Assembly (NCBI GenBank): GCA_016192995.1
Contig: JACPTB010000002.1
Location: 98,283-162,282, forward strand
Direction of reading: 5' to 3'
DNA from: Candidatus Woesearchaeota archaeon
GTDB taxonomy: Archaea; Nanobdellota; Nanobdellia; Woesearchaeales; DSVV01
Length of the DNA stretch: 64,000 bases
Part shown: positions 1 through 64,000 of the stretch, piece after piece
Position numbering within the stretch: position 1 is the stretch's first letter
How the letters are laid out: the number at the start of each line of letters is the position of its first letter
Notes under the pieces: model-generated
Told to the model about the DNA's origin: nothing
Seen by the model: only the letters and a program-made list of their open reading frames with translations
Database searches by the model: none
Program-made: the position numbers and the translations under genes

Positions 1-20
1 CAGCTGATCCTGAATTAATT

Positions 21-710
21 ATGAATGCTAAAACAAAATGGGAGCATCAGCCAAGAGGAGCTATAAAAAGCATTGTAATTGCGCAAATTAACAAGCACTT
101 AAAGAATTGCGCTGACTCGTTTAAAGAAAGAGTTGGCAATCGAAAGATCTATTTAGAAGAGCTTGACGAGCAAGGATTAAAGGAAATGTTAATTAAAAGA
201 CTAAGCAATAAAAAAACAAAACGGAATTACATGAAGCACCTTTCTGATGAAGGATTCCAAGTCATAATAGACGCATCAGGAAAAAACCCGCGAAGAGTGC
301 TAGAATATACAGATTTAGTTTTTGACTATCATCATAAGAAGTTTAGAAAAGAAAATCCTATTGCCAAAGATCCAGAGTATAAGATTAATAACATTCTTGT
401 TGAAGAAATCTTAAAAACATATCATATTCATATACCTTCAAATAACCAAAAAATAAATAAAAACAAGAAAACAACCGATGCATTTGCTAAGAATTTCAGT
501 GATTTCGAACAGCAGATTTTAAGTTATCTAAAAGACAAGCCGCGAACAGAGAAAGAGGTAGCAAAGAAATTAGATGTTTCAGACGCCTATGCAAAACGAT
601 GTTTGAAACTGCTCCAAAAACAGCATCACCTCATGACTGTTGGGAATAAAAGCAATTGCAAACTCTGGCAAGTCACTCCTGAAGTACGAAGATTAATGGT
701 TGAAGTATAA
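21..710 (+). CDS. hypothetical protein with C-terminal winged-helix-like region
   Basis: 229-aa ORF, K/E-rich; C-terminal segment has wHTH-like pattern; no catalytic motif recognised. Confidence 0.3.
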   Translation: MNAKTKWEHQPRGAIKSIVIAQINKHLKNCADSFKERVGNRKIYLEELDEQGLKEMLIKRLSNKKTKRNYMKHLSDEGFQVIIDASGKNPRRVLEYTDLVFDYHHKKFRKENPIAKDPEYKINNILVEEILKTYHIHIPSNNQKINKNKKTTDAFAKNFSDFEQQILSYLKDKPRTEKEVAKKLDVSDAYAKRCLKLLQKQHHLMTVGNKSNCKLWQVTPEVRRLMVEV

Positions 711-792
711 GGTTTGATTATATTTTCCACATTTTCTACAGAACCACAGATAAGCAAAACACATATAAATCTCTATTCTCAGAAAACTCATT

Positions 793-3198
793 ATGGCAAA
801 GAAAACCAGTTTTATTCTATGGTTTAAACAGTTAGGTATAGAAGACGTTCCCTTAGTTGGCGGTAAAAACGCTTCATTAGGTGAGATGTATCGAAAATTG
901 ACCAAAAAGAAAGTCAATATTCCTAATGGATTTGCTATTACTGCATATGGATATCATTATTTCCTAAAAAAAGCAAAGATTAAGAACGAAATTAAAAGGA
1001 TTTTAAGAGGGTTAAATAAAAATAACAAAAATAATCTTGTTGAACTGCAAAAACGAGGCAAAGCAGTAAGAGACACTATTATCAATGCTGAACTGCCTGC
1101 TGATTTGAAAAAAGCAATCACTAAAGGATATGATAAGCTTTGCAAAGAATATGGTCCAGATACTGATGTTGCAGTGCGAAGTTCTGCAACTGCTGAAGAC
1201 TTGCCTGATGCAAGCTTTGCAGGTCAGCAGGAAACATTCTTAAACATTAAAGCTCATGATAAACTTCTTGAAGCATGCAAAAAATGCTTTGCAAGTTTGT
1301 TTACGAACAGAGCAATTTCCTACAGAATAGACAAAGGTTTTGACCATTTTTCTATTGGTTTAAGCATTGGCATTCAAAAAATGGTGCGTTCAGATAAAGC
1401 TGCTTCTGGAGTTATGTTCACCATTGATACTGATTCTGGTTTTAATAAGGTAGTCTATGTAACAGCAAGTTACGGACTGGGAGAAAATATTGTACAGGGC
1501 GCAGTAAACCCTGATGAGTGGTATGTATTCAAGCCAACGATGAAAATCATCTCGAGAAGTTTAGGTGAAAAAGCAAGAAAGATGATTTATACGAGAGAAA
1601 AAGGCAAAACTACAAAAAATATCCCGACACCTGAACAAGAAAGAAGAAAATTTTGTCTGAAAGATGAAGAAGTGATGACTTTGGCAAATTGGGGAATGAT
1701 TATTGAAGAGCATTACTCAAAAAAAGCAAAGAAATACAAGCCCATGGATATTGAGTGGGCAAAAGATGGAATAACCAATAAACTATTTATTGTGCAGGCA
1801 AGACCTGAAACCGTCCATACGAATAAAAACATGACCGTTCTTGAAGAGTATAAGCTTGAAGAAAAGAATGGAATTCTTTGTTCAGGAAGAGCTATAGGGA
1901 GCAAGATTGGAAAAGGATTAGCAAGAGTAATTCTCAACGTCAAAGATATTAATAAATTCAACAAAGGCGAAGTTTTAGTTACTGAAATGACTGATCCAGA
2001 TTGGCAGCCAATTATGAAGATTGCTTCTGCGATTGTTACAAATAAAGGCGGCGCAACATGCCACGCTGCTATTGTTGCGCGAGAATTAGGGATTCCTTGC
2101 ATTGTTGGAACAAAAGAAGCAACTAGAGTAATTAAACAAAATAAACCAATTACGATTGATTGTTCGCAGGGAGAAGAAGGTATTGTGTACAAAGGGCTTC
2201 TTAAGTTTAGCATCAAAAGAACTGATTTAAAAAAAATACCTCAGACAAAAACACATATTATGATGAATTTAGGCAATCCTGAAGAAGCATTTATGTACAG
2301 CTTTTTACCCAATAAAGGGATTGGATTAGCAAGAATGGAATTTATTATTAATGAATCCATTAAAATTCATCCAAACGCCCTTTTACAGTACAATCAATTA
2401 AAAGATAAAAAAGTAAAGGCGTTAATTTATCAATTAACGCCTGGTTATAAAAATAAAGCGCAATATTTTGTTGACAGGCTCGCAGAAGGTGTTGCCACTA
2501 TTGCTGCAGCATTTCATCCCTATCCTGTCATTGTGCGAATGAGTGATTTTAAAACTAATGAATATGCTAATTTAATTGGCGGAAAAGCCTATGAGCCAAA
2601 AGAAGAAAATCCGATGCTAGGTTGGCGTGGAGCTTCGCGTTATTATGATCCTAATTATAAAGAGGGTTTTGCTTTAGAATGCAAAGCAATTAAAAAAGCA
2701 AGAGAGGAATTTGGATTAAGCAACATCAAAGTAATGATTCCTTTTTGCAGAACTGTAGATGAAGGCAAGAAAGTGCTTGCCGAGATGCATAAAAACGATT
2801 TAGTCCAAGGCAAAAACAAACTAGAAATTTATGCAATGTGTGAAATACCTTCAAATGTCATACTTGCCGAAGAATTTCTTAAAGTATTTGACGGTTTTTC
2901 CATTGGCAGCAATGATTTAACGCAGCTTACTCTCGGAATAGATCGAGATTCAGAATTAGTCAGCCATATCTATGACGAACGCAATGATGCCGTTAAAACA
3001 TTAATTAAGAATGTCATTCAGATTGCAAGAAAGAAAAAGAAATACATTGGGATCTGCGGGCAAGCTCCTTCAAACTATCCTGAATTTGCAGAATTCTTAG
3101 TCAAAGAAGGGATTGACAGTATTTCTTTAAACCCTGATTCTGTTGTTAAGACTATTATTGATATTGCTAAATTAGAGAAGAAATTACGGAGGAAATAA
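793..3198 (+). CDS. ppsA: phosphoenolpyruvate synthase (pyruvate, water dikinase)
   Basis: 801 aa; N-terminal GGKNASLGEM; phospho-His swivel motif TNKGGATCHAAIVARELGIPCIVG; C-terminal PEP-utilising barrel GICGQAPS. Confidence 0.9.
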   Translation: MAKKTSFILWFKQLGIEDVPLVGGKNASLGEMYRKLTKKKVNIPNGFAITAYGYHYFLKKAKIKNEIKRILRGLNKNNKNNLVELQKRGKAVRDTIINAELPADLKKAITKGYDKLCKEYGPDTDVAVRSSATAEDLPDASFAGQQETFLNIKAHDKLLEACKKCFASLFTNRAISYRIDKGFDHFSIGLSIGIQKMVRSDKAASGVMFTIDTDSGFNKVVYVTASYGLGENIVQGAVNPDEWYVFKPTMKIISRSLGEKARKMIYTREKGKTTKNIPTPEQERRKFCLKDEEVMTLANWGMIIEEHYSKKAKKYKPMDIEWAKDGITNKLFIVQARPETVHTNKNMTVLEEYKLEEKNGILCSGRAIGSKIGKGLARVILNVKDINKFNKGEVLVTEMTDPDWQPIMKIASAIVTNKGGATCHAAIVARELGIPCIVGTKEATRVIKQNKPITIDCSQGEEGIVYKGLLKFSIKRTDLKKIPQTKTHIMMNLGNPEEAFMYSFLPNKGIGLARMEFIINESIKIHPNALLQYNQLKDKKVKALIYQLTPGYKNKAQYFVDRLAEGVATIAAAFHPYPVIVRMSDFKTNEYANLIGGKAYEPKEENPMLGWRGASRYYDPNYKEGFALECKAIKKAREEFGLSNIKVMIPFCRTVDEGKKVLAEMHKNDLVQGKNKLEIYAMCEIPSNVILAEEFLKVFDGFSIGSNDLTQLTLGIDRDSELVSHIYDERNDAVKTLIKNVIQIARKKKKYIGICGQAPSNYPEFAEFLVKEGIDSISLNPDSVVKTIIDIAKLEKKLRRK

Positions 3199-3200
3199 TC

Positions 3201-3353
3201 ATGGCAGCAACACCAAAAGGTATTTCAAAGTTAAAGGCAGAATTTATCGTAGAAAAAGAAGCCTATGATAATTTTGTGCGCTATTGCACTAAAAAAGGGA
3301 TGGCACCGAATATATTGGTAGAACGATATATGAAGGAAGCAGTTAATAAGTAA
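3201..3353 (+). CDS. small ribbon-helix-helix-like protein (not in ORF track)
   Basis: 50-aa ORF MAATPKGISKLKAEFIVEKEAYDNFVRYCTKKGMAPNILVERYMKEAVNK; strand-helix-helix pattern typical of CopG/RHH; starts 3 nt after the ppsA stop codon. Confidence 0.3.
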   Translation: MAATPKGISKLKAEFIVEKEAYDNFVRYCTKKGMAPNILVERYMKEAVNK

Positions 3354-3464
3354 AACAATCCAAATTCATTAATTATTTATGTTCTGCATTATACTTGTTT
3401 AAAACAGCAAAATTCTTCCGAGAAAATCGCAATTCTTCCGACTTTCATACGTCGTCATAAATAC

Positions 3465-3479
3465 TTTTATATATAAGTA
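3465..3479 (+). promoter_or_regulatory. TATA-box-like element TTTTATATATAAGTA, 16 nt upstream of ATG (leaderless transcript likely)
   Basis: same TTTATATATAAGTA box with identical spacing occurs upstream of the 21533 gene. Confidence 0.4.
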
Positions 3480-3495
3480 AACAATCCATATTTTT

Positions 3496-3768
3496 ATGGA
3501 AGAAATAAAAATAGATACTGAGAAAGCAATTGAAATTGTTAAGGAATATTTCGTAAAGCTAAAGGGAGCAAACATACAAGTCGGCTCAAGAAAACTTATC
3601 GATTGGTTAGGTTTTGATGTTATAAAGGCTAAAGAAGAAAACGACCAATTTGTGATTAATTGTGAATTATTGGAAAACTTCTACTCTTCTAAAAAAGAAA
3701 AATATAATATTATTGTTAATAAAATGGGAAAAATTATAGAAGTTGTAAAAGAAAATGGACAAACTTAA
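3496..3768 (+). CDS. hypothetical small protein, candidate antitoxin partner of downstream PIN protein
   Basis: 90 aa; overlaps next ORF by 14 nt, suggesting translational coupling. Confidence 0.3.
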   Translation: MEEIKIDTEKAIEIVKEYFVKLKGANIQVGSRKLIDWLGFDVIKAKEENDQFVINCELLENFYSSKKEKYNIIVNKMGKIIEVVKENGQT

Positions 3769-4228
3769 AAAACAAGAAGAAATTCTATTAGATACAGGTC
3801 CTTTACTTCAGATATTAGTTGGGCTATATGATCCTGAAAAATTAAGTAAAATAGAAATAAACCAGGATCAATTTGGACTCCTTATTACTTATATCCAACA
3901 ATTCAGGAAAAAACTGGTAACACCACATATTTTAGCAGAAGTTTCAAACTTAGTAAAAATCAGATTAAAAAAAAACGCTAAAGAACTAATAAAATGTTCA
4001 ATAATATTTTTGAATAAAACAGATGAAGAGATCATTCAAAAAAACGCTATACTACAGGAAAAAAATCTAAAGTTACTAATGGATTTCGGTATAACTGATA
4101 CAGCAATAGCATTAAGTTCAAATAAAAATAGGATAATTTTAACAAGTGATGGACCATTTTTTGCATATTGTTATAGTAATAAAATCCCAGCCATACATAC
4201 TGAAGCCATATTTAATATGGCAATTTGA
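3755..4228 (+). CDS. PIN-domain protein (VapC-like putative nuclease)
   Basis: 157 aa; N-terminal ILLDTGPLLQIL and C-terminal IILTSDGPFF place acidic residues where PIN catalytic Asp residues sit. Confidence 0.45.
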   Translation: MDKLKKQEEILLDTGPLLQILVGLYDPEKLSKIEINQDQFGLLITYIQQFRKKLVTPHILAEVSNLVKIRLKKNAKELIKCSIIFLNKTDEEIIQKNAILQEKNLKLLMDFGITDTAIALSSNKNRIILTSDGPFFAYCYSNKIPAIHTEAIFNMAI

Positions 4229-4271
4229 AATAATGTTCGCAATTTAGTAACATTTATTAAAACCCCTCTTT

Positions 4272-6449
4272 TTGAAATTCTCTATGCAGGATAAAGAGTT
4301 TGATTATCTCCAAGTGTTAAGGGCAGTAGATGAGATTCCGTTTGGTGTAGGAAAGAAACTATTAATCGAATTCTTGCAGGGAAAAGCAAAGACTGAATCC
4401 ATTATAAGAAACAAATTAAACAAAAAACAAACCTTCGGCTCATTAGCCTACGAGGATAATGAGCTTAGTTTAATGATTGATAAACTGCTTCTTAATAACT
4501 TACTGGAGATACAATCGCTTCAAGCAAATAAATTCTGGAAAATAATAGGATTAACTGAAAAAGGAAGAAAAGAACTGCAAAACCCTACTCTGCACAAAAA
4601 GAAGCTTTCAAATAATTTCAAAAACATAAAAACAGTGATTACAGAAAAAGAACGTGAACTATTTCTTGCGCTGGGAGATTTCATAAGTAAATATAACGAC
4701 GAACAAAAAAAAGCAATAATTTCTAACAAAGAACATATCCTCTGCCTTGCTGGAGCAGGAACAGGAAAAACATCAGTTTTAACAAAAAGAATTGAATTTC
4801 TAGTACAATATAAATCTGTTCAACCGCAGAAAATTCTCGCAATTACTTTTACGAGAAAAACGCGTGATGAAATGGTAAAAAGACTGAGCCAAAATCCGCA
4901 ATGCAACAATGTGCAGATAGAAACATTTAATTCATTTTGTGAACGAATGTTAAGAACACATAATAATTATTTGTATGACAAACCAATGGAAGTTATTATG
5001 TACAGGGATAAAATAAAAATTATCATGCAAGCGCTTAATAATTTGCATTTAGATATAAACAAAGCAATTGCAATTTATTTTACTAGCAACCAACAACGTG
5101 GAAAATCAAGCGAGCAATTGGCAAATATTTTCATGCATGACTGTTTTTTTGTGAGAGATTATTTTAAATCAAAAAACAAGCAGTTAAAACATGAAGAATT
5201 TGAAACAGATGAAGCAAAGCATGAACAAGCTGCAGCCATGATGTATGGCGTCTGCAATTATATTGACACTTACATGCAAAAATACGGATTGCGGGATTTT
5301 ACTGACCAGTTGCTTGACACATTAAAACTATTCACCCTTCACAAAGAATTAATCCCCAAATTTGATCACATCATGATTGATGAATATCAAGATATCAACA
5401 CAACACAAATTGAACTGATCAATGACCTTAATCCACCTAATCTGTTCTCTGTTGGCGATCCGCGACAATCTATTTATGGATGGCGAGGATCTGATATCAA
5501 ATTTATTCTTAATTTTGAAGATGCTTATCCAAATGCAGAGATAATTACTTTAACTAAAAACTATCGTTCATCACCAGCAATTGTTGATCTTATCAATAAA
5601 GCTATTGCGCCGATGGGATTAGCAGATCTTGAATCTGCGCAAGCTGGAAATACTAGAAATCCTGAAATAAAAATGTTAAAATGCCAGGATGAAAACGCTG
5701 AATTTTCGTTTGTAATCAATAACATAAAAAATACCACTCTTCCAAGAAATGAAATTTTTGTGTTAGCAAGAACAAACAGGCAATTAAAAGATCTCTCTGA
5801 TCTATTAAAATTACAAGATATTGCTCATGTTGTCCGCACTGATGAAACAAGAAAAAGAGTGTATACTGAACCTCATCAAATAACACTTGCCACAATCCAC
5901 GCAATAAAAGGACTTGAAGCGGAGATGGTATTGATTATAGGTTGCACAGCAGCAAATTTTCCCTGCAGAGCATCAGACCATCCAGTCATTGACATGATCA
6001 AAGTTGATGAATATGATAAAGAGGAAGAAGAAAGAAGATTATTTTATGTTGCCATGAGCAGAGCAAAACAAAACTTGTTTTTAACCTACACCGGCAAAAA
6101 CCCAACCTATTATATTACTCCTGAAATGCTCAAGATAGTACAACTTGATAAAACAATAGTTTCCAACCTAAAATTAGATAGTGAAATGCCTTCAATTTCA
6201 ATAAATACTGCTAAGAACAGGATAAGAAAAACAAATGCCAGTCAAATAGAAGAACGATTAAAACAATGGCGTTGGGAAATTGCGCAACAACACAGCATTC
6301 CTGCATACATGGTAGTCAGCAATAAAACCATTATCGAACTTGCCCAAAAAATGCCTTTAACAACGCAAGAGATGTATGATATTTATGGTCTTGGTCCAAA
6401 CAAAATTATGAGATATGGAGAAGAATTGTTAAAGGTATTGCATAGATAA
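4272..6449 (+). CDS. UvrD/PcrA-type SF1 DNA helicase with N-terminal RQC-like wing and C-terminal HRDC domain
   Basis: Walker A AGAGTGKT, motif II IMIDEYQD, motif IV NYRS, motif V TIHAIKGLE; C-terminal WRWEIAQQHSIPAYMVVSNKTIIELA...GLGPNKIMRYG is HRDC; N-terminal IPFGVGKKLLIEFLQGKAK resembles the RecQ RQC wing. Confidence 0.8.
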   Translation: MKFSMQDKEFDYLQVLRAVDEIPFGVGKKLLIEFLQGKAKTESIIRNKLNKKQTFGSLAYEDNELSLMIDKLLLNNLLEIQSLQANKFWKIIGLTEKGRKELQNPTLHKKKLSNNFKNIKTVITEKERELFLALGDFISKYNDEQKKAIISNKEHILCLAGAGTGKTSVLTKRIEFLVQYKSVQPQKILAITFTRKTRDEMVKRLSQNPQCNNVQIETFNSFCERMLRTHNNYLYDKPMEVIMYRDKIKIIMQALNNLHLDINKAIAIYFTSNQQRGKSSEQLANIFMHDCFFVRDYFKSKNKQLKHEEFETDEAKHEQAAAMMYGVCNYIDTYMQKYGLRDFTDQLLDTLKLFTLHKELIPKFDHIMIDEYQDINTTQIELINDLNPPNLFSVGDPRQSIYGWRGSDIKFILNFEDAYPNAEIITLTKNYRSSPAIVDLINKAIAPMGLADLESAQAGNTRNPEIKMLKCQDENAEFSFVINNIKNTTLPRNEIFVLARTNRQLKDLSDLLKLQDIAHVVRTDETRKRVYTEPHQITLATIHAIKGLEAEMVLIIGCTAANFPCRASDHPVIDMIKVDEYDKEEEERRLFYVAMSRAKQNLFLTYTGKNPTYYITPEMLKIVQLDKTIVSNLKLDSEMPSISINTAKNRIRKTNASQIEERLKQWRWEIAQQHSIPAYMVVSNKTIIELAQKMPLTTQEMYDIYGLGPNKIMRYGEELLKVLHR

Positions 6450-6455
6450 TATTTA

Positions 6456-6632
6456 GAGAACTTTGCAAAATTATGGTTACTGCCAATTTCGTGAGCATTT
6501 TCGAAATATTTATCGGGCAATTTTCGAGGTTCCTTGCCGACAGGCAAGTCTTATAATCCCGATCTTTAGTCGAGATTATATTTATAGAGAGAAAATTGCT
6601 TTGTTTAACAAAGATCTCAATGCGAACTGGCT
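6456..6632 (+). mobile_element. MITE-like repeat, family 1, copy A (degenerate right end, nested insertion in core loop)
   Basis: left end GAGAACTTTGCAAAATTATGGTTACTGCC shared with copies at 43079 and 48447; internal hairpin core 6517-6599 interrupted by ~53-nt insert. Confidence 0.7.
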
Positions 6633-6658
6633 TGCTTCCAGATACTAATTGTAAATGA

Positions 6659-6865
6659 GAAAGAAAAGTTTCACCAAACAAATGTTTTTCATACGCTTCA
6701 GATGCCTTCTCAACAAGAAGAGGTTCAATTAGCAGGGCAAGAGAAGTAAGAAAGTTTAAGCAAATGGGTTATGAAGAATGGGCTAAAGAAAAAGAATATG
6801 GGATGAGATGGGCTACAGAAGGAAAATTCTCTTCTGTTAAGAGAAAATTTAGAAAAAAAATCTAA
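6659..6865 (+). pseudogene. C-terminal remnant of an IS4/IS5-type DDE transposase
   Basis: open frame without start reads ...AREVRKFKQMGYEEWAKEKEYGMRWATEGKFSSVKRKFRKKI*; contains Y-(2)-R-(3)-E-(6)-K signature (Y GM R WAT E GKFSSV K) and RWxxExxFxxxKxxF tail typical of DDE_Tnp_1 C-termini. Confidence 0.5.
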
Positions 6866-7767
6866 ACATCTACTAAACAACCACCGCTTCTCATTGCAGC
6901 TGATAGCTCTTTCCCTTGTTTCACCAATTTTGCACGTTCTTGAAGAGTTGGGACTTGATATAATCTATCCTCGCTTGCCATTTCGTTAAATATTTCCATA
7001 CCCATTTTTAAACCATCATCTTTGCATCTATTAATTACCCTTTGTGGTACTTCACCATCATAGACACGTCTAACAAGTGGATCTGCTGCTGCTTTGAGTG
7101 CTGCCAATCCTTCTTGAGAAAGCAGTAAGTGATAACCTACAACACCAGCATTGCTGCGAAATTCTCCAACTTCTCCTCCACAATCACCAAGAATTTCTGG
7201 TAATCTTTCTTCTTGAAATGATTGAACTTTTCTGTGATATGCTGGTAATCGTGATACATAGTGTGGTGCATTTAATACGACAAGAACATGCTGACGATGT
7301 TTACCATATATTTGTGTGTCTCGTACGCGAGCATTCCAATCTCTATATACTTCATCCATAGGATAGCCTGCTTTTTGTATAGTTTCTTCTGGAACTTGTT
7401 CAGTTAATAGATTACCAGCAGACCCTAAAATACTTCTATTAGTAGCACTCAGCCCTCCTTGTCTTCCAACAATTGCTGCAATTGGATAATCCTGGCCATT
7501 AATAGTATATTGTTTCCTTAACTCTACTCCCTCTAGTTCTGCTATCGCTTTCGTTATCTCTGCTACCAATCCTGCTCCCAATCGAGAAACAAGTTCAGTA
7601 ACTGAAGTTGTCTCCCGCAGAATTTCTAACTCTTCCTCTGTTGCTCTTAGTTCAACCAATATCCTCTTCTTCTTTCCAGCATGATGATTGACATCTTTCA
7701 CAAATGTTCGTACAGAAAGATCTTTTTCAAATATAAGCACGCTGTTATACAGCGCAGGAACAATCAA
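6862..7767 (-). CDS. hypothetical protein, compositionally atypical (A/G/R/V-rich; locally higher GC)
   Basis: 301-aa uninterrupted ORF in an AT-rich background; amino-acid usage unlike neighbouring K/I/N-rich proteins; adjacent to transposase remnant and MITE copy. Confidence 0.4.
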   Translation of the reverse strand: MIVPALYNSVLIFEKDLSVRTFVKDVNHHAGKKKRILVELRATEEELEILRETTSVTELVSRLGAGLVAEITKAIAELEGVELRKQYTINGQDYPIAAIVGRQGGLSATNRSILGSAGNLLTEQVPEETIQKAGYPMDEVYRDWNARVRDTQIYGKHRQHVLVVLNAPHYVSRLPAYHRKVQSFQEERLPEILGDCGGEVGEFRSNAGVVGYHLLLSQEGLAALKAAADPLVRRVYDGEVPQRVINRCKDDGLKMGMEIFNEMASEDRLYQVPTLQERAKLVKQGKELSAAMRSGGCLVDV

Positions 7768-7821
7768 AAATAATCAGTTTAATCATAGATGAAGAAAACT
7801 ATTGAAATTTATAAACATAAC

Positions 7822-7833
7822 CTTTATATATTT
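7822..7833 (+). promoter_or_regulatory. TATA-like box CTTTATATATTT upstream of gap
   Basis: AT-rich box ~45 nt upstream of ATG 7880. Confidence 0.25.
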
Positions 7834-7879
7834 CTAAACACAAAAGCAATCTAAAGAGGTGTATCTTATTCATAAACCT

Positions 7880-8866
7880 ATGAGAATAGCTATTAATGGA
7901 TTTGGCAGGATTGGCAGGTTGGTTGCAAGAATTGCTCTTTCAGATAAAAAACTCGATCTTGTTGCGATCAACAATCCTGGAGCAGAAACTAAAGATCTCG
8001 CGTTATTATTAAAATATGATTCAATTCACGGTAAATTCGAATTGCCGGTAGATTACGGGAAAGATTTCATACAAGTAGGAAAAAAGAAAATAAAAGTAAT
8101 AAATGAAAACGATCCTGAAAAATTACCATGGAGTAAACTAAAGATTGATTCAGTGATTGAATGCACCGGCAAATTCCTGACCAAAGAAACTGTTGAAAAA
8201 CATATTAAAGCAGGAGCAAAAAAAGTAATTTTAAGCGCCCCGCCAAAATCTTCTGATATCAAAACCTATGTAATAGGAGTCAATGATCATCTTATCAATA
8301 AAAAAGAAAATATAATTAGCAATGCATCCTGCACAACAAATTGTTTTGCGCCGATGGTTATGCTGCTGAATAAACATTTAGGAATTAAACATGGTTATAT
8401 GGTAACGGTTCATGCTTATACCTCTGACCAGCGCATCCATGATGGAACCCATGATGACTATCGAAGAGGAAGAGCAGCAGCTTTGAATATGGTGCCGACA
8501 AGCACTGGCTCAGCTAAAGCAGTTGCTGAAGTATTGCCTGAAATGAAAGGAAAACTTCATGCTTCAGCAATAAGAGTTCCTGTTCCAGACGGTTCGTTAA
8601 CCTATTTTACCTGTGAAGTTAAAAAGAAAAAAACAGTCAACCAAATAAATGCATTGTTCAAAAAAGAAGCGAAGAGATTAAAAGGTATTTTACAGTATGC
8701 AGAAGAACCCTTGGTTTCATCTGATATTGTCCACAATCCTCATTCGTGTGTTTTTGATTCTTTGCTCACTGAAGTAGATGGTGATTTAGTCAAAGTAGTT
8801 GCATGGTATGATAATGAATGGGGATATTCAAATAGAATAATTGATTTAGCAAAAAAAGCAGCATGA
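7880..8866 (+). CDS. gap: glyceraldehyde-3-phosphate dehydrogenase, class I (bacterial/eukaryotic type)
   Basis: MRIAINGFGRIGR NAD-binding N-terminus, active-site SNASCTTNCFAP, C-terminal AWYDNEWGYSNR; start chosen at ATG 7880 rather than the upstream GTG at 7859 in the ORF track. Confidence 0.9.
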   Translation: MRIAINGFGRIGRLVARIALSDKKLDLVAINNPGAETKDLALLLKYDSIHGKFELPVDYGKDFIQVGKKKIKVINENDPEKLPWSKLKIDSVIECTGKFLTKETVEKHIKAGAKKVILSAPPKSSDIKTYVIGVNDHLINKKENIISNASCTTNCFAPMVMLLNKHLGIKHGYMVTVHAYTSDQRIHDGTHDDYRRGRAAALNMVPTSTGSAKAVAEVLPEMKGKLHASAIRVPVPDGSLTYFTCEVKKKKTVNQINALFKKEAKRLKGILQYAEEPLVSSDIVHNPHSCVFDSLLTEVDGDLVKVVAWYDNEWGYSNRIIDLAKKAA

Positions 8867-10038
8867 AACTCAAACAATTAACACCTGAAGTTGTAAAAAA
8901 TAAAACAGTTATTCTAAGAACAGGATTTGATGTGCCTTTAGAACATAAAAAAATCCTGGATGATAGCCGAATTAAAGATGCGCTCCCGACAATTAATTTT
9001 CTTCTTGAAAACAATTGTAAAATAATAATTTTAACCCATCTTCATCGCCCTGAAGGAAAAGTAGTTGAAGCATTGCGCCTTGATCCTATAGCTAAAAGGC
9101 TTGAAGAGTTGACAAAAACAAAAGTGAAAAAACTTAATTATATTGTAGGCGCTGAAACCGAGATAAGAAAATTGCAGCAAAAAGAAATACTGATGCTTGA
9201 AAACATCCGCTTTTTACCTGAAGAGGAAGACAACGATGAAGTAAAAAGGGATAGATTAGCAAAATTGCTTGGCCATTATGGGCAACTCTATATTAATGAA
9301 GCATTTTCTGATTGCCACCGCAGCCATGCTTCAATAACAAGCCTTCCTAAATTCCTTCCTGCGTATCCAGGATTTAGCCTAAAGCATGAAGTAGAAACTA
9401 TTCAAAAAATATTGAAAAAAGCACAGAAACCATTTGTTCTCATTCTTGGCGGCGCCAAACTTAAAACAAAAATACCGTTGATCGAACATCTCTTGCCAAA
9501 AGTATCAAAGATATTACTGGGAGGAGCAATGATATTTACCTTTTATGCTGCAAAAGAAATCAACACAGGAAAATCATTAGTTGAATATGATGAAATTGAG
9601 GAAGCAACAAAAATAATGAAAAAAGCAAAAGGTAAATTAGTGCTCCCAGTTGATATTATAGCTGCAACTAAGATTGACAAATATGCTAAAACTATGGAAG
9701 TACACTATAATAAAATGCCAAGTTCGATGATTGGAGTTGATATTGGCCATGTAACTATTTCTCATTACAAACAGTATATAAAACAGGCAAAAACAATTTT
9801 ATGGAACGGACCATTGGGAATATATGAAATTAAAAAATTCAGGCAAGGAACTGAAGACCTAGCAAATTATCTTGCACAACTAAAGGCAACAAAAATTATT
9901 GGAGGCGGAGACACAGGAGATATAATTCATGATCTGAAACTTGAAGATAAGATGACCTTTGTAGCAACAGGCGGCGGAGCTTCATTAGCATTATTTTCAG
10001 GAAAAATATTGCCAGGTTTGAAACCACTCAGTGACTAA
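8863..10038 (+). CDS. pgk: phosphoglycerate kinase
   Basis: 391 aa; N-terminal RTGFDVPL, C-terminal ATGGGASLALFSGKILPG hinge motif; overlaps gap stop by 4 nt (operon). Confidence 0.85.
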   Translation: MKLKQLTPEVVKNKTVILRTGFDVPLEHKKILDDSRIKDALPTINFLLENNCKIIILTHLHRPEGKVVEALRLDPIAKRLEELTKTKVKKLNYIVGAETEIRKLQQKEILMLENIRFLPEEEDNDEVKRDRLAKLLGHYGQLYINEAFSDCHRSHASITSLPKFLPAYPGFSLKHEVETIQKILKKAQKPFVLILGGAKLKTKIPLIEHLLPKVSKILLGGAMIFTFYAAKEINTGKSLVEYDEIEEATKIMKKAKGKLVLPVDIIAATKIDKYAKTMEVHYNKMPSSMIGVDIGHVTISHYKQYIKQAKTILWNGPLGIYEIKKFRQGTEDLANYLAQLKATKIIGGGDTGDIIHDLKLEDKMTFVATGGGASLALFSGKILPGLKPLSD

Positions 10039-10138
10039 TTCTCGATAGAAATTATTTAATGAATAATAAAGTATTTAAAGTAAATTACTACCCCACAATC
10101 ATAGAAAAAATAGAATGAGTTGGGGTGTTTAAAGAGTT

Positions 10139-11269
10139 ATGAAATCGCAACAAACTATTGTGCTTCTTGATGCGCAGTTGAAAAATGCATTTAAAGCAGT
10201 AAAACAGGATATTTCTCGTTTAGATAAAAAGGTAGACTCAACAAGATATGATGAAGTGAAAACTGAAATAAATAAAGTTCATACGATCGTAGATAATGAA
10301 TTAAAAAAATTAAAAGAACAATTAAAAAACTTGAAAAAAGAATTAAAGGAAAATTTCAAAGAGATCACTAACAAAGTAAAAAATGAGAGCGCTACAAAAA
10401 ATGATATTGCATCATTAGAAAATGAATTAGAAGAATATGCCATTAAAGTGAAGAAGAATTTTATTAAAGCTGCAGATAAATTCAAAGAAGTGGAGAGCAA
10501 TACAATCGAACTCGATGAAGTAAAGGCTGCATTTTTAACCAAAGAAACAGTGGAAAAACAATTAGAAAGCCTTAAAGAAAGCTTAATGCAGGATAGAGAA
10601 AAAGAAATAAATAATGTAAAAAAACAGGTTGATAAAGCCACCAGTGATTTTCACGATAAAGTGAATGGTATGCAGAAAGAACTTGATGACGTGCATGATA
10701 AAGTAACAACACTTTCAAAAAGAGCAGAAGTTCTTGTTCATAAAGAAGAGTTAGCAAAGGCAAGTGAAAACTTCATTGAAATTGACGAATTTAATAAAAT
10801 TCTTGATAATATAGAAACATTGAAGAAAGAATTCTATGAAAAACCTGAAGAAACAACAACAAAAGAAAAAGATGAATTGTTCAAACGACAAATGGAAAAA
10901 ACAGCTAATGATATTCATGATAAAGTTAATAATCTAAGAAAAGAACTTGATAGTGTGCATGAAAAAGTAACAAAAGTTCAAGAAAAGATGGAAAAAACAA
11001 TAGATCAAGAAGAGCTGTTAAAAATAAGTAGGGGCTTTGTAAATATTGAAGAACATAACAAAGTGCATGAAAAGATTGATGCAGTGAAAGAAATGCTGAA
11101 TACAGTTCAATTCTCAGATACTGAAGTAAAAAAACTCCGTTCAAATGTTGATAAAATAATTCTTGCACTTGTTCCAAAGAAAGAGCATGATAAAAGCATG
11201 GAGAATATTCATAAAAAACTTCAAAGCTTAAAAGAAGATATTGACGAAATAGATAAAAAAGTGAAATAA
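10139..11269 (+). CDS. coiled-coil protein with two ~100-aa internal repeats
   Basis: 376 aa K/E-rich heptad-like sequence; repeated block HDKVNxxxKELDxVHxKVT...FxEIDEFNKI / FVNIEEHNKVHEKI. Confidence 0.5.
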   Translation: MKSQQTIVLLDAQLKNAFKAVKQDISRLDKKVDSTRYDEVKTEINKVHTIVDNELKKLKEQLKNLKKELKENFKEITNKVKNESATKNDIASLENELEEYAIKVKKNFIKAADKFKEVESNTIELDEVKAAFLTKETVEKQLESLKESLMQDREKEINNVKKQVDKATSDFHDKVNGMQKELDDVHDKVTTLSKRAEVLVHKEELAKASENFIEIDEFNKILDNIETLKKEFYEKPEETTTKEKDELFKRQMEKTANDIHDKVNNLRKELDSVHEKVTKVQEKMEKTIDQEELLKISRGFVNIEEHNKVHEKIDAVKEMLNTVQFSDTEVKKLRSNVDKIILALVPKKEHDKSMENIHKKLQSLKEDIDEIDKKVK

Positions 11270-11280
11270 ATAATTTTTAA

Positions 11281-11820
11281 TTAAAACATGTTTTCTTTTA
11301 TTTTCAGACTATAACCAATATAATTGGTTATAAGATGCAATATTCCAAAAAAAACTATGGAAAATCCTATAAACACATAATCTATGCTTTGTACCATTAC
11401 AGAAAACACAATGCTTGCACCCAAAATCCAATCAATTTGATCAAATACCCACCATGATTTTCCAGGGGGAATATTCTGTCTTCGTTTAAAAAAACTCTTA
11501 ATAAGATCTCCTCCTAAAGCACCAGCTCCTAGCAGTGCTCCAACAAGAGCTAAGTGATCCTGATTGAAATTAACAGTAATGCCTAAGCTCTCTGGAGAAA
11601 CAAGATAATATTCAATATAAATAGCTGCAATTGCACCCAAAATACCAAAAAATATTCCGCGCCAAGTTTTGTTTTCGCCAAAAATTGGTTTCCCCTTAAT
11701 AGTTAAGCCAAAATCAATAGGTTTTCGCAAGAATCGAATATCTTTAACAAATACTGGAACCATATTAGCTACAGCAGCTGGAAAAAAAATAAACAATGAC
11801 TGAAGTACAAGTTGAAGCAT
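11281..11820 (-). CDS. carS: CDP-archaeol synthase (CarS, DUF46 family)
   Basis: motifs FGENKTWRG, GDLIKSFFKRR, GKSWWVFDQID characteristic of CarS; ORF-track start at 12084 runs antisense through a MITE, so start trimmed to Met at 11820. Confidence 0.6.
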   Translation of the reverse strand: MLQLVLQSLFIFFPAAVANMVPVFVKDIRFLRKPIDFGLTIKGKPIFGENKTWRGIFFGILGAIAAIYIEYYLVSPESLGITVNFNQDHLALVGALLGAGALGGDLIKSFFKRRQNIPPGKSWWVFDQIDWILGASIVFSVMVQSIDYVFIGFSIVFFGILHLITNYIGYSLKIKENMF

Positions 11821-11864
11821 AAATTTACTTAAGGAATAATACTTTATAAAGATTTCCACAAAAA

Positions 11865-12021
11865 GTATGTAATAAGTCTTGTATGGTTTTAGCGCCAGTT
11901 CAGCTTTTGAAGTGTGTTTCAATTGGATTTTTCTCTCTGGAACTCCGAAAAATCCCCAAAATGTATTTAAGAAGAGCTTCACAAAAGTAGGCGCTAAAAC
12001 CCCAGACGACTTATTACATAC
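11865..12021 (-). mobile_element. MITE-like element, family 2, copy B (157 bp) with TIR and 7-bp TSD
   Basis: TIR GTATGTAATAAGTC / GACTTATTACATAC; flanked by CACAAAA on both sides (11857-11863 and 12022-12028); core hairpin 11925-11955. Confidence 0.75.
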
Positions 12022-12058
12022 CACAAAATATATTAACATTATTAAAAAAAGTAGGAAT

Positions 12059-13177
12059 ATGAACATCGTTGTTGTTACTGACACATTTCTCCCTGAAATA
12101 AATGGTGCAACTATAGCCCTCTACCGGCAATACAATGAGCTTGCTGAAAAACATCATATCCTCATCATCTGCCCTTCATACCCTCACCATAACAATTCAT
12201 TAACAAAAAAAATGAAGCTCCATGAAAATATAACCGTTATGAGGTTGCCTTCATGGAGCTTGCCGTCTTACCCTGAAGTGAGAATAGTTATTCCACAACC
12301 AAGAAAAATAAAAAAAATGATGAATAAATTTAACGCTGAAGTTATACATATCCACACTCCAGGAGCTCTTGGAAGTTATATGTTTTTTAAAAAATTACCT
12401 ATTAAAAAAATAGCAACTTTTCATACCTTAGTTACAGAACAATTGCAGTATGTTTTACTCAGCAAACGATTTTTTGAATCATTGATATGGAAATTGCTCA
12501 TAAAACTCTACAATAAAGCAGATATAATCATCACACCAACAGAAACCATTAAAAAAGTTATTGTAGAAAAAGGAATCATAAAACCAATAACCGTTATTTC
12601 TAATGGAATAGTAAGGTTTAAAACAAAAAAAGAGTACACGAACAAGAACAAACTTGTCTATGTAGGAAGAGTTTCATATGAGAAAAATATTGATGTTCTT
12701 ATTAAAGCAGTAGCTTTAATAAAAAAGAAAATCCCAAATATCACATTGACGATTATTGGTGATGGACCTGATATAAAAAGATTAGAAAAAATGACTAAAG
12801 AATTAAACTTGAGAAAACATATTTTCTTTAAAAGCTGGATGGATAACGATAAACTGAATGATGAACTTATGCACTACGATATTTTTGTTACTGCTTCAAT
12901 TATGGAAACACAGGGCATTGCAATCCTTGAAGCAATGTCTGTCGGGTTGCCTATTATTGGAGCAGAAAAATATGCCATTCCTGAACTTATTAAAAATAAT
13001 GGTTATGTATTTGAACCACATAATGTTGAAGCCTGTGCAGAGACAATAATAAAATGCTTGCAAAAAGATAATCTTCAAGAACTCGGTAAAAATTCAATTA
13101 AAATCGCAAAAGAACATAGCATTGATAAAACCTTAGAAAAGCTAGAAAAACTTTACCGTGAACAATGTCTTTGCTGA
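12059..13177 (+). CDS. glycosyltransferase family 4 (GT-B)
   Basis: C-terminal ETQGIAILEAMSVGLPIIG GT4 signature; start moved to ATG 12059 (MNIVVVTDTF) because upstream 60 codons are MITE-encoded. Confidence 0.75.
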   Translation: MNIVVVTDTFLPEINGATIALYRQYNELAEKHHILIICPSYPHHNNSLTKKMKLHENITVMRLPSWSLPSYPEVRIVIPQPRKIKKMMNKFNAEVIHIHTPGALGSYMFFKKLPIKKIATFHTLVTEQLQYVLLSKRFFESLIWKLLIKLYNKADIIITPTETIKKVIVEKGIIKPITVISNGIVRFKTKKEYTNKNKLVYVGRVSYEKNIDVLIKAVALIKKKIPNITLTIIGDGPDIKRLEKMTKELNLRKHIFFKSWMDNDKLNDELMHYDIFVTASIMETQGIAILEAMSVGLPIIGAEKYAIPELIKNNGYVFEPHNVEACAETIIKCLQKDNLQELGKNSIKIAKEHSIDKTLEKLEKLYREQCLC

Positions 13178-14052
13178 TCAAACTCACATGATTCCTTAGT
13201 AATAGGAAATTTCCTTTTTTTATCATTGACAAAAACTTCAATAATCTTATTCATTTCATCGGGATAGCGTAAAGGTATTAGATGATCAGCTTCCGGTATA
13301 ACATGAACTTTGCTGTGAAGTAAATAGGTTGCTAATTCATAACTTGCTTTTTTAGTGACAACAAAATCCTTTCCGCCAACAAGCAATAAAGTTGGTTTTT
13401 TAATCTTATGCAGATGCTCCTTCATATCATAAAAAAACATACTCATAACGCTCCAAAAATAAGAATAAAGAGGGCTGACTTTAAGATCATAATACACAAT
13501 AGTAAGTGCATTGTGATGTTTGAAAAAAGAGTAATCTAAATAAGGCCATTTTCTGGAAGGAATTTTACTGGAGATATATGCAACAATATACGCAAAAAAA
13601 ACATAGAGTGGTGTTAAGAAATGAAGAAAGGGAAAGGGACTGTACCGCAAAGGATTGCGCGGAGTAGTTCCCATCAGCACTAATTTTTCTGTGCCTTTTC
13701 CAAACATTTGTTCATACGTTAAAATAACCATGCCCCCTAAAGAAATCCCAACAAGTACTACATTCTTGAGGTGTTCGTGGTCAATAATCGCTTTAAGATC
13801 ACGAGCAAAATGCTTTATTGAATAACGATGAGCCTTTCTGCATTTGTACGAATAACCATGGCCATGTAAATCAACAGCAAGAACAGTATAATTCTTTTTG
13901 CTGAAATAAGTTAAAGATCTTTTCCAAACAGTATGATTGCCGCTTAATCCATGGATAAATAATAATACTGGTTTCCCGGTTTTTCCTTGTTTTAATTTAT
14001 AATAAATGTTAGTGCTATCAAAACTTTTAATAATTTTTTCTTGCATTGTCAT
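13153..14052 (-). CDS. alpha/beta-fold hydrolase
   Basis: LLFIHGLSGNHTVW and GISLGGMV (GxSxG nucleophile elbow). Confidence 0.7.
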   Translation of the reverse strand: MTMQEKIIKSFDSTNIYYKLKQGKTGKPVLLFIHGLSGNHTVWKRSLTYFSKKNYTVLAVDLHGHGYSYKCRKAHRYSIKHFARDLKAIIDHEHLKNVVLVGISLGGMVILTYEQMFGKGTEKLVLMGTTPRNPLRYSPFPFLHFLTPLYVFFAYIVAYISSKIPSRKWPYLDYSFFKHHNALTIVYYDLKVSPLYSYFWSVMSMFFYDMKEHLHKIKKPTLLLVGGKDFVVTKKASYELATYLLHSKVHVIPEADHLIPLRYPDEMNKIIEVFVNDKKRKFPITKESCEFDQQRHCSR

Positions 14053-14064
14053 TCATCCATGAAT

Positions 14065-14487
14065 TTACCAAATAAAGTACAAAACAATTGAAACGATAAT
14101 ACCTACAAGCGCGCCTGCAAAAATCTGCAGTGGCTTATGACCTTGAATTTCATTAAACCTAACAGTATCTCTCTTCAAAACTGCTTTAGTGAGCTTATTT
14201 ATCTGTTTTCCCTGTTCACCAATTTCATACCTAATTCCTAATGAATCACGGATAATAACGACGGCAAACGCAAGAGCAATGGCAAACGCTGTCGTTACAC
14301 CTTCAGTGAGATATATAGATAAGCATAGTGAAACTGCTGGCGCTGTATGCGAACTTGGCATTCCCCCTGGCTTAAAAAAAGCTGCAAGAGAAAAATCTTT
14401 TTGCAACATCATTTTAATAAATTGGCTGAGAGAAAAACTAATCAACAACCCCCATATAATTTGATTGGTAAAAATATCTTGAACCAT
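14065..14487 (-). CDS. divergent PAP2-family membrane protein (DUF212)
   Basis: GGMPSSHTA signature, 140 aa, 3-4 TM. Confidence 0.55.
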   Translation of the reverse strand: MVQDIFTNQIIWGLLISFSLSQFIKMMLQKDFSLAAFFKPGGMPSSHTAPAVSLCLSIYLTEGVTTAFAIALAFAVVIIRDSLGIRYEIGEQGKQINKLTKAVLKRDTVRFNEIQGHKPLQIFAGALVGIIVSIVLYFIW

Positions 14488-14496
14488 AACTGCACC

Positions 14497-14991
14497 TTAT
14501 AGTTTTTTAAATCTAAATGTCGCTATCATTAAGAGTGATGAAAACAAGTAAACTAAAACCATATAATTATTGAAAGGAACTAAAAAATACAAAACACCAT
14601 ATAAAAAAGTATGCGTAATAGGCAAACCTTCAAAATCTTTTGATTCTGTTATCATAAATCTTGCTAATCGCAATGCTCCGCAGGACACAAACACCACAAG
14701 GACCACTACCGCATACCATGTTTGCAATCCTAAGCCATACCCTAACACTGCAGGCGCCAGACCAAATGAAACAAGATCAGATAGCGAATCTAAGTATTTG
14801 CCTAACAGATTCTCTGTTTTAGTAAGACGTGCAATTCTTCCATCTAGAAAATCAAATAAAGCTGAAGCTATAAGCAACAATGCTGCTAAAGTAAAATAAT
14901 GGCTCAACGTGAAAAGAATACTTAAACTTCCTGAAATAAGATTACCTAAAGTAACATAATCCGCAAGTTTTAAGGTTTTGATAATATTCAT
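14497..14991 (-). CDS. CDP-alcohol phosphatidyltransferase, short form (archaetidylserine synthase-like)
   Basis: DGx2ARx8Gx3Dx3D motif: DFLDGRIARLTKTENLLGKYLDSLSD; adjacent to psd. Confidence 0.65.
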   Translation of the reverse strand: MNIIKTLKLADYVTLGNLISGSLSILFTLSHYFTLAALLLIASALFDFLDGRIARLTKTENLLGKYLDSLSDLVSFGLAPAVLGYGLGLQTWYAVVVLVVFVSCGALRLARFMITESKDFEGLPITHTFLYGVLYFLVPFNNYMVLVYLFSSLLMIATFRFKKL

Positions 14992-15618
14992 TTAAAATCT
15001 CCCTATAATAGTTGAACCACCATAAACATAATCTCCAAGTTTTATAGCAAGCTTTATGTTTGACACAATAAGTATAACTTGGCTGCCTAATTTAATGACA
15101 CCAATCTGCTCGCCTTTAAGAACTTTTTCGTCTTTTTTAACAAAACAATGAATTCGTCTTGCCAAAAATCCTGCCACTTGAATCATTTTCACGGTTATTT
15201 TTTGTTTTGTGTTAGTAATAAGAACTTCATTTTTTTCATTTTCCAAAACATCAAGGCTTTGGGTAGAAACAGCATTCATAAACTTGCCTTTTTGATAGGA
15301 GATATTTTTTACAATTCCTTCAATAGGTGATCGCTGATAATGAACATCCAAAGGTGTCATCATGATCTGAATGATATAACCTTCTTTGCCTACTTCTTTA
15401 GTGGAAGTCTTTATGGTGCCAACACCTTTTTTGAGCTTAACCTTTTCATTATGAAATTCAAATATGTTGATAATCTTTCCATCAGTGGGACTAACAATAA
15501 CCTTCGGATCTGCAGGAATCTCTCTTACTGGATTACGTAGAAACCAGAGATAATAATAGAAGAGTAATAATAAGACAATTCCTGCTATTATCCCTAATAC
15601 AGTATAAAGCCACCACAT
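14992..15618 (-). CDS. psd: phosphatidylserine (archaetidylserine) decarboxylase proenzyme
   Basis: 208 aa; C-terminal YGGSTIIGRF with GST self-cleavage site; operon with CDP-alcohol phosphatidyltransferase. Confidence 0.7.
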   Translation of the reverse strand: MWWLYTVLGIIAGIVLLLLFYYYLWFLRNPVREIPADPKVIVSPTDGKIINIFEFHNEKVKLKKGVGTIKTSTKEVGKEGYIIQIMMTPLDVHYQRSPIEGIVKNISYQKGKFMNAVSTQSLDVLENEKNEVLITNTKQKITVKMIQVAGFLARRIHCFVKKDEKVLKGEQIGVIKLGSQVILIVSNIKLAIKLGDYVYGGSTIIGRF

Positions 15619-15651
15619 AAACAGCTTTAATATTACTTACTTTATAAAAGT

Positions 15652-16011
15652 TTAGAGAGTAATTACTATTTTATTTTTATTTTCTGGAGTGATAGTTACT
15701 TCTGCCCCTTTAGAAAGATGAGTAAATTCAATAATTTTCTTAGGCAATCGAATATCAAGGGTATTGCCAGCTTGACCTACTTTTGTTCTTGCCTGCAATC
15801 CCCATAAACCCTTTTGTTTAGTTATTTCAGTTATTTTTCTCGATGTTTCTTCACTAAAATAAGTTTCATTGCAATGATCGCAAACAAGAGCTGGAAATGT
15901 TCCAATAGCAACACCGTAGAGGATATAATCTACTTGTTTTTCAACCATCTTATTATCGCATTCCCAGCATTTATTTTTCTCATCATTTTTTTTATTATCC
16001 ATAATCAGCAC
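15652..16011 (-). CDS. zinc-ribbon plus AbrB/SpoVT-like swapped-hairpin domain protein
   Basis: CWECDN...CDHCNE zinc ribbon; C-terminal NTLDIRLPKKIIEF...GAEVTITPENKNKIVI resembles AbrB/MazE fold. Confidence 0.4.
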   Translation of the reverse strand: MLIMDNKKNDEKNKCWECDNKMVEKQVDYILYGVAIGTFPALVCDHCNETYFSEETSRKITEITKQKGLWGLQARTKVGQAGNTLDIRLPKKIIEFTHLSKGAEVTITPENKNKIVITL

Positions 16012-16012
16012 C

Positions 16013-16213
16013 TTATTTATTCAAAAATACTGTTTTAATACGATATATATCAGCTTTTTTTTTATAAGCAACACTAAAATAAGTGTATGATACTAAAAAC
16101 CCATCTGTTTGCCGTGAAACTGAACCTTGTTTGATAGCCAGTTTAATTTGTTCTTCAGTTATTCCCCCAATCTCCATTTTTTCTTGAGCATGAATACTTA
16201 TTTGAAGTTCCAT
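16013..16213 (-). CDS. small hypothetical protein, possible toxin-like partner
   Basis: 66 aa, 1-nt spacing from downstream ORF. Confidence 0.25.
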   Translation of the reverse strand: MELQISIHAQEKMEIGGITEEQIKLAIKQGSVSRQTDGFLVSYTYFSVAYKKKADIYRIKTVFLNK

Positions 16214-16325
16214 TGGTTAACCTATAATTACAAGTAATTACTAGTATATAAAAGTTATTATTTAGATGAGGAATAATAGGAAAAACTTTAAATAGTATTA
16301 CCATAGTATAACTATTGGTGAGAAC

Positions 16326-16520
16326 ATGGAAGCTATACCTACAAAAATAACGCCTCGATTATTACAAGAAATGGATGAAATTATTGATGAAGGATGGTAT
16401 GCAAATCGTTCTGAATTAATTAGAGATGCGATTAGAGAAATAGTAAAAAAGATGAAGGCACAGCGATTAGAATCAGCCATCAAGGAAGATATTAAATGGG
16501 GCTTATATGGAGAAGATTAA
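16326..16520 (+). CDS. ribbon-helix-helix (CopG-like) antitoxin
   Basis: ITPRLLQEMDEIIDEGWYANRSELIRDAIRE matches RHH strand-helix-helix; overlaps next ORF. Confidence 0.55.
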   Translation: MEAIPTKITPRLLQEMDEIIDEGWYANRSELIRDAIREIVKKMKAQRLESAIKEDIKWGLYGED

Positions 16521-17010
16521 ACAAGCAATTCTTGATGCTGGGCCATACATTCATTTACATGAGATTAGTAGATTGAATTTTACTGATTTATTTGAAGAAA
16601 TTTTTATTACATCTGAAATTAAAGAGGAATGTAAAAGAATAGAAGAAGAAATAAATAAATTAAAAAATGTTGCTGAGAAAAATCTGACGACAAACCACAA
16701 AGATTTTGCAAAATATCTTATTGAAGGGTGGGATTTAGATTTAGGAGAAGCAACAGGACTTGCGCTTTGTAAGCAGGAAAAAGTAAAGTTTTTTTTCACC
16801 GATGATTTAGAAGCAAGACATGTTGGCAATAGCTTAGGATTTCAATGCCATGGCACTATCGCAATAATCTTGAGAAGATTAAAAAATAACATGATTGATA
16901 AAAATGAAGCAAAAAAAAGCATAGAGGCACTTTATGAAAAGTCAAGCTTATTCATCACTAGTGATTTGAAAGCGTTAGCTATCAAGGAGATAGATCTATT
17001 CAAGAGATAG
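16507..17010 (+). CDS. PIN-like domain protein (putative VapC toxin)
   Basis: N-terminal ILDAGPYIHL and C-terminal FFTDDLEARH acidic residues at PIN positions; coupled to RHH. Confidence 0.4.
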   Translation: MEKIKQAILDAGPYIHLHEISRLNFTDLFEEIFITSEIKEECKRIEEEINKLKNVAEKNLTTNHKDFAKYLIEGWDLDLGEATGLALCKQEKVKFFFTDDLEARHVGNSLGFQCHGTIAIILRRLKNNMIDKNEAKKSIEALYEKSSLFITSDLKALAIKEIDLFKR

Positions 17011-17098
17011 TTATCACTACATAATAGTTAAAATAAACAAATTTATAAGTAATGGATATATTCTAATATTTTTAGTAGATTAGATAAAAGACAATACT

Positions 17099-17239
17099 AT
17101 GAAACGCCAAATATGCATTACCTTAGATGAAGTAACTCATCACAATATTCAGAAAAGACTTCTTGGAGCTAAATATAGGAGTAAATCCCATTTCATAGAA
17201 TGCGCAGTAGAACAATTTCTCAAAGAGGCAGAAAAATGA
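17099..17239 (+). CDS. small ribbon-helix-helix protein (not in ORF track)
   Basis: 46 aa MKRQICITLDEVTHHNIQKRLLGAKYRSKSHFIECAVEQFLKEAEK; stop TGA overlaps ATG of Fic gene (ATGA). Confidence 0.5.
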   Translation: MKRQICITLDEVTHHNIQKRLLGAKYRSKSHFIECAVEQFLKEAEK

Positions 17240-18393
17240 CCGAACATTCTACCTATGAATTAGTTCCTTCTGGAGATAAAGAAAAATTAGAAGGCTGGCA
17301 AAATTATCTTGCTGATAGAGATAAAGGTGTAGAACATGCACCAAATACTGAGCAGAGATTATTATATATACATAAAGTTCTTACAGGGCATTTAGATGTA
17401 GGAATGCCACCAGCTCCTATTAGAGCTGAACAATTATACGAATTGGTAGTTACTGACAGGCCTGATGGCGAAGAGATACAAGATGCAATTGAACAAGTAT
17501 ATGGTAATGATTGGTGGAATAATGAAGCAAGTTTATTAGCAGTAAGCGAAGCTATAACTAATATTTGTAAAGACAATACTCGAGTAAAATATGAAGAAGA
17601 TTTTAGAGGAAAATTAAGAAGTTTTGGAACAAGAAGTATTAATGGCTCAACAAGTGAACCAGTATATTGGAGTCATAGCTGCGTCTATGGAGAAAATGCT
17701 CGTGAAACATTTGAAAAACGAAGATTCACTACAATAAACAATCCTGCTGTTTATTGCGGACTATCAACTGGACTTGATAAAGTCTATGCTAAAATGTGCG
17801 CAACGTATGATAGATTAAAAGAAGAAGCTCATGATTTAGACCAATTATTATTTGCAGAAGCGTTTTTACAACTAGTTGGAACAAGAATAGTTCATCCAAT
17901 AGCTGACGGTAATGGAAGAGTTTTCGCAACCCATTTAGCGCATACATTATACGAAGCAGGAATTAGAATAGATGATCATGAATCATTCAAAAGATTTTTT
18001 CCAGGATTAACATGTATTACTGATACATTTATTACCGAACATTTCTTGCCTGATTTAGGTTTAGACCTTATTTCTGGTTTGGATAACATAAGAATAAAAA
18101 CAGATCACAGATTTAGGCAGAATTATATGAGAACATTAAGAACAGGAATAGAAAGTATGATTGATGAAAACATACAACCAAATGCTCAATATCTTGATTT
18201 TATGGCAAATAATAGATGGCAGATAAAAAGAGTATTATTGCAATTGGGCTTAATAAAACCAACACCTGGAGATAAAAAAAGACTGAAAATGGAAGAAGAA
18301 ATGTTTTCAGAAATGCCTGAAAAAGAAAAAGAAGGAAAGATTATATTTGTTCCTTATCAAAGTGAAATGGAAAGATTTTCCCCGAGAGACTAA
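17236..18393 (+). CDS. Fic/Doc-family protein (putative AMPylase/toxin)
   Basis: HPIADGNGRVFATH close to Fic motif HPFx[DE]GNGRxxR (second Arg replaced); start set at ATG 17236. Confidence 0.6.
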   Translation: MTEHSTYELVPSGDKEKLEGWQNYLADRDKGVEHAPNTEQRLLYIHKVLTGHLDVGMPPAPIRAEQLYELVVTDRPDGEEIQDAIEQVYGNDWWNNEASLLAVSEAITNICKDNTRVKYEEDFRGKLRSFGTRSINGSTSEPVYWSHSCVYGENARETFEKRRFTTINNPAVYCGLSTGLDKVYAKMCATYDRLKEEAHDLDQLLFAEAFLQLVGTRIVHPIADGNGRVFATHLAHTLYEAGIRIDDHESFKRFFPGLTCITDTFITEHFLPDLGLDLISGLDNIRIKTDHRFRQNYMRTLRTGIESMIDENIQPNAQYLDFMANNRWQIKRVLLQLGLIKPTPGDKKRLKMEEEMFSEMPEKEKEGKIIFVPYQSEMERFSPRD

Positions 18394-18394
18394 A

Positions 18395-19867
18395 ATGACA
18401 ACTAACACCGGCATTGTTCAAAACAGAGAAGTAAATCTAGGCATGATTGTATTTACACCCGGCAGTTCAGGCAACAGAGAGCAATTAGAATATTATGTTA
18501 ATAAGGGATATGACGGAGTACTTATTCAAACAGAAGGTTTTCTCCCTTTCAATACACGATTAGTTGATCCTGTTTATGCTTATTTTGATCAAAAAGGAAT
18601 TCTAAGATACAGGAGTAAACATTTAGAAACAGTAAAAACAGAAGATCAATTAGTTAAACCGGTTGAATACAAACTTGTTCCTCCAATTAAAAGAGCAGAT
18701 TTAGAATTAAAATACTATGAACAAAACGGAAATAGGTCACTTTTAAATGTTGAAGAATTGCAATTTGAATTATCCGGAACAGGAAAAGACAAATATCAAT
18801 TAAAGCCTAGTGAAAATATTACATTAGATGCATTAATACGAGCACAACAAAAAGGATTCCCTATTTTCCTCTTGCAAGAACCATGGAGTTCTTATGAATA
18901 CCAAGCAAGAATAAAACAACTTTCAGCCGAAGGAATAGTTGAGCTGCCTGCAAAAGCAGACAAATATTGGGGAGTGTTCAGAGGATTGCAAACTATCATT
19001 GCCAATGCAAAAGCAAAAACACAAACGCCTGAAGCAAGATATAACAGGATAAAAGCAGAAGCGCAAAGAGTATTTTCTGGAAATGATTATCATGATAAAC
19101 CTCCATTTGTAGAATTAATGATCAGACCTGAATTAAAAGAACTTGCTGATGCCTTGCCAAAAGATTGCGGATCAATCGTCGTAGACTGCGGACATATCGA
19201 TGCACCAAATTTCTTCCCGACATCCGCAGATCAATTAACCTTGGAAGAAGGAGCAATCTTAGTAAAATACCTTAAATTGCAAGGCCACAAAGACGTAAAA
19301 TTAAATATTTTGGTTAACGAAATGTATTTAGCAGAACAACTCGGCGCAAGCGAAGCAAGAAAAGCAATAAGGGGATTAAGAAAAGATGCTAAACGTACTG
19401 GAAGACACTTTTTGATAGACAGAGCATACATGCGATTGCTCGATGGTTATGGTATAACCAAAGACGAAATAGCAACGCAATTTGAAGGTATTTTAGCTTA
19501 TCAATGTCGACAGGATTTAGAAACTCATCAAAAAGGACAATCAAAATTTCAAACACCAATGGTTGAAGACGAAAACGGCGTTTGCAGCGTTGAAACATTT
19601 GATGATGGAATTCAATTTAAAAGAAAACTATATTCACCGGCAAACGCGCCCATGTGTTCAGGAATCTCTGCAAAACTAAACCAAGCTCTTACAGCAAACG
19701 GCGCAGGAACAATTATTTATCTGAGAGATATTAAACACGAGTGCGGCATTAGAAGCGGAGCAATGGCAGGAAGAAATGTGTATGGATTAGATACACCAAT
19801 GCAGGTAGTGTTTTATGCTGAAACAAAACTGAAAAGAGTAGAAGTATTTGATGCGCAGAGATTATAA
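18395..19867 (+). CDS. hypothetical 490-aa protein translationally coupled to Fic gene
   Basis: starts 2 nt after Fic stop; no recognisable motif; composition less K/I-rich than genome average. Confidence 0.4.
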   Translation: MTTNTGIVQNREVNLGMIVFTPGSSGNREQLEYYVNKGYDGVLIQTEGFLPFNTRLVDPVYAYFDQKGILRYRSKHLETVKTEDQLVKPVEYKLVPPIKRADLELKYYEQNGNRSLLNVEELQFELSGTGKDKYQLKPSENITLDALIRAQQKGFPIFLLQEPWSSYEYQARIKQLSAEGIVELPAKADKYWGVFRGLQTIIANAKAKTQTPEARYNRIKAEAQRVFSGNDYHDKPPFVELMIRPELKELADALPKDCGSIVVDCGHIDAPNFFPTSADQLTLEEGAILVKYLKLQGHKDVKLNILVNEMYLAEQLGASEARKAIRGLRKDAKRTGRHFLIDRAYMRLLDGYGITKDEIATQFEGILAYQCRQDLETHQKGQSKFQTPMVEDENGVCSVETFDDGIQFKRKLYSPANAPMCSGISAKLNQALTANGAGTIIYLRDIKHECGIRSGAMAGRNVYGLDTPMQVVFYAETKLKRVEVFDAQRL

Positions 19868-20188
19868 TTGAGTTTGAACAGAAATTTCTTGAGCTGAATG
19901 AAGCACCTTTTTCGAAAGAATAAAGTCTATTTCTAATAATTTTTTAACAAGAACATTATCTTTATTGAGCATGTACAATTCTGCACGACCAATTTTTCTT
20001 GTGTGCTTAACAATGCCTAACTTAACAAGTTCTGACCAAAAATCATGCAAAGTACTCCACGCTATTTCAGCTCCTTTTGCAATATCAGTCAAACTATAGT
20101 CAAATTCTTGATTATCAATAAGAAAATCAATAACTTTAGCAGTAGGTGAATCTCCAAAAATAAGCCTAAAAGATGTTTTTTCTTCCAT
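19862..20188 (-). CDS. winged-helix transcription regulator
   Basis: 108 aa; LTDIAKGAEIAWSTLHDFWSELVKLGIV wHTH pattern. Confidence 0.4.
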   Translation of the reverse strand: MEEKTSFRLIFGDSPTAKVIDFLIDNQEFDYSLTDIAKGAEIAWSTLHDFWSELVKLGIVKHTRKIGRAELYMLNKDNVLVKKLLEIDFILSKKVLHSAQEISVQTQL

Positions 20189-20289
20189 CGTATTATATTA
20201 TAATGGAAGCTTATATATAAAGTTTTTGTAGTTTTAAATTAATATAAAGATACAAAAGAATAAATAGAGAACATGATGTAAAAAGCAAT

Positions 20290-20532
20290 ATGGACTTAAA
20301 ATCAACAATTTTAAGAAAACTTTATCGTAGAAGAATAATAGGAGGTAAACATACTGCTTTTGAGCATGTTATGTCTGGAATTCCTAAACACTTAACTGGA
20401 CAAGCAAAACAAACAACAGAATTCTTAATTAAAGAAGGTTTAATACTTGCAAAACCAACAAATTACGGATTGCAAATAAGTTTGAATCCTGAAAAGATTG
20501 ATGAAATAGAAAAGATAATTGGAAATACTTAA
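20290..20532 (+). CDS. small hypothetical protein
   Basis: 80-aa ORF with upstream TTATATATAAAG box. Confidence 0.3.
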   Translation: MDLKSTILRKLYRRRIIGGKHTAFEHVMSGIPKHLTGQAKQTTEFLIKEGLILAKPTNYGLQISLNPEKIDEIEKIIGNT

Positions 20533-20683
20533 AATGAAAACTCTAAAAAAACATAAAACTACATTAAAAAAAAGATCTCATTTTCGCAAAGAGAACAGAA
20601 GAAGCCTGGAAAAGGTATGACAATGAAGAGTTGATTGAAACAGATTTTAAGAAATTTTTGAAAAAATTAAGAAATATGTAATA

Positions 20684-21421
20684 TCACAACGTATCCCACA
20701 TAAACTGATACAATTTCTTAAACCCTTCGCTGATATCCTTGCTTTTAATAACAAACACTGTCGGCTCTTCTTTTAGTTTTCCAAACTCTTCACCAGAATA
20801 AATAATAGTATAATCGCCAAAGAATTCCATCGTCATTTTGCTGCAATATTTCTTTGGCAGGAATTTATAGACATTCTTTTTGAATTGCAAGGGATCCTTA
20901 ATATTCTTTTTCATATCTTCATCAAATATATGGCTAAAGGTGATATTTGATTTCTGCCGTTCACGATCAAATTTCATTCTAAAATATTTCAGCCGAGGAT
21001 CAAACCACATGCCCTTTCCGCCAATGCAATAATAAGGCTTTTTCTCCTTCAAAATATCAAACATATAATTCTTATACGCTTCAACACCCCGATAGAAATA
21101 AGCCTCTTCTTGCTGCTTGTTCTGTTCAAACTTTTTGATAAAATGTGGAAGAAAATGCTGCACTTTCTCTTCTTTTTCTTTCAACAATTCCAGCAAACGA
21201 CGTGGATGAATCCCTTTGTAATACTTCTGCCCTTTGACAAATAACTCAGTTGCCAATCCTTTAGCGCAGAGTCTTTCCATAGCATCATACACATTGCTCC
21301 GATTAATTTTCGTTTTAATTGACAGTGTATTAACCGAAGCTTCACCTAAATCAATAAGCACTTCATAGATACGAGCCTCATTGAGACTCAATCCCAATTC
21401 CATCAATACATCTTCATGCAT
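20684..21421 (-). CDS. trmB: TrmB-family transcription regulator
   Basis: N-terminal LGLSLNEARIYEVLIDLGEASVNTLSIKTKINRSNVYDAMERLCAKGL HTH plus TrmB C-domain length; paralog of 42302 gene. Confidence 0.7.
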   Translation of the reverse strand: MHEDVLMELGLSLNEARIYEVLIDLGEASVNTLSIKTKINRSNVYDAMERLCAKGLATELFVKGQKYYKGIHPRRLLELLKEKEEKVQHFLPHFIKKFEQNKQQEEAYFYRGVEAYKNYMFDILKEKKPYYCIGGKGMWFDPRLKYFRMKFDRERQKSNITFSHIFDEDMKKNIKDPLQFKKNVYKFLPKKYCSKMTMEFFGDYTIIYSGEEFGKLKEEPTVFVIKSKDISEGFKKLYQFMWDTL

Positions 21422-21453
21422 ATACTGAGAATAGAAAGGTACTATTTAATAGT

Positions 21454-21473
21454 TTCGTTGTAATAGCAACGAA
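21454..21473. promoter_or_regulatory. 7-6-7 palindrome TTCGTTGTAATAGCAACGAA in divergent trmB / ATPase intergenic region
   Basis: near-identical palindrome TTCGTTGTAAACACAACGAA at 22848. Confidence 0.4.
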
Positions 21474-21502
21474 TCAAATTATCATAGGTTAAATCGCAAT
21501 AT

Positions 21503-21516
21503 TTATATATAAGTAT
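21503..21516 (+). promoter_or_regulatory. TATA box TTTATATATAAGTA, 16 nt upstream of ATG 21533
   Basis: identical box and spacing as at 3465. Confidence 0.4.
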
Positions 21517-21532
21517 AACCCTCATTATACTT

Positions 21533-22744
21533 ATGCTGATTATAGAAAGACCCCAAGAGCTTAAAAAGATAACACAAATAAAGAAATGGCTGTTAATTTA
21601 TGGGAGGAGAAAAACAGGGAAAACATATCTCATCTCTACATTTCTCAAGCCAGATGAATATTTTTTTATAAAAAGCAATAAAAATATTTTGACTAAAAAC
21701 AATGAATCCATTTCTTATGAAACATTTATTGAGATAGTAAAACGCAGCCTTGCAAATAACAAAATAGTTGCCGTTGATGAATTTCACCGGTTAGGTACTG
21801 ATTTTTTTGATTTTTTGCATTATACTGAAAAAAAAGGAAAATTAATTCTAATTTCATCTACGCTTTATCTTTCGAAAAAGCTTCTTTCTGAAAAGTCAGC
21901 ATTGCTTGGATTATTCGCAGAAGTAGTTATTGGCCTGATTAGTTTGCAGGACATATTAAAAGCATTGGGAAAATATAATCTTCCAAAAAAAGAGCTGTTT
22001 GAAATTGCAATACTTCTCCGCGAACCGATTGCAATAGATTATTTTGATGAGAGAAAAAAAGCGAGGGAAACAGCAGCAATAATCATCGAGAGTTCTTTAA
22101 GAACAATTCCTGCCTTAATGGGAGAGATTTTTATTGAAGAACAGCGGGAAATTTCAGCAGTTTATGAAGGCATTCTTAGGGGAATAGCAATAGGAAAGAT
22201 AAATTCAGGGGAATTATCAAGCTATTTATTTTCAAAAAGATTATTGATGAAAGATGATCCTAGTATAATACAGCAATATCTTAATAATTTGATGCAATTT
22301 GGGATTATAAAAAGAATAGAATTATTTACCAAGAAGAGATTCGTATATAAACTGACGTCACCGCTGGCAAGAATTTATTATTACAGTGATGAAAAATACA
22401 ATATTTCTGAGAGGAAAATGAATGAAAAGGAACTGCTCGCCATTATAGATGAATTGATGCCAAGAATAGTGGAAGATACCGTCAGGGAAGAGCTTGCTGA
22501 AAAAGAAGGGTTAAGGGAAACAATAGTGGAATCCGCAGATTTCGAAATTGATGGCTGTTTGCTAAAATTTAAAACACCGGAAATAGCATTGGAAGTTAAG
22601 TGGAAAGATAGTACTAAATTAAATATTAATGAGATTAATAATAAATTAAAAGAAATAGACGCAAAAAAAAGAGTGTTATTTGTTTCTGATAAGAAAACAG
22701 TGAAAAACAATGGATTAATAATCATGGATCCAGCAGATTTATAG
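21533..22744 (+). CDS. archaeal ATPase (Arch_ATPase, DUF234 family)
   Basis: Walker A GRRKTGKT, Walker B VAVDEF, C-terminal DUF234-like region. Confidence 0.65.
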   Translation: MLIIERPQELKKITQIKKWLLIYGRRKTGKTYLISTFLKPDEYFFIKSNKNILTKNNESISYETFIEIVKRSLANNKIVAVDEFHRLGTDFFDFLHYTEKKGKLILISSTLYLSKKLLSEKSALLGLFAEVVIGLISLQDILKALGKYNLPKKELFEIAILLREPIAIDYFDERKKARETAAIIIESSLRTIPALMGEIFIEEQREISAVYEGILRGIAIGKINSGELSSYLFSKRLLMKDDPSIIQQYLNNLMQFGIIKRIELFTKKRFVYKLTSPLARIYYYSDEKYNISERKMNEKELLAIIDELMPRIVEDTVREELAEKEGLRETIVESADFEIDGCLLKFKTPEIALEVKWKDSTKLNINEINNKLKEIDAKKRVLFVSDKKTVKNNGLIIMDPADL

Positions 22745-22847
22745 TAATGGTGAATTATTTTCTTACCTATGCTCACAATTATTAATCAGCAAATGCGCCC
22801 ATAAATAAATTAAATGACTTGTTCTTGGTGCTTAGTTTATCTCATAT

Positions 22848-22867
22848 TCGTTGTAAACACAACGAAC
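22848..22867. promoter_or_regulatory. 7-6-7 palindrome TTCGTTGTAAACACAACGAA upstream of asparaginase array
   Basis: second copy of the 21454 palindrome. Confidence 0.4.
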
Positions 22868-22930
22868 AATATTCTTATACCAATACACTTCCCTTATCCA
22901 CAGTAGTAAATAAGATTATGGGGGATACAG

Positions 22931-23476
22931 ATGACTAAAGAAACTATTGACCTATTAATTGTAACCACCGGCGGATCTATTGATGCATATATGAAATGGC
23001 CATCAGCAGAAAGACCTGGCTGGTGTATAGAGATTCTGAATAGAGAAACACAAATTCCAGAAATAGTCAAGCATTTAGGAATAGAAGGAAAAGTAGAGTA
23101 TGTTCCCATTTGCATGAAAAATTCTGACGACATAACTGATGCAGACAGAGATGCAATGTACAAAGCAATAGCAAAAAGTCCTCAAGAGTCTGTTGTTATA
23201 ACACATGGATTAAACACCCTAAAACAAACACAGATTTACTTAGAACGAAAACTTAGAGCTGATAATCCACTTACGTTGCCAAAAACAATTGTTCTTGTTG
23301 GCTCAAAAACACCTGATGTTGCTGGTCATCATGGAGAAGGAATAATTCAAGTAGGCTATGCAATTGCATCTTCTCTTACAGCTCGCCATGGTGTATATCG
23401 GGTTGACAATGGAAGATTACTTGATGTCCAAGGCAGAAAATACGATCATGATCAATTCAGAAATGCAACAGGCTAA
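22931..23476 (+). CDS. asparaginase-family protein, N-terminal domain only
   Basis: VTTGGSID (Thr nucleophile motif), VITHGLNTL, TIVLVGSKTPDV; lacks C-terminal domain. Confidence 0.5.
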   Translation: MTKETIDLLIVTTGGSIDAYMKWPSAERPGWCIEILNRETQIPEIVKHLGIEGKVEYVPICMKNSDDITDADRDAMYKAIAKSPQESVVITHGLNTLKQTQIYLERKLRADNPLTLPKTIVLVGSKTPDVAGHHGEGIIQVGYAIASSLTARHGVYRVDNGRLLDVQGRKYDHDQFRNATG

Positions 23477-23494
23477 AAAGGTTGGAGCATACAA

Positions 23495-23722
23495 ATGACC
23501 AACAATACGATCAAAATCCTCGTCACTGGCGGAACCTTCGACAAGGAATACAACGAATTAACAGGAGAGCTTCACTTTAAAGACACTCATATCGCTGAAG
23601 TCTTAAAGAAAGGAAGATCAGAAGTTGACATCATTATCAGAAACATTATGATGATTGATAGTTTGTATATGAAAGATAATGACAGAAAAAACAAAGCAAC
23701 GGGAAAATTTGAAGAGAGATAA
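23495..23722 (+). CDS. asparaginase-family fragment (75 aa)
   Basis: ILVTGGTFD N-terminal motif then divergent short tail; likely gene remnant. Confidence 0.35.
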   Translation: MTNNTIKILVTGGTFDKEYNELTGELHFKDTHIAEVLKKGRSEVDIIIRNIMMIDSLYMKDNDRKNKATGKFEER

Positions 23723-23734
23723 GAGGAAAGCAAC

Positions 23735-24892
23735 ATGTCAAAGAAACCAGATAAAGCTTATCTTATTGAATGTGATGAAATTTACCGAAGATTTATTGAA
23801 GAAGAAATTCCAGAGCCAAAAATTACTTTAGACTGGACAGGAAAACCAAAAAAGCCGCGAGTATTATTGTTATATACTGGCGGAACATTGGGAATGAAGA
23901 AAAAAGTAAATCAAAAAACTCAAAAAGAAGAATTAGTTCCTGATTTAAGCCTTGAACAATTATGCGCTGCAGCAGATTTTGTTGCAGGAATCAAAAATAG
24001 ATATAATCTTTTAGGATACCATGTTTCACATGTTGATAGCACAGAGATTAATGTAAAAGTATGGAAGACATTAGCAGGTTTAGTTCATAAGCATTATGAA
24101 GAGTTTGATGGTGTAGTAGTCTTGCATGGAACCGATACATTACAATATACCTCAGCAGCTACAGCATTTTCATTAAGAAATTTAGCCATACCTGTGGTGC
24201 ATACTGCTGCGCAAATGATTTTGCAAGCTGATGGTTCAGATGTTCTGATGAATTTAACAGGATCATTAGCTGTTGCAACATCGAAAATAGCTGAATCTTG
24301 CGCTCTTATAACGGGAGAAATATACAAAGGAACAAGACTTGAAAAAGTAGATGATTCCAGAATATTAACTTCATTTGGCTCTCCCATTTATGGAAGCATT
24401 GGCCATTTAGGCAGCCATGGTGTTGTGTTAGATCAACGAGCAGTAGTCAGAGGAACTTATATTCCAAGTGATTTAATTTATGCACCTGAATTTGAAACTA
24501 GTGTTCTTGAAGTGGTGATTACTCCAGGTTTAAGTCCAAGAGTTGTTGACGCTGCAATTGATGAATCAGAATGCAAAGCATTAGTCATGAGATCTTTTGG
24601 ACCAGGAAATATGCCACGATGGTTTATCCCGCTTATTAGAGCAAAAGCAAGTGAAGGATATCCAGTATATGTTTCATCGCAATGCGCAGGAAGCGGAATT
24701 TCTGCAGGTGGAAGCGACTATGCAGTAGGACAAGCTGTTTTAGAAGCAGGCGGAGTTCCGATTGGAGATATGTCTCCGACAGCTACAACGGTAAAGCTGA
24801 TGAAAGTAATGGGATACACAAAGGACAATGCAGCCATTAAAAGAGAAATGGTTGGAAATATATATGCGGATGAAATTACCCATTACAAATAA
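23735..24892 (+). CDS. L-asparaginase-family protein (type I / GatD-like), full length
   Basis: LLLYTGGTLGM, VVLHGTDTL, complete C-terminal domain; 385 aa with ~40-aa N-terminal extension. Confidence 0.65.
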   Translation: MSKKPDKAYLIECDEIYRRFIEEEIPEPKITLDWTGKPKKPRVLLLYTGGTLGMKKKVNQKTQKEELVPDLSLEQLCAAADFVAGIKNRYNLLGYHVSHVDSTEINVKVWKTLAGLVHKHYEEFDGVVVLHGTDTLQYTSAATAFSLRNLAIPVVHTAAQMILQADGSDVLMNLTGSLAVATSKIAESCALITGEIYKGTRLEKVDDSRILTSFGSPIYGSIGHLGSHGVVLDQRAVVRGTYIPSDLIYAPEFETSVLEVVITPGLSPRVVDAAIDESECKALVMRSFGPGNMPRWFIPLIRAKASEGYPVYVSSQCAGSGISAGGSDYAVGQAVLEAGGVPIGDMSPTATTVKLMKVMGYTKDNAAIKREMVGNIYADEITHYK

Positions 24893-24941
24893 AACGAAAA
24901 TATCAAGAAAATTTAAATAGTAATTAATCACAAGATTTTTC

Positions 24942-25969
24942 ATGAAGAAAATGGAAACTACAACAAAAAAACCAAAAATCTGCATTCTTTTCTGTGGCGG
25001 CACAATTGTGATGGCAAAAGATCCAAAAACAGGTTCTTTAGACATGTCAGGCGGCATAAATGAAATTCTCAACTTAGAGCCAAAATTAAAAGAAATTGTG
25101 GAGATGAATGTTGAATTCATCGACAACATAGATAGCACCAATACCAAAGAACACCATTGGGATACTATGGTGAAAAAGATTACAGAAAAATACAATGATT
25201 ATGATGGATTTGTTATCACCCACGGCACTAATACCATGGGTTACACTCAAGCGCTTTATCATTTGCTTTGCAAGGGATAGGAAAACCTGTTGTTTTGACA
25301 GGCGCGCAAATTCCAGCCAATCAATTAGAGAGTGATGCACGAAGAAACTTTGTCAACGCTGTAAAATTGGCAACGATGAACATTGCGCAAGTGATGGTTG
25401 TTTTCGGGAGCAAAGTTATTCTCGGCACCAGAGCAAAAAAAGTTTCAGAATCAGAACTGGAAGCATTCAAAACATTCAACGCTCCGGACTTAGGCGAAAT
25501 CAGATTAAGCATTGAACTAAAACAAGAACACAAAAAACGTCATAATCATCCATTTACACCAAAGCCTGGCTTCAACGCAAATATTATTGTCTTAACTTTA
25601 GAACCAGGCATAAGAACAGAAGATGTCATGAAAATAGTAGAATCAGATATCAAAGGTTTAGTAATCCGAGCATATGGCAGTGGTGATCTACCTTACTCGT
25701 TGCTGCCAGCATTAGAGCGCGCTCATAAAAAAAAGATTCCAATTGTTGTCACAACACAATGTCCTATTGGCGTGACGAGAATTGGATTAAATGACGTTGG
25801 ATTAAAAGCATTGCAAACTGGCATTACGCAGGCATTTGATATGTCAATGGAATCAATGACGACAAAATTAAAATGGCTTCTTGATAAAAATACACCGTAT
25901 GAACGGATTAAGGAAATAATGGAAACAAACTTGGCAGGAGAATTAGTTCCGCCGATAAAAGATAGTTAG
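24942..25969 (+). pseudogene. asparaginase-family gene split by a frameshift near 25247-25252
   Basis: ORF 24942-25280 has ILFCGGTIVM and VITHGTNTMGYTQAL; +2 frame continues SALSFALQGIGKPVVLTGAQIP (TTG-initiated ORF 25268-25969); one-nt indel restores a canonical asparaginase. Confidence 0.55.
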
Positions 25970-25978
25970 GAGCATAAA

Positions 25979-26845
25979 ATGGTTGATATTACGCAGTTTG
26001 GAAACCTGAATTATACGTTTATTGCTATTTTATCATCATTATTCGCAGCAATAGCTAACATTCTTGCAAGAACGCTATTGAAAGACATTTCAACAAAAGA
26101 TATTTTAGGTATTAATTTCTTAATTATGTCGGCAACCTTATTGCTATTTTCACCGTCATTCTATTATTTTAAAGTAACACCCTATTCATTATTTTTATTG
26201 CTGACAATTGCAGCTATTGACCTTATTGCAAACTATTTTTATTTTAAATCATTTGAAAATGCAGAAGCATCAATAGTGACACCGTTATTGTCAATAACAC
26301 CAATGTTTGCTTTTTTCTTTGGCTGGATGTTAATTGGCGATGCAGTAAGCATAAAACAATTATTATTAGGAACTGCAATCGTAGGTTTAATCATTTATTT
26401 TTCATTTGATTTTTCAAAGAAAACTAAATTAACAGGAGAAAGCAAAGGAATATTATATGCAATAATCGCATCACTATTGTTTGGATTATCCGCAATTCCG
26501 AGTAAAATATTGCTAAGCAAATTAGAAGCAATAAATCCATTGTCATTATACATGCTGCGAGGAGCAATTATTGGATTGCTTGCAATCATGATTTTCAAAG
26601 TAGATCTCAGTAAAATTACGCCATCACATTTCAGAATCATAGTTGTCAGGGGATTATTTGTCATTACACAATGGGCTTTATTGTATTTTGCTTTGTTCAA
26701 AGGAAAAGTTGGCGTAAGCATTACCTTAGCCAATATTACGCCCATTTTCGTATTCATCCTCAGCATAATATTCCTGAAAGAAAAACCAACCTGGAAAAAG
26801 GCATTGGCAGCAGCAATGGTATTGGTATTGTCGTTTATGTTATAG
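25979..26845 (+). CDS. EamA/DMT-superfamily transporter
   Basis: 288 aa, ~10 TM, two EamA-like halves. Confidence 0.6.
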   Translation: MVDITQFGNLNYTFIAILSSLFAAIANILARTLLKDISTKDILGINFLIMSATLLLFSPSFYYFKVTPYSLFLLLTIAAIDLIANYFYFKSFENAEASIVTPLLSITPMFAFFFGWMLIGDAVSIKQLLLGTAIVGLIIYFSFDFSKKTKLTGESKGILYAIIASLLFGLSAIPSKILLSKLEAINPLSLYMLRGAIIGLLAIMIFKVDLSKITPSHFRIIVVRGLFVITQWALLYFALFKGKVGVSITLANITPIFVFILSIIFLKEKPTWKKALAAAMVLVLSFML

Positions 26846-26875
26846 TAAAAATAAGAGATAGTTTCAACGCAAGGA

Positions 26876-27274
26876 TTAACAAATGTTTAAACCAGGAATT
26901 TGATTAAAATGCTTAATATTGTTTGTTTTCAAAGTACATTTATGCTCAAATGCAAGTGCACCAATAAATAGATCTTTAGTATCAATAACTGTTCCTTTCT
27001 TTTTAAGAAACGATGAGAAATCACTAACAATTTCAACTGATAAAGCTGAAAAGTTCAAGATAGTAATATTTTTTTCAAGAATTTTAATTTTTTCTAAGTT
27101 TTCTTGTTGTTTTGCAGATATTTTTGCTCCATGATAAAGCTCAAAAAGATTAACAATAGTGGTACAAAGATTATGATGCCTATTGGAGTCTATATAATCT
27201 ACTGCATAAAACTTATTTCTCAAAAAATCCACTAGCACATCAGTATCTAAGCAAATGTTTTCCATTTTTTCCAT
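26876..27274 (-). CDS. vapC: PIN-domain toxin VapC
   Basis: N-terminal CLDTDVLVDFLR classic PIN motif. Confidence 0.7.
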   Translation of the reverse strand: MEKMENICLDTDVLVDFLRNKFYAVDYIDSNRHHNLCTTIVNLFELYHGAKISAKQQENLEKIKILEKNITILNFSALSVEIVSDFSSFLKKKGTVIDTKDLFIGALAFEHKCTLKTNNIKHFNQIPGLNIC

Positions 27275-27501
27275 CCCTTTCTTAAACTATTTTTCATTTC
27301 CTTCACTTCCTTATCAGTCATTTTCCAACTTCCTGCTAAATTCATGATATTTTGAGAAGTTGGTCTTTCCTTCAATGTTTTGAGTGCTGAATCTATAGAT
27401 ACTGAATGACCTGTTTCTTTTTGTAATTTCCCTGCCATAGATACCAGCCAGGTATAATTTTCTTCACTTATTTTAATTGTCTTCATCCCCATAATTACCA
27501 C
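27247..27501 (-). CDS. vapB: VapB-type antitoxin
   Basis: TIKISEENYTWLVSMAGKL ... LAGSWKMTDKEVKEM typical archaeal VapB; overlaps vapC; 9-bp inverted repeat TTACCACCT/AGGTGGTAA spans its start. Confidence 0.55.
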   Translation of the reverse strand: MVIMGMKTIKISEENYTWLVSMAGKLQKETGHSVSIDSALKTLKERPTSQNIMNLAGSWKMTDKEVKEMKNSLRKGWKKWKTFA

Positions 27502-27782
27502 CTTAACTACTAGGTGGTAAAAGTAGTATTTATAATTTTCTAATAAGAACTAATGATACAAACACCTTAATTAAACCACCTACCAAAATTCCGCAAATTT
27601 TCCGATGAAAACATAAAGATATTCGAAAAATCAGAAAGATTTTCATTAGCAAAGTTCATTTTCGAAAATCCTTCAAAATAATCGAAAGACTTTCGTAGTA
27701 AAAATCAATAAATAAAACCTCATTGAGAAGCATTACGACGATAATATATTGCTTTGGCAAATAAACTCATGGCTCCAAACAA

Positions 27783-28994
27783 TTAAGATATAATTACATT
27801 ATTAATATCTTCAATATCTTTAAACTGTTTCACAAGAATCTTTTTAGAAAATGAGGACTTTTCAAAGAATTCTAACTCTTTTTCTTCAATCTTCTTTTTA
27901 TATTTTACTTCTATGGCAATTGTTTTCTTTTTAATTAGTATGATAAAATCAATCTCTTTATTGTTTTCAAAATAATAGTATAGAGGATACTGTTTAATCT
28001 TAAGATATACTAAATTTTCAACTAAGCTTCCTTTATCTTTAAATCCAACAAAAGCATTTCGTATACCTACATCTGCAATGTACAATTTTTTGGGAGAATG
28101 AATTTTTTCATTAAGAGATTTTGCATACCTATCAATTGAATAAAACAAAAAAGTATCTTTAAAATATTCAAGAAATCTCCGTATGGTATCAACACTTACT
28201 GAAAGCACTCTCGCAAGCTTAGACAGGGTTATTGTTTTGCCAGCTCGTTCACAAAGTAATTGAAACATTTTCTCAACAATATCTTTTTCTTTAATATTAT
28301 GATAGGCAATAATATCTTTATAGAGTATTTGTTCGATAGTATTTTTTAAACAGTTTACATCTTGAGTAAGCACATATTCTGGCATACCTCCTATTTTGAG
28401 ATATTCTTCAAAGTAGCTTTCAAGTAAATACTGTTCTGATGGTAGTATATTGATATTTTTAAATTGAAGAAATTCAGTAAAATCTAACGGAAGAACTTCA
28501 ATGATTAATGACCTGCCAACAAGATAATTATTTTTTGATTTAAGCAATGATGCTGATGATGAAGATGCAAAAAATTTAATATTTTCAAGATCATAAAAGT
28601 TTTTTAATTCCTGCTCAAAAGATGATGATTGTGTTACTTCATCTAAAAAAACATAAATGGGTGTTTCCAAACCAATACTATGCATTTTTCTATATTCTTC
28701 AACCAATTGGTGTATTGTTTTATCTTTAAAAGAAATAAAATCCATAGTCAGATAGAAAATTCTCTTAGGTTCTGTTGTCGAAAGCAAATAGTGGATAAGC
28801 TGCTTTAATAAGGTTGTTTTTCCTACTCTTCGCAGACCTGAGAGAAATACTATTTGTTTTGTTTGAAGCTCTTGTTTCATCAAACTAAGGTATTTTTCCC
28901 TTGTAAGACCTGCAGAAAACTCCTTTTTCTCCCACCAAGGATTCATTAATGAAAATATCTGTTGTAAATCATCCATAAGCATATTAAACCACAT
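27783..28994 (-). CDS. AAA ATPase, COG1373/DUF4143 family
   Basis: Walker A GLRRVGKTTLL, Walker B VFLDEV, C-terminal DUF4143-like. Confidence 0.65.
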   Translation of the reverse strand: MWFNMLMDDLQQIFSLMNPWWEKKEFSAGLTREKYLSLMKQELQTKQIVFLSGLRRVGKTTLLKQLIHYLLSTTEPKRIFYLTMDFISFKDKTIHQLVEEYRKMHSIGLETPIYVFLDEVTQSSSFEQELKNFYDLENIKFFASSSSASLLKSKNNYLVGRSLIIEVLPLDFTEFLQFKNINILPSEQYLLESYFEEYLKIGGMPEYVLTQDVNCLKNTIEQILYKDIIAYHNIKEKDIVEKMFQLLCERAGKTITLSKLARVLSVSVDTIRRFLEYFKDTFLFYSIDRYAKSLNEKIHSPKKLYIADVGIRNAFVGFKDKGSLVENLVYLKIKQYPLYYYFENNKEIDFIILIKKKTIAIEVKYKKKIEEKELEFFEKSSFSKKILVKQFKDIEDINNVIIS

Positions 28995-29199
28995 ACTTAT
29001 TTATATAGTTTACGATAGTATAGTACGATAATACTATTTATCTTACGATAATATCTCAAACTATAAATAATGCATAACAAGGAAAATGTTCTCGTTTTCA
29101 AAAGAAAATCAATCATTTTATATACTACTACATACAAAGTATGTAGTAATATACTAAAATATGTAATAGTATGTAATAAACAATAGTAGTACCCAAAAC

Positions 29200-29340
29200 A
29201 TGAAAGAACGTATAACAGTTACTATTGAAGGCGATTTATTGAATTGGATTGACAAAAGAATAGAAGACAAACTTTTTGCCAATAGAAGCCATGCATTTGA
29301 GTACTTAATAAAAAGAAAAATGATAAAGAGGTGGCCATAA
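29200..29340 (+). CDS. small ribbon-helix-helix protein (not in ORF track)
   Basis: 46 aa MKERITVTIEGDLLNWIDKRIEDKLFANRSHAFEYLIKRKMIKRWP; CopG-like pattern. Confidence 0.5.
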   Translation: MKERITVTIEGDLLNWIDKRIEDKLFANRSHAFEYLIKRKMIKRWP

Positions 29341-29457
29341 TCGAAATAAAACTTTCTCCATTGTACTATCTCTTCTCCAAAAAAGGCTATAAAAGTCTTT
29401 TTTGGAGTGAAGATGAAAGAGATATGATAATACATCCAGAAAAAGAGGTAAGCAGCT

Positions 29458-30714
29458 ATGAAAATACAGTTTCTTGGAGCAGCTAGAGAAGTAGGAAGAA
29501 GTTGCATCTTAGTAGATGACACCTACTTATTAGACTGCGGCATCAAAATTAGTTCTGAAGGACAGGAATATCCACAGCTGCCAAATGTAGCCAAAATAAA
29601 AGCAGCTTTTCTCAGCCATGGGCACCTTGATCATTGCGGCGCGTTTCCTTATTTTAATTTCAAAGGACTTAATTGCAATATTTACTGCACTTCTATGACA
29701 AAAAAAATTGCAAAAATTCTTCTCCATGATTCTATTCACATTGAAATGCTTTCAACAAGAGAGCCTGCTTATTCAGAGGATAACATCAGCAATGTATTGG
29801 GTTTGATGAATGAAGTTAAATTCCATCACCCTTTTTCCATAGAAAAAGGCACTGCTGAGTTTTTAGACGCCGGCCATATTCCTGGAAGTTCTTCAGTGCT
29901 TTTAACCATTAACGATAAAAAAATATTATACACGGGAGATATTAATACATCAACCACTAATTTGATGGAGGGATTAAGATATCAGCTTCAGGATATTGAA
30001 GTGATGATTTGTGAAACAACCTATGGAGATAGAGAACATCCTGACAGAAATGAAAGTGAAAATAATTTTCTTAATGGTATTGAAGCAACACTAAAACAAA
30101 AAGGAAAAGTGCTTATCCCCTGCTTTTCTGTTGGCAGAGCACAAGAAGTGATCTTAATGCTCGGCAAAAGAAAAATCAATGTTCCTATATATGTAGATGG
30201 TATGGCAAAAAAAGTGACAAAGATAGTATTGCAGCAGCCTGAGTATCTTAGGAATGGCCATGCATTGCGAAAAGCATCAGAGGCAATAAAAACCATAAAA
30301 AGCTCTCGACAAAGAGCAGAAGTAGTAAAAGAACAATGCATTGTAGTAACAACCTCTGGTATGTGCGTTGGCGGACCAGTATTGGATTACATTAAATTAT
30401 TATATCATGATGAGAAAACAGGCATTTTTCTTACAGGATATCAAGCTGAAGGTAGCAACGGAAGATTATTGATGGAAGAGCAAAAAGCCTTTGTTGATGG
30501 GATGATGTTAAATGTAAAATGCCATATTGAAAAATTTGATTTTTCAGCGCATTGTGGAAGAAAAGAATTAGTAGCATTGATTAATGACATACAACCAAAG
30601 CATCTCATCCTAAACCATGGTGATGAAGAAGCTATGGAAAGCATCAAAAAAGAATTCAGCAAGAAGATGAAGGTGTACACACCGGAATTAAATCAGACAA
30701 TTACCATAGTATAA
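29458..30714 (+). CDS. metallo-beta-lactamase / beta-CASP ribonuclease (aRNase J / aCPSF-like)
   Basis: HGHLDHCG (HxHxDH), beta-CASP motif A CETTYG, C-terminal LNHGDEE His motif. Confidence 0.7.
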   Translation: MKIQFLGAAREVGRSCILVDDTYLLDCGIKISSEGQEYPQLPNVAKIKAAFLSHGHLDHCGAFPYFNFKGLNCNIYCTSMTKKIAKILLHDSIHIEMLSTREPAYSEDNISNVLGLMNEVKFHHPFSIEKGTAEFLDAGHIPGSSSVLLTINDKKILYTGDINTSTTNLMEGLRYQLQDIEVMICETTYGDREHPDRNESENNFLNGIEATLKQKGKVLIPCFSVGRAQEVILMLGKRKINVPIYVDGMAKKVTKIVLQQPEYLRNGHALRKASEAIKTIKSSRQRAEVVKEQCIVVTTSGMCVGGPVLDYIKLLYHDEKTGIFLTGYQAEGSNGRLLMEEQKAFVDGMMLNVKCHIEKFDFSAHCGRKELVALINDIQPKHLILNHGDEEAMESIKKEFSKKMKVYTPELNQTITIV

Positions 30715-30743
30715 AATTAAAGATCAAAAAAGAGGTTAACGAT

Positions 30744-31049
30744 ATGAAACTAACTGCCGAAGATTTCATAGAAGTTATTGATGAAGAAGAACTTTACAAA
30801 CTAAAAACAGATTTGTATAATGGCTCTGTTGCATTAAAAAAAATGGTTGACAGCAAATTAAAGCAATTAGAAGATAAAAAGCGTGGATTTTGCAACACCT
30901 GCGGAGAAGATTTACTAGAACTTGATGGTAGTTTCACCCTGTTGTTCGGTCCTGAAGATTTTAAGAAGAAGGTATCTTTCTGCGCCCATGATTGTTTGGA
31001 ATACTTCCTCAATGAAATAAAAAAAAGGCCAGAAGAAAAAAAGTTATAA
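30744..31049 (+). CDS. hypothetical Cys-containing small protein
   Basis: 101 aa with CNTCGE...CAHDC. Confidence 0.3.
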   Translation: MKLTAEDFIEVIDEEELYKLKTDLYNGSVALKKMVDSKLKQLEDKKRGFCNTCGEDLLELDGSFTLLFGPEDFKKKVSFCAHDCLEYFLNEIKKRPEEKKL

Positions 31050-31171
31050 TCATTCAAAAAGAGGTGGTTACATGGAAGATAGCAAAAAAAAGACCAATGA
31101 CGAGATTTACGATCAATGGGTTGAATACATGAAAAAAAGAAAAGAAATGAAGCAACAATAAGGAGCTAAAA

Positions 31172-31816
31172 ATGCCTGAAATCGAGTTTGCGGTGTTGAT
31201 CTTCTGGTTTACTTCGTTGTTCTCTATAGTTAATCCTATATCTGCTGCTATTATTAGTTTAGGTTTTATGAAAAATTATACGCATCAAGAAAGAAAAGAA
31301 GTTGCAAAAAGAGCTGCAATAATAGCAAGTGTTGTTTTAATCATTTTTAGTTTAGCAGGCAATGCCGTCTTCAGATTTTTTAGTGTGAGCCTGGAAGCGC
31401 TCTATATTGGTGGAGGGATTTGTATTTGCTTGATTGGGTTTAGGATGCTCAATCCTCATGAATTTCATAAAAGATTGCATCCTGAAGTGCATGCAGAAGC
31501 ATTGAAAAAAGATGATGTTTCAGTGATGCCACTGGCAGTGCCGTTGCTTTCTGGTCCTGGCGCCATAGCTACAACCATATTGATAAGCTCAAAGATAACA
31601 ACAACTACAGAACGGGCATTATTAGGTATGGTTATTGTAGTATTAGGAATTTTAATATACCTTTGTATTGGAAACGCTGATCGGATTGATAAATTTCTAG
31701 GAAAAACTGGGGCAAAAACTGTAGAAAAAATCATGGGAATTATTATTGTCACCATAGGAATTCAGTTTATTCTCAATGGAATTACAAAATATGCATTCTT
31801 AACATTTGGAATTTAA
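31172..31816 (+). CDS. MarC-family (UPF0056) integral membrane protein
   Basis: 214 aa, 6 TM, NPI motif in TM1. Confidence 0.45.
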   Translation: MPEIEFAVLIFWFTSLFSIVNPISAAIISLGFMKNYTHQERKEVAKRAAIIASVVLIIFSLAGNAVFRFFSVSLEALYIGGGICICLIGFRMLNPHEFHKRLHPEVHAEALKKDDVSVMPLAVPLLSGPGAIATTILISSKITTTTERALLGMVIVVLGILIYLCIGNADRIDKFLGKTGAKTVEKIMGIIIVTIGIQFILNGITKYAFLTFGI

Positions 31817-31862
31817 AATTAAAGAATAAATATTTATAAACAATTAAAAAGTTCTCTATGTT

Positions 31863-33587
31863 ATGGAAACAGATTTTTATCGAGAGATAATTGAAGCAGT
31901 AAAAAATAAAAAATTAGAACCAGAAAACTTAAACAAAATAAAGCGTGAACTTTCAAAAAAATATAAATTAGGATATATTCCAACAAATATTGAAATTTTA
32001 TTAAGAGCTAAAAAAACTGAGCGCGAGAAATTAAAAGCATTGCAATTAAAACCAACACGTTCTATTTCTGGGGTTGCAAACGTAGCAATTATGTCTGCGC
32101 CATATGCCTGCCCTCCGCAAGCGCAATGCACCTTCTGCCCTGGAGGTCCAAACTCGCAGTTTGGGACAGTTCCTAAATCATATACAGGCCATGAGCCAAG
32201 CACGATGAGAGGAATCAGAAATGACTATGATCCTTATTTACAAGTGTTTAATCGTATTCAGCAATATGTTTTGCTGGGGCATAGCTTTGATAAAATTGAA
32301 TTAATTATTATGGGTGGCACATTTACCAGTTACAGCAAAGTGTATCAGGAAAAGTTTATCAAATACGCTTTAAAAGCAATGAATGATTTTTCTGATCTTT
32401 TTTTTATTGAAAAAAGATTCAATATCGAAAAATTCAAGGAATTTTTCGAGCTGCCTGGAGATATTGAAGACCATGAGCGTGCAGCAAAAATTAAAGAAAA
32501 ATTGCTTAAAATAAAAGGAGACAGCGCGTTAGATAAAGAACAGCAGCGTAATGAAAAAGCAAATATAAAATGTGTTGGATTAACTTTGGAATCACGATCC
32601 GATTATTTGAAAAAAGATTATGCAAATTACATTCTTGAGCTTGGCTGCACAAGAGTTGAAATAGGAATACAGTCAGTGTATGAAAAACCTTTGATCATGG
32701 TAAAAAGGGGTAATACAACGCAAGATAATATAGAAGCAATCCGAGATCTGAAAGATCTCGGATTTAAAATAAACCTTCATTATATGTTAGGATTGCCTGG
32801 TATTAAAGACAAAAAGGAAGATCTTGAAGGTATGAAACAGTTATTTTCTAATCCTGATTACAAACCTGATATGTTAAAGATATATCCATGTATGGTGTTC
32901 AAAGGAACACCATTGTATGAAGAGTATGTTAAAGGAAACTATAAACCATACAGTACTGAAGAAGCTGCTAAAATGATTGCAGCATTCAAGCCTTTTGTCG
33001 GCCGTTATTGCAGAATAATGAGAGTTAACCGTGACATTCCTTCTAAAATGAACGAAGCAGGAATTGATAAAACCAATTTACGTCAGTATGTAGACCAGTT
33101 TAATCATCACTGCAAATGTATAAGATGCAGAGAAGTTGGCCACGTTTATAAAAAAACAGGAAAAAAACCTGAAAAGATAGCATGTATTATTGAAGAATAT
33201 GAAGCAAGCAAAGGAAAAGAATTCTTTATTTCATATGAAGATAAAGAACAAGATATTCTGCTCGGATTTATCAGAATGCGATTCCCGAGCAGAATATTAA
33301 GAAAGGAGATTACTAAAACAAGTGCTTTAATCAGAGAGCTTCATGTGTATGGATCTGCAGTAATGATTGGAAAAAAAGAATCGTTATCCATAACAAGTAT
33401 TGCACAGCATAAAGGTTTAGGAAAAAAACTATTGAAAAATGCGGAAACTATTGCAAAGAAACAGGGAAAAGATAAAATAGTAATAATCGCAGCATTAGGA
33501 ACAAGAGAATACTATCGAAAATTAGGTTATAGAAAAGAAGGACCATATATGATAAAGAAACTTAGAGTTTCTTTATCAGTCGAGTAG
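31863..33587 (+). CDS. elp3: Elp3-family radical SAM / GNAT acetyltransferase
   Basis: CPPQAQCTFCPGGPNSQFGTVPKSYTGHEPSTMRGIRNDYDPY Elp3 signature; C-terminal GNAT QHKGLGKKLL; stop codon TAG spans junction with MITE. Confidence 0.85.
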   Translation: METDFYREIIEAVKNKKLEPENLNKIKRELSKKYKLGYIPTNIEILLRAKKTEREKLKALQLKPTRSISGVANVAIMSAPYACPPQAQCTFCPGGPNSQFGTVPKSYTGHEPSTMRGIRNDYDPYLQVFNRIQQYVLLGHSFDKIELIIMGGTFTSYSKVYQEKFIKYALKAMNDFSDLFFIEKRFNIEKFKEFFELPGDIEDHERAAKIKEKLLKIKGDSALDKEQQRNEKANIKCVGLTLESRSDYLKKDYANYILELGCTRVEIGIQSVYEKPLIMVKRGNTTQDNIEAIRDLKDLGFKINLHYMLGLPGIKDKKEDLEGMKQLFSNPDYKPDMLKIYPCMVFKGTPLYEEYVKGNYKPYSTEEAAKMIAAFKPFVGRYCRIMRVNRDIPSKMNEAGIDKTNLRQYVDQFNHHCKCIRCREVGHVYKKTGKKPEKIACIIEEYEASKGKEFFISYEDKEQDILLGFIRMRFPSRILRKEITKTSALIRELHVYGSAVMIGKKESLSITSIAQHKGLGKKLLKNAETIAKKQGKDKIVIIAALGTREYYRKLGYRKEGPYMIKKLRVSLSVE

Positions 33588-33843
33588 TACGTAATAAGTC
33601 TGGGGTTTTAGCACCTACTTTTGTGAAGCTGTTCTTATATTTGCTGTGAGGATTTTTCGGGGTTCCTTGCCGATAGGCAAGTCTTATAATCCCAGACGCA
33701 AGCCAAATTATGACTCCTTGATTTATAAGAAAAATCCAATTGAAACACACTTCAAAAGCTGAACTGGCGCTACCTGAATCCGAAGGATCTCAGGGATTAA
33801 AAATAGTAATTTTTAATAAAACCATAAAAGACTTATTACGTAC
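33587..33843 (+). mobile_element. MITE-like element, family 2, copy C (257 bp) with TIR and 8-bp TSD
   Basis: TIR GTACGTAATAAGTCT / AGACTTATTACGTAC; direct repeat GTCGAGTA at 33579-33586 and 33844-33851; core hairpin 33650-33737 carrying a nested insert. Confidence 0.85.
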
Positions 33844-33903
33844 GTCGAGTATAAACATTTATATACTAGTAGCTACATGAAATGATTAAGAGGTGGTACT
33901 AGT

Positions 33904-34551
33904 ATGGCTAAAAAGAATACGCCCAAGAACAATTCACATTTCTCAGTTTACATCTATTTAGTAGCAATTGTCGCTATTGTTGCTATTTTTTATATAGTTT
34001 TAATGCAGAAAGAATCACCAGCAATTAAAGACGCAGAAACTTCAACAAATGTTATTACCGGTAATGTAATTTCTCCATTAAGTGGCAATCGTGATACGTA
34101 TGCAGTTAAGAGATATTTTATTAATAATAATGAGGATTGGTCAACAAGAATAGAAGTTGCCATTGCATCAGCTAAAGAGCCGGTGACTGATGTAATTCAC
34201 AAAACATATGGTGTCAGCACAAAAGTTACCTCTGAAGAAAGCGCAAAAGAGGTAGGAACATTAAGTTGTACAGTTAGCAAAGAAGGATCATACGGCAGAG
34301 TTGGAAAAAAAAATGAAAAAAATTGGAACCAAGTAAGATATGACTGTAAAGCAAGTTTCCCTGAAATTTCAACGTCTGACGCAAACAAAAGACACACTAT
34401 TACCGTAATAGACAGTTACGGTAATGTAGGAAAAGAAGAAGATGTTGATGATGATCGCCCTGAATTTACTGAGTTTAAATATGGTTCTTCATCAAAGAAA
34501 AAAGTGTATTTTGGAACAGTATTAGACCGATGGGAATTAGATAAAAGTTAG
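33904..34551 (+). CDS. membrane-anchored hypothetical protein
   Basis: N-terminal TM anchor VYIYLVAIVAIVAIFYIVL; RBS AGAGGTGG upstream. Confidence 0.45.
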   Translation: MAKKNTPKNNSHFSVYIYLVAIVAIVAIFYIVLMQKESPAIKDAETSTNVITGNVISPLSGNRDTYAVKRYFINNNEDWSTRIEVAIASAKEPVTDVIHKTYGVSTKVTSEESAKEVGTLSCTVSKEGSYGRVGKKNEKNWNQVRYDCKASFPEISTSDANKRHTITVIDSYGNVGKEEDVDDDRPEFTEFKYGSSSKKKVYFGTVLDRWELDKS

Positions 34552-35037
34552 GTGAGATACATGGAACATAAATATAATTGGGTAATATTAGCTGTAGTTG
34601 CTGCGGTTGGCGTATTTACGTTATTTTTTGGAACAAATAATAATAATAATATGACTGGTTACGCATTTGTAGATGCCGGAATGAGCAAATCACAAGTTGC
34701 TCTTGATTATTACCAAGAAAGGCTCCCTAATGGAGATCGAGCATTTGTTGTTTTAACAAGTGATAAAGTAGAAGATATTTTATTGTATAAATGGCGTCTT
34801 GGAACTATCAGAGAAACAAGAAGCGCCAAAGAAGAAGGATTATTAACAGAAAAAGGCGCTACATTTATCGAACCATTATATAATTACAAAACTGATATGG
34901 GTTATGTATATACCGTGCGAGCACTGCATAGTTCAGGAAAGATGACAAGCCATTATAAGGTAAAGAATATTATTGCTTATAACCAAAAGCAATTATCTAA
35001 GCTTCGTAATGAGAAAGGCACATTTACCCATCAATAG
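34552..35037 (+). CDS. membrane-anchored hypothetical protein
   Basis: N-terminal TM WVILAVVAAVGVFTLFF; directly abuts previous ORF. Confidence 0.45.
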   Translation: MRYMEHKYNWVILAVVAAVGVFTLFFGTNNNNNMTGYAFVDAGMSKSQVALDYYQERLPNGDRAFVVLTSDKVEDILLYKWRLGTIRETRSAKEEGLLTEKGATFIEPLYNYKTDMGYVYTVRALHSSGKMTSHYKVKNIIAYNQKQLSKLRNEKGTFTHQ

Positions 35038-35574
35038 GTGAAGCCATTGCTGCATAAGATGAGTAAAAATACAGAAGTTGTGTTTATTGTTCTCATAGTA
35101 GTTGTTAGCTTTTTTGCTGTAACTAGTACAAAAAACCAAAGTAATGTAATAACAAGTAATGCATTTAGAACAAACCCTCACGTAAGCATGACAAGCGATG
35201 GAACAACATTTAAAACAGAAGAAACAACAGAATATAAAGGTCCATTGCATATTTATGCTGAAACAAATCAAATAAAAGATCCATTAAAAGATATTTTTCT
35301 AACCATAGCAATCAAAGGAAAGCAGGTTGCAGAGCATCAAGCTTCAAAAGAGGCTGATTTTTTTTATTGTAAAGAAACAAATTCAAATGAAAGAAAGTAT
35401 GACTACGGTATTAAGCCATTGTATAAGTGTTTCACACAGTTCACCTTTGATTATGAAACAAGAACATATTATTTGGCAAAAGCACCAATATTTTCTCTTT
35501 CAAGTTTAGACCAATATGATCGAAGGGGAGTGCAGAGAAGAGTGATCTTGCAAGAAGGTCACGTAAATGGTTAG
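35038..35574 (+). CDS. membrane-anchored hypothetical protein
   Basis: N-terminal TM VVFIVLIVVVSFFAV; third of a tandem trio. Confidence 0.4.
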   Translation: MKPLLHKMSKNTEVVFIVLIVVVSFFAVTSTKNQSNVITSNAFRTNPHVSMTSDGTTFKTEETTEYKGPLHIYAETNQIKDPLKDIFLTIAIKGKQVAEHQASKEADFFYCKETNSNERKYDYGIKPLYKCFTQFTFDYETRTYYLAKAPIFSLSSLDQYDRRGVQRRVILQEGHVNG

Positions 35575-35587
35575 AGTGTGAGATAGT

Positions 35588-37006
35588 ATGATAACAATTA
35601 AGCAACAACCTGATAGCAATGTATTAATTATCCCATTATTCAAAGGAAAAGTGCCTAAATTAAATACAACACTTTCAAAAATTCTTTACTACAACAAAAC
35701 TTTTGCTGAGGAAGACAAATTTAATACGACGTTTATTGAGAGAGAAACAATCATCTTCGCTGGTTTAGGAGAAGAAAATAAATTAACACAGGAAAAAGCG
35801 CGTATTTTCGGTTCAAAAGTATATGGTTTTCTTAAAAGCAAGGAAATTAAAGAAGCTTCTCTGATTGAATTTTCATCAAAAGCTGAAATACTACAGGGAT
35901 TTGCAGAAGGCTGGCATTTGGCAGGATATGCCTTTGATAAATATAAAAAAGAAAAAGAAAAAAGAGTTGAAAACTTAACCTATGTTTCAAAAGAAAAAAA
36001 ACTGCAGGAAAATCTTGATAATGCTGCAAAAATAACTGAAGGAGTTATGATTACTCGTGATCTTGTTAATGAAATTCCTTCAACAGCGCATCCAAAATAT
36101 ATTGCAGATTATACAAAAAAATTATTTGTAAAAAGTAGTAAAGTAAAGGTTAAGATTCTTGGAAAGCCAGAAATTGAAAGATTAAAAATGGGTTGTTTAC
36201 TAGGTGTAAGCAGAGGTTCTCCTGGAGAACCGCAAGTAGTTATTATTGAATATACTGGATTGAAATCTTCCAAAAAACACCATGTTCTTGTAGGAAAAGG
36301 TGTTACCTATGACAGCGGTGGCTTAAACTTAAAACCGACAGGTTTCTTAGAAACCATGAAAGATGATATGGGCGGAGCAGCAGCGATTATTGGCGCTATA
36401 AAGGCAATAGAAAACTTGAATGTACCAATAAATATTACCGGCATCTTAGGTTGTGTTGAAAACCTGATTGGAAGCAATGCTTATAAGCCAGGAGATGTCT
36501 TAATCAGTGCCGCTGGTAAAAGTGTAGAAGTCGCAAATACTGATGCTGAAGGCAGATTAGTTTTAAGTGATTGCCTGCACTATGCTACAACATTAAAACC
36601 TGAAGCAATTATAGATCTTGCAACATTAACAGGTGCTGCGCTTGTAGTGATGGGAAAGAATTTTGCTTGTGTTATGGGTAATAATCAAAAAATGATTAAT
36701 GAAGTCATCAAAGCAGGCGAAGAATGCCATGAACGTTCATGGGAGCTGCCGCTTTATGATGAATTCAAAGAGGATATTAAAGGTAGTATTGCTGATCTCA
36801 AGAATTTAGGAAAACCTAAAGGAGAAGCTGGTACTATTGCAGGAGGGATATTCTTACAAGAATTTGTAGACAAGTACCCTTGGGTTCATATTGATATAGC
36901 TGGTCCTGTATGGTCAGACAGCCAAAAAAATTATATACCTGAAGGTGCTACTGGCTTTGGAGTAAGGTTATTAGTCCAACATTTTACCAATCTTACTCAT
37001 AAGTAA
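35588..37006 (+). CDS. pepA: leucyl aminopeptidase (M17 family)
   Basis: NTDAEGRLVLSD signature and metal-binding region. Confidence 0.85.
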   Translation: MITIKQQPDSNVLIIPLFKGKVPKLNTTLSKILYYNKTFAEEDKFNTTFIERETIIFAGLGEENKLTQEKARIFGSKVYGFLKSKEIKEASLIEFSSKAEILQGFAEGWHLAGYAFDKYKKEKEKRVENLTYVSKEKKLQENLDNAAKITEGVMITRDLVNEIPSTAHPKYIADYTKKLFVKSSKVKVKILGKPEIERLKMGCLLGVSRGSPGEPQVVIIEYTGLKSSKKHHVLVGKGVTYDSGGLNLKPTGFLETMKDDMGGAAAIIGAIKAIENLNVPINITGILGCVENLIGSNAYKPGDVLISAAGKSVEVANTDAEGRLVLSDCLHYATTLKPEAIIDLATLTGAALVVMGKNFACVMGNNQKMINEVIKAGEECHERSWELPLYDEFKEDIKGSIADLKNLGKPKGEAGTIAGGIFLQEFVDKYPWVHIDIAGPVWSDSQKNYIPEGATGFGVRLLVQHFTNLTHK

Positions 37007-37017
37007 GGTGAGAATGT

Positions 37018-37407
37018 ATGCCAGACATAAGAAAACAGTTAACCTGCCAGCGTTGCGGAAAAAGTATGCCAATAGATGATGTTAAATACCTTCCTAAGCC
37101 TGGAAGTTCTGATTATATAGTTAGTTGCATTCCATGTTTAGAAAAAAACAAACATCTTGAATCACACACTCCTAAAAGTATTCCTGAAACAAGCGAAGGT
37201 AAGAAGAAAGTATACTTTTGCGGAAGATGCAGATATAAATTCACCTATGATACTACAAAAAAAGCCACAACAAGATTAAAATGCCCTATGTGCGGCAAAG
37301 ATGATTTCTTAAACAAAGATTTGAAGACAAGCAAGGATGTGTTGAAAGAAGTTTCCAAGCCTGGATTTGATGAATTAAAAGCAGGTATTATGAGAAAAAA
37401 GTTTTAG
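37018..37407 (+). CDS. double zinc-ribbon protein
   Basis: CQRCG...CIPC and CGRCR...CPMCG. Confidence 0.35.
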   Translation: MPDIRKQLTCQRCGKSMPIDDVKYLPKPGSSDYIVSCIPCLEKNKHLESHTPKSIPETSEGKKKVYFCGRCRYKFTYDTTKKATTRLKCPMCGKDDFLNKDLKTSKDVLKEVSKPGFDELKAGIMRKKF

Positions 37408-37411
37408 AAGT

Positions 37412-38671
37412 TCATACATTCCCCAATACCTTCTCAGAATCTGCTATTCGTTTAAGAGCAAGATAGTAGGCTGCATGCCGTAAACTAACATTGTTTTCAG
37501 TTGCTACTTGAGGTATATCTTTAAACGCTTTGGTTATTTTCTGCTCTAATTTTTTAATAACTTCATCTTCTTCCCAGTAATATCCTTGTAAGTTCTGCAC
37601 CCATTCAAAATAACTAACAATGACACCACCAGCATTAGCAAGAATATCAGGAATTACAATAACTCCTTTCTTAAATAAAACTGCATCAGCTTCTGCGCTT
37701 ACCGGTCCATTGGCAAGTTCAAGGATGTACTTTGCTTTGACTGAATCAACATTCTTCTTAGTAATTGCATCGCCTAAAGCAGCTGGAACAAGGATATCAA
37801 CTGGTAAAGCTAGCAATTTCTCATTAGTTATTTCTGTTGCATCTTTAAAATTTTTTAATGAACCTGATTTTTGTTTATGATCATAAACTTTTGAAATAGC
37901 CAAGCCTTTTTTATCATAAATTCCAGACTTAGAGTCACTAACAGCAACAATAGTATATCCCCATTCTGATAAAATTCTTGCCATATGATATCCTGCATTC
38001 CCAAATCCTTGTACTGCAACAGTTAGTTTTTTATGATCTAATTTTTTAAGCTTAACAAATTCACGCAGCACAAAAGCCCCGCCTTGTGAGGTTGCATAGG
38101 AACGGCCTTTGCTGCCCCCAAGAGCTAATGGCTTACCAGTTATTACTCCAGGTACTTTCTGATTGGTAATAGATTCATATTCGTCCAACATCCAAGCCAT
38201 AATTTGTTCATTAGTATTAACATCAGGAGCAGGAATATCAACATATGGCCCTATAAAAGGTGCAATCTCCCTAATATATCCTCTGCTTAGTCGTTCGAGT
38301 TCTCGTTGCGACAATGTTTTTGGATCAACAACAACACCGCCTTTTGCCCCCCCATAGGGTATATCTGCTACAGCGCATTTCAAACACATTAAAAAAGCAA
38401 GCATTTTAACTTCTTCAAGATCAACTTCTGGATGAAAACGAATCCCCCCTTTTGCTGGCCCGCGAGCATCAGAGTATTGTACACGATAACCAGAGAATAC
38501 TTTTACATTTCCATTATCCATGCGAACAGGAAAGTTAACATTGATAACACGGCGAGGAAGTTTGATAGTTTCTAACTCAGGAATTTGTAAATTTGTTTTT
38601 TTAAGTTGATCAAGTTGCAATTGACATGCTTTACAGACTGCGTCTTCATAACCCTTCATATTATCACCCAT
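37412..38671 (-). CDS. gdhA: glutamate dehydrogenase
   Basis: [14 protein letters not shown] catalytic motif and [10 protein letters not shown] Rossmann motif. Confidence 0.85.
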
Positions 38672-38753
38672 AAAAGCGAGTAAGGTGGTGTTTATATAGA
38701 TTTTGTTGAATAAACAAAATACATTTAAAATAACGTGATATTATCAAGTAATT

Positions 38754-39059
38754 ATGGGAAACAAAGAAGTTAAAGAAAAGAAAATTGATCGATTTGAAGA
38801 TATTATTAACATATTGAAAGATTATGAAAAAAATACCCCTAAAGCAGAAGGGAAAGTGAGCAGTAATCACATATATGAAAATTGTATGTGCGGTTCCAAA
38901 CATGGAGACGAACGTGATAAAGAAAAAGAGCACGCCTATCATTTGAGTGAATTAACTGATGAACCTATAACCAAAGAAGACATAGAAAAAAGATCACCCT
39001 TAATCATCAAAGATGACGAACAAGATGATGAGGATGATGAAAAAGAAGAAGAAGAGTAA
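38754..39059 (+). CDS. small acidic protein, paralog 1 (CxC...HGDE...AYHL)
   Basis: 101 aa; shares ILKDYEKNTPK...CxCG..HGDE..D.E.AYHL with next ORF. Confidence 0.4.
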   Translation: MGNKEVKEKKIDRFEDIINILKDYEKNTPKAEGKVSSNHIYENCMCGSKHGDERDKEKEHAYHLSELTDEPITKEDIEKRSPLIIKDDEQDDEDDEKEEEE

Positions 39060-39099
39060 ATCATTACATTTTAAAATAGGAAAGTTCATCACGTAGATT

Positions 39100-39366
39100 A
39101 TGCGCGAAAACAAACACAAGAAAGGAAAAAAAGATCCTCTCAAAGAGATCATCAAGATTCTAGAAGAATATGAAAAAGACACACCAAAAATGAAAGCCAA
39201 AGATACAAAAAGTACCTTTGACTCATGCAGGTGTGGCACGCCTCATGGCGATGAACAAGATACAGACCCTGATGAAGCATATCATTTAAGAAGCCATGCT
39301 GAGAATGTAGATGAAAGTGAAGTTACAGAAACAAAAGAGAAGAAAGTAAAAACAAAGAAAAAATAA
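39100..39366 (+). CDS. small acidic/basic-tailed protein, paralog 2
   Basis: 88 aa; ILEEYEKDTPK...CRCGTPHGDEQDTDPDEAYHL. Confidence 0.4.
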   Translation: MRENKHKKGKKDPLKEIIKILEEYEKDTPKMKAKDTKSTFDSCRCGTPHGDEQDTDPDEAYHLRSHAENVDESEVTETKEKKVKTKKK

Positions 39367-39376
39367 AAGATATTCT

Positions 39377-40924
39377 TTATTCTGAAGGTCTTATCCATGA
39401 TTCTTTTCTCGACATAAGCAAACAGCATAAAGTGCTTATCCCGATAGTAAACAACGATGCTCCAACAATCCAAACTGGCTTGTCAATGATATTGCCATAG
39501 ATAAAGAAAGGAACACCGATTACAAACGACGTCAACACCCCCCAAAATACTCCTCGTGCATCTAATCTATTCCAATACAAACTTAACACTGTTGGCACGA
39601 CAACACAAGCAGCAATACTATTAAAAATCCACCACAATTGTTTTAACCCAAAGTTTGGAATATAGGTAACAGCTAACGCAACTAAAAACCCAACAATTGT
39701 TATGCCAAACATCGCTAATTGTGAATTTCTGATACCCTTTTTATCAAGTTGTTTTGCAATACTTATTTCTTCAGGATTAAGCTGCCGCTGTTGATCCATT
39801 TTTTGTAAAATTTCTCGTTCTTTTGCAGTATATTTCACTACATCAGTTACATACAATGAACTTGCAGCATTTAATCCTGAATCCAACGTTGAAAGCAAAG
39901 CACTTAATAACATTACAACAAACAAAACTAATGCACTTGCAGGAAGAAATTTTGCAACTGCAACAACACCAATCATCGAGACATCAATTCCTTCAGGCAA
40001 GGTGATTCCAAGGGATGAATTAGCTGCAAGGAATCCCAAAAATGACAAGACAACAGGTACAATCCCAAACATAAAAGCACCAAACACAAATGAAGGAACT
40101 AAATTGTTCTTTTTAATGGCAAAAGCACGCTGCCAGTATTGCTGGTCTGAAATTGCTCCAGAGATAAGTCCAATTGCTGTAACAATACCAAAAGAAAATG
40201 CAACGCTTGGATCAAAAAGACTAGTGAATTTTCCACTAACTCCACCTAGTCCTAAAGTAACTGCATGAAACCCACCCACTTTTAATAATATCCATGGAAT
40301 AACAACAACAATACCAATAATAATTAAAAGAAATTGAACAAAATCAGTAACAATAGATGATTCAAGCCCTGAGATTAATGAATATGTTAAAACAATCACT
40401 GCCAATATAATCATAACAGGAATAACTGGTATGCCTGTAAGAAAAGAAACAAGATTACCTCCCGCATAAAGCTGCACGGTAACAGCCATCACTTGATAAA
40501 AAAAATAAGGAAACAAATAGATAGTATGCACTCTCTCACTTTGCAAACGATATTTAATCCACTGTGGTAAAGTGTAACCATAAGGTAATTTTTCTCGGAT
40601 TTTAGGAGCTAAAAACATAAAGATAAGCAACGCAATAATATTAGGAATAACAAACCAAAATATTCCCGGCAATCCCTGTTTATAGGACACTTGAACAGAG
40701 ATAAATAATGCTGGCGCCCAAATCCAAGATGCTGCAATACTTGCTGCGCCAAGCCACCAACTAACATTTCTTTCTGCAACAAGAAAACCTTGAATAGTTT
40801 TATATTGTTTCCATCGTGCAAAAACATACGTAATGAGAATCATAAATATGCCATAGATAACTAAAATAAGATATCCCATCCATGCCGGTAAAGTTGTTAT
40901 TGATGACATAGTTTCACACTCCAA
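39377..40924 (-). CDS. sodium:solute symporter family transporter
   Basis: ~13 TM, SSF-type N-terminal region. Confidence 0.7.
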   Translation of the reverse strand: MECETMSSITTLPAWMGYLILVIYGIFMILITYVFARWKQYKTIQGFLVAERNVSWWLGAASIAASWIWAPALFISVQVSYKQGLPGIFWFVIPNIIALLIFMFLAPKIREKLPYGYTLPQWIKYRLQSERVHTIYLFPYFFYQVMAVTVQLYAGGNLVSFLTGIPVIPVMIILAVIVLTYSLISGLESSIVTDFVQFLLIIIGIVVVIPWILLKVGGFHAVTLGLGGVSGKFTSLFDPSVAFSFGIVTAIGLISGAISDQQYWQRAFAIKKNNLVPSFVFGAFMFGIVPVVLSFLGFLAANSSLGITLPEGIDVSMIGVVAVAKFLPASALVLFVVMLLSALLSTLDSGLNAASSLYVTDVVKYTAKEREILQKMDQQRQLNPEEISIAKQLDKKGIRNSQLAMFGITIVGFLVALAVTYIPNFGLKQLWWIFNSIAACVVVPTVLSLYWNRLDARGVFWGVLTSFVIGVPFFIYGNIIDKPVWIVGASLFTIGISTLCCLLMSRKESWIRPSE

Positions 40925-41113
40925 GTAAGTTTCACTGTTAAGTGATTACAATGTGAGTTTACCCAGAAACCAACTATATTAATATTGATGGTGGCAATCA
41001 CCACCAAAAATAACAACTATTAAATAGAGGCATGTTAACTGAATATCAAATAACACTAATCTATTACATAAATATAGCAAGATTTATTAATAGATATATA
41101 CTTATAATATAAT

Positions 41114-41989
41114 ATGAATGAAAATATATGTAAAAAGATACTTGAAAACAAACAATTATTTGTACCTGCCTTATTTACTGATAAGCAGGTTGAAATCATA
41201 GAAAAACACCTGAAAAAACAGTCATTAACAAAAACAGAACAAACCTATCTTTACACGGCAATAAAGAAGAAAATGGATGCGCTTCAATGTTTGCAGGAAC
41301 AGTTTTATCTGCAAGGCAATACTTCAACGATGATCCCAGAACGAGTAGAGGAAGCAAAGCAAATATTAAAACAGCTTAACAAAGAAAAAGCATTCATTTC
41401 AGGTTCTTTTTTATTCAGCAAAAAGTATAATGATATTGACATATTTATAGTAGGAAAGCGAAGAAAGCAATATCATGAAGGGAAAAGAACATATATTGGA
41501 ATTAGAGAAAAAGACTTAAAAAAACCATTATTTTATTCTGCATTACAATACTCAATATCCAATTTTGAAATTCCACCTATAAAACCAATTATAAAAAGAC
41601 CTGAACTTAATGATATTATTTTTGCATATCAAGTTGCAATAAAAGAGATTCTTGAAAATGAAGATCAGAAGATAATCAGGGAATTATTATTAGATTATTA
41701 TTTATTTGTCGAGAATATAATCCTTAACTCATATAGCTTATCGCAGAAGATGTATAAAATAATTAACAAACAAAAAGGGAAAAAAATTGAAGAAATTAAT
41801 CATATAACAAGACAACTTATTTTAAAGTTATATTCTAAGAAGTATCTTTATGTAGTATGTACAAAGTTTGGAAAGAATATCAAAGAAACCATCCCATTAT
41901 ATCCAAAAGCCAATGATAATCTCCTCATTTATGATCAATTTATAGAGGGAATAAAACATGAATGTAGAAAATTTAAAGCAGAAACTTAA
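41114..41989 (+). CDS. nucleotidyltransferase-domain protein
   Basis: minimal NTase motif ISGSFLFSKKYNDIDIFIVG (GS...DxD). Confidence 0.45.
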   Translation: MNENICKKILENKQLFVPALFTDKQVEIIEKHLKKQSLTKTEQTYLYTAIKKKMDALQCLQEQFYLQGNTSTMIPERVEEAKQILKQLNKEKAFISGSFLFSKKYNDIDIFIVGKRRKQYHEGKRTYIGIREKDLKKPLFYSALQYSISNFEIPPIKPIIKRPELNDIIFAYQVAIKEILENEDQKIIRELLLDYYLFVENIILNSYSLSQKMYKIINKQKGKKIEEINHITRQLILKLYSKKYLYVVCTKFGKNIKETIPLYPKANDNLLIYDQFIEGIKHECRKFKAET

Positions 41990-42284
41990 AGAACTATTTG
42001 GCGAACAAGTTGTATTTAACAAAGATTTTGATAGATATGCTGAGACTATTAAGAATATCGATGAAAACCTAATGATATGGTGTCAACGATTAAAGAATGG
42101 TGAAATTAAACCTGAGTTTGGATCTATTTTTAGTGATTATGTAATTTTCATCAAAAAGATCGGATCTTCTAATAGATGTATTATAATAAAGATAAAGAAT
42201 GGGGAATTCAAAGAGGTTCATCTGGGAGATCATGCTTATTATGATAAATTAAGAAAGCAATTAGGTATTAAACAAAGTAGTTAG
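41958..42284 (+). CDS. hypothetical protein overlapping NTase gene
   Basis: 108 aa, overlaps by 32 nt. Confidence 0.3.
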   Translation: MNVENLKQKLKELFGEQVVFNKDFDRYAETIKNIDENLMIWCQRLKNGEIKPEFGSIFSDYVIFIKKIGSSNRCIIIKIKNGEFKEVHLGDHAYYDKLRKQLGIKQSS

Positions 42285-42301
42285 AATAATCAGGTGCTGA
42301 T

Positions 42302-43117
42302 ATGTACGAAGAACTATTCCGCGAAATTGGCTTAAGTCCAAACGAAGCTAGAATTTACGAAGCATTGCTCCAAACAGGCGATGCTTCAGTGCAGACTATT
42401 GCAATTAAGGCAAACATTCATCGGAGAAATGCATATGATGCTTTAAGCAGACTTTTAGAAAAAGGATTAATCTCCCAAACCATTCTCAGCAATGAGCAGC
42501 ACTTCAAAGCAACCAATCCAGAACGATTGCTTTCCATGATAAAAGAAAAAGAAGATAAAATAACAAAAGCGCTTCCGGAAATCAAGCAAAAGTTTTTTCA
42601 AAAACAAGAAAAAGAACAAGCATATATCTACAAAGGCATCCAAGGATTCAGAAATTACATGCAGGATATTCTTGATGTTGGCAAAGATGTTTATTGCATT
42701 GGCGCTAAAGGTGGATGGTTTGAACCACGATTAAAAACATTCAGATTTAGATTCTATGAAGAACTCAAAAAAAAGAACGTCAAATGCTACCATTTATTTG
42801 ATGCAGAAATGATGCAACAGCAGAACGAAGCTGAAGGACCTGTACCAGTACATCTCCATGAAGCACGATTTTTACCTGAAAAATATTCCACACACTCAGC
42901 AATTGATATTTTAGATGATCGTGTCATTACTTTCACTGGATTAAATATTAACAAGCTTGATGATGATGTCACTATATTTGTGTTAATAAGCAAAAAACTA
43001 GCTGATGATTACAAAAAATGGTTTTGGCTGATGTGGAATGCAAGTTCCCCAATTGATAAAGGAGAAGAAAAAGCTAAAGAGAACTTTGCAAAATTATGGT
43101 TACTGCCTATTTTGTGA
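42302..43117 (+). CDS. trmB: TrmB-family transcription regulator (paralog 2); last 13 codons MITE-derived
   Basis: REIGLSPNEARIYEALLQTGDASVQTIAIKANIHRRNAYDALSRLLEKGL; C-terminus ENFAKLWLLPIL encoded by MITE copy D. Confidence 0.65.
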   Translation: MYEELFREIGLSPNEARIYEALLQTGDASVQTIAIKANIHRRNAYDALSRLLEKGLISQTILSNEQHFKATNPERLLSMIKEKEDKITKALPEIKQKFFQKQEKEQAYIYKGIQGFRNYMQDILDVGKDVYCIGAKGGWFEPRLKTFRFRFYEELKKKNVKCYHLFDAEMMQQQNEAEGPVPVHLHEARFLPEKYSTHSAIDILDDRVITFTGLNINKLDDDVTIFVLISKKLADDYKKWFWLMWNASSPIDKGEEKAKENFAKLWLLPIL

Positions 43118-43222
43118 GCATTTTCGAAATACTTATCGGGCAATTTTCGGAGTTCCAGAGAGAAAATTGCTTTGTTTAACAAAGATCTCAATGCGAACTG
43201 GCAGTAACCCGAGCTTTGCATT
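43079..43222 (+). mobile_element. MITE-like repeat, family 1, copy D (right end truncated)
   Basis: GAGAACTTTGCAAAATTATGGTTACTGCC ... GGCAGTAACCCGAGCTTTGCA; core hairpin 43140-43170. Confidence 0.75.
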
Positions 43223-43282
43223 CTTATAAATATTTAATTATATTTTATATAAGGGTATTAAGAATTTCGTAGAAAATTCTTA

Positions 43283-43336
43283 CCACTAACAAGATAATAA
43301 TTTAAAAGATAATACCACTGGCAAGATAATAATTTT
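43283..43336 (+). promoter_or_regulatory. tandem direct repeats CCACT(A/G)(A/G)CAAGATAATAATTT upstream of nrdJ
   Basis: two copies spaced 31 bp, ~150 bp upstream of the nrdJ start. Confidence 0.3.
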
Positions 43337-43482
43337 GAGTGATATTGAAAATATATTTTTAAGAAACATAATATTTATATACCACGCCATGCCGTAAAAA
43401 TGAAGATATCTTGTATAATTAAACAGAAGCAACCACAAGATATTGTGTACTATCCAACGACGAACAAAAGAGGCTGAACGTC

Positions 43483-46400
43483 ATGAATGAACAAAAAATC
43501 CTGCGAATTAAAAAAAGAACTGGTGAATATGTTGGATTTGATCTGAAGAAAATTTCTAATGCTATTTTCAAAGCTGCCCAGGCAGTGGGAGGTTCTGATT
43601 ATAAAATCTCAGAACGATTAGCAGAACAAGTTTTTGACATGCTCAATGAACAGGACTTGAAAGAAGACATACCTTCAGTGGAAGATGTTCAGGATTGCGT
43701 TGAAAAAGTGCTTATTGAAACAGGACATGCAAAAACAGCAAAAGCTTTTATCTTATATAGACAAAAACGTGCAGAAGCACGATTAAAAGCTGATGCATTA
43801 GTTGGTATAAAAGGTTTGGAAGAAAAGCAAGATCCTTTTGGCGTGAATGAAGAATTATTCGGCAGTTCATTAACCAGCCATAATATCAAAGTTACGGTAA
43901 CTGAACCAATTGCAAAAATGTTTACGTATAACAGCAAATTATCCAAGTTAGTGGATAAAAATAAAATTAATGCCTATAGAAAATTATTTTATATGCTCAA
44001 GGATATGCAGAAGGAGGGTTCGTTGCCATTGCATCCTGCAAATGATTATTTAGCAGGCAATGAACTTGCCATGGATATTTACAGGAAAAAATATTATGTC
44101 CACGATCTTGATGATAACCTTATTGAGCAGCGTCCGGAAGATGTATTTGTAAGGCTTGGTTCTTATCTTGCATCTATTGAAGAAGATGAAGACAATCAAG
44201 TGTATTTTGCCCAGGAATTCTATAAAATGCTTTATGAAGGATATTTTGTGCCTGGCGGCAGAGTAATTGCTGGAGCTGGAGATTTATATAGATTAAAAAC
44301 ATTAGCAAATTGCTTTGTTTCAGTGATGGAAGATGATAACATTGAATCTATTTACAAAGCTGCTTTCGAATGTGCGCGAACATATTCATATGGGGGAGGA
44401 ATTGGCGTTGATATTTCTACCCTGCGTCCAAGAGAAGCTGTGGTACATAATGCAGCAAATTTCTCAACAGGCAGCGTTTCATTCATGGAAATCTACTCAT
44501 TAACAACAGGGTTAATTGGTCAAGCTGGAAGGCGAGGCGCATTAATGCTAACTATTGATGTTAAGCATCCTGATATTCTTAATTTTATTAGAGTCAAACA
44601 AGAATCAAATTGGGTGACAAAACAGATTAGGGAGCAATGCAGCTGGTCAGGAAAATTCAACGCTGAACAGCTGGATGCGATTGAAAAACAAGTTCGTGAA
44701 AACACCCAGGTAAGGTTTGCAAATATTAGCATGAAAGTTACTGATGAATTCATGACTGCTGTTGAAGAGCAAAATAAGTATGGAAAGGATAAAATAGTAG
44801 TGTATAAAAAATTTAGCAAATTGATTATTAATAGAGTTAACCAAAGCAAAGAAATGAATTTTGCCTTTGGCATTCCTTCAAAATATTTAGAGAATTATGA
44901 GTTATATAAAGTATTTGAAACCATTGAAGAAGCAAATGAGTTTATACATAAAGAAACAAACAAACAGATCTCCAAGCAATTGCTTGAAAATGTGCAGAAC
45001 AGGGACATTTATGGAGATGTAATTGTACCAGTAGAATCACAAAATTATGATTTAGCAGTGAGATATTCAGGTGATTATTTATTATATTTTAGTTCTGAAC
45101 CTGCAGGAGAAACAAGAAGATTAGTAAAAGCGCGGGATATTTGGGATGAATTTGTTAAAGGTAATTATCAAACAGCTGAGCCAGGATTAATATTCTGGTC
45201 AAGAATGACAAAGTATTCACCTTCTAATTATATAGGGAGACCAATTGCAAGTACAAACCCCTGTATTGCAGGAAACTCACAGGTATCAACAAGTAAAGGA
45301 TTGCAGCAAATAAAAGAGCTTGTTGGTAAAACGCCTCAGATTCTAACTGACAACCGAGTGCCTATACAAGTGAGAGATACTAACGGAAGAATTATGTTGC
45401 TCGAACAAAAACAACAAGGAGTAAGTTTTGACACTATAGAAGCAGCATGGTCATCGGGAATTAAAGAAACCTATAAACTTACCACAAAAAAGGGCTATGA
45501 AATCACTGCAACAGGTGATCATAAGATTATGACTACTGAAGGTTTTAAGCAGTTACATGAACTTACACCTAAAGATAAAATTTTAATCCAAAAAGGAGAA
45601 GGCATGGGAAACAATGATAAGCTATTATCTATTGAAAGAGATGAAATTATCAAAGGAGATAATAATCATATCTATCATTACAAATTCCCCACAACATGGT
45701 CAAAAGAACTTGGGCAATTGCTTGGTTGGACAGTAGGAGATGGATTTATCACTCCTGAACCAGATAATAGACTTGGGTTAGTATTTAGTAAAGAAGATGA
45801 AGACGTGATGAGCCAGTTAAAGAAGTTTATTGAGGAGATATATGGAAAAGAAACAAAACCAAGCATCAGAGAGTCTACAACACAATTAAGATACCATAGT
45901 AAATATTTTTGTGATTTTCTACGTAGATTAGGCATCAAAAGTGTAAAAGCTGAACTTAAGCAAGTTCCGCATAGGATATTTACTGCGCCAAAAGAAGCAG
46001 TAGTAGGATTTTTACAGGGATTGTTTACTGCTGATGGAACTATGGCAGTTGGCGAAAAAGGGAATTATATTCGATTAACTTCTAAGTCAGAAAAGCTTCT
46101 GAAAGAAATACAAATAATACTTATTAACTTAGGGATGTTATCTACAATCTATGAACGCCATCGAACTCCTCAGAAAAAATTTAATTACTATAATGCAGCT
46201 GGAGAATATAAAGAGTACATAACAGATGGGAAATTATGGGAGTTAAGTATAACTAAAGGAAGCTTGCAGCGATTTGTTGAAGAAATTGGGTTTATAGGAA
46301 GTAAACACCAAGAAAGAATAAAAGTATTTCTCACAAAGAAACAATACCAAGAACACTTTTACGATACTATAAAAAGCATAGAACCACAGGGAAAACAAGA

Positions 46401-47730
46401 AGTATTTGATCTAACAGAACCACGAACACATTCTTTTATAGCTAATGGCATTGTTATTTCAAATTGTGGTGAAGTGCCATTAGAAGACGGCGGCGCTTGT
46501 AATCTTGGATCAATTAATCTTTCTCGGTTAGTAATTGATGGTTTTACTGATACTGCAAGAATTAACTGGAACGAACTTGAACGAGTAACAAAGTTGGCTA
46601 CACGATTTTTAGATAATGTTGTTGGCTGGAATATTTCATTGAATGCTCTTGATAAACAACGGAGTGCTGCTGCAGAAACACGAAGACTTGGTTTGGGTGT
46701 TATGGGAATTGCAGATATGTTATTTCAGCTTGGTTTAGAATATGATAGTGAAGAGGGTATAGCAGTTATTGAGAAAGTTTGTCAGGTTATTGCTAATGCA
46801 GGTTATCGTGAATCCGCAGAATTAGCTGAAGAAAAGGGAGCTTCACCAGTATTTGATTATAACAAATACAGCCGCAACCCATTTTTTAAAGAAGCTCTTG
46901 ATGACAATACTAAAGAATTAGTCAAGAAAAAAGGATTGCGGAATATTGCAATACTTTCTATTGCGCCAACAGGAACTATTTCAAATATTGTATTAGGGTA
47001 TAAAGGAGAGCAAAAGAATTATATTGGTGTTAGCGGCGGTGTTGAACCGGTATTTGCAATATTTTACACGAGAAGAAGTGAAAATTTCGGCAACAAACGA
47101 TTTAACATCTTCCATTCAACAGTAAGCGCTTATTTGGATAAAAAAGGGCTCCAGGAAAAAGCGCAGTATGCAACAAGTGAAGACGAACTCCGCCAACTGT
47201 TGCCTGGATGCTTTTTTAGAACTGCCCATTATATTGAGCCTGAAAAAAGAGTTTTAATTCAGGGAGACTGCCAAAAATATACTGACCATAGTATTTCATC
47301 AACCGTCAATTTACCTGAAAGCATAAGCCCTGAAACCATTTCAGAGATTTACATTAAAGCATGGAAATTTGGCTTAAAAGGGATCACTATTTACCGTGAT
47401 GGAAGCAGGTACCCTATTTTAAGCATTCAGCAACAGCAAAGCGCATTTCAAGATTTCAAGAAAAAACAATTCAAATATGTCTCTGATGGAAAAGAAATCA
47501 TAGTAAGAGGCGACCAAGTTATAAAGCTGCCTCAGGGAAAGCTTTCAACGCCGTATCATGCGCAGAGAGAAAACATTCAAGGGATAGTGTTAACCGAGAT
47601 CACTGATCAACCAGCGATAACTGAAGAAGACAGTTCTAATAAAAATGAAGATCATAAAGATGATAACAAAGCTAAAGTCTGCACTATTAGTTTTGAAGAT
47701 GGAAAGCTTGTTAAATCATGCTCAGAGTAA
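43483..47730 (+). CDS. nrdJ: class II (adenosylcobalamin-dependent) ribonucleotide reductase with ATP-cone and intein
   Basis: N-terminal ATP-cone ILRIKKRTGEYVGFDLKKISNAIFKA; catalytic TNP-C...GEVPLEDGGACNLGSINL; C-terminal GLKGITIYRDGSR and terminal Cys pair. Confidence 0.85.
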   Translation: MNEQKILRIKKRTGEYVGFDLKKISNAIFKAAQAVGGSDYKISERLAEQVFDMLNEQDLKEDIPSVEDVQDCVEKVLIETGHAKTAKAFILYRQKRAEARLKADALVGIKGLEEKQDPFGVNEELFGSSLTSHNIKVTVTEPIAKMFTYNSKLSKLVDKNKINAYRKLFYMLKDMQKEGSLPLHPANDYLAGNELAMDIYRKKYYVHDLDDNLIEQRPEDVFVRLGSYLASIEEDEDNQVYFAQEFYKMLYEGYFVPGGRVIAGAGDLYRLKTLANCFVSVMEDDNIESIYKAAFECARTYSYGGGIGVDISTLRPREAVVHNAANFSTGSVSFMEIYSLTTGLIGQAGRRGALMLTIDVKHPDILNFIRVKQESNWVTKQIREQCSWSGKFNAEQLDAIEKQVRENTQVRFANISMKVTDEFMTAVEEQNKYGKDKIVVYKKFSKLIINRVNQSKEMNFAFGIPSKYLENYELYKVFETIEEANEFIHKETNKQISKQLLENVQNRDIYGDVIVPVESQNYDLAVRYSGDYLLYFSSEPAGETRRLVKARDIWDEFVKGNYQTAEPGLIFWSRMTKYSPSNYIGRPIASTNPCIAGNSQVSTSKGLQQIKELVGKTPQILTDNRVPIQVRDTNGRIMLLEQKQQGVSFDTIEAAWSSGIKETYKLTTKKGYEITATGDHKIMTTEGFKQLHELTPKDKILIQKGEGMGNNDKLLSIERDEIIKGDNNHIYHYKFPTTWSKELGQLLGWTVGDGFITPEPDNRLGLVFSKEDEDVMSQLKKFIEEIYGKETKPSIRESTTQLRYHSKYFCDFLRRLGIKSVKAELKQVPHRIFTAPKEAVVGFLQGLFTADGTMAVGEKGNYIRLTSKSEKLLKEIQIILINLGMLSTIYERHRTPQKKFNYYNAAGEYKEYITDGKLWELSITKGSLQRFVEEIGFIGSKHQERIKVFLTKKQYQEHFYDTIKSIEPQGKQEVFDLTEPRTHSFIANGIVISNCGEVPLEDGGACNLGSINLSRLVIDGFTDTARINWNELERVTKLATRFLDNVVGWNISLNALDKQRSAAAETRRLGLGVMGIADMLFQLGLEYDSEEGIAVIEKVCQVIANAGYRESAELAEEKGASPVFDYNKYSRNPFFKEALDDNTKELVKKKGLRNIAILSIAPTGTISNIVLGYKGEQKNYIGVSGGVEPVFAIFYTRRSENFGNKRFNIFHSTVSAYLDKKGLQEKAQYATSEDELRQLLPGCFFRTAHYIEPEKRVLIQGDCQKYTDHSISSTVNLPESISPETISEIYIKAWKFGLKGITIYRDGSRYPILSIQQQQSAFQDFKKKQFKYVSDGKEIIVRGDQVIKLPQGKLSTPYHAQRENIQGIVLTEITDQPAITEEDSSNKNEDHKDDNKAKVCTISFEDGKLVKSCSE
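45262..46464 (+). other. intein (401 aa) with LAGLIDADG homing-endonuclease domain, inserted before catalytic Cys of nrdJ
   Basis: N-terminal splice CIAGNS, block B TGDHKIMT, LAGLIDADG motifs LLGWTVGDGF and VVGFLQGLFTADG, C-terminal HSFIANGIVISN followed by extein Cys. Confidence 0.8.
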
Positions 47731-47828
47731 GAATTTCTTTTCCTTTTTTATTATCACTTGATGATTAAGGATATTTATTAATAAGTAGAGCTTATTAGAT
47801 ACAAGAACTTTACAAAATAGGTACTATT

Positions 47829-48446
47829 ATGGCTAGATATGGAAAAATCCAGGTATATACCGGAGATGGAAAAGGAAAAACAACAGCATCATTAGGATTA
47901 GCTCTGAGAACTGTTGGCCAAGGCGGTAAAGTATTTATTGTGCAATTTATGAAAGGCGGCGCATACACCGGTGAATTTATCAGCATCAAAAATTTCCTCC
48001 CAAAGATTGATATTATACAATTTGGAAGGGGCTGTGTTAAAGAAAAAAAACAAATGAAATTATTAGGGATTAATGAAGGAGCAAAATATTTTGATTTTGT
48101 GAGAGAAGATATTGAATGCGGACCTTGCAGATATTGTTTTCTTAATGACCAGGAACAAGTAAAATTCGTGAAAAGCGCTTTTGCCTTAGCGCAGAAGTTA
48201 ACTGCTTCAGAAGATTATGATTTAATTATTCTTGATGAAGTTAATGTAGCATTGAAATTAGGATTTTTGAGCATTGAAGAAGTGCTTGAATTAATGGAAA
48301 AAAAACACCCGCAATTGGAGTTAATAATGACCGGCAGAGATGCCCATGAAAAAGTAATGGAGAAAGCAGATTTAGTTACTGAAATGAAATTAGTCAAGCA
48401 TTATTTCGACAAAGGCACTTCTGCAAGAAGAGGGATTGAGTATTAA
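47829..48446 (+). CDS. cobO: ATP:corrinoid adenosyltransferase (CobO/CobA/BtuR family)
   Basis: VYTGDGKGKTTASLGLALRTVGQGGKVFIVQFMKG P-loop signature. Confidence 0.8.
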   Translation: MARYGKIQVYTGDGKGKTTASLGLALRTVGQGGKVFIVQFMKGGAYTGEFISIKNFLPKIDIIQFGRGCVKEKKQMKLLGINEGAKYFDFVREDIECGPCRYCFLNDQEQVKFVKSAFALAQKLTASEDYDLIILDEVNVALKLGFLSIEEVLELMEKKHPQLELIMTGRDAHEKVMEKADLVTEMKLVKHYFDKGTSARRGIEY

Positions 48447-48608
48447 GAGAACTTTGCAAAATCATGGTTACTGCCTATTTTGTGAGCATTTTCGAAATAC
48501 TTATCGAGCAATTTTCGGAGTTCCAGAGAGAAAATTGCTTTGTTAAAAAGATATCTCAATGCGAACCGGCAGTAACCCGAGCTTTGCGAGTATTTTGCAA
48601 AGTTCTCC
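48447..48608 (+). mobile_element. MITE-like repeat, family 1, copy E (162 bp, intact palindrome)
   Basis: 16-bp perfect TIR GAGAACTTTGCAAAAT / ATTTTGCAAAGTTCTC, inner IR GGTTACTGCC / GGCAGTAACC; core hairpin 48508-48538. Confidence 0.8.
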
Positions 48609-48631
48609 TAAGTTTATGTAGGTTTAAGAAT

Positions 48632-50200
48632 TTAAGCTCTAAAACCAATGGAACTATAAGCATCACAAAATTTTTTAATTCTCCTGTCTTCTTTTTTATT
48701 TTCAGCTGGATTGGTATGACGAGAAACTAAACTAAGTGCCTTACCAAAGTCATCTGAAGAAATTGTTACGCCTGAATAATCTGCTTCAACTAAACCTGAA
48801 AGAGCTTCAAAAGTATCCCTGCTTCCTGCTTTTCGAGCTGCTGCTCTTTGCAAAGCAAAATGTCCTGCGCGATTGCAAATTTCTGCTAATGCTGCAGGGG
48901 TGTAACCTTCAGTAGCTTGCGCTAATGCATGAATAGTAACCTCTGAAGCTAATGGCTTAGCCCGAGTGTGTATTGCTAAAATTGCATCGCGTATTTTAAG
49001 ATCAGGTAATGGAACATGTAAGACATAACCAATTCTTCCAGGGCGCAAAAATCTATGATCAATTAAATAAGGATCATTAGTAGATCCTGATAATAAAATC
49101 CCTGAACGCTGTATCCCTGATAAATTATTCAACCAATTTGAAGTCGCAGCATGTTGTCCATCACTTGAACCATTAGCATCAAAAAGAAGTGCCTCAATAT
49201 CGTCACAATGGATAATAACTTCAGCTCCGGATTTTTCCCTTAAATCCTCAATAGCTGCTAATATTGAACCTTCATCTTCTACACGATTAGGCCGTGAAAG
49301 TTGAGTGCGTTTATCTAAAACTAATTGCATTGCGCTTAAAGGAATAAATAATGTTTTATAATCACCTGTAGCAAGAGCTTCTGCAATAAGGGTTTTGCCT
49401 GTTCCTTTGACACCTGCTAAAACAACTGATTCAGGTTTGCAGCCAAAATAACGTGCAGCATCTTTATTATTTCCTGAAGCAAATAACGTCCATTTCATAA
49501 ATTCTATAATTTCTTCAAGTCCTGCAATATCTTCTGAAGTTACTGCCCTTAATCCGATGCGTGATAAATCCCGGTATAAGGCGTAGATAAGATTTGCATA
49601 AGGATATGGTTTACCATGATTAAGAATGTAAGCTGTTTGAACAACACGCTGGGCAAAATCAAGTTCTCGTATATCATGCTGTTCCCTGATTTCTACTAAT
49701 GCTCTACCATCATAAAGCCAGTTTCCATCTTTTGAGCGTTGAGAAGCTTGTTCTTTGGTAAGAAATTTTCTGCAAACCCATATTCCTGTTGAGCCTGCTT
49801 CTTGAAAACCCCAATCCTTAAGAAGATAACCAATAGTAGTTTCACTTACTCCTGCATTCCAAGTAACATACTTACTCGCTGGTCGTTTGCCACCAAGAGG
49901 GTGAGAACGACATTGAATTTTATTTGGAGCATGAATATATCTTGCTAAATCTTCTAAAGCATCCATCTGCTCCTCAGTTATTCTTGGAAGATCCCAGTGT
50001 GCAATATGCCTGTATTGAAGATATCTATCTTGACCTTCTGATCGAGATTTGCTTACTAAAGGACAACTCAAAGCATCAGGTCTTAATCCACCAATGCTAT
50101 CAATAGCAGAATAAATAATACGATATATAGTTTGCAATACCTCTAGTTTATGAGGATCTAAAACAGTTAAAAGTGGATTGCTTTCATATCCCATACCCAA
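48632..50200 (-). CDS. classic-clade AAA ATPase with ~270-aa N-terminal domain of unknown function; compositionally atypical
   Basis: Walker A GVKGTGKT, Walker B IIHCDDIE, second region of homology FLRPGRIGYVLHVPLPD; A/G/R/L-rich unlike neighbours. Confidence 0.6.
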   Translation of the reverse strand: MGMGYESNPLLTVLDPHKLEVLQTIYRIIYSAIDSIGGLRPDALSCPLVSKSRSEGQDRYLQYRHIAHWDLPRITEEQMDALEDLARYIHAPNKIQCRSHPLGGKRPASKYVTWNAGVSETTIGYLLKDWGFQEAGSTGIWVCRKFLTKEQASQRSKDGNWLYDGRALVEIREQHDIRELDFAQRVVQTAYILNHGKPYPYANLIYALYRDLSRIGLRAVTSEDIAGLEEIIEFMKWTLFASGNNKDAARYFGCKPESVVLAGVKGTGKTLIAEALATGDYKTLFIPLSAMQLVLDKRTQLSRPNRVEDEGSILAAIEDLREKSGAEVIIHCDDIEALLFDANGSSDGQHAATSNWLNNLSGIQRSGILLSGSTNDPYLIDHRFLRPGRIGYVLHVPLPDLKIRDAILAIHTRAKPLASEVTIHALAQATEGYTPAALAEICNRAGHFALQRAAARKAGSRDTFEALSGLVEADYSGVTISSDDFGKALSLVSRHTNPAENKKEDRRIKKFCDAYSSIGFRA

Positions 50201-50330
50201 AGGGAGATTAACTATTATTTAAAAAATAGCATTAATTATGTAACTACTAAATTAAGACAATTATAATAACTTACATTTTATAAACGAAATAATCATCCCA
50301 AAATTAAAAAGTAGCTGAAAAGGCAATGCT

Positions 50331-52361
50331 ATGCCCCTTGAAAAAGTCATTAAACGGAATGGTGAAACTGTAGTTTTTGATCCAAAAAAGATCACAGATG
50401 CATTGTACAAAGCAGCGCAAGCTATTGGAGGAACTGATGAAGAGCTCTCTAAAGCATTAACAAAAAAGATTGTAGCAAAGATAGAAGAATTATTTCCTGA
50501 CAAAATCCCCCATGTTGAAGATGTTCAGGATGTTGTTGAGCGTGTTTTAATAGAAGACAATCATGTAAAAACAGCAAAAGCATATATTTTGTATAGGGAA
50601 CGCCAAAAAAATATCCGGGAGGTAAAACAGTCATTAGTAGGAGGATATGTTGATAAGCGCTTTACTATTAATGCATTAAAAATTCTCAAAGAACGATTAT
50701 TAATGAAAAAAGAAGATGGCGCTGTTGAAACGCCTGAAGATATGTTTAGAAGAGTAGCAAAAGAAATAGCAAAAGCAGATAAACAATATGATAATGAGCC
50801 AAACCTGAAAGAAACTGAAGATAAGTTTTTCGAGTGTTTAAACAAGCTTGATTTTTTGCCAAACTCGCCCTGCTTAATGAACGCAGGAACCAAAAATCAG
50901 CAGTTAATTTCATGCTATGTCCTACCAATTGAAGACAGCACTGAAAGTATTTATACAACATTAAAAAATGCTGCAATGGTGCATCGTACAGGTTCAGGAA
51001 CAGGCTTTTCTTTTTCCAATTTAAGACCAAAAGAAGATACGATCGATGATTCTCGTGGATTTTCAGCAGGGCCAATTCCATTTATGCATGTCTATGATAA
51101 ATCAACAGAAATAATCAAGAAAACTGGTTTAAGGCGTGGCGCAAACATGGCAGTGTTGCGTGTTGATCACCCCAATATCCTCGATTTTATTACCGCAAAA
51201 GAAAATCCCCATCACTTGAGAAACTTCAACATCTCTGTTGGCATTACAAAAGAATTTATGGATGCATTAGACAACAGAAAACGATATCCATTAATTAATC
51301 CGCGAACAAAGCAGGAAGTTCGTTTATTGCCTGCTAAAGAGGTCTTTGATTTAATTGCAACAATGTCGTGGAAAAATGGTGAGCCAGGAGTTATTTTCCT
51401 TGATACTATTAATGAGAAGAACCCTGTTCCTGAACTTGGTGAAATAAAAACAACCTCTGCCTGCGGAGAAGTGCCTTTGCTTGAATATGAAGCATGCCCG
51501 CTTGGCTCAATAAACTTATCTAATATGGTGCAAGGAGGCAGGGTCAATTTAGCTGCATTGCGGGACACTGCGTGGATTGCAGTGCATTTTCTTGATAATG
51601 TTATTGATGTAAATAAATACACCTTAAAAGACAGTGAAAAAATAACTAATGATAATAGAAAAATAGGAGTTGGAGTTATGGGTTTTGCAGATATGCTGTA
51701 TCAGTTAGGGGTTCCTTATAATAGTGAAGAAGCAATAAAAGTAGCAGAAAGAATCATGAAATTTATTCGTGATGAAGCAAGATTAGCTTCAGAAGCTCTA
51801 GCAAAAAAAAGAGGAGTATTTGCAAATTATGAAAAAAGCATATATGCAAAAAAAGGAATAAAGCAAAGAAATGCGACAACAACTGCTATTGCGCCAACAG
51901 GAACAATCTCATTAATTGCTGATTGTTCTTCAGGCATTGAACCGAATTTCGCTTTAAGTTACATGAAAAAAATCACCGGTGGGGATGAGTTATTATATGT
52001 TAATAAGCATTTAAAAAGCGAATTATTGAAAAGAGAGATTTATTCTGAAGATTTAATGAAAGAAATTGCATCAAAAGGATCACTCCAATCATTTTTGGAT
52101 TTAGCATCAGAAATCAGAAAAGTGTTTGTTATTAGCCATGAAATACCTGCAGAATATCATGTATTAATCCAAGCAGCATTTCAAAAATATTGCGATAATG
52201 CAGTTTCAAAGAGCGTTAATTTAGAGTACACTTCAAGCAAAGAAGATGTCGTTAAAACCTTCAAGCTTGCTTACAAACTAGGGTGTAAAGGAATAACCAT
52301 TTATCGAGATAGAAGCAGAGAAGATCAGATTTTAACACTATTAGGGGGAGAAGCAATATGA
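50331..52361 (+). CDS. nrdJ: class II ribonucleotide reductase (short paralog, no intein)
   Basis: ATP-cone VIKRNGETVVFDPKKITDALYKA; TSACGEVPLLEYEACPLGSINL; GCKGITIYRDRSR. Confidence 0.8.
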   Translation: MPLEKVIKRNGETVVFDPKKITDALYKAAQAIGGTDEELSKALTKKIVAKIEELFPDKIPHVEDVQDVVERVLIEDNHVKTAKAYILYRERQKNIREVKQSLVGGYVDKRFTINALKILKERLLMKKEDGAVETPEDMFRRVAKEIAKADKQYDNEPNLKETEDKFFECLNKLDFLPNSPCLMNAGTKNQQLISCYVLPIEDSTESIYTTLKNAAMVHRTGSGTGFSFSNLRPKEDTIDDSRGFSAGPIPFMHVYDKSTEIIKKTGLRRGANMAVLRVDHPNILDFITAKENPHHLRNFNISVGITKEFMDALDNRKRYPLINPRTKQEVRLLPAKEVFDLIATMSWKNGEPGVIFLDTINEKNPVPELGEIKTTSACGEVPLLEYEACPLGSINLSNMVQGGRVNLAALRDTAWIAVHFLDNVIDVNKYTLKDSEKITNDNRKIGVGVMGFADMLYQLGVPYNSEEAIKVAERIMKFIRDEARLASEALAKKRGVFANYEKSIYAKKGIKQRNATTTAIAPTGTISLIADCSSGIEPNFALSYMKKITGGDELLYVNKHLKSELLKREIYSEDLMKEIASKGSLQSFLDLASEIRKVFVISHEIPAEYHVLIQAAFQKYCDNAVSKSVNLEYTSSKEDVVKTFKLAYKLGCKGITIYRDRSREDQILTLLGGEAI

Positions 52362-52915
52362 TATTGAGCGATATTGATATTAAAAAGGAATTGGAAAAAG
52401 GAGACTTGCTTATTGAAAAAATGACCTTCAACCAAATTGGCCCTTGTTCAGTTGATTTAACCCTTGGCAATACCTTTATGGTTTTCAAACATGCTGATAT
52501 TACCCATGTTGATCCAAAAAAGATTGATCGGGAATCATTAATGTCAGAAACAATTAAAGAAGAGGATAAGCCATTTATCATTCACCCAGGAGAGTTCGTG
52601 CTTGGTGCAACAAAAGAACGAGTAAGAGTTCCGAGTTATTTGGTAGGAAGATTAGATGGAAGAAGTTCTTGGGGAAGATTAGGTATTATTGTGCATTCAA
52701 CTGCTGGTTCTGTGCATCCTGGCTGGGATGGCCAGCTTACCTTGGAGATTGCAAATATCTCAAAACTCCCTGTTGCATTATATCCAGGAATGAAAATATG
52801 CCAGATTAGCTTCCAGCAACTAACATCACCAGCAGAAGAGCCTTATCATAAAAAGCAGAATGCCAAATACATTAATCAAGTAGGCCCAGGAGCAACCAGA
52901 GTAGGAGAAGATTAA
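52358..52915 (+). CDS. dcd: dCTP deaminase
   Basis: VDLTLGNTF, GRLDGRSSWGRLGIIVH, GQLTLEIAN; overlaps nrdJ stop by 4 nt. Confidence 0.85.
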   Translation: MILSDIDIKKELEKGDLLIEKMTFNQIGPCSVDLTLGNTFMVFKHADITHVDPKKIDRESLMSETIKEEDKPFIIHPGEFVLGATKERVRVPSYLVGRLDGRSSWGRLGIIVHSTAGSVHPGWDGQLTLEIANISKLPVALYPGMKICQISFQQLTSPAEEPYHKKQNAKYINQVGPGATRVGED

Positions 52916-52941
52916 AAAAGAATAGTTAGTTTCTTTAAAAG

Positions 52942-53463
52942 ATGGCATGGCATGAACATCTCCGTAGAGACCTTAGGGAGCATCAAGAATTAAGACTTGC
53001 CTTAATAGATAACCTTGAAGCAGTTATTGAAGAAGATGCAAAGGCAATCGAAGTATTTACTGAAGATAATGTAGATCTAAGGATAACTCAAAAAAGAGTA
53101 CGACAAGACTTACCAGATGATTTTTCTTCTGATCAAACAAGGTATTCTCTTGCAGCGGTTTATTTTGCCAATGCTAGATATTTTGGAATAGCACCAGATC
53201 ATAGAAACGATAGACTCCAACTAGTTATTCATCGAAAAACTCCAGTAAATAACATAGCAACCTATGACTATGAAAGTAATGATCCTTATCCCCATGTAAT
53301 AAAAATTCCGCATACTGATTTCAAGAAGGTGAAAGATTTTTTAGAATCATTAGATGCAGAAACAAGACATGCTGTCCACTACAATATGATAGGAAGAAAT
53401 CGAAAAACAACTGGAAATCTAGCAACAAGAGCAGAGCTAGTAATTACAGAAACTATAGACTAG
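52942..53463 (+). CDS. hypothetical protein (possibly N-terminal part of a longer interrupted gene)
   Basis: 173 aa; frame stays open through the TAG at 53461-53463 for 46 more codons into the 53602 ORF. Confidence 0.35.
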   Translation: MAWHEHLRRDLREHQELRLALIDNLEAVIEEDAKAIEVFTEDNVDLRITQKRVRQDLPDDFSSDQTRYSLAAVYFANARYFGIAPDHRNDRLQLVIHRKTPVNNIATYDYESNDPYPHVIKIPHTDFKKVKDFLESLDAETRHAVHYNMIGRNRKTTGNLATRAELVITETID

Positions 53464-53601
53464 GGAAAATATGAATATAAGCCTTCTAGAAAATTATTTG
53501 ATCCTTTCATTAATGATTTTGACCTTGTTCGAGAGGCTAATGGACATGCTGGAGCTGATTATGTATGTGGATTATTAAGTATTGACGCAGATAAATTAAA
53601 A

Positions 53602-54027
53602 ATGCAGCTATATTGGTTGATACGATTGCCAATAAGAGAAAAACCACAAAACACTGAGGTATTTAAAGAATTAAGAACAATGCTAAAACAGGTAACAGGC
53701 ATTGCTGAAGATATAAATACATATTTGAAAAGAACAAGAATATTGTATCTTGTAAACCAAGCAAGAAGAAGAGTAAAAGAATTTTATTCAGGAAAGAAAC
53801 CTTATTCATTACCATTGGAAAAAAGAGCTTTTGAAACAAGACAATATGCTTTAGAAAAGTTACCTTATGAAGTTCCTGAAAGATATGGTGTCATATTGGA
53901 TGGAGCAACCATCACAAGATTCGCTTCACAACTCGATTATGTAGCTTTAAAATTAATAACACAAACACCAGAATTATTATATGCTGAAGCGCAACAGAGA
54001 GAAGCTGAACTAAGAAAAGTTGCATAA
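53602..54027 (+). CDS. hypothetical protein (possibly C-terminal part of interrupted gene)
   Basis: 141 aa in the same frame as the upstream ORF. Confidence 0.35.
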   Translation: MQLYWLIRLPIREKPQNTEVFKELRTMLKQVTGIAEDINTYLKRTRILYLVNQARRRVKEFYSGKKPYSLPLEKRAFETRQYALEKLPYEVPERYGVILDGATITRFASQLDYVALKLITQTPELLYAEAQQREAELRKVA

Positions 54028-54046
54028 CATAAAAATCCTGAGTAAA

Positions 54047-54832
54047 TTAATCTCCTCTCGCTAACAACCCAGTTTTCTTAGCATGTTGAAATGAATAATA
54101 CAATACAACAGCCATAACAAGAAGCAATGCTACTGATCCTAACAAAGCAAAGAATAATTGCATGTAATTAACGGTCTGTTGATTAAGAAAAGAACGAAGA
54201 TTCTCAAAAACATAGGTTGAAGGTAATATAATTGCTATGTTCTGCGCCCAACCTGGTAAAACAGTTAAGGGATAGAATACACAGCTAAAAGGCTGGACAA
54301 TCCAAACACTGCTCCATGCTATTACTTGAATACGCTGACCATACCTAAATATAAGAGCGACAATTAATAATCCAAGAGCCATGCCAAAAAGTGATAAGAT
54401 GAGGATTGATAATGCTAAAAAGAATAAGGGAAATTGAAATATGTTAAATGCATAAAAAGTGTACGCTAAAATAAACTGAAACAAAAAGCTAACTAATCCT
54501 CGAAAAAAAGCAAATAAAATAATAGAAACTATATGCTCTGATAATTTGATAGGGGATGAGAATAGATTATATAAATTTCTCGCCCAAAAATCCTCTAAGA
54601 CAAAGGTGCCTAAATCCTGTGAAGCTTTCCAGACAAATATCCAGAGAATAATTCCCCCAAACATCATGCTTAAAAGATTAAAATTAGATAATTGTTCAAT
54701 ATAAAGATACGCAAATCCCCAGATAAATAAGTCAATCACTGGCCAGAAGAAGATATCAAATAATCTGTCAATACGATTAATGGAGATATAATAATATTTC
54801 AATAATAACGCTGAAATTCTATACCATTTCAT
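54047..54832 (-). CDS. ABC-2 type exporter permease
   Basis: 261 aa, 6 TM, downstream of ABC ATPase. Confidence 0.5.
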   Translation of the reverse strand: MKWYRISALLLKYYYISINRIDRLFDIFFWPVIDLFIWGFAYLYIEQLSNFNLLSMMFGGIILWIFVWKASQDLGTFVLEDFWARNLYNLFSSPIKLSEHIVSIILFAFFRGLVSFLFQFILAYTFYAFNIFQFPLFFLALSILILSLFGMALGLLIVALIFRYGQRIQVIAWSSVWIVQPFSCVFYPLTVLPGWAQNIAIILPSTYVFENLRSFLNQQTVNYMQLFFALLGSVALLLVMAVVLYYSFQHAKKTGLLARGD

Positions 54833-54862
54833 AGTATTTTCTCCAAATAGGTTACATTACTT

Positions 54863-55795
54863 TCATTTCTTACTTCGCGCGATCTGAATAAAAATATCAT
54901 CCAGGGTTGGCTTATTCAAATGCATATTGCTTAATTTAACACCTTGTTGAAAAGTAAGATTCATTAATTTATACAATTTATCACCTACTGCATCAATTTC
55001 AAACACAACCGTATTGGTACCAGTAGTAATTATGGTAATATTTTTTTCCTTGAGCAGCTTCAATAAACCTTTAAAATTCTCTTTCACAACTAAGGCAACC
55101 GTTTGCTTCCTAATCATCCGTTTAAAGTTATCTGCAGTGTCTATTTTAAGGATTTTGCCTTTATCCATAAACGCAATTCTATCGCACAATTCCTCAACCT
55201 CAAACATATAATGAGAAGTAAATATAATGGTAGTGCCATGTTTCTCTTGATACTCTTTAATAATCGTCCTTGTCTTTTCAGCAATATCCGGATCTAAACC
55301 AACAGTGCATTCATCAAGAAACAACACTTCAGGATCATTGATAAAACCTTTGCAAAGCGAAACACGAGTACGCTCTCCTGAACTTAACAACGTTACTTTT
55401 TTATCAGCCAATTCTTTTAATTCAAATATATCCAGCAGATGATTTATTTTTTCTTCTACATTTCTGATGCCATATAATTTAGCGTAAACACGTAAATTCT
55501 GTCGAATAGTCAGTACTTCGGATAAAGAATAGTACGCAGTTGCAACATTAACTTTATTTTTAACCTCTTCCCAAGCTTTTTCTGGATCTTTGCCTAAAAT
55601 CTTAATGCTCCCTGAATTCATGCTCAGTAATCCATTAAGAATATTAAGAGTCGTTGTCTTGCCAGCGCCATTTGGCCCAAGCAACCCAAAGATTTCTCCT
55701 TTTTTCACAGAAAAGGATATTTTATTGACTGCTTTAACAACAGCTTGCTTACTCTGAAATGTTTTTACTAAGTTTTTTACTTCAATTGCGTACAT
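54863..55795 (-). CDS. ABC transporter ATP-binding protein
   Basis: Walker A GLLGPNGAGKTT, signature LSSGERTRVSL, Walker B VLFLDECTVGLD. Confidence 0.8.
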   Translation of the reverse strand: MYAIEVKNLVKTFQSKQAVVKAVNKISFSVKKGEIFGLLGPNGAGKTTTLNILNGLLSMNSGSIKILGKDPEKAWEEVKNKVNVATAYYSLSEVLTIRQNLRVYAKLYGIRNVEEKINHLLDIFELKELADKKVTLLSSGERTRVSLCKGFINDPEVLFLDECTVGLDPDIAEKTRTIIKEYQEKHGTTIIFTSHYMFEVEELCDRIAFMDKGKILKIDTADNFKRMIRKQTVALVVKENFKGLLKLLKEKNITIITTGTNTVVFEIDAVGDKLYKLMNLTFQQGVKLSNMHLNKPTLDDIFIQIARSKK

Positions 55796-55801
55796 AGCCT
55801 C

Positions 55802-56077
55802 TTAAAACAAACTGAAGCTTAAATAGTTAATGATAGTACCAGTAGGAAGAATAACATCTTGAGCAGCACTTTCTGTTTTCAAGACATAGCCACTCAAGAT
55901 GATATCTTCAGGGGTAGGATTATATAAGACAACAGCTTCCCCACCACTCTCTGTTGCAACAGGATCATAATATACTTCACTTATAACAACTGAATTAGCT
56001 AAAACACCAGAACCTAAACCAAAAAATAACACTAAATTAGTTAAAAATACTCTCAAATATTTTTCCATAATAATCAC
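55802..56077 (-). CDS. small secreted lamin-tail-domain (LTD)-like protein
   Basis: signal peptide then VVISEVYYDPVATESGGEAVVLYNPTPEDIILSGYVL matches LTD consensus V.I.Ev...p.g...gEwvElyN.t...vdLsGw.L. Confidence 0.5.
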   Translation of the reverse strand: MIIMEKYLRVFLTNLVLFFGLGSGVLANSVVISEVYYDPVATESGGEAVVLYNPTPEDIILSGYVLKTESAAQDVILPTGTIINYLSFSLF

Positions 56078-56289
56078 CTCAGAAATGTGATAGTTGAAGT
56101 GCTTAATATAACCACCGTCGAGAAAACCGAAAATAGTTATAACAAAATCGGAAGAAACAACAAGAATAATGAAAGATTTTCGAAAAAGAGTATGCCTAAT
56201 GAAAATCTTTCGGAAAAAACAAAAAGATTACGTATGAAAATAAGAAATTGAAAGAGAAATAAGAGTAAAACAAGAAGAAATCTGAGAAA

Positions 56290-56613
56290 TCAGCGATATG
56301 CTGGACTTTCATCAATCATACGTTCTTCAGCTATTCTATCTGAATTCCAACCTTCCAAAGTTTGCCTTAATCCATCATAAGCCTTGATATCATCCTGAGG
56401 AATAATTCCTCTATAAACTGCTGTGTTTGGCGAAGCTTGAGCAACAGTGTCAACAAAGGTATCGGGATGATATCCCTTAGGTAAAAAAACTCGTTGTGCT
56501 GTATAAAATGGTGTAACTACAGGAACACTGAATTCAACTTCTCGAGGCACTAACGCATCAACTAATTTACCAAGATCCTCTCGGGGAGCAATCATCATTA
56601 CTTCTTGAGCCAT
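56290..56613 (-). CDS. hypothetical protein, atypical composition
   Basis: 107 aa A/P/R/V-rich; RBS GAGGTGG 7 nt upstream. Confidence 0.35.
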   Translation of the reverse strand: MAQEVMMIAPREDLGKLVDALVPREVEFSVPVVTPFYTAQRVFLPKGYHPDTFVDTVAQASPNTAVYRGIIPQDDIKAYDGLRQTLEGWNSDRIAEERMIDESPAYR

Positions 56614-56718
56614 ATAACCACCTCATGTAGTTAATTATAATTTAATGACATGAAACATAAGAACTGAGATTTAAATATAACCATTAAATATTTAAACTAG
56701 TTTAAACTTTACAAAGAT

Positions 56719-57600
56719 GTGGAACAAAAAAGACGTCTGCAAGAACTGGGTGGATCATTATATTTATCACTGCCTGCTTCATGGCTGCAAAAGTTTAACG
56801 TGAAAAAAGGAAGTCATATCTATATTACGCTTGAAGATTCCGGAGCTTTAACCATATTTCCTGAAAAGGTTGCAAAAGATGAAACAACAAAAGAAAAAAC
56901 AAGCACTATTCTTTATAATAAATATATTTTTAGGAATATAATGGGAGCATATTTGATAGGGAATGATTATATTGTTATAAAAAAAGAGCTTCCCTTTACC
57001 AGAAAAGAACGAAACGAGATTCTTGCTATTGTTCATAACCTTTTAAATGTGGAAGTTATTGAGGAGCAGCCACGCAAGATTGTTATTCAAAATCTCAAAT
57101 CTGAGCTTGATATTAAAAAACTCGTTACAAGAATGTATCAACTAACAAAAACAATGTTAGAAGATATAATACCAAACCAAGATGATAAAGAAATTCTTCA
57201 AAGTGTGATTGACCGCGACAAATTAGTAGGAAAATGCTATCTTGCGATTATCATGCAGATTCGAGCATCATTAACAAGAAGCTGGAGCAAAGATATTAGT
57301 TTTGTTGAAATATTTGATATTCGCCTGCTCATTGAGAGAATGGAAAAGATTGGCGACGAAATTAAACATCTTGCAAAAGAAATGCTTGAGAAAAACAAAC
57401 CAAAACATGATGATCTTGACGATCTAAAAGAATTATTAGCGTTATACGAACAAGCATACGGAGCTTATCTTAAAAAAGACATTTCAACTGCAGAAAAATT
57501 CTGGGATAATGAAGAAAAATACAAGAAACAATTTAACCACAATGCACACCTACAAACAATGTATGAGTTAATCAAAGATATCACTGATTTGGTAGTTTAG
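56719..57600 (+). CDS. AbrB/SpoVT-like N-domain fused to PhoU-like helical domain regulator
   Basis: LQELGGSLYLSLPASWLQKFNVKKGSHIYITLEDSGALTI swapped-hairpin pattern; C-terminal helical repeats of PhoU length. Confidence 0.45.
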   Translation: MEQKRRLQELGGSLYLSLPASWLQKFNVKKGSHIYITLEDSGALTIFPEKVAKDETTKEKTSTILYNKYIFRNIMGAYLIGNDYIVIKKELPFTRKERNEILAIVHNLLNVEVIEEQPRKIVIQNLKSELDIKKLVTRMYQLTKTMLEDIIPNQDDKEILQSVIDRDKLVGKCYLAIIMQIRASLTRSWSKDISFVEIFDIRLLIERMEKIGDEIKHLAKEMLEKNKPKHDDLDDLKELLALYEQAYGAYLKKDISTAEKFWDNEEKYKKQFNHNAHLQTMYELIKDITDLVV

Positions 57601-57608
57601 ATAATAGA

Positions 57609-57766
57609 CTCAGGTGAAAATGTAGTTTTTGGCATCTTTTGGTGAAGCTCTTCTTAATTTTACCTTGAGGATTTTTCGGAGTGCCAGAGAGAAAAATCCA
57701 ATCGAAATACTCTTCAAGAGCTGAACTGATGCCAAAACCGAGGCTATGCCGAGATTTTCACCTGAG
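57609..57766 (+). mobile_element. MITE-like element, family 2 variant, copy F (158 bp)
   Basis: 13-bp TIR CTCAGGTGAAAAT / ATTTTCACCTGAG; core hairpin 57669-57699 GGATTTTTCGGAGTGCCAGAGAGAAAAATCC. Confidence 0.75.
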
Positions 57767-57813
57767 CCTAAACAATAAAAACTTTTATTAACCAGTAAAC
57801 GAGGTAATATTAT

Positions 57814-58275
57814 ATGAACAACTTACGCCCTCCAAACATGCCTCCTCTTGGTAGTATGGATCCTGGGATGATGGATATCAAAGCAAGCAAGCAACGAGAA
57901 CTCCAGAGAGATTTGCCAGCCCAACCTCCTTTAGAATTAACGCGTGATATTTCAAGGAGAATGAGAGTTCTTGAAGAACAATATACTAATGTAAGAAAGA
58001 GTATGCAGCTTTCTGAACAGAATGTAATTCAAGTAGGAAAAGACGTGAAAAGTGAATTAGCTATGCTGAATTCAGAAATTTCTGAATTAAAAGCAGAACT
58101 CAATGAACTTAAAGATGAGCTTAAGTTGATAGTAACAGAATTAAAAGAAACTGCTAAGAAAGATGATGTTCAAGTGCTTGAAAAATACATTAATCTCTGG
58201 GAACCAGTTAAATTCTGCACACAAAAAGATGTTGAACAAATTCTAAGAAGAGTATTGCAACAGAATCAGAAATAG
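57814..58275 (+). CDS. coiled-coil protein
   Basis: 153 aa; P/M-rich N-terminus then heptad-rich segment. Confidence 0.4.
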   Translation: MNNLRPPNMPPLGSMDPGMMDIKASKQRELQRDLPAQPPLELTRDISRRMRVLEEQYTNVRKSMQLSEQNVIQVGKDVKSELAMLNSEISELKAELNELKDELKLIVTELKETAKKDDVQVLEKYINLWEPVKFCTQKDVEQILRRVLQQNQK

Positions 58276-58312
58276 GATGTGATTATTCAAAGTATTTTAT
58301 ATTGATTAAAGG

Positions 58313-58353
58313 AAGAAGAGCTTCACAAAATAGGCGCTAAAAACTACATTTTC
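58313..58353 (-). repeat. solo fragment of family-2 MITE arm (copy G)
   Basis: reverse complement GAAAATGTAGTTTTTAGCGCCTATTTTGTGAAGCTCTTCTTCC matches left arm of copy F. Confidence 0.6.
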
Positions 58354-58361
58354 TAAAGAAC

Positions 58362-59078
58362 CTAAGGTCGTTGTTGTTGCTTCATATCCGCAGTAATTCT
58401 GCTCAATTCATTAACATTTTCTGTCATAATAGGCAATACTTTCTGAAATACTTTTTCAAGCGCTTGGATATCAGACCCAATAGTAGTTAAATTTCTATCA
58501 TAATCTCCTATTCTACCAAGAACACCTTTATGAAGGGTATCAAATTGTTTTTGAAGATCAACAAATTGCTGTTCAATTTTCAAAATCCTTCCTTCAGTCC
58601 TATCTTTCCAGTCAATAATTTTATTGATGCTTTTAACAATTTCATTCCATTTCTCATCAATTATTGCTTCTGCTATCTCTTCAATGCGCTCTAAGCCTGG
58701 AATCTGGGGAGAACCTGACTGACTGCCTATGTTCCCCATGCTTTGAGCATCATTATAATCCTGATTCTGCCCATAATCTTGAGCAATTGATTGAATGTTA
58801 TTTCCTGGAAATTGCTTATTTTCTTCAGGAAGCATTTCATTTGCCATCATACCTGGATTTGGTCCCATACCAACACCTGTCTTAATTTCAGCTTGATTCA
58901 TCGCGTCAAAAATATCAGTCATATCAACACCTTCACGCTGTAAGGTGTCAATGATTTGACTATTCCCTAATCCTTTTCGTTTTAAATCCAATACTCTATC
59001 AGTAGGAGGTCCCTTTACACGAGGAGGTCCTAATTGAGGATTTGCTTCCTCTTTTTTACCAAAACTAAAGAGAGGCAT
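58362..59078 (-). CDS. hypothetical protein with low-complexity middle and C-terminal coiled coil
   Basis: 238 aa; last gene of a four-gene minus-strand cluster. Confidence 0.4.
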   Translation of the reverse strand: MPLFSFGKKEEANPQLGPPRVKGPPTDRVLDLKRKGLGNSQIIDTLQREGVDMTDIFDAMNQAEIKTGVGMGPNPGMMANEMLPEENKQFPGNNIQSIAQDYGQNQDYNDAQSMGNIGSQSGSPQIPGLERIEEIAEAIIDEKWNEIVKSINKIIDWKDRTEGRILKIEQQFVDLQKQFDTLHKGVLGRIGDYDRNLTTIGSDIQALEKVFQKVLPIMTENVNELSRITADMKQQQRP

Positions 59079-59095
59079 GATACATCACAAGCAAG

Positions 59096-59698
59096 TTAAT
59101 GGCCACCGCGATCAGGCCAGTCAGGAGTCATTTTACCTGACATTAAGCGCACGGTGAGCGCTGCAACGATTAACACAAATAAAAGCCCGAGGACTTTTGG
59201 ATGATAAATGGTTCTTTGAAGATTAGTCTGATAATTTCCAGTTGCTGTGCTTCCTCCAGGATCTTGCTTGGTAAGAACAAGTTGTTCTCCAGCTTGACCA
59301 AGTTCAAGCTGCTTTTGACCAAAGGAAGTAGATAATGCGCCAAGGATGATAATAACTATAACAATAATAAATGTCCATTGAAGCCCTGCATGATTTTTCA
59401 TCATGGATGAAATGCTGTCATCTGAAACGCCAAACAGTTTTACGCCAATGAGAGCAAAGATTACAAGGATGAACAAAATAGTAAACCAGGGAGCTGCAAA
59501 CATGACTATGGAAGTTATATTTGGAGAGAGAACAACAACAAAGGAAACAACAATAGCTAAAATCGCATGTATGATTTTATTTGCGCCAAGAGCTTTGGTG
59601 TATTGCAATGCTGCGTAGATAAGTACTAAAACTAAAATAAAAGAAAGAACGGGTGTAAAGTGCTGCAATAATTCAATATTAATAACTGGAACAGCCAT
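59096..59698 (-). CDS. polytopic membrane protein, paralog 3 of tandem trio
   Basis: 200 aa, 4-5 TM; C-terminal DRGGH tail shared with paralog 2. Confidence 0.5.
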   Translation of the reverse strand: MAVPVINIELLQHFTPVLSFILVLVLIYAALQYTKALGANKIIHAILAIVVSFVVVLSPNITSIVMFAAPWFTILFILVIFALIGVKLFGVSDDSISSMMKNHAGLQWTFIIVIVIIILGALSTSFGQKQLELGQAGEQLVLTKQDPGGSTATGNYQTNLQRTIYHPKVLGLLFVLIVAALTVRLMSGKMTPDWPDRGGH

Positions 59699-60301
59699 TT
59701 AATGGTCACCTCGACCACCGCCCAAGAGTTTATTGAACGATTCAAGACCTTTACCCACTTTAGACAATGCTTCTCCCTGCCCTGGTTCACGAAGTATAAA
59801 CCATAACACTATAGCAAATACTAAGATAACAATAACTAATGAAGTTGTATCAGGACCCCACCAATTGGTATAAAATGATGGCCACCAGTCTGCTGCTGAA
59901 CCGAAAAAGTAGACTACAGCAGCAAATGAAATAAATGCAATAATTCCGCCAAGATTATGAACAAAATTTGGCGCTACTATGCCGGTTAATAATAATACCA
60001 TCATAATAGCAATTGCTACGACAGAGATATTTGGCAGCGCTGAATTCATAATAACGACAAGATCTGCGCCCTCAGGATATTTTCCCAAGACATGAGGCAT
60101 CACAACCATAAGAGATAAAATTAAAGCAAACATAGCATTGAAATTCTTGTGATGCTGACCAAGAATATTAGTTTTTTGGAGAATCGCAAATACGATTAAA
60201 AACACAAGAAAAAAAGGTAAAATTACCTCAGTTAAATTATAAGATTCTAAAAATGTTAAAAAACTACCTGCACCATATGTTGAACTATAAGGGTATGCCA
60301 T
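59699..60301 (-). CDS. polytopic membrane protein, paralog 2
   Basis: 200 aa; VILPFFLVFLIVFAILQKTNILG and KNFNAMFALILSLMV conserved with paralog 1; abuts paralog 3. Confidence 0.5.
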   Translation of the reverse strand: MAYPYSSTYGAGSFLTFLESYNLTEVILPFFLVFLIVFAILQKTNILGQHHKNFNAMFALILSLMVVMPHVLGKYPEGADLVVIMNSALPNISVVAIAIMMVLLLTGIVAPNFVHNLGGIIAFISFAAVVYFFGSAADWWPSFYTNWWGPDTTSLVIVILVFAIVLWFILREPGQGEALSKVGKGLESFNKLLGGGRGDH

Positions 60302-60372
60302 ACTGTCAGCCTCCTTTTTATGAATTTTTATTATATTATCATTATAAGCTTAGCTTATAATAGTTACTCTTT

Positions 60373-61014
60373 TTAATGCTTTTTATCATCATCCCCATGT
60401 TTTTTCTCTTTAGGACTTTTAACTATATACCCAAAACCCAGTAAGATAAGGATAAAAAAGAGTATTGCTCCAACAGCTGTTGAGTCTAGGTTATAATAAA
60501 CATAATTAATAAGCCACCCTAAAAATGATTCTCCTGAGTCCATAGGAATAGCATTAAGGAAAATAAGGAGTATGCCTATAAGAAGGACAACCATAAACGT
60601 TGTCCGCCATGCACCTTTAAGAACAACATCTTCGCCTTCGCCATGAAATGCCCCAATTAAAAGCAAAAACATAACTATGATAAGTAATAATAAGACAATA
60701 TTTGCTAATGACTCGTTGATAATAGCTACTAATCTTGCTGAAGCTATAACAAGGAATGCTATAACAAAAGCAGCCATAGCATTAAGATTCTTTTTAGGAT
60801 GCATTTTTCCTGCTACTTCTTCAGTGCCTAAGACCTTTGTTTTTTCAAAAATAGCAAAAACAATAGTGAAAACAAGGAGAAAAGGCAATACTATATCATA
60901 GACACCCAGTCTATCTAAAAACCCAATAACATCGCCAAAGACTGTCTGCTTTGAAGCTTCATAATAAACCATACTCTTTCCCTGCTTACCGAGATATTTA
61001 AAGCTTTCGTTCAT
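60373..61014 (-). CDS. polytopic membrane protein, paralog 1
   Basis: 213 aa; IVLPFLLVFTIVFAIFEKTKVLG, KNLNAMAAFVIAFLV. Confidence 0.5.
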   Translation of the reverse strand: MNESFKYLGKQGKSMVYYEASKQTVFGDVIGFLDRLGVYDIVLPFLLVFTIVFAIFEKTKVLGTEEVAGKMHPKKNLNAMAAFVIAFLVIASARLVAIINESLANIVLLLLIIVMFLLLIGAFHGEGEDVVLKGAWRTTFMVVLLIGILLIFLNAIPMDSGESFLGWLINYVYYNLDSTAVGAILFFILILLGFGYIVKSPKEKKHGDDDKKH

Positions 61015-61047
61015 AGGTACGTAAAAACATAGTTATTTAAAGTTAAA

Positions 61048-61359
61048 ATGGTTAATAACAACAATATGGTTAATAAAAAAATTGCAACTATCAAAAAGCA
61101 AGTAATTCCTATTTTGAAAAAAAATGATGTAGTTAAGGCAGGTATTTTTGGTTCTGTAGCTAGGGGAGAGGATAAAAAGAAGAGTGATGTTGATATTTTA
61201 ATTAAATTTAAAGGTGAAAACAAAAGCCTTATTGATTTAGTGCGGTTAAAGTATGAACTTGAAGAAAAATTGAAGCGAAAAGTAGATATTTTAACATACA
61301 GATCAATCAACCATCTGATTAAGGATCAAATTTTAAAAGAAGAAGTGAGGATTTTATGA
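61048..61359 (+). CDS. minimal nucleotidyltransferase (MntA-type antitoxin)
   Basis: GIFGSVARGEDKKKSDVDILIKF. Confidence 0.7.
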   Translation: MVNNNNMVNKKIATIKKQVIPILKKNDVVKAGIFGSVARGEDKKKSDVDILIKFKGENKSLIDLVRLKYELEEKLKRKVDILTYRSINHLIKDQILKEEVRIL

Positions 61360-61697
61360 AGAATAATGCTACTTATTTAAAACATATTCTTGAAGCAGTT
61401 AATCATATAGAAGACTTTACCAATGATATATCCCCAAATGAATTTCTCAATAATGTAGAAAAGCAGTTTGCAGTAATCAAAGGAATTGAAATAATTGGAG
61501 AAGCTATTAAAAATATTCCTTTAGAAATAAGAGAAAAACATCCTCAAGTGCCATGGAAAGAAATCACTGGAACAAGAGATATTATGATTCATGCTTATTT
61601 CACTGTTGATCTCAATTTGGTGTGGAAAATTGTTGAAATACATCTCCCTGTATTAAAACAAGCAATACAAAACATATTAAAAGACCAAGATAAATAA
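61356..61697 (+). CDS. HEPN-domain protein (HepT/DUF86-type toxin)
   Basis: Rx4HxY motif TRDIMIHAY; overlaps MNT gene by 4 nt. Confidence 0.65.
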   Translation: MKNNATYLKHILEAVNHIEDFTNDISPNEFLNNVEKQFAVIKGIEIIGEAIKNIPLEIREKHPQVPWKEITGTRDIMIHAYFTVDLNLVWKIVEIHLPVLKQAIQNILKDQDK

Positions 61698-61705
61698 CTA
61701 AAGCC

Positions 61706-62275
61706 ATGACAACCTTCCTTGACAATAAAAAAACTGAACAATTAAAAAAAGAGATTGATAAGTTTGAGCATGAACGAGAAACTATTATTAGACAATCACG
61801 TGATATTCTCAAAGCTTCAAAACATGCTATTTACAGCATCCAGAGAGATGATATGAAAACAGCTGAGCAGTTGTTAAAGGAAGCTGAAAAACATATTGGT
61901 AGTTTACGAAAAGGTTCTGATTATACTGATGCTATTGGAGCATTTAACGCAGCCTTGGAAGAATATGTTGAAGCGCAATGTTTTATGGCATTTGTCAAAA
62001 GCAAAAATATTCCAACCTATAAAGAATTGAAAGTTGGATTTGAACAATATTTATTAGGATTATGTGATTTTACCGGCGAATTAGGACGAAGAGCTGTGCT
62101 GCAGGCAACAGTTAAAAACAAAAAAGAAGTCCAACGGATACGAGATATTATTGATGAAGTATATGGTTTTTTTAGCCAATTAAATCTGGGCAATTCTGAA
62201 TTAAGAAAGAAGTCTGATTCGATCAAATGGAATTTGAAGAAGGTTGAAGATTTATTGTATGATGTGAATAAATAG
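61706..62275 (+). CDS. translin-family protein
   Basis: YLLGLCDFTGELGRRAV resembles translin DLTGELMR signature; ~190 aa helical. Confidence 0.55.
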   Translation: MTTFLDNKKTEQLKKEIDKFEHERETIIRQSRDILKASKHAIYSIQRDDMKTAEQLLKEAEKHIGSLRKGSDYTDAIGAFNAALEEYVEAQCFMAFVKSKNIPTYKELKVGFEQYLLGLCDFTGELGRRAVLQATVKNKKEVQRIRDIIDEVYGFFSQLNLGNSELRKKSDSIKWNLKKVEDLLYDVNK

Positions 62276-62290
62276 AAAAGAAAATAAAGA

Positions 62291-62959
62291 TTATTTTGAA
62301 CAAAACACTCCTGTTATAATTCTATCACTACGAACGTCACCTTTTTGAGGTTCAACTGTATACGAGTTAGTATCACTTCCGCAGCTTCCTTTTACACCAC
62401 CATAACTACAGGGAACAATACCCTCTGAATGGATATCAAGTTGAATACCACTACAACTCTGATCTGTGCTTTGAAAACGATAATCTGTTTCAAAAGTATG
62501 ACCTGCTATACATGTTGTAAAACCCATCTCTTTACAAATAACTCCACCCGTAGAACCATCAGATTGAAAATCACCATTCCCATAGAATGCTTTGATTTCA
62601 TTAAAACCTATATATTTAGTACCTGTTTTAGACATAAATGCATTTTGTAAACTTTCAAAATCATCTTCAAACTCATCAACATCATCTTTAAGATCGTCAA
62701 TAACATCTTTTAATTGATTCAAATCAGATTTAGCAGTATATCCACAGTCTTTCGTTGCTCTACATATATTATCTAAATTAACATCGCCCAATACAGGTTT
62801 CATACCTTTCACAGCTTGCCCAGTAACAACATTAGATGAGATGCCATTAGCATCCATCACCACATACCCAACAGCAAGAACAGCTAAAACAAGAAATACT
62901 ATTGCCTCTTTTGATAATCCATTACTCATAATAACACCTCTTTTAGATGATACTCTCAA
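62291..62959 (-). CDS. secreted Cys-rich hypothetical protein
   Basis: N-terminal signal/anchor AIVFLVLAVLAVGYVV; 8 Cys in mature part. Confidence 0.45.
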   Translation of the reverse strand: MRVSSKRGVIMSNGLSKEAIVFLVLAVLAVGYVVMDANGISSNVVTGQAVKGMKPVLGDVNLDNICRATKDCGYTAKSDLNQLKDVIDDLKDDVDEFEDDFESLQNAFMSKTGTKYIGFNEIKAFYGNGDFQSDGSTGGVICKEMGFTTCIAGHTFETDYRFQSTDQSCSGIQLDIHSEGIVPCSYGGVKGSCGSDTNSYTVEPQKGDVRSDRIITGVFCSK

Positions 62960-62966
62960 TTTAGTT

Positions 62967-62996
62967 ATTTTGTAATATATATATATATTACAAAAT
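62967..62996. promoter_or_regulatory. perfect 30-bp palindrome ATTTTGTAATATATATATATATTACAAAAT in divergent promoter region
   Basis: exact reverse-complement identity; lies between divergent starts at 62959 and 63097. Confidence 0.4.
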
Positions 62997-63096
62997 ATAG
63001 TTTGAAAACAATATTACTTTTCCTGCTTGAAAGAGAAAACTTTATAAATCTATGTTAGTTACAATTAACATAAAATAGAATTTAGGTTAGTTACAA

Positions 63097-64000
63097 ATGC
63101 CACAAATTAAAGAAATCCTGATTGAAGCAAACAAATGGTGGAAAGAACCATTACAAACAGAGTATAAAGAAAGAGAAATCTATGAAAAGATTAAGAAGTA
63201 TGTTCCATTAAAGCAGATAATTGCTTTTACTGGTTTACGAAGAGTAGGAAAAACAACATTGATGCTTAAAATAGTGGAAGATGCAATAAAGGAAGGAATC
63301 AACCCTTATAACATAGTTTATTTTTCATGCGATGAATATCATGACATCGAACTAAGAACTGTTTTAAAAGAATATGAAGGTTTAAAAAATAAGTTGTTAG
63401 GAAATGAAAAATATATTTTTCTATTTGATGAAATACAGAAAGTAAAGAGTTGGGAAGAGCAGATAAAAAGAATCTACGATCTTCACAGCAAGAACATTAA
63501 AATTATTGTCTCGGGTTCAGAATCACTGTTTATTAGGAGAAAATCAAAAGAGTCTCTTGCTGGCAGGATATTTGAATTTAAAATCGAGTCATTAACTTTT
63601 AAAGAATTTTTATATTTTAAGGAAATTAAAATTGATAATGATAAACTACATGAAAAAGAGCTTGAGATGTTATTTAATGAATTTATAATAACACAGGGAT
63701 TTCCAGAAATGATTGGCATACAGGACAAAGAAGTAATTAACAAATATCTGAGAGAAAACATTATTGATAAAACGATATATAATGATATTCCATTATTGTT
63801 TAGCATTAAAGATATTACCTTAGTGAAATCAATAGTTAATATCATTATGGAAAATCCTGGTCAAATAATTGAACTTAATGATTTAGCAAAGGAATTAAGC
63901 ATTGCTAGACAGACCATTTCCCTTTATTTATCATATTTAGAGGACTCATTTCTCATAAGAAAACTCTATAATTACTCAAGAAACAGAAGAAAAATAGAAA
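63097..64000 (+). CDS. AAA ATPase, COG1373/DUF4143 family (3' partial at window edge)
   Basis: Walker A GLRRVGKTTLML, Walker B FLFDEIQ; paralog of 27783 gene. Confidence 0.6.
   Translation, partial: MPQIKEILIEANKWWKEPLQTEYKEREIYEKIKKYVPLKQIIAFTGLRRVGKTTLMLKIVEDAIKEGINPYNIVYFSCDEYHDIELRTVLKEYEGLKNKLLGNEKYIFLFDEIQKVKSWEEQIKRIYDLHSKNIKIIVSGSESLFIRRKSKESLAGRIFEFKIESLTFKEFLYFKEIKIDNDKLHEKELEMLFNEFIITQGFPEMIGIQDKEVINKYLRENIIDKTIYNDIPLLFSIKDITLVKSIVNIIMENPGQIIELNDLAKELSIARQTISLYLSYLEDSFLIRKLYNYSRNRRKIE

Follow-up and report, generated by a model that had tools for sequence, protein, structure and literature searches.

Does a short DNA segment that recurs at the same place inside two different repeat elements of an archaeal genome represent a mobile unit of its own, or was it copied from one repeat to the other? 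The question arises in a 64-kb stretch of DNA, analyzed as a whole and referred to here as the window, which carries six copies and one fragment of a MITE. The organism is a DPANN archaeon: identical proteins are named 'Candidatus Woesearchaeota archaeon' at NCBI, and the genes of the window are archaeal housekeeping genes (ELP3, TrmB, PPDK, GAPDH, PGK and an intein-bearing RNR). In two of the MITEs, A and C, the central loop is interrupted by a segment that we call the module. Its first 27 nt, TTGCCGAYAGGCAAGTCTTATAATCCC, have two occurrences in the window, both on the + strand, at 6534-6560 and 33667-33693. The two occurrences are identical at 26 of 27 positions, the sole difference being a C/T position, and there is no further occurrence in the window with three mismatches allowed. 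The chance expectation is 0, as none of 100 dinucleotide-preserving shuffles matched with three mismatches permitted. Both copies have the same orientation and begin at the base after GGTTCC, which lies in the apical loop of a hairpin designated P3. The stem strands of P3 around the module are GCAATTTTC and GAAAATTGC in MITE A and GGATTTTTC and GAAAAATCC in MITE C. This bears out the original observation of the same 27-nt start at the same loop site in both elements.

The module has conserved ends and an unconserved middle. The left 27 nt match at 96%, and the right ~7-12 nt share the form GATT..TTTAT, while the middles, 13 nt in A versus ~26 nt in C, are unalignable. In copy 1, the 27-mer is followed by the variable middle at 6561-6573 and a tail, GATTATATTTAT, at 6574-6585; in copy 2, it is followed by a middle unrelated to that of copy 1 and by the tail GATTTAT. 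Since A-AGAAAAATCC comes after copy 2, 3 nt of the host AG tract have been lost in MITE C, and a MAFFT alignment offers the alternative of a 57-nt insert with substitutions. The insert lengths first given, ~53 and 63 nt, are thus adjusted to 52 nt in A and 60 nt (alternatively 57) in C. The module is ORF-less. A hairpin, C-TTGCC-GAYA-GGCAA-G, is predicted in both copies, as had been proposed, and so is a second one, TCTTATAATC...GATT(A)TA. P3 plus insert folds with z = -3.2 and -2.3 in the two copies. The segments TCTTATAATC and GATTATA had also been taken for short inverted ends of the insert, but they lie inside the module, in internal or subterminal positions, and are not terminal inverted repeats. 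Coordinates are collected in Table 1.

Table 1. Module copies, predicted module hairpins, MITE copies and a further insertion in the window
Feature	Position	Strand	Remarks
Module copy 1	6534..6585	+	52 nt, within MITE A
Module copy 2	33667..33726	+	60 nt, within MITE C
Module hairpin 1, CTTGCC-GACA-GGCAAG	6533..6548	+	Predicted in MFE and centroid folds; first C is the last host base
Module hairpin 2, TATAATC...GATTATA, inner CGA/TCG stem	6552..6580	+	Predicted fold
MITE A, family 1, carries module	6454..6631	+	3' truncated after GAACTGGC; 95% identical to B
MITE C, family 2, carries module and second insertion	33587..33843	+	Terminal repeats and target duplication
Second, unrelated 45-nt insertion in MITE C	33773..33817	+	3' strand of helix P1; absent from E and the L049 copy
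MITE E, insert-less, close to C	11865..12021	-	Target duplication 11857-11864 and 12022-12029
MITE B, insert-less, 3' truncated	43077..43219	+	Unoccupied site between 43156 and 43157
MITE B', complete, insert-less	48447..48607	+	Unoccupied site between 48524 and 48525
MITE D, complete, insert-less	57609..57766	+	Loop GGAGTGCCAGAGA; unoccupied site between 57685 and 57686
Seventh MITE copy, 5' fragment only	58313..58364	-	Fragment

The elements that host the module are genuine MITEs, as indicated by their terminal inverted repeats, their 8-bp target duplications and an empty site for one of them. They are 160-270 nt long, multi-copy and without a transposase ORF. The inverted terminal pairs are GTAYGTAATAAGTC in C and E, GAGAACTTTGCAAAAT in B' and CTCAGGTGAAAAT in D, and GGCGGCATTGAAAAGT forms inverted pairs in other MAGs. 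In MITE C, the terminal inverted repeats GTACGTAATAAGTC lie at 33587-33600 and 33830-33843, and are flanked by the target duplication GTCGAGTA (33579-33586 and 33844-33851). Further 8-bp duplications are wTTTTGTG at E, CAATAAAA at locus L023 and ATATTTTA at L025, with another at L007; no convincing one was found at B' or D. The terminal repeats, of GGCTCT/GGCGGC type, and the 8-bp duplication presumably resemble those of ISL3. A lone terminal-repeat-like sequence, AAGAACTTTACAAAAT, is found at 47803-47818, just upstream of a CobA-like gene.

The empty site is that of E. In a relative (L052, from the genome GCA_053531935.1), the spacer between the CarS and glycosyltransferase genes reads CCACAAAGTATATT with no element, and in the window E is present flanked by CACAAAAw. 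The filled site spans 11857-12029 of the window and the empty site about 11385-11400 of L052, with the 8-bp duplication. The absence of E from this relative shows recent MITE mobility in the lineage. MITE A is likewise missing from the orthologous helicase-GAPDH spacer of L052. That spacer is 72 nt in the relative (L052 7170-7241), and the window has ~1.35 kb extra at 6450-7800, made up of the truncated MITE A and an orphan 301-aa ORF (6862-7767, -) with no Pfam/NCBIfam match. With 6-7 copies in 64 kb, the MITE density is ~100 copies per Mb, which matches the 105 MITEs/Mb published for a Woesearchaea genome (PMC11602168).

The core loop pattern is found at 26 loci in about 13 Woesearchaeota/Nanoarchaeota MAGs, several of them mislabelled Methanosarcinales; the invariance of the loop among these 26 loci is partly ascertainment because the search pattern itself required the loop. 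In the alignment of the 26 copies, four nested helices (P0-P3) are paired in 91.6% of cells, and compensatory change occurs at 31 of 41 pairs versus 13-16 in slid controls. The host elements share with Correia, ERIC, RUP and RPE MITEs their terminal inverted repeats, fixed 8-bp duplication, intergenic location, high copy number and long imperfect palindrome. Unlike those types, they keep their internal helices and 21-nt loop across subfamilies with different terminal repeats and across about 13 DPANN MAGs. No published description of this MITE family was found. Rfam gave no match for the whole window at gathering thresholds, and when A, B', C and L023 were scanned permissively, the matches were at chance level only. 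As other identities for the element, we rejected a C/D-box or H/ACA sRNA (box motifs absent), a tRNA-like element (none by ARAGORN), a hammerhead or hairpin ribozyme (core motifs absent), a promoter module (wrong spacing of the -35/-10-like motifs, and an archaeal host) and an integron attC site (a multi-helix element beside housekeeping genes).

Five of the six MITE copies adjoin the 3' end of a same-strand gene. The TrmB-like ORF (42302-43117) extends 40 nt into MITE B, and its stop codon is the TGA of a GTGA motif. The ELP3 stop codon (33579-33587) falls at the junction of the target duplication and terminal repeat of C, and the C-terminus is 7 residues longer than in the relative L051. Judging from these two reading frames, the MITEs reshape gene ends.

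The sequence relationships among the copies indicate the order of events. Identity to A is 95% for B and 90% for B', and these three group at 90-95%; C is 88-91% identical to E, and A and C are only ~75% alike. A and C thus belong to two families, as had been claimed, and they do not group together as a simple shared ancestor would have it, each being nearest to a module-less copy. Since A and C each have a closer module-less relative, the module is derived and not ancestral. With a slash marking the insertion point, B and B' read GTTCC/AGAGAG, and E and a copy in the relative GCA_053531935.1 (L049) read GTTCC/AGAGAGAAAAATCC, all without the module. At P3, the uninterrupted copies have TTTTC-GGAGTKCCAGAGA-GAAAA, and the insert-less loop is the widespread state, represented by 26 copies in about 13 DPANN MAGs.

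The L049 copy lies just downstream of ELP3, whose product is 83% identical, and it is of the same subfamily and orientation as C. Its loop is intact, reading TTTTCGGGGTTCC/AGAGAGAAAAATCC, and it is also intact at GGCGCTA/AAAC, so that it is without both of the insertions of C. The left flank is partly alignable, and the contig ends within the element; it is probably the ortholog of C. The copy indicates that the loop G of GGTTCC is older than the insertion in the C lineage. In a second relative (ELP3 86% identical), only a right-end MITE remnant is present, at the same junction, and therefore the MITE at the C locus is old. It is clear that the module is a real secondary insertion, derived, into resident MITEs. 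The multi-step event originally proposed, by site-specific insertion or gene conversion, is in accord with hosts that are true MITEs and have insert-less closer relatives.

The placement of the module is based on one MAG assembly. All of the independent Logan short-read contigs of the organism (L001-L005, L045-L048, L053-L055) end 27-47 nt inside a MITE; because they all break at MITE edges, the placement rests on this single assembly. These MITE repeats fragment assemblies of the organism's genome.

Two independent random hits on one bond of a ~170-nt element have a probability of about 1 in 170. Since that is unlikely, the event was targeted or homology-driven. The explanation that we tentatively favor, at somewhat short of an even chance, is a tiny non-autonomous element that targets the loop and inserted twice. 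Already resident MITEs of two subfamilies would have been entered at least twice by the module, each time at the one bond GGTTCC^AGAG, where the apical loop of P3 is single-stranded. The module would belong to a small group of non-autonomous mini-elements with conserved ends and a free middle, mobilized in trans by a recombinase that would recognize the loop sequence or the hairpin. We infer that the two insertions were independent, that insertion was targeted and that a trans-acting enzyme exists.

Several features argue for such an element. First, the junction is identical in hosts that are only ~75% alike; given that level of similarity, the probability of at least 26 matches in the 27-mer (p = 0.75) is 0.004. 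Second, conserved ends with a free middle would be expected of an end-dependent mobile element and not of a single recent conversion tract. Third, B, B', E and D, together with the probable ortholog of C in L049, are insert-less. Fourth, the GGTTCC loop variant is present in both occupied loops, and all four empty loops in the window read AGTKCC. The MITEs have been recently mobile here, E being absent from a relative, and other two-hairpin inserts of ~45-52 nt exist elsewhere in the same MITE family. A precedent exists in palindromic REP repeats, which several families of insertion sequences enter at one fixed position (PMC1525189).

Against it stand the number of copies, n=2, with no solo or third copy in the places searched, and the placement from one assembly. 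No known transposon has the end architecture of the module, and no transposase/HUH gene was found among the scanned window ORFs. The middle of module A and an insert in another MAG (L022) are only weakly similar (BLAST E = 0.11). Finally, two of the five differences between A and B fall in the 4 nt beside the module (CGAGG versus CGGAG), and these two module-side changes look like a co-transferred flank, as conversion gives.

The searches for further copies were broad. Fuzzy and BLAST-short searches of the window and ~309 kb of DPANN loci gave no solo or diverged module copies beyond the two known. The exact module and core loop are not in IMG/VR viral contigs, a 23-mer of the module is not in JGI metagenomes, and phage and plasmid collections gave no module match. 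A gapped pattern seeking a 35-65-nt interruption at the same loop site gave 13 metagenome matches, all by chance and outside MITEs. A protein-level search with spurious ORFs reading through the module found nothing. For the enzyme, no transposase or HUH (Y1) gene was found among 28 distinct window ORFs scanned with Pfam and/or NCBIfam, within the 64 kb only.

The ends of the module are as follows. There are no terminal inverted repeats, the ends TTGCCGA... and ...ATTTAT not being reverse complements. There is no target duplication, as GTTCC/AGAGAG becomes GTTCC[module]AGAGAG with no base doubled. There is no duplicated core at the junctions, as CC/TT and AT/AG share no dinucleotide. The 5' junction is 8 nt from the P3 stem and right at the foot of the module's own hairpin.

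These ends set the module apart from the systems to which it might be compared. Nested MITEs, with one MITE inside another, are well known in plants and are likewise non-autonomous elements in non-autonomous elements that evolve stepwise. However, each nested MITE retains terminal inverted repeats and a target duplication of its own; the module has neither, and it is rejected as a nested MITE. The elements derived from IS200/IS605 called PATEs and the REP/RAYT systems (Y1 HUH) are free of terminal inverted repeats and target duplications; they insert in fixed orientation on the 3' side of a short specific motif and have hairpins near their ends. The module is like them in having neither repeats nor duplication, in lying 3' of a short motif, GGTTCC, and in its one orientation (n=2), and the presumed target would be single-stranded hairpin-loop DNA. 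The hairpins differ: that of IS608 is ~19 nt inside the end, whereas the left hairpin of the module is at the junction itself and the right end has no similar counterpart. The module is also several times shorter than known PATEs, and no Y1 gene is among the scanned window ORFs. The resemblance to IS200/IS605-type elements is therefore only in negative features and in location 3' of a fixed motif, and the hairpin geometry is unfitting. A link between REP and Y1 has been described (PMC3333891). Like the insertion sequences that target REP/BIME (IS1397 and ISKpn1 of IS3; IS621, ISPpu9, ISPpu10 and ISPa11 of IS110), the module occupies a fixed position in a short repeated palindrome, and like the IS110 members it has no terminal inverted repeats. 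Those elements, however, are 1-2-kb, autonomous and transposase-encoding, in contrast to a module of 52-60 nt with no ORF, and their hosts are bacterial REPs, not an archaeal MITE of 160-170 nt. An IS110-type element is rejected because no core dinucleotide is repeated at both module junctions. Among known transposon end architectures, we found none that the module fits.

Gene conversion is a close rival of targeted insertion, although we consider it somewhat unlikely in itself. It would begin with one original insertion, or with an 'extended-P3' MITE subfamily, and the module would then have spread by short-patch ectopic gene conversion or template switching, with the loop flanks TTTTCGRGGTTCC and AGAGAGAAAA as homology. 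The high MITE density is in its favor, and the identical site is explained without a targeting enzyme. Since the flanks GGTTCC and AGAGAGAAAA are identical in both families, the ends of a conversion tract would be invisible. The loops of A and its sister B differ just at the two module-side bases, GAGG versus GGAG, and other copies have GAGG as a natural allele. However, modules that are 96% identical over 27 nt with unrelated middles require at least two donor alleles, and conversion would not account for the stronger conservation of the ends relative to the middle. At 9 nt from the module, the P3 stems are wholly of the host-subfamily type on both sides, and the flank in C is the same as that of the L049 copy.

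A second rival takes the module as an addition to the MITE hairpin that was selected for its structure or function and would turn the P3 loop into a three-way junction used by an RNA or by a DNA-binding factor; the 27-mer would then have been kept by purifying selection and not be the mark of recent transfer. The host structure is indeed strongly maintained (the 41 pairs described above), the module brings two extra predicted hairpins and its AAUCCC can pair with the host GGGGUU or GAGGUU, and most of the MITE copies abut same-strand gene 3' ends. Nevertheless, the module is in none of the 26 other copies from about 13 MAGs, and the interrupted loops found in metagenomes were chance matches. 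No Rfam family matches, and A is truncated and evidently dead. Selection would also leave the arrival of the same sequence in two lineages unexplained, and we regard this reading as decidedly unlikely. Origin as an archaeal bulge-helix-bulge intron, or as some other insertion made at the RNA level and copied back into DNA, is scarcely credible: a fixed position in a structured element without target duplication would suit it, and archaeal tRNAs have homologous introns at shared positions, but in the predicted folds the two hairpins are independent and neither junction shows the arrangement of 3-nt bulge, 4-bp helix and 3-nt bulge, the 5' junction would lie at the foot of an intron-internal hairpin and Rfam scans give no evidence of the MITE as an RNA gene.

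Returning to the twice-inserted element that we favor, a broader proposal is that the module belongs to an undescribed class of mobile units of DPANN archaea, ~50 nt, two-hairpin and ORF-less, whose targets are the single-stranded hairpin loops of a structurally conserved MITE superfamily and whose integration involves neither terminal inverted repeats nor a target duplication. We regard this as unlikely. If it were true, few known transposable units would be smaller, and a trans-acting hairpin- or loop-specific recombinase would be implied. If the module is truly mobile, then site- and structure-specific recombination would operate in reduced DPANN genomes on a target a few nucleotides long, and the abundant MITEs of DPANN would evolve by gaining small hairpin modules. 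With n=2 copies, the finding is a small, well-documented piece of the natural history of repeat elements. The host MITE superfamily, with its four helices and 21-nt loop kept in about 13 MAGs while the terminal repeats change, may be the more useful lead.

Other insertions are seen in the same MITE family. The second insertion in MITE C has two hairpins, CCTGA..TCAGG and ATTAAAAAT-AGTA-ATTTTTAAT, with a possible TA duplication at its junctions. In other DPANN MAGs, two-hairpin insertions of ~50 nt are found at L022 2843-2894 and L030 279-329. Another element of the MAG that holds L022 (L015, about 4283-4310) repeats the L022 hairpin, GCACAGC-GAGGC-TTT-GCCTC-GATTGTG, with three compensatory pairs. 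The L022 insert and the middle of module A have CCCRATCT..AGTCGAGAT in common, a weak match at the E value given above. The same terminal repeats or outer helices also occur with other cargo: L009 4797-5113 has a GC-rich 288-nt core, and L026 2768-3024 and L015 4212-4373 have an inner domain with TCCCTTACGGG in common. Since the outer parts are shared and the cargo differs, the outer scaffold carries interchangeable inner modules.

Two further kinds of repetition are found among the genes. There are two ribonucleotide reductase large-subunit paralogs (43483-47730 and 50331-52361), the first of which (1415 aa) contains an intein that includes a homing-endonuclease domain of the LAGLIDADG type. 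Within ~35 kb there are also three paralogous genes for AAA_14 (DUF4143-type) ATPases, at 21533-22744, 27783-28994 and L047 3030-4082.

Follow-up and report, generated by a model that had tools for sequence, protein, structure and literature searches.

A probable dead internal fragment of an IS5-family insertion sequence beside a MITE-like repeat in a Candidatus Woesearchaeota genome

IS4, IS5, and the DUF2080-associated elements of DPANN archaea

Elements of the ISH1-type subgroup of the IS5 family are archaeal, are ~1.1-1.2 kb in length, and make an 8-bp target duplication (ISfinder). The original 1993 definition of the 'IS4 family', which is the source of the YREK signature, is said to have included IS5-type elements. 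As described by De Palmenaer et al. 2008 (PMC2266710), Y-(2)-R-(3)-E-(6)-K within region C1 is a hallmark of IS4, and its E is the glutamate of the DDE triad; the target duplications of IS4 elements are generally 'about 10 bp' (Table 1 of that work lists 7-13 bp, depending on the subgroup), and the ends of the elements are CA/CT.

The described system that lies closest to the locus considered here is an IS5 element with a DUF2080-associated gene, which is found in MAGs of Nanoarchaeota and other DPANN archaea (Pfam DDE_Tnp_1_5 and DDE_Tnp_1). Contigs that carry one transposase of this type, P0031, come from five different genomic contexts and contain an identical 1196-bp unit, in which a divergent 60-aa ORF that passes the DUF2080 'transposase-associated protein' models precedes the 305-aa transposase. 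Against the NCBIfam IS5 model NF033579, for which the cut-off is 140 bits, P0031 scores 202.5 bits, and it also passes PF01609 and PF13737; its catalytic triad consists of D125, D198, and E263, with a spacing of 65 residues between the second D and the E. The 1196-bp IS is bounded by imperfect inverted repeats (TGTTCTGTTGCGTAATTA on the left and, as the reverse complement, TGCTTGGTTGCATAATTA on the right), and the ends of other family members read TGCTGTGTTGCATAATTA, TGCTCTGTTGCATAATTA, and TACTCTGTTGCACAATTA. The inverted repeats are ~18 bp long and start with 5'-TG...GTTGCRTAATTA. Perfect 8-bp target duplications (TATTTAAG, AAAAAATA, and CCAAAAGA) flank all three of the single-context copies from which duplications were read. 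(The P0031 copies of L005-L010, which are 100% identical and whose flanks are possibly chimeric, were left out of this comparison.) With an archaeal host, a length of 1196 bp, and 8-bp duplications in 3/3 copies, these elements may be akin to the ISH1 subgroup of IS5. This type of IS is common in DPANN/Nanoarchaeota metagenomes and is abundant in groundwater DPANN metagenomes. One member, L002, which is among the closest relatives of the relic, is a pseudogene, having an in-frame TAG (149-151) after ...IITVDV, and several database 'proteins' of 100-116 aa are C-terminal pieces of broken copies. Decay appears to be common in this family.

A transposase-derived frame in the window

The window analysed here is a stretch of 64,000 nucleotides from a Candidatus Woesearchaeota genome. 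It contains, at 6659-6865 on the + strand, a start-less open frame of 68 codons followed by TAA, just as the initial annotation had reported. Translation reveals no start codon at the 5' end of this frame, and the longest ATG-initiated ORF within it in the ORF listing is only 33 aa (6764-6865). The full translation, up to the stop, is ERKVSPNKCFSYASDAFSTRRGSISRAREVRKFKQMGYEEWAKEKEYGMRWATEGKFSSVKRKFRKKI, and its C-terminal end reads ...EYGMRWATEGKFSSVKRKFRKKI. It includes the 15-mer YGMRWATEGKFSSVK, encoded by 6800-6844, which can be written as Y-GM-R-WAT-E-GKFSSV-K and thus has exactly the Y(2)R(3)E(6)K spacing that had been claimed for it.

Profile and database searches both agree with the view that the frame holds the remnant of a decayed, truncated DDE transposase with a YREK-type C1 signature. 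NF033579 (IS5 family transposase, 'transpos_IS5_2') matches the fragment with E = 1.8e-6 and 27.6 bits, aligning fragment residues 24-67 with profile positions 222-265 of 289; this score lies below the whole-protein cut-off, as expected for 51 residues. A database search for transposase similarity, the lack of which would have refuted the initial annotation, returned, among 5.8e9 proteins, four short ones that are 78-85% identical to the fragment (best E = 2e-18); PF01609 is present in two of these, and one of the four bears the name 'IS5/IS1182 family transposase, partial [Nanoarchaeota archaeon]'. Using a longer query, which was rebuilt from contig L002 of one of the short matches, 186 relatives were recovered, most of which are 305 aa in length with PF13737 and PF01609. 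All 124 members of this 305-aa transposase family match the fragment, with P0031 being the best (86% identity by blastp), and 36 family members contain YGMRWATEGKFSSVK exactly. Across residues 223-273 of the transposase, the relic has 80-86% identity to the DUF2080-associated family in protein and 82% in DNA; the DNA identity extends over 151 nt, corresponding to positions 913-1063 of the P0031 element. The host, a Candidatus Woesearchaeota, fits the taxonomic range of the family.

One could still suppose that the likeness to a transposase arose by chance, or that the frame encodes the C-terminal end of some protein other than a transposase, as Pfam-A finds nothing in the 68-residue fragment even at E <= 10. 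(In particular, the tail had been described as typical of DDE_Tnp_1, but the Pfam DDE_Tnp_1 model itself misses the fragment.) Both suppositions are vanishingly improbable and are refuted: the IS5 model of NCBIfam hits the fragment at the expected profile positions, the 15-mer recurs in family members without change, the E value is 2e-18 in a search of 5.8e9 sequences, and a bona fide IS matches 151 nt of the DNA at 82% identity.

The fragment had been labelled as IS4/IS5-type, and of this label the IS5 part stands, through the NF033579 match, while the IS4 part does not. In profile searches no IS4 model matches either the fragment or P0031; only IS5 passes, and there is a weak IS1182 match. 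The relic does have the YREK spacing of the IS4 family, but its relatives, with their 305 aa and their 65 residues from the second D to the E, lack an IS4 profile match and also lack the IS4-type ends and target duplication: their ends begin with TG rather than CA/CT, and their 8-bp duplications fall below the general ~10 bp, although inside the subgroup range of 7-13 bp, so that IS4 is not excluded by the length of the duplication by itself. Of the 124 relatives, 121 have the YREK spacing; since this is a family assigned to IS5, the motif alone is not diagnostic of IS4. By its sequence relationships, the fragment is a true remnant of an IS5-family transposase and not of an IS4 transposase.

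Extent and decay of the relic

The frame is derived from a transposase only in its central and 3' part. Whereas the initial annotation had counted ~69 transposase codons, only ~51 are of this origin, at 6698-6850 on the + strand. This core is homologous to residues 223-273 of the 305-aa transposases (tblastn E = 1.2e-22), represents ~17% of the transposase gene (about 51/305 codons), and is the one single match in the window by tblastn. Comparisons of both protein and DNA place the start of the relic near 6698-6711 and its end at 6850-6861. The codons at 6659-6697 have no transposase similarity, and the spacer between the repeat and the relic, at 6632-6697, has no significant tblastn or blastn match to IS sequences.

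The C-terminus, which had been thought intact, is not. After ...KRKF the relatives read GEYVRSAKKNNMIEEARRKFVLYERMMAYAEA and extend as ...KRKFGEYVRSAKKNNMIEEARRKFVLYERMMAYAEA, 32 residues beyond the end of the relic, but the window reads RKKI and then the stop. Because the relatives continue past this point, the fragment is internal (aa 223-273 of 305), and RKKI with its stop is junction or decay sequence rather than a native terminus. A degraded continuation of the relic, to ~aa 282, may occupy 6851-6877 on the + strand and would include the in-frame TAA at 6863-6865. The extension comes from a gapped local alignment to L002 (ACATCTACTAA versus AGATCTACTAA), and four other IS copies (L001, L003, L004, and L005) do not support it; with only one of five IS copies in its favor it is kept as tentative, and the 3' boundary is uncertain by ~25 nt.

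Within the core, the degree of decay is uneven. At five positions among residues 224-229 the relic has D, F, S, T, and R, which are never seen at these positions in 120 relatives; this indicates that the 5' edge is decayed, perhaps by way of a compensated frameshift. Residues 230-273, however, are near the consensus: there are three differences, all known in relatives, and no stop or frameshift. Either the relic is not very old, or this stretch is merely short.

What has been lost is considerable. The relic carries the YREK-type C1 motif and the equivalent of catalytic E263, but neither catalytic D. Consequently, the 'intact signature' of the initial annotation has no functional meaning, given that the fragment is truncated at both ends and keeps only the E of the triad. 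In comparison with an intact element of the IS5/DUF2080 type, there is no complete DDE triad in one uninterrupted ~300-aa ORF, no DUF2080 accessory gene, no terminal inverted repeat on either side to bound an IS5 element, no end that could show a target duplication, and none of the last 32 residues of the transposase. The remaining N- and C-terminal parts of the transposase were not found in any frame of the 64-kb window or of the Logan variant described below. A search for an IS-type inverted repeat (here TGYTNNGTTGCRTAATTA) near the relic found none; throughout the window, matches to it with <=2 mismatches number 11 versus 8.1 expected, which is chance level, and the nearest lies inside the helicase gene.

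Taken together, these comparisons argue, with a probability that we put at roughly 0.93, that the feature derives from the inside of an IS5-family insertion sequence and is dead: it cannot encode an active enzyme or be mobilised and is most likely functionless. The relic is a pseudogene fragment rather than a functional member of the family.

A MITE-like repeat next to the relic and a 72-bp deletion

Immediately upstream of the frame, at 6455-6631 on the + strand, is copy A of a MITE-like repeat of family 1, which was aligned with two further copies at 43078-43213 and 48446-48608. Its left inverted repeat, GAGAACTTTGCAAAAT, is present, but in the window copy A ends at ...GAACTGGC, without the right end. 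In contrast, five Logan contig loci from four sequencing runs (L011 and L022-L025, with L011 and L022 being one contig in opposite orientations) have a full right end, ...CTTTGCGAGTATTTTGCAAAGTTCTC, and, after it, a 35-nt spacer that the window lacks. Starting at 6632, the Logan contigs and the window are identical except for 3 mismatches in 5282 nt. Thus, at the junction 6631/6632, where the window reads GAACTGGC followed directly by TTGCTTCC and the Logan version has the full right end of the MITE followed by TTTACGTAAATCTTTCGGTTAAATCGTAACATTTC, the window is missing 72 bp relative to L011 1-61 (and also to L022-L025). Microhomology at this deletion junction amounts to only 1 nt. The loss reflects either a deletion that is truly polymorphic or, as is less likely, an error of assembly; the Logan contigs with the complete repeat come from what appears to be the same population as the window. 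According to these independent read-level contigs, the repeat at 6455-6631 was once complete.

The other side of copy A is represented by Logan contigs that encode an identical 721-aa helicase; they stop 32 nt past its stop codon, inside the left end of the repeat, and their left flank is as in the window. Combining the two sides, the left flank reads ...ATATTTA/GAGAAC (window) and the right flank reads GTTCTC/TTTACG (Logan), with TTTA common to both. TTTA is the apparent 4-bp target duplication of copy A, and by this sequence evidence the copy appears to have inserted independently, at a site ~100 bp upstream of the relic.

The central loop of copy A contains a nested insertion of 52 nt (6534-6585, + strand), and a related insertion is present at the same site in a family 2 copy, from 33654-33693 onward. 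This small insertion, which starts with TTGCCGAYAGGCAAGTCTTATAATCCC and itself forms hairpins, occupies the same core-loop site in the family 1 (6534-6585) and family 2 (33660-33720) copies and could be either an element nested in the core or a region that varies in a site-specific manner.

Repeat families and the question of a parent element

Across the window there are six short repeats. Besides the three copies of family 1, family 2 and a variant are located at 11865-12021 (- strand), 33591-33850, and 57612-57765. All six are homologous through a central hairpin core, ATTTTCGGAGTTCC...AGAGAGAAAAT, and fold as long hairpins. Three different modules serve as their terminal inverted repeats (GAGAACTTTGCAAAAT, GTAYGTAATAAGTC, and CTCAGGTGAAAAT), and the inner stems, which differ by family, nevertheless stay complementary (GGTTACTGCC/GGCAGTAACC versus GGGGTTTTAGCGCC/GGCGCTAAAACC). 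Rfam (at gathering thresholds) has no match to the repeats, and the Rfam and tRNA scans of the window were empty; thus, neither an RNA-gene explanation of the repeats nor a tRNA integration site is supported. Family 2 copies are flanked by 8-bp direct repeats, in one case perfect (GTCGAGTA) and in another 7/8 (ATTTTGTG/TTTTTGTG), at 33583-33590/33851-33858 and 12022-12029/11857-11864. There is good evidence, then, that the family 2 repeats are transposed MITEs, and the length of the duplication equals that of the IS5 elements related to the relic.

Two of the family 1 copies lie near long ORFs. The repeat at 43078-43213 is directly upstream of ORF 43483-47730, and the repeat at 48446-48608 is ~1.7 kb upstream of ORF 50331-52361, with another ORF in between. 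These two ORFs hold similar stretches (for instance, 43678-43760 versus 50514-50596, 72%; 46949-46990 versus 51877-51918, 79%), which suggests that they may be paralogous.

In the general model, MITEs derive from a parent IS. With lengths of 135-260 bp, terminal inverted repeats, long hairpins, multiple copies, and flanking direct repeats, the repeats in the window resemble this model, but neither their ends nor their interiors match the IS family of the relic. The initial annotation had nominated the relic as a candidate autonomous source of the MITEs, that is, as the leftover of the element that made or moved the repeats next to it, and had proposed to compare the inverted repeats of a full-length homolog with those of the MITEs. 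(The ends of the relic itself are lost; the ends compared are those of its intact relatives.) The outermost 7 nt turn out to be wholly different, whereas the inner core agrees at up to 11/12 positions: the MITE has GAGAACT followed by TTGCAAAATTAT, and the IS ends have TGTTCTG followed by TTGCGTAATTAA, TGCTTGG followed by TTGCATAATTAT, and TACTCTG followed by TTGCACAATTAT. The best agreement, 11/12, is between TTGCAAAATTAT and TTGCATAATTAT, which occupy positions 8-19 in the MITE and in the IS, respectively; with both strands counted, only ~2.6 12-mers of such closeness are expected across the window.

This inner core, the physical adjacency of relic and copy A, and the 8-bp target duplications that family 2 has in common with the IS family are what would speak for the relic as the parent. 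Beyond the unrelated terminal nucleotides, several observations weigh more heavily in the other direction. A blastn-short comparison of three MITE copies with the 1196-bp IS finds only chance 7-11-mers, so that no subterminal sequence is common to the MITE and its supposed parent; the family 1 repeat next to the relic has the 4-bp TTTA rather than an 8-bp duplication (weak evidence, coming from a single informative MITE copy); the inverted repeats of family 2, GTAYGTAATAAGTC, are unlike that of the IS; and copy A would have entered independently, ~100 bp away, with an apparent target duplication of its own. With different ends, a different duplication length, and no internal similarity, descent of the repeats from the relic's element is very unlikely, and this IS type as the source of the MITEs is largely refuted. 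Given the inner 12-nt core at 11/12, a more distant member of the same transposase clade may still be the mobiliser. The 21-nt MITE end was sought in GTDB representative genomes (the host genome is not among them) and in JGI metagenomes, each of which gave 4 single matches in unrelated, mostly bacterial sequence, with no further MITE similarity and no transposase nearby; neither these two collections nor the window yielded a parent element.

A broader arrangement can also be imagined, in which the repeats form a modular system, with a core of ATTTTCGGAGTTCC and AGAGAGAAAAT, whose junction is a hot spot for nested insertion, and at least 3 swappable inverted-repeat modules, and in which some versions are mobilised in trans by DUF2080-associated IS5 transposases. 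The 8-bp duplications made by family 2 and the inner 12-nt core of the IS within the family 1 inverted repeat fit such a system, which we nonetheless consider improbable. If it were true, the relic would be all that is left here of an enzyme by which non-autonomous elements were spread through a small DPANN genome.

Flanking genes and possible co-option

The repeat and the relic lie together in a 412-bp spacer between convergent genes. The left boundary of this intergenic region is a UvrD/RQC/HRDC helicase gene (4284-6449, + strand; Pfam). On the right, an ORF of 301 aa (292 or 279 aa elsewhere) at 6862-7767 on the - strand converges on the relic; it corresponds to HYY69_02195, a hypothetical protein of the Candidatus Woesearchaeota MAG, and lies between the IS relic and the GAPDH-PGK operon. 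A search of 5.8e9 proteins and a full HMMER scan of 1.84e9 representatives each returned only the protein itself, and it has no Pfam, NCBIfam, or PDB match; a single-sequence AlphaFold2 model is unusable (pLDDT 37.8).

The initial annotation had placed the fragment between a MITE and a compositionally atypical gene and had read the site as an old insertion or rearrangement point. The MITE-like repeat does adjoin the relic, and among the 52 long ORFs in the window none is richer in GC than the orphan ORF (39.2%; mean, 34.2%), but this composition is no foreign signature. Its GC1/GC2/GC3 values are 0.59/0.37/0.21, which places the excess in codon position 1 (z = 2.7), and GC3 is at or below the genome norm. 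Because GC3 is native-like, the composition does not mark foreign DNA; it reflects an unusual amino-acid composition (GC1) instead of a foreign nucleotide signature. With its strong coding periodicity and native-like GC3, the ORF is a genuine orphan gene. As for a rearrangement point, the site has indeed undergone several rearrangements.

The position of the relic against the orphan gene raises the question of whether it might have been co-opted, either as a small expressed ORF (the 33 aa from the ATG at 6764, or the 68-codon frame) or as a 3'-UTR or terminator from which the convergent orphan gene takes its stop and final codons. The TAG stop of the orphan ORF and the TAA of the relic frame overlap within CTAA at 6862-6865, 68 codons of the frame remain open in DNA that is AT-rich, and residues 230-273 have kept close to the consensus; if real, the extension at 6851-6877 would also run antisense to the stop and the final four or five codons of the orphan ORF. 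That extension, however, is seen with L002 but not with the other four IS copies, and 68 open codons are unremarkable beside a recently decayed gene. No start codon or upstream signal was identified for the frame, which also lacks the entire N-terminal DNA-binding portion and all but one of the three catalytic residues. A co-opted role is accordingly most improbable.

A proposed history of the spacer and its implications

In the history that we propose, the spacer that separates the UvrD-like helicase gene from the orphan ORF converging on it once held a copy of the IS. Deletions would then have taken ~900 bp on the left of this copy, including DUF2080, the inverted repeat of that side, and residues 1-222 of the transposase, among them the two catalytic aspartates, and ~120-135 bp on its right, including the last 32 codons and the right inverted repeat. 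Separately, the short inverted-repeat element would have entered ~100 bp upstream, apparently duplicating TTTA, and in the version of the genome represented by the window a further 72-bp deletion would have cut away the right end of this element and the 35-nt spacer. Both the order of these events and truncation by way of simple deletions are what we infer; the homology and its limits, the parts that are missing, the ends and duplications of the intact relatives, and the variant junction are directly seen in the sequences.

The relic is an ordinary one: what remains of a catalogued IS5-family transposase is a pseudogene fragment, immobile and truncated at both ends. For annotation, this means that the label of the frame should read partial IS5-family transposase pseudogene, not gene, and that YREK spacing alone should not be used to assign such a fragment to IS4. 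For the genome, it means that the intergenic stretch from the helicase gene to the orphan gene took at least 3 events: the insertion and truncation of an IS, the insertion of a MITE, and a 72-bp deletion that differs between assemblies of what appears to be one population. For the lineage, the relic shows that IS5 elements of the DUF2080-associated type were once active in these Woesearchaeota and were then eroded.

Follow-up and report, generated by a model that had tools for sequence, protein, structure and literature searches.

The 31-nt hairpin core caps a more extensive conserved fold as its apical stem-loop, and that fold makes up the interior of genuine non-autonomous DNA transposons (MITEs) of about 160 bp. 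Copies recur in the window, as we call the whole 64-kb stretch of DNA analysed here, and the family is dispersed in DPANN archaea of the Woesearchaeota/Nanoarchaeota type. The interior is better conserved than the terminal inverted repeats (TIRs), the opposite of the usual MITE pattern, and selection is likely to act on it in folded, single-stranded form, the strand in question being the one on which the loop is GGAGTTCCAGAGA; an RNA identity for this strand is plausible. Taken as a whole, the observations are best explained by a MITE family whose interior acts as a folded single strand, most plausibly RNA, and we put the chances of this explanation at about even.

DPANN archaea have tiny, densely packed genomes, and their gene regulation is little understood. 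Under the explanation that we favour, the TIRs would supply mobility and the interior would travel as a passenger, with RNA being made through co-transcription of the element with its neighbours. Stems in such an RNA would need only to pair, all helices being kept by compensatory double substitutions, and the apical loop and the G.A motifs would be the recognition sites for a protein or for another RNA. The interior might make insertions tolerable or useful to the host, or aid the spread of the element, possible roles being 3'-end formation, stability and insulation between tightly packed genes. Even on an ordinary reading, these repeats establish a new superfamily among archaeal MITEs, characterised by 8-bp duplications and of practical use as a marker of assembly breaks, as a binning aid and for tracing recent transposition in uncultured archaea.

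A MITE family with terminal inverted repeats and 8-bp duplications

The window (33.5% G+C) encodes archaeal proteins, including CDP-archaeol synthase, ELP3, TrmB regulators and class I/II-type ribonucleotide reductases, and about 2% of it consists of the repeat family. BLAST and nhmmer searches within the window identified six elements and one fragment (Table 1), which adjoin unrelated genes (UvrD-like helicase, CarS, ELP3, TrmB, CobA and PhoU-like). None of 100 shuffles held as many matches to the core, the numbers expected by chance being 0.07 for the loop search and 0.00 for the 31-mer search. The sequence-only reading had placed the core, with an identical 13-nt loop, in all seven copies. 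The core is in fact intact in four of them, exact in B, D and E, which share one loop sequence, and with one loop mismatch in F; it is split in A and C and absent from G. Both 9-nt stem halves are kept in A and C, in which the loop is broken after GGTTCC by an insert of 52-70 nt. This insert starts with TTGCCGAYAGGCAAGTCTTATAATCCC in each copy before the sequences diverge, its initial 27 nt in copy A matching the insert of copy C, and the 3' arm of copy C holds an additional palindromic insert of 45 nt.

Table 1 Elements of the repeat family in the window, with their cores, loops and inserts (window coordinates)
Feature	Position	Strand	Description
MITE copy A	6455..6631	+	TIR type GAGAACTTTGCAAAAT; right end truncated
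Core stems, copy A	6517-6525 and 6591-6599		
Loop insert, copy A	6534-6585		52 nt
MITE copy B	11865..12021	-	Complete, 157 bp; TIR GTATGTAATAAGTC, 14/14
Core hairpin, copy B	11925..11955	-	Exact 31-mer GGATTTTTCGGAGTTCCAGAGAGAAAAATCC, 0 mismatches; 9-bp stem GGATTTTTC/GAAAAATCC and 13-nt loop GGAGTTCCAGAGA; fold -8.3 kcal/mol
MITE copy C	33587..33843	+	257 bp; TIR type as in copy B; perfect TSD GTCGAGTA
Core stems, copy C	33650-33658 and 33729-33737		Loop enlarged by a 70-nt interior (alignment, fold)
MITE copy D	43078..43219	+	Without right TIR
Core, copy D	43140-43170		GCAATTTTC-GGAGTTCCAGAGA-GAAAATTGC
Loop, copy D	43149-43161		GGAGTTCCAGAGA, exact
MITE copy E	48447..48607	+	Complete, 161 bp; TIR 16/16; no clear TSD
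Core, copy E	48508-48538		GCAATTTTC-GGAGTTCCAGAGA-GAAAATTGC
Loop, copy E	48517-48529		GGAGTTCCAGAGA, exact
MITE copy F	57607..57768	+	Complete; TIR GGCTCAGGTGAAAAT, left tip degenerate
Core, copy F	57669-57699		Single loop mismatch; variant GGAGTGCCAGAGA, also given as GGAGTGCC
Copy G	58313..58362	-	Left-arm fragment: TIR GGTTCTTTAGAAAATG, P2 and GTGAAGC motif; without core

Public collections were scanned with the core pattern TTT(T)CGGRGTKCCAGAGAGAAA(A). Genome assemblies yielded 20 loci, all in MAGs of DPANN type, most of them labelled Woesearchaeota, Nanoarchaeota or Nanoarchaeia MAGs and four labelled Methanosarcinales, and 37 metagenome loci matched the pattern; among viral contigs there were 0 matches to the core and 0 to the loop insert. 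Across these 57 loci and the window, nhmmer delimited 58 unique copies or fragments. Only two of the 58 lie inside a long open reading frame, namely copy B, whose overlap is with a spurious long ORF, and a copy at one outside locus (L040).

Target duplications (TSDs) were assessed in 40 complete copies from the window and the 57 related loci, with TIR boundaries set from the inverted repeat alone at a tolerance of 2 nt. The 16-nt terminal inverted repeat matched at 13 or more of 16 positions in all 40 copies and at 16 of 16 in 15, and in the window the TIRs of copies B, C and E show no mismatch over 14-16 nt. An 8-bp TSD matching at 7-8 of 8 positions flanked 26 of the 40 copies and was perfect in 17, against 2.5% and 0.26%, respectively, when the left flank of one copy was paired with the right flank of another; copy B has the TSD TTTTGTGG (8/8 with a 1-nt shift allowed). 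The elements measure 153-168 bp and are without coding capacity. The TIRs and 8-bp TSDs demonstrate what the sequence-only reading had proposed in calling the repeats MITEs, and together they indicate mobilisation in trans by a transposase of the DDE type, one whose staggered cuts in the target are 8 bp apart.

Near-identical copies with different duplications occur within one population (L043, L054 and L035; L030 and L045), which points to recent transposition activity. Public short-read assemblies of the copy E locus break at copy E. An exact-protein lookup for an empty site of copy E listed five contigs, and all five end at or just past the upstream gene, leaving none to compare.

Architecture and covariation of the interior

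Every complete copy shares a common plan, given here from the outside inwards. P1 is the 16-nt terminal inverted repeat; a short linker leads to P2, a helix of 10 bp (for example, GGTTGCCATC/GATGGCAACC); and an asymmetric loop of about 5 nt against 1 nt separates P2 from P3, in which a 5' arm GY-GA-RGCW faces a 3' arm WGCY-GA-RC to form 2 bp, a tandem G.A and 4 bp. Inside P3, a large internal loop of 17-19 nt against 18-21 nt, fixed in length and free in sequence, gives way to the core, a 9-bp helix capped by the purine-rich 13-nt loop GGAGTTCCAGAGA. The 3' arm only carries, between P2 and P1, a small hairpin of the form C-GA-stem-loop-GA-G. The module between the TIRs spans about 110 nt. On its own, the 31-mer forms a weak hairpin, its 9-bp stem and 13-nt loop having a folding energy of about -8 kcal/mol and only a small advantage over shuffles (z -1.6 to -2.3). 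The whole of copy E folds at -52.4 kcal/mol (z -5.6).

Pairs were counted in 41 full-length copies against the consensus structure. Standard pairing occupied 92.8% of cells, compared with 76.1% in column shuffles, and double changes were present in 32 of the 41 pairs, a number reached by none of 500 shuffles; sliding the 3' partners by 1-3 columns left 33-47% pairing. P2 is 98.5% paired with nine of its ten pairs compensated, P3 is 96.2% paired, and the core helix is 99.5% paired with compensation at five of nine pairs. The core stem exists in at least ten paired versions (GCAA, GCAT, GGAT, GAAT, ACAT, GCAG, GCCGA and others), and unpaired variation in this larger set is limited to five single mismatches or wobbles.

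The two stem versions in the window, GGAT/ATCC and GCAA/TTGC, are both fully paired, as the sequence-only reading had noted, and both of the changes between them are compensated. Only the base pairs at positions 2 and 4 distinguish them, and not the whole of positions 2-4, position 3 being A in both. Intermediates exist among the outside copies (GCAT/ATGC in nine copies, GAAT/ATTC and a G.T version), which argues that the GCAA and GGAT versions arose in separate steps and not in one recombination event.

Retrieval with an exact core pattern at least partly forces the invariance of the loop and of the inner 5 bp in the outside loci; covariation in P1, P2, P3 and the outer four core pairs is unaffected by it. 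Within the window, copies E and B provide an unbiased contrast: they share 50% identity overall (85/169), yet the loop matches at 13 of 13 positions and either stem half at 7 of 9. Two divergent copies, retrieved by profile and not by pattern, keep the stem and have the loops GGAGTTGCGGAGGA and GGGGTTGCAGAGGA.

The interior helices are better conserved than the TIRs. Mean pairwise identity over the 41 copies is 27-32% in the flanks, 37-40% in the two large linkers, 51-55% in P1 (the TIR), 71% in P2, 73-79% in P3 and 79-81% in the outer core stem (P4). The linkers have thus diverged to near flank level, indicating that the family is old enough for neutral decay to be visible, which tells against the idea that no selection acts on the structure. 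On that account, template switching (quasipalindrome correction) or arm-to-arm gene conversion would maintain the pairing, and a small number of master copies that spread recently would account for the conservation. Stem changes are indeed nearly all from Watson-Crick to Watson-Crick pairs with few wobble intermediates, as templated correction predicts, and several subfamilies are nearly identical internally. Correction should, however, also erase the G.A mismatches, the 5-nt/1-nt loop and the non-complementary linkers of 18-20 nt, which were kept in 39 of 41 copies while neighbouring pairs turned over, and the helices remain 71-81% identical beside such linkers; we regard this account as improbable. 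Where the sequence-only reading saw in paired change the signature of a functional hairpin, we find selection on the structure likely, but covariation alone is no proof of a functional RNA here.

The interior is carried by at least five TIR types (GGCGGCATTGAAAAG, GGCTCTGTCC.., GGGGTTGTTGCGAAAT, GTAYGTAATAWGTC and GAGAACTTTGCAAAAT), four of them in the window. Conversely, an element of 317 bp at an outside locus (L003) combines TIR type GGCGGCATTGAAAAG, the 3'-arm GA hairpin and a 7/8 duplication with an unrelated, G+C-rich interior, and a 103-bp derivative without the core (L044) has the perfect duplication TTTTAATG. These two elements indicate that the interior is not needed for TIR-dependent insertion or for recognition by the transposase. 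The sequence-only reading had described two families with unrelated terminal sequences joined to a single 31-nt module. This does not hold, in that the two align over most of their length, sharing P2, the tandem G.A loop, the fixed-length linkers and the core and differing strongly only in the terminal helix. Its suggestion of modular, chimeric evolution gains some support in the broader form of one interior with several TIR types and one TIR type with an unrelated interior.

Strand-specific features and the nature of the probable folded strand

Three features distinguish one strand of the interior from the other. In P3, 39 of 41 copies have the tandem G.A with GA in each arm, and the adjoining pair covaries (C-G or T-A in 37 of 41, U.G in 3 and a mismatch in 1); on the opposite strand, the same G.A positions would be C.T/T.C mismatches. 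The 3'-arm hairpin, which is GA/GNRA-like, is present in 28 of 41 copies in ten stem versions, each consisting of GA, a stem of 2-4 bp, a loop of 3-5 nt (mostly GAA or GAAA), the returning stem and GA; it occurs in 4.6% of shuffled segments and in no reverse complements, and the 5' arm has nothing equivalent. An A excess marks both linkers on one and the same strand, with 20 v 8 dereplicated copies holding more A than T in one linker and 21 v 3 in the other; the linkers are not complementary to each other, pairing at -2.7 kcal/mol within their own copy versus -2.8 kcal/mol with those of other copies. A symmetric DNA palindrome would give one A-rich and one T-rich linker. Together, the strand-specific G.A motifs, the hairpin confined to the 3' arm and the A-rich linkers favour a folded single strand as the probable object of selection. 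RNA would be the more plausible form of that strand, since single-stranded DNA specific to one strand is not an evident stage in the movement of a DDE transposon. In single-stranded DNA, too, GAA-loop hairpins with sheared G.A pairs have high stability.

Measures of overall folding were less discriminating. Neither strand has the lower MFE, the mean difference being -0.3 +/- 6.8 kcal/mol. Counting all helices, there were 42 G:T against 34 A:C pairs; in the well-aligned P2-P4 the figures were 15 and 6, which is only suggestive, and a cruder whole-arm count gave G:T 105 vs A:C 177; the classic wobble signature of an RNA strand is weak here. End recognition or template-switch correction is also able to keep the two halves of a transposon's DNA palindrome symmetric.

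These measures bear on a DNA-level role restricted to transposition and without RNA function, which we consider rather unlikely. The palindrome and its centre would then let the transposase and/or a host architectural protein synapse ends lying about 160 bp apart, with the centre (the A-tracts AATTTT/AAAATT and the fixed 13-mer) acting as a bend or protein-binding site or extruding as a cruciform, and pairing would persist through the inability of copies that no longer fold or bind to transpose. Such a role accords with the element being a proven transposon of recent activity, judging by near-identical copies at different sites, with the equal folding of both strands and the lack of an overall G:U excess, and with linkers whose length is fixed and sequence free, as helical phasing predicts; Correia elements with a central IHF site offer a precedent. 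Recognition of a symmetric duplex, however, leaves unexplained the conserved, non-complementary GA/GA in both arms, the hairpin on the 3' arm only and the A-richness of the same strand. Elements with the same TIRs but without this interior have nonetheless inserted with TSDs, and the interior is the more conserved part, not the TIRs.

The orientation of the elements relative to genes gives the folded-strand explanation a weak hint at best. Insertions lie 0-25 nt past stop codons or about 45 nt 5' of start codons. Among the 52 copies with a callable upstream neighbour within 400 bp, 25 have the same orientation as the upstream gene and 27 the opposite one, which is random and counts against the explanation, and there is only a modest bias towards matching the downstream gene (28 v 12). 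In the window, copy E begins immediately 3' of the stop codon of the corrinoid adenosyltransferase gene, and copy B has as neighbours CDP-archaeol synthase on the minus strand and a glycosyltransferase on the plus strand (Pfam). The TrmB-like ORF upstream of copy D (42302-43117) runs into the left arm of the element, from which it takes its final codons and its stop.

A specific version of an RNA-based benefit to the host is that the element is an archaeal transcription terminator or insulator, in which T-runs (TTTT or TTTTT on both strands) and the hairpin would stop RNA polymerase arriving from either side, insertions between close-packed genes being retained for termination. The proximity to stop and start codons, the T4-T5 runs of the core on both strands and the occurrence of both orientations are all in keeping with this. 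Its T-runs are short, though, and the strand-specific features would be superfluous to it; archaeal intrinsic termination depends mainly on oligo-T and has no need of a 13-nt purine loop, G.A motifs or a three-way junction. We judge a terminator highly improbable.

The folded-strand explanation can be taken further, tentatively and as a proposal that is unlikely to be right in full. P2-P3-P4 may be a structured RNA, a three-way-junction hairpin with two tandem-G.A motifs and a conserved purine-rich apical loop, that is bound by a conserved DPANN protein and has been captured by different TIR pairs and carried by them through Woesearchaeota/Nanoarchaeota genomes, which would make it a mobile cis-regulatory RNA. 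The interior is held tighter than the ends and contains strand-specific structural motifs, which is what makes it a candidate mobile module that would act as a regulatory RNA or bind a protein. If the proposal is correct, a mobile cis-regulatory RNA would rewire transcript ends or stability in genome-reduced archaea, and the repeat family would offer a handle on the protein that reads the module.

Relation to known elements and motifs

Insertion sequences with 8-bp repeats include IS6, whose ends have GG tips and cTGTt and caaa motifs (PMC7986276; PMC6807381), and ISL3 elements, which start with GGCTCTT (ISArsp7, PMC6305408). The present family resembles MITEs of the IS6/IS26 type (such as MITEHarch3 and MITEBth2) or the ISL3 type in being small, multi-copy and intergenic, without an ORF, and in having TIRs and an 8-bp TSD. 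Many of its TIR types begin with GG and contain CTGT...AAA (GGCTCTGTCC.AAAAG, GGTTCTGTAGAAAATG and GGGGTTGTTGCGAAAT), as in IS6. The full IS6 TIR motif (GG tip, G at position 7, cTGTt/caaa) is found in GGCTCTGTCC.., GGTTCTGTAGAAAA and GGGGTTGTTGCGAAA, but not in GGCGGCATTGAAAAG, which has A at position 7, or in GTATGTAATAAGTC, a TIR type of the window that fits neither the IS6 nor the ISL3 consensus. A cognate transposase with matching ends was not found in the window and the 57 loci (about 500 kb) by a TIR scan (up to 3 mismatches), a scan for inverted repeats with TSDs (up to 3 kb), Pfam analysis of 30 window ORFs or tblastn with an IS26 transposase as query.

Hairpin-folding MITEs are a known kind. 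Correia/NEMIS of Neisseria, ERIC, RUP, BOX and RPE are short elements with TIRs that form long hairpins near genes, have a conserved central feature and can act as co-transcribed RNA. The present family has no sequence relationship to Correia/NEMIS and similar bacterial hairpin MITEs, whose hosts are bacteria, and the Correia TSD is TA, whereas the TSD here is 8 bp. It is unusual in that its interior is held tighter than its ends, with conserved G.A motifs and a fixed apical loop, and unlike usual MITEs it joins an interior of this kind to several TIR types. We know of no report of Correia-like elements with a tandem G.A, a three-way junction or a 13-nt apical loop common to several TIR types. 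REP/REPIN (RAYT) and IS200/IS605-derived elements, PATE and integron attC are ruled out by the TIRs and 8-bp TSDs; palindromes of the REP/REPIN or IS200/IS605-derived sort have no TIR-type ends and no TSD, being short GTAG-type palindromes or subterminal hairpins.

K-turn/L7Ae motifs are similar in having tandem sheared-type G.A/A.G between Watson-Crick helices, which occurs twice per element here. A K-turn consists of a C-stem, a 3-nt bulge and then tandem G.A/A.G that opens the NC-stem. The P3 G.A lacks an adjoining 3-nt bulge and lies inside a continuous helix, with the asymmetric loop 2 bp away, and is not a canonical K-turn; drawings of K-turn and BHB (splicing) motifs on P2/P3 were incompatible with the pairs supported by covariation.

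An RNA of the guide type, like the IS110 bridge RNA, would use the variable internal loops to specify its target. The conserved scaffold and the two internal-loop strands, fixed in length and variable in sequence, have such an appearance, but the longest word that is shared or complementary between loop and flank is 6.44 for a copy's own flanks versus 6.20 +/- 1.17 for the flanks of other copies. The variable loops are thus not complementary to the flanks, as bridge or seeker RNAs of IS110/IS1111 would require, and the TIRs and 8-bp TSD point to a DDE mechanism; a guide function is hardly credible.

Rfam 15 gave no match at gathering thresholds for the window and six loci, and none in a permissive search of copy E and the L003 element; below threshold, the one match was with a plant miRNA precursor, which scored 20 bits where the gathering score is 139.7. 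A scan for tRNA and tmRNA found none. In the literature, we found no paper describing the element and none combining Woesearchaeota, transposase and MITE, and the loop sequence returned unrelated PCR primers only. A census of archaeal MITEs (PMC11602168) is an automated listing in which the present family, its structure and its core are not described. It ranks a Woesearchaea genome, with 105 MITEs per Mb, as one of the most MITE-rich in archaea, a density consistent with 6-7 copies in the 64-kb window.

Placement relative to neighbouring genes

We examined the position of the miniature elements (MITEs) relative to adjacent genes, across all related loci and the window. Where a gene start faces an element, on either side, the gap between them falls in a tight cluster of ~40-57 nt, which puts the element just upstream of the expected archaeal BRE/TATA position. 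TATA-like boxes also lie 10-25 nt from many insertion points, and several of the duplicated 8-bp target sites are themselves TATA-like (ATATTTTA, CATAATTA, TTTTAATG). Together, the gap lengths, nearby boxes and duplicated 8-mers suggest that the elements either preferentially target promoter-edge DNA or survive only when inserted there.

Altered interiors, inserts and a probable remnant

Two related loci carry elements with altered interiors. The 317-bp element at L003, surrounded by the duplication TCTTGAAC/TATTGAAC, has the same GA hairpin (the small 3'-arm hairpin) beside its right terminal inverted repeat (TIR) as the MITEs, and encloses a G+C-rich, strongly self-complementary interior that is unrelated to the MITE interior and has no Rfam match. 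The 103-bp derivative at L044 retains P1, P2 and the 5' GCGAAG motif and has a perfect 8-bp duplication, TTTTAATG, on both sides. In the window, the right end of GGTTTGATTATATTTTCCACATTTTCTACAGAACC matches one of the MITE TIR types (GGTTCTGTAGAAAATG, minus strand); GGTTTGATTATATTTTCCACATTTTCTACAGAACC is probably the leftover of a nearly wholly deleted MITE.

Copies A and C, members of different subfamilies, share ~50% identity outside an apical-loop insert that both carry at the identical point, 3' of GGTTCC. The two inserts have their first 27 nt in common (TTGCCGAYAGGCAAGTCTTATAATCCC, with a 5-bp hairpin and then a second one) and unlike 3' parts. We found no TIR or target-site duplication belonging to the insert itself, and no further occurrence in the rest of the window, the related loci or viral contigs. 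The shared insert could reflect loop-specific insertion or exchange from one subfamily to another. The 3' arm of copy C holds a second insert, composed of two small palindromes; the corresponding arm of copy B lacks this insert and is otherwise nearly identical.

Features of the MITEs, their derivatives and neighbouring genes
Feature	Location	Length	Remark
MITE remnant (probable)	window 711-745		GGTTTGATTATATTTTCCACATTTTCTACAGAACC; directly 3' of stop codon of ORF 21-710
Apical-loop insert, copy A	window 6534-6585		
Apical-loop insert, copy C	window 33667-33728		
Second insert, copy C 3' arm	window 33773-33817	45 nt	CCTGAATCCGAAGGATCTCAGGGATTAAAAATAGTAATTTTTAAT
Ribonucleotide reductase with LAGLIDADG intein	window 43483-47730		between D and E
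Second ribonucleotide reductase paralog, without intein	window 50331-52361		just downstream of D-E segment
Altered element	L003 4797-5113	317 bp	TIRs of commonest MITE type (GGCTGCATTGAAA...)
Deletion derivative	L044 13758-13860	103 bp	core hairpin gone

The segment between copies D and E

Copies D and E are direct repeats with 95% identity (window 43078-48607), enclosing 5.2 kb that encodes the intein-containing ribonucleotide reductase and a corrinoid adenosyltransferase. This segment may be a MITE-flanked composite; the right end is missing in D, and E has no matching duplication. Elsewhere in the window, Pfam gave no match for two adjoining 200-aa ORFs (59096-60301, minus strand) or for nearby ORFs of 213-238 aa.

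Host labels and assembly breaks

Four element-bearing loci (L001, L004, L015 and L018) lie in MAGs that carry the label 'uncultured Methanosarcinales archaeon (binchicken)'; for the remaining element-bearing genome loci the label is Woesearchaeota, Nanoarchaeota or Nanoarchaeia. Mis-binning or mis-classification may explain the Methanosarcinales label, or the elements could have a wider range of hosts.

DPANN assemblies are fragmented by these MITEs. Among public short-read contigs with the gene upstream of copy E, all five listed (of six) end at the MITE, no more than ~50 nt past that gene (L058-L062).

Follow-up and report, generated by a model that had tools for sequence, protein, structure and literature searches.

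Does a small ribbon-helix-helix (RHH) gene that overlaps a Fic-domain gene, itself followed almost at once by a gene of 490 codons, constitute a dedicated toxin-antitoxin (TA) system? The question arises at positions 15652-20532 of a 64,000-nucleotide stretch of a Candidatus Woesearchaeota archaeon genome (hereafter the window), which the original prediction described as an accessory island of three stacked TA-like modules. Three tightly packed modules are indeed present, with the ORFs as claimed, and the gene coordinates were confirmed in the 64-kb window with the exception of one gap length: the TGA of the 46-aa RHH gene overlaps the ATG of the Fic-like gene (ATGA, with the ATG at 17236), and the gap between the Fic-like gene and the 490-aa gene (hereafter X), given as 2 nt, is 1 nt (TAA at 18391-18393, ATG at 18395). 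By our own calculation, approximately 7% of random codons are stops at 33% G+C, indicating that ORFs of 385 and 490 codons are not a product of chance. The idea that these two genes were acquired, argued from their low Lys and Ile content, was not borne out: their K+I fractions (0.118 and 0.140) lie within the range of the window (mean 0.187, s.d. 0.048), and low K+I is common to the neighbouring asparaginase genes too. As the G+C contents of the Fic-like and X genes (0.333 and 0.363) are also near the mean (0.337), recent acquisition inferred from composition was rejected. No tRNA genes or Rfam families were found within the window, and a repeat search revealed no repeats bounding an island around 15652-20532.

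The first two modules have the layout of type II TA pairs, in that a small DNA-binding protein adjoins or overlaps a small protein of a toxin family. On the minus strand, a candidate antitoxin of 119 aa (15652-16011) consists of a YgiT/MqsA-type zinc finger (NCBIfam TIGR03831, 24.1 bits, above the cut-off) fused to an AbrB/MazE-like domain, with weaker matches to Pfam MazE_antitoxin (E=0.006) and DUF7479 (E=4e-4). Upstream of it on the same strand, after a gap of 1 nt, lies the gene for a candidate toxin partner of 66 aa (16013-16213), which is DUF4258-like (Pfam E=6.5e-4, below the gathering score). On the plus strand, the gene for a 64-aa RHH_8 family protein (16326-16520; Pfam PF17723, 30 bits, above the cut-off), a candidate antitoxin, overlaps by 14 nt the gene for a PIN-like candidate toxin of 167 aa (16507-17010), which matches PADLOC PDC-S70 end to end (E=3.8e-17) and Pfam DUF3368 (E=2.2e-4). 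Both pairs, zinc-ribbon/AbrB with its partner and RHH/PIN, are plausibly ordinary small type II TA-like modules, as had been proposed.

In the third module, the 385-aa Fic-like protein (17236-18393, plus strand) carries the motif HPIADGNGRVFA at residues 220-231 (nt 17893-17928). The Fic core residues H220, D224 and G225-N-G-R228 are present and identical in its orthologue, encoded on contig L001; position 3 of the motif is Ile (Leu in L001, the only difference between the two) in place of Phe, and the final Arg is replaced by Ala. Among all six-frame ORFs of the window, a relaxed form of the motif, H...[DE][GA]N[GK]R, is present a single time; it arose in 16 of 200,000 shuffles of the 385-aa protein (8e-5). 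The degenerate motif lacking the second Arg is thus real, conserved and non-random. Against Pfam Fic (PF02661, gathering score 24 bits), the window protein had no match and the orthologue P0007 scored 16.2 bits (E=0.019), below the cut-off; a profile of the two orthologues aligned on the AnkX Fic motif with E=0.63 (not significant at the database level), and PADLOC PDC-S04 was matched with E=0.002 and 0.001. Each of these weak matches is centred on HPIADGNGRVFA. Because structure prediction failed (the AF2 model from the two-sequence alignment had a mean pLDDT of 38 and was unusable), the Fic assignment rests on the motif and these profile matches. Sequence searches of Pfam, NCBIfam, PHROGs and PDB yielded no significant match for the Fic-like protein, and neither did tblastn against plasmids. 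A single homologue was found among 5.8 billion proteins, a two-sequence profile search at E values up to 10 added no further one, and the gene is known from this window and one close relative (L001) only. Its activity would most likely be the transfer, to a protein target, of a group that contains a nucleotide or phosphate.

The RHH gene (17099-17239, plus strand) encodes a minimal protein of 46 aa with a weak Pfam RHH_1 match (E=0.054). Its orthologues are 58-68% identical and lie upstream of X in L002, L013, L017 and L019; the family is 45-53 aa long and has no neutralising tail. The promoter/operator motif TTTATAAGTAATGGATAT (17042-17059, plus strand), a TATA box with a conserved downstream block, heads the RHH-led operon and is the single match in the window even when two mismatches are allowed. 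The motif also occurs exactly once per locus, upstream of every RHH orthologue (L002, L013, L016, L017, L018 and L019). In four other DPANN archaeal lineages (L002, L013/L016, L017/L018 and L019), RHH and the same promoter motif, TTTATAWRTRATGGATRT, precede X, and all four are without a Fic gene. The 46-aa RHH is therefore found without Fic, and a Fic-like gene without RHH in L001, where it adjoins X (at a gap of 12 nt, compared with 1 nt in the window); a search for the RHH-Fic-X order elsewhere thus recovered the Fic-like-X half of it in L001 and RHH-X without Fic in the four lineages. Neither chain contains a conserved (S/T)xxxE(G/N) inhibitory helix motif: SHFIEC in RHH does not fit at its final residue, and most loci without Fic conserve it just as well, and SMIDEN (residue 307), the only match in the Fic chain, reads ELIKDN in the orthologue. 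Because its orthologues and promoter precede X in Fic-less lineages, and because L001 has the Fic-like gene and X without RHH, the 46-aa RHH is, as judged from sequence comparison, not a Fic antitoxin and belongs to the X operon; it is a conserved leader gene and the probable repressor of that operon.

The position between RHH and X differs from lineage to lineage. RHH is directly coupled to X in L013/L016 and L017/L018; the order is RHH-M23 peptidase-X in L002 and RHH-242-aa protein-X in L019. Upstream of X, the L004 group encodes a membrane protein of 351 aa, L003 encodes GatD, and L020/L021 encode a YbaK-like tRNA_edit protein (Pfam tRNA_edit, 26.9 bits; cut-off 25.5). All these upstream genes point in the same direction as X, and almost every one of them overlaps X or is no more than 20 nt away; the encoded proteins are mutually unrelated, except those of L010 and L019. 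The 351-aa protein of L004 was rejected as a diverged Fic (BLASTP E above 2), and the TraB/GumN-type appearance of the 242-aa protein of L019, suggested by eye, had no support from Pfam or PDB. X is linked to a Fic-like gene in only 2 of about 11 lineages, which are 64% and 75% identical and across which the linkage is held.

Downstream of X, a convergent TrmB-like regulator of 245 aa (20684-21421, minus strand; Pfam TrmB E=3.5e-12) is conserved as a neighbour in all nine lineages whose contig reaches far enough (65-84% identity); X and TrmB are adjacent in L002, L003, L004, L013, L017, L020 and L021, and a 281-aa gene lies between them in L010. Only in this window are they separated by a gene for a small winged-helix protein of 108 aa (19862-20188, minus strand; PADLOC PDC-M05A E=6e-8), and the same window-specific insertion includes a gene for an 80-aa protein (20290-20532, plus strand) that had no significant family match. 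A cluster of asparaginase/GatD-family paralogues follows (22931-25969, plus strand), recognized by Pfam, NCBIfam and tblastn synteny and comprising a 181-aa N-domain-only gene, an internally deleted remnant, a full-length 385-aa gene and a frameshifted copy. Such paralogues lie near X in eight of nine lineages, and none of these neighbouring paralogues reaches the NCBIfam cut-offs for GatD or asparaginase. The asparaginase genes belong to transcription units other than that of X, and the linkage could reflect no more than inherited synteny. The operon formed by RHH, X and their promoter is chromosomal and is shared by Woesearchaeota and related DPANN archaea, and the region 15652-20532 with its neighbours is probably a patchwork, in which two ordinary TA-like pairs lie beside this operon.

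What, then, is X (18395-19867, plus strand)? The original prediction found no recognisable domain, and this holds for sequence searches: Pfam, NCBIfam, PADLOC, PHROGs and PDB gave no significant match to X alone or to profiles of 5 and 19 sequences. Its relatives amount to 23 clusters among 1.84 billion proteins, none annotated, and no description of a protein like X was found in the literature. X is unlinked to Fic in most lineages, as the original prediction had foreseen for its own failure, but it is a rare lineage-specific enzyme and not the common housekeeping enzyme envisaged there. By fold and profile comparison, however, two domains can be recognized. The N-terminal domain (18395-18949, plus strand), which contains a window-specific insertion of approximately 90 aa (nt 18548-18820), matches the asparaginase C-terminal domain with a profile-profile probability of 91.8% and corresponds to the C-terminal α/β domain of the asparaginase/GatD family. 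The asparaginase N-terminal catalytic domain (Thr nucleophile, TGGT, HGTDT) is absent from X; asparaginase N-domains are encoded separately nearby, at 22931-23476 in the window and at 3436-3930 in L017.

The C-terminal domain (18950-19867, plus strand) is predicted to adopt the Rossmann-type catalytic fold of class I aaRS, on the strength of one medium-confidence AF2 model built from five sequences (pTM 0.68, mean pLDDT 67). In this model, the elements follow one another as β1-αA-β2-helices-β3, then a disordered insert and finally β4-α-β5, an order that we take to be class I aaRS topology, and two methods, including Foldseek, ranked ArgRS from several species first with a margin. No sequence profile linking the domain to any aaRS was found; hhalign of the X profile with E. 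coli ArgRS matched 19 residues (not significant), and the similarity between X and this enzyme was marginal, being reached in 24 of 2,000 shuffles. When X was aligned by hand with E. coli ArgRS, ADQL stood in the place of HVGH, so that HIGH is absent, and the invariant block DCGHID (nt 19184-19201) follows strand 1. KMSKS and the anticodon-binding domain are also absent: X ends approximately 14 residues after the fifth strand and has no conserved Lys-rich loop. Because HIGH and KMSKS are missing, ATP-dependent chemistry in X is putative. The predicted pocket, made up of DCGHID, N308 after strand 2 and Cys421, is strictly conserved. We infer that the ligands of X are a nucleotide and a substrate that is amino-acid-like or aminoacyl, and that X may take part, jointly with the asparaginase-family proteins encoded nearby, in the metabolism of amino-acid or aminoacyl-tRNA amides. 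The GatD and YbaK-like proteins encoded upstream of X in other lineages act on aminoacyl-tRNA, which independently agrees with the predicted aaRS-like fold.

The explanation that we favour, and hold to be probable as a whole, is a conserved repressor-X operon into which this lineage has inserted a Fic-like gene. Two type II TA-like pairs at 15652-17010 would adjoin a chromosomal operon whose fixed parts are the promoter TTTATAAGTAATGGATAT, the minimal RHH repressor gene and X, with the convergent TrmB-like regulator and the asparaginase/GatD paralogues downstream. The slot between RHH and X would accept different genes in different lineages and would here hold a Fic-fold gene whose non-canonical motif lacks the second Arg, as in AnkX; in this slot, the RHH promoter would drive transcription of the gene, and its translation would be coupled to that of X. 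The Fic-like gene would be a lineage-specific addition and not the toxin of an RHH antitoxin. X itself would be a two-domain enzyme, an orphan asparaginase-C-like domain fused to an ArgRS-like Rossmann core that has lost HIGH, KMSKS and the anticodon-binding domain and retains a conserved pocket. The tight linkage of the Fic-like gene and X in two lineages, with RHH missing from L001, could mean a real functional link. Of this picture, the gene order, the synteny, the conservation of the promoter and the domain similarities have been shown, and the activities are all inferred.

That RHH, Fic and X are antitoxin, toxin and target or partner of a dedicated three-gene TA or effector system, as originally proposed, now seems highly improbable. 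The ATGA overlap, the 1-nt gap, the adjoining Fic-like and X genes in L001 and the upstream place of RHH, as in many type II systems, would all suit such a trio; yet RHH and its promoter are kept with X in four lineages without Fic, L001 dispenses with RHH, the 45-53-aa RHH offers no neutralising tail, and a conserved (S/T)xxxE(G/N) is missing, SMIDEN being unconserved and SHFIEC failing at its last position. It is very unlikely, too, that the 385-aa protein is not a functional Fic enzyme but a pseudo-Fic or an unrelated helical protein with a chance motif. In favour of this view, the window protein has no Pfam match, the orthologue reaches only 16 bits, the motif lacks the second Arg and has Ile or Leu where Phe is expected, and the AF2 model failed. 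Against it, the motif is rare among shuffles and kept in the orthologue except for Ile to Leu, with no loss of His, Asp or GNGR; alignments from three independent profile libraries fall on one and the same segment; and active Fic enzymes without the second Arg exist, such as AnkX, whose motif is in the alignment.

There is a modest chance that the Fic-like protein is a secondarily acquired regulator of X or its pathway that uses AMPylation or a related transfer to modify either X or a partner handling aminoacyl-tRNA; the remaining upstream genes would likewise encode accessory modulators of X. Tight coupling in two diverged lineages (1-nt and 12-nt gaps), the co-orientation of the upstream genes, nearly all overlapping X or no more than 20 nt away, and the presence in the slot of GatD and a YbaK-like editing protein, both related to the predicted aaRS-like function, are consistent with this; however, the M23 peptidase, the membrane protein and the 242-aa protein that also occur in the slot have no evident link to aaRS chemistry, two lineages have no intervening gene, and the interaction is putative. 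We regard as unlikely the reading of the X C-terminal domain as another Rossmann-like nucleotide-binding enzyme or a non-catalytic scaffold, with the ArgRS likeness an artefact of modelling or ranking, given that two methods place ArgRS from several species first with a margin, that the strand order reads, on our assumption, as class I aaRS topology, and that GatD and YbaK-like genes are neighbours. Equally speculative is an extension of our preferred explanation, in which RHH, a variable gene and X would constitute an undescribed modular DPANN system. In one version, X and the short asparaginase N-domain proteins would act as a new amidotransferase or ligase on an amino acid or aminoacyl-tRNA, and the role of the exchangeable genes before X (Fic-like, YbaK-like deacylase, GatD, M23 peptidase and others) would be to modulate or make use of this activity. 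Short asparaginases consisting of the N-domain only, such as that of Rhodospirillum rubrum, have been reported to be active alone, which weakens the idea that the N-domain proteins depend on the C-like domain in X.

The genomes of DPANN archaea are tiny and encode few biosynthetic pathways, yet the lineages considered here keep several asparaginase/GatD paralogues beside X. Paralogues of aaRS have repeatedly turned out to be new ligases, as with AsnA, MshC, GluQRS and the cyclodipeptide synthases. If the reading of X is true, an ArgRS-like core joined to an asparaginase domain adds a new architecture to this list, and it may be relevant to the way in which these symbionts produce or salvage Asn, Gln or the corresponding tRNA esters. 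To Fic research the locus contributes a Fic-like protein from an archaeon, a rare find, whose motif is of the AnkX type and whose genetic partner is defined; it also indicates that the overlap of a small RHH gene with a Fic gene does not suffice to identify a TA pair.

VbhT/VbhA, FicT/FicA and Phd-Doc likewise have a small upstream gene overlapping the start of a Fic-type gene, but the upstream RHH here belongs to the X operon, occurs elsewhere without Fic and has neither the (S/T)xxxE(G/N) motif nor a neutralising extension. It more closely resembles the minimal RHH repressors of the CopG/Arc/MetJ type in its length of 45-53 aa, its strand-helix-helix pattern and its place as first gene behind a conserved promoter block, although its RHH_1 match is weak (E=0.054) and its DNA binding and operator are putative. 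The Fic-like protein shares with the phosphocholine transferase AnkX and non-canonical Fido enzymes the pattern HP[FIL]xD[GA]NGRxF followed by a non-Arg residue, with His, Asp and GNGR kept (the AnkX motif aligned to its profile is HPFRDANGRTFV); unlike AnkX, it lacks ankyrin repeats and the other AnkX domains, and compared with Fido enzymes its Fic fold is a candidate one, in a family of two known members in which no inhibitory helix motif was found. Like MshC, YadB/GluQRS and the cyclodipeptide synthases, which are truncated class I aaRS paralogues without the anticodon-binding domain, X has a predicted aaRS-like core, but its nearest fold is ArgRS and not CysRS, GluRS or TyrRS, HIGH and KMSKS are missing, no sequence similarity to them was detected, and it is fused to an asparaginase-C-like domain. 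This last domain is homologous to the C-terminal domain of GatD and type I L-asparaginases, from which X differs in having neither the catalytic N-terminal asparaginase domain nor GatD_N; a true GatD is encoded directly upstream of X in L003, and asparaginase paralogues are conserved neighbours of X.

All of the ORFs in the original prediction were found as described, including the overlap between the TGA of the 46-aa ribbon-helix-helix (RHH) gene (17099-17239, +) and the ATG (17236) of the 385-aa Fic-like gene, which ends at 18393 (+) and is followed, after one spacer base, by the 490-aa gene X (18395-19867, +). Upstream lie two gene pairs, 15652-16011 (-) with 16013-16213 (-), and the overlapping genes 16326-16520 (+) and 16507-17010 (+). 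In the former, the 119-aa protein matched a YgiT/MqsA-type zinc finger over the NCBIfam cut-off and MazE/AbrB weakly, and its upstream partner was weakly DUF4258-like. In the latter, the 64-aa protein was assigned to RHH_8 over the Pfam cut-off, and the 167-aa protein, whose gene overlaps it, matched PADLOC PDC-S70 over its full length (E = 4e-17) as well as DUF3368. Judged by these matches, both pairs are credible toxin-antitoxin-like modules of an ordinary kind. Another PIN/antitoxin-like pair (26876-27501) and a second AAA ATPase gene (27783-28994) lie downstream of the asparaginase cluster, which shows that accessory modules of this small kind also occur elsewhere on the stretch, outside 15.6-20.5 kb. 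The window is AT-rich, with a G+C content of approximately 34%; the composition of the Fic-like and X genes had been taken to suggest acquisition, and no sign of recent acquisition was found in it.

The neighbourhood of X was examined in approximately 11 X-bearing lineages, represented by the window and by the DPANN contigs L001, L002, L003 (the same contig as L012), the L004 group, L010, L013 (to which L016 is near-identical), L017 (to which L018 is near-identical), L019, L020 and L021. An RHH orthologue, 58-68% identical, was present upstream of X in L002, L013, L017 and L019, and a promoter block, TTTATAWRTRATGGATRT, was located upstream of every RHH gene, with a single occurrence at each locus and a single one in the window (17042-17059). 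TGATGGATAT-like DNA within nt 17030-17098 is a candidate RHH target. RHH is coupled straight to X in L013 and L017; an M23 peptidase gene stands between them in L002, joined to RHH by an ATGA overlap as in the window, and a gene for a 242-aa protein of no assigned family occupies this place in L019. At loci lacking RHH, X is directly preceded by a gene for a 351-aa membrane protein (L004 group), for a true GatD (L003; equivalog score of 485 bits) or for a YbaK-like protein whose aminoacyl-tRNA editing domain scored just over the Pfam cut-off (L020 and L021). The Fic-like gene was restricted to the window and L001 among these lineages, and in L001 it occurs without RHH.

The original prediction suggested that RHH, the Fic-like protein and X could be an antitoxin, a Fic toxin and its target or partner, or else an undescribed Fic-associated effector. 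What is conserved is the set of promoter, RHH and X, with the Fic-like gene at a variable position in one clade. As a minimal protein of repressor type, RHH leaves no space for a segment that would neutralize a toxin; a toxin-antitoxin role for the trio is therefore unlikely. The observation itself stood, and its interpretation was borne out in part. The Fic-like protein and X, whose linkage is kept in two diverged lineages, may have a secondary functional connection, though with low probability. X and its cassette are the object of interest rather than the stacked modules, and our literature searches found no description of X or the cassette; the evidence is computational, with medium confidence for the key fold.

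A convergent gene for a TrmB-like regulator was located directly downstream of X in all nine lineages whose contig extends there, and asparaginase-family paralogues then follow in eight of the nine. N-domain-only asparaginases are among them in the window (the short asparaginase at 22931-23476), L002, L013, L017, the L004 group and L010. The best NCBIfam match of the TrmB-like protein (window 20684-21421, -; L002-L021) was the chromatin-associated TrmBL2, a weak one. Interspersed with the asparaginase paralogues that follow TrmB are genes for 376-453-aa proteins lacking a Pfam match, in L004 (8934-10295), L017 (2316-3446) and L021 (7511-8746). Across lineages, identity is 65-84% for the TrmB-like protein and only 31-53% for X; the former may be a global regulator or a nucleoid protein under constraint. 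In L013 (4298-7552 and 12129-13256), the RHH-X-TrmB-asparaginase cluster lies amid genes that by eye resemble ArgB/LysZ, ArgD/LysJ (a Nudix fusion), class II glutamine amidotransferase and ArgC/LysY; this setting may be relevant to the ArgRS-like fold predicted for X below, or may be coincidental.

Insertions specific to the window are the Fic-like gene, a winged helix-turn-helix (wHTH) gene with an 80-aa partner in the X-TrmB gap, and an AAA_14 ATPase gene in the TrmB-asparaginase gap. The wHTH gene and its divergent partner (19862-20532) stand between X and TrmB in the window only; the wHTH protein matched PADLOC PDC-M05A (E = 6e-8), and its stop codon overlaps that of X (TTATAA). In several lineages (L002, 3535-3554; L003, 11930-11949; L021, 9936-9955), the intergenic region between the divergent TrmB and asparaginase genes contains a palindrome, TTCGTTGT-N4-ACAACGAA, and the two copies of this palindrome in the window (21454-21473 and 22847-22866) flank the ATPase gene (21533-22744). 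This palindrome looks like a putative operator of the TrmB-like regulator, duplicated on insertion of the ATPase gene. Within the asparaginase cluster, the type I asparaginase gene (24942-25969) is split by a frameshift near 25253-25256 into ORFs of 112 and 233 aa, ALSFALQGIGKPVVLTGAQ continuing in another frame, which reflects either pseudogenization or misassembly. A second short asparaginase of the N-domain-only type survives as a remnant (23495-23722) that has an internal deletion, lacks the HGTDT half and shares 61% identity with a 161-aa protein of L013 over 62 aa.

The start of X at 18395 is backed by the conserved N-terminus MTTNTGIV in its homologues. Sequence library searches with X returned nothing; a word-indexed search recovered five relatives, and when 1.84 billion representatives were searched exhaustively with a profile, 23 clusters were recovered, nearly all of 370-415 aa. 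An AF2 model from the five-sequence alignment reached a pTM of 0.68, with a core pLDDT of 70-90. ArgRS chains were the top Foldseek matches of its C-terminal domain (E = 1.3e-3, probability 1.00), with whole-chain TM-scores of only ~0.3 and marginal sequence similarity. The strand order of the model, β1-αA-β2-helices-β3, a disordered insert and β4-α-β5, is what we take to be class I topology, and the invariant residues of the family gather at strand ends (D264-C-G-H-I-D269, N308, E364, Q373, A418-P-x-C421 and Y442-L-R). In a local profile-profile comparison, the N-terminal domain matched the C-domains of the asparaginase paralogues nearby (91.8% probability, E = 7e-7; three of three controls non-significant). 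Into this asparaginase-C-like domain, the window X carries an insertion of ~90 aa (nt 18548-18820), modelled at low confidence and missing from the 75%-identical L001 orthologue and all other family members. ADQL stands where Escherichia coli ArgRS has HVGH in a manual alignment, and the chain ends just past strand 5; X thus lacks HIGH, KMSKS and an anticodon-binding domain. We infer that X would work together with asparaginase-family proteins as a ligase or transferase that depends on a nucleotide and has an amino acid or an aminoacyl compound as its substrate; that HIGH and KMSKS have been lost is a genuine caveat to this reading. Aminoacyl-tRNA is also what two of the other proteins encoded upstream of X, GatD and the YbaK-like protein, act on, in keeping with the fold of X.

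A protein identical to the Fic-like one carries the NCBI name hypothetical protein (Candidatus Woesearchaeota archaeon). Its motif, HPIADGNGRVFA (residues 220-231), is the sole occurrence of a relaxed Fic pattern in the six-frame translation of the window, and shuffling the protein 200,000 times produced this pattern in 16 cases. Among 5.8 billion proteins, its only relative was P0007 on the 2.9-kb contig L001 (64% identical); a profile search with E up to 10 added no further homologues. A Pfam search with the window protein gave no match, and P0007 matched Fic (PF02661) over the motif region with 16 bits (E = 0.019), under the 24-bit cut-off. Both orthologues matched PADLOC PDC-S04 on the same segment. 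An AF2 model from the two sequences had a pLDDT of 38, and a search for the (S/T)xxxE(G/N) inhibitory motif yielded no conserved instance. The 385-aa protein is probably a Fic-fold protein with a non-canonical motif, its family membership being putative on sequence grounds. Both orthologues keep the His, Asp and GNGR of the Fic motif, with Ile or Leu in place of Phe. The second-best PDB match of the two-sequence profile was the Fic domain of AnkX, with motif aligned to motif at a non-significant E of 0.63; in this alignment, the position of the second Arg is Val in AnkX, whereas it is Ala in the Fic-like protein and in P0007.
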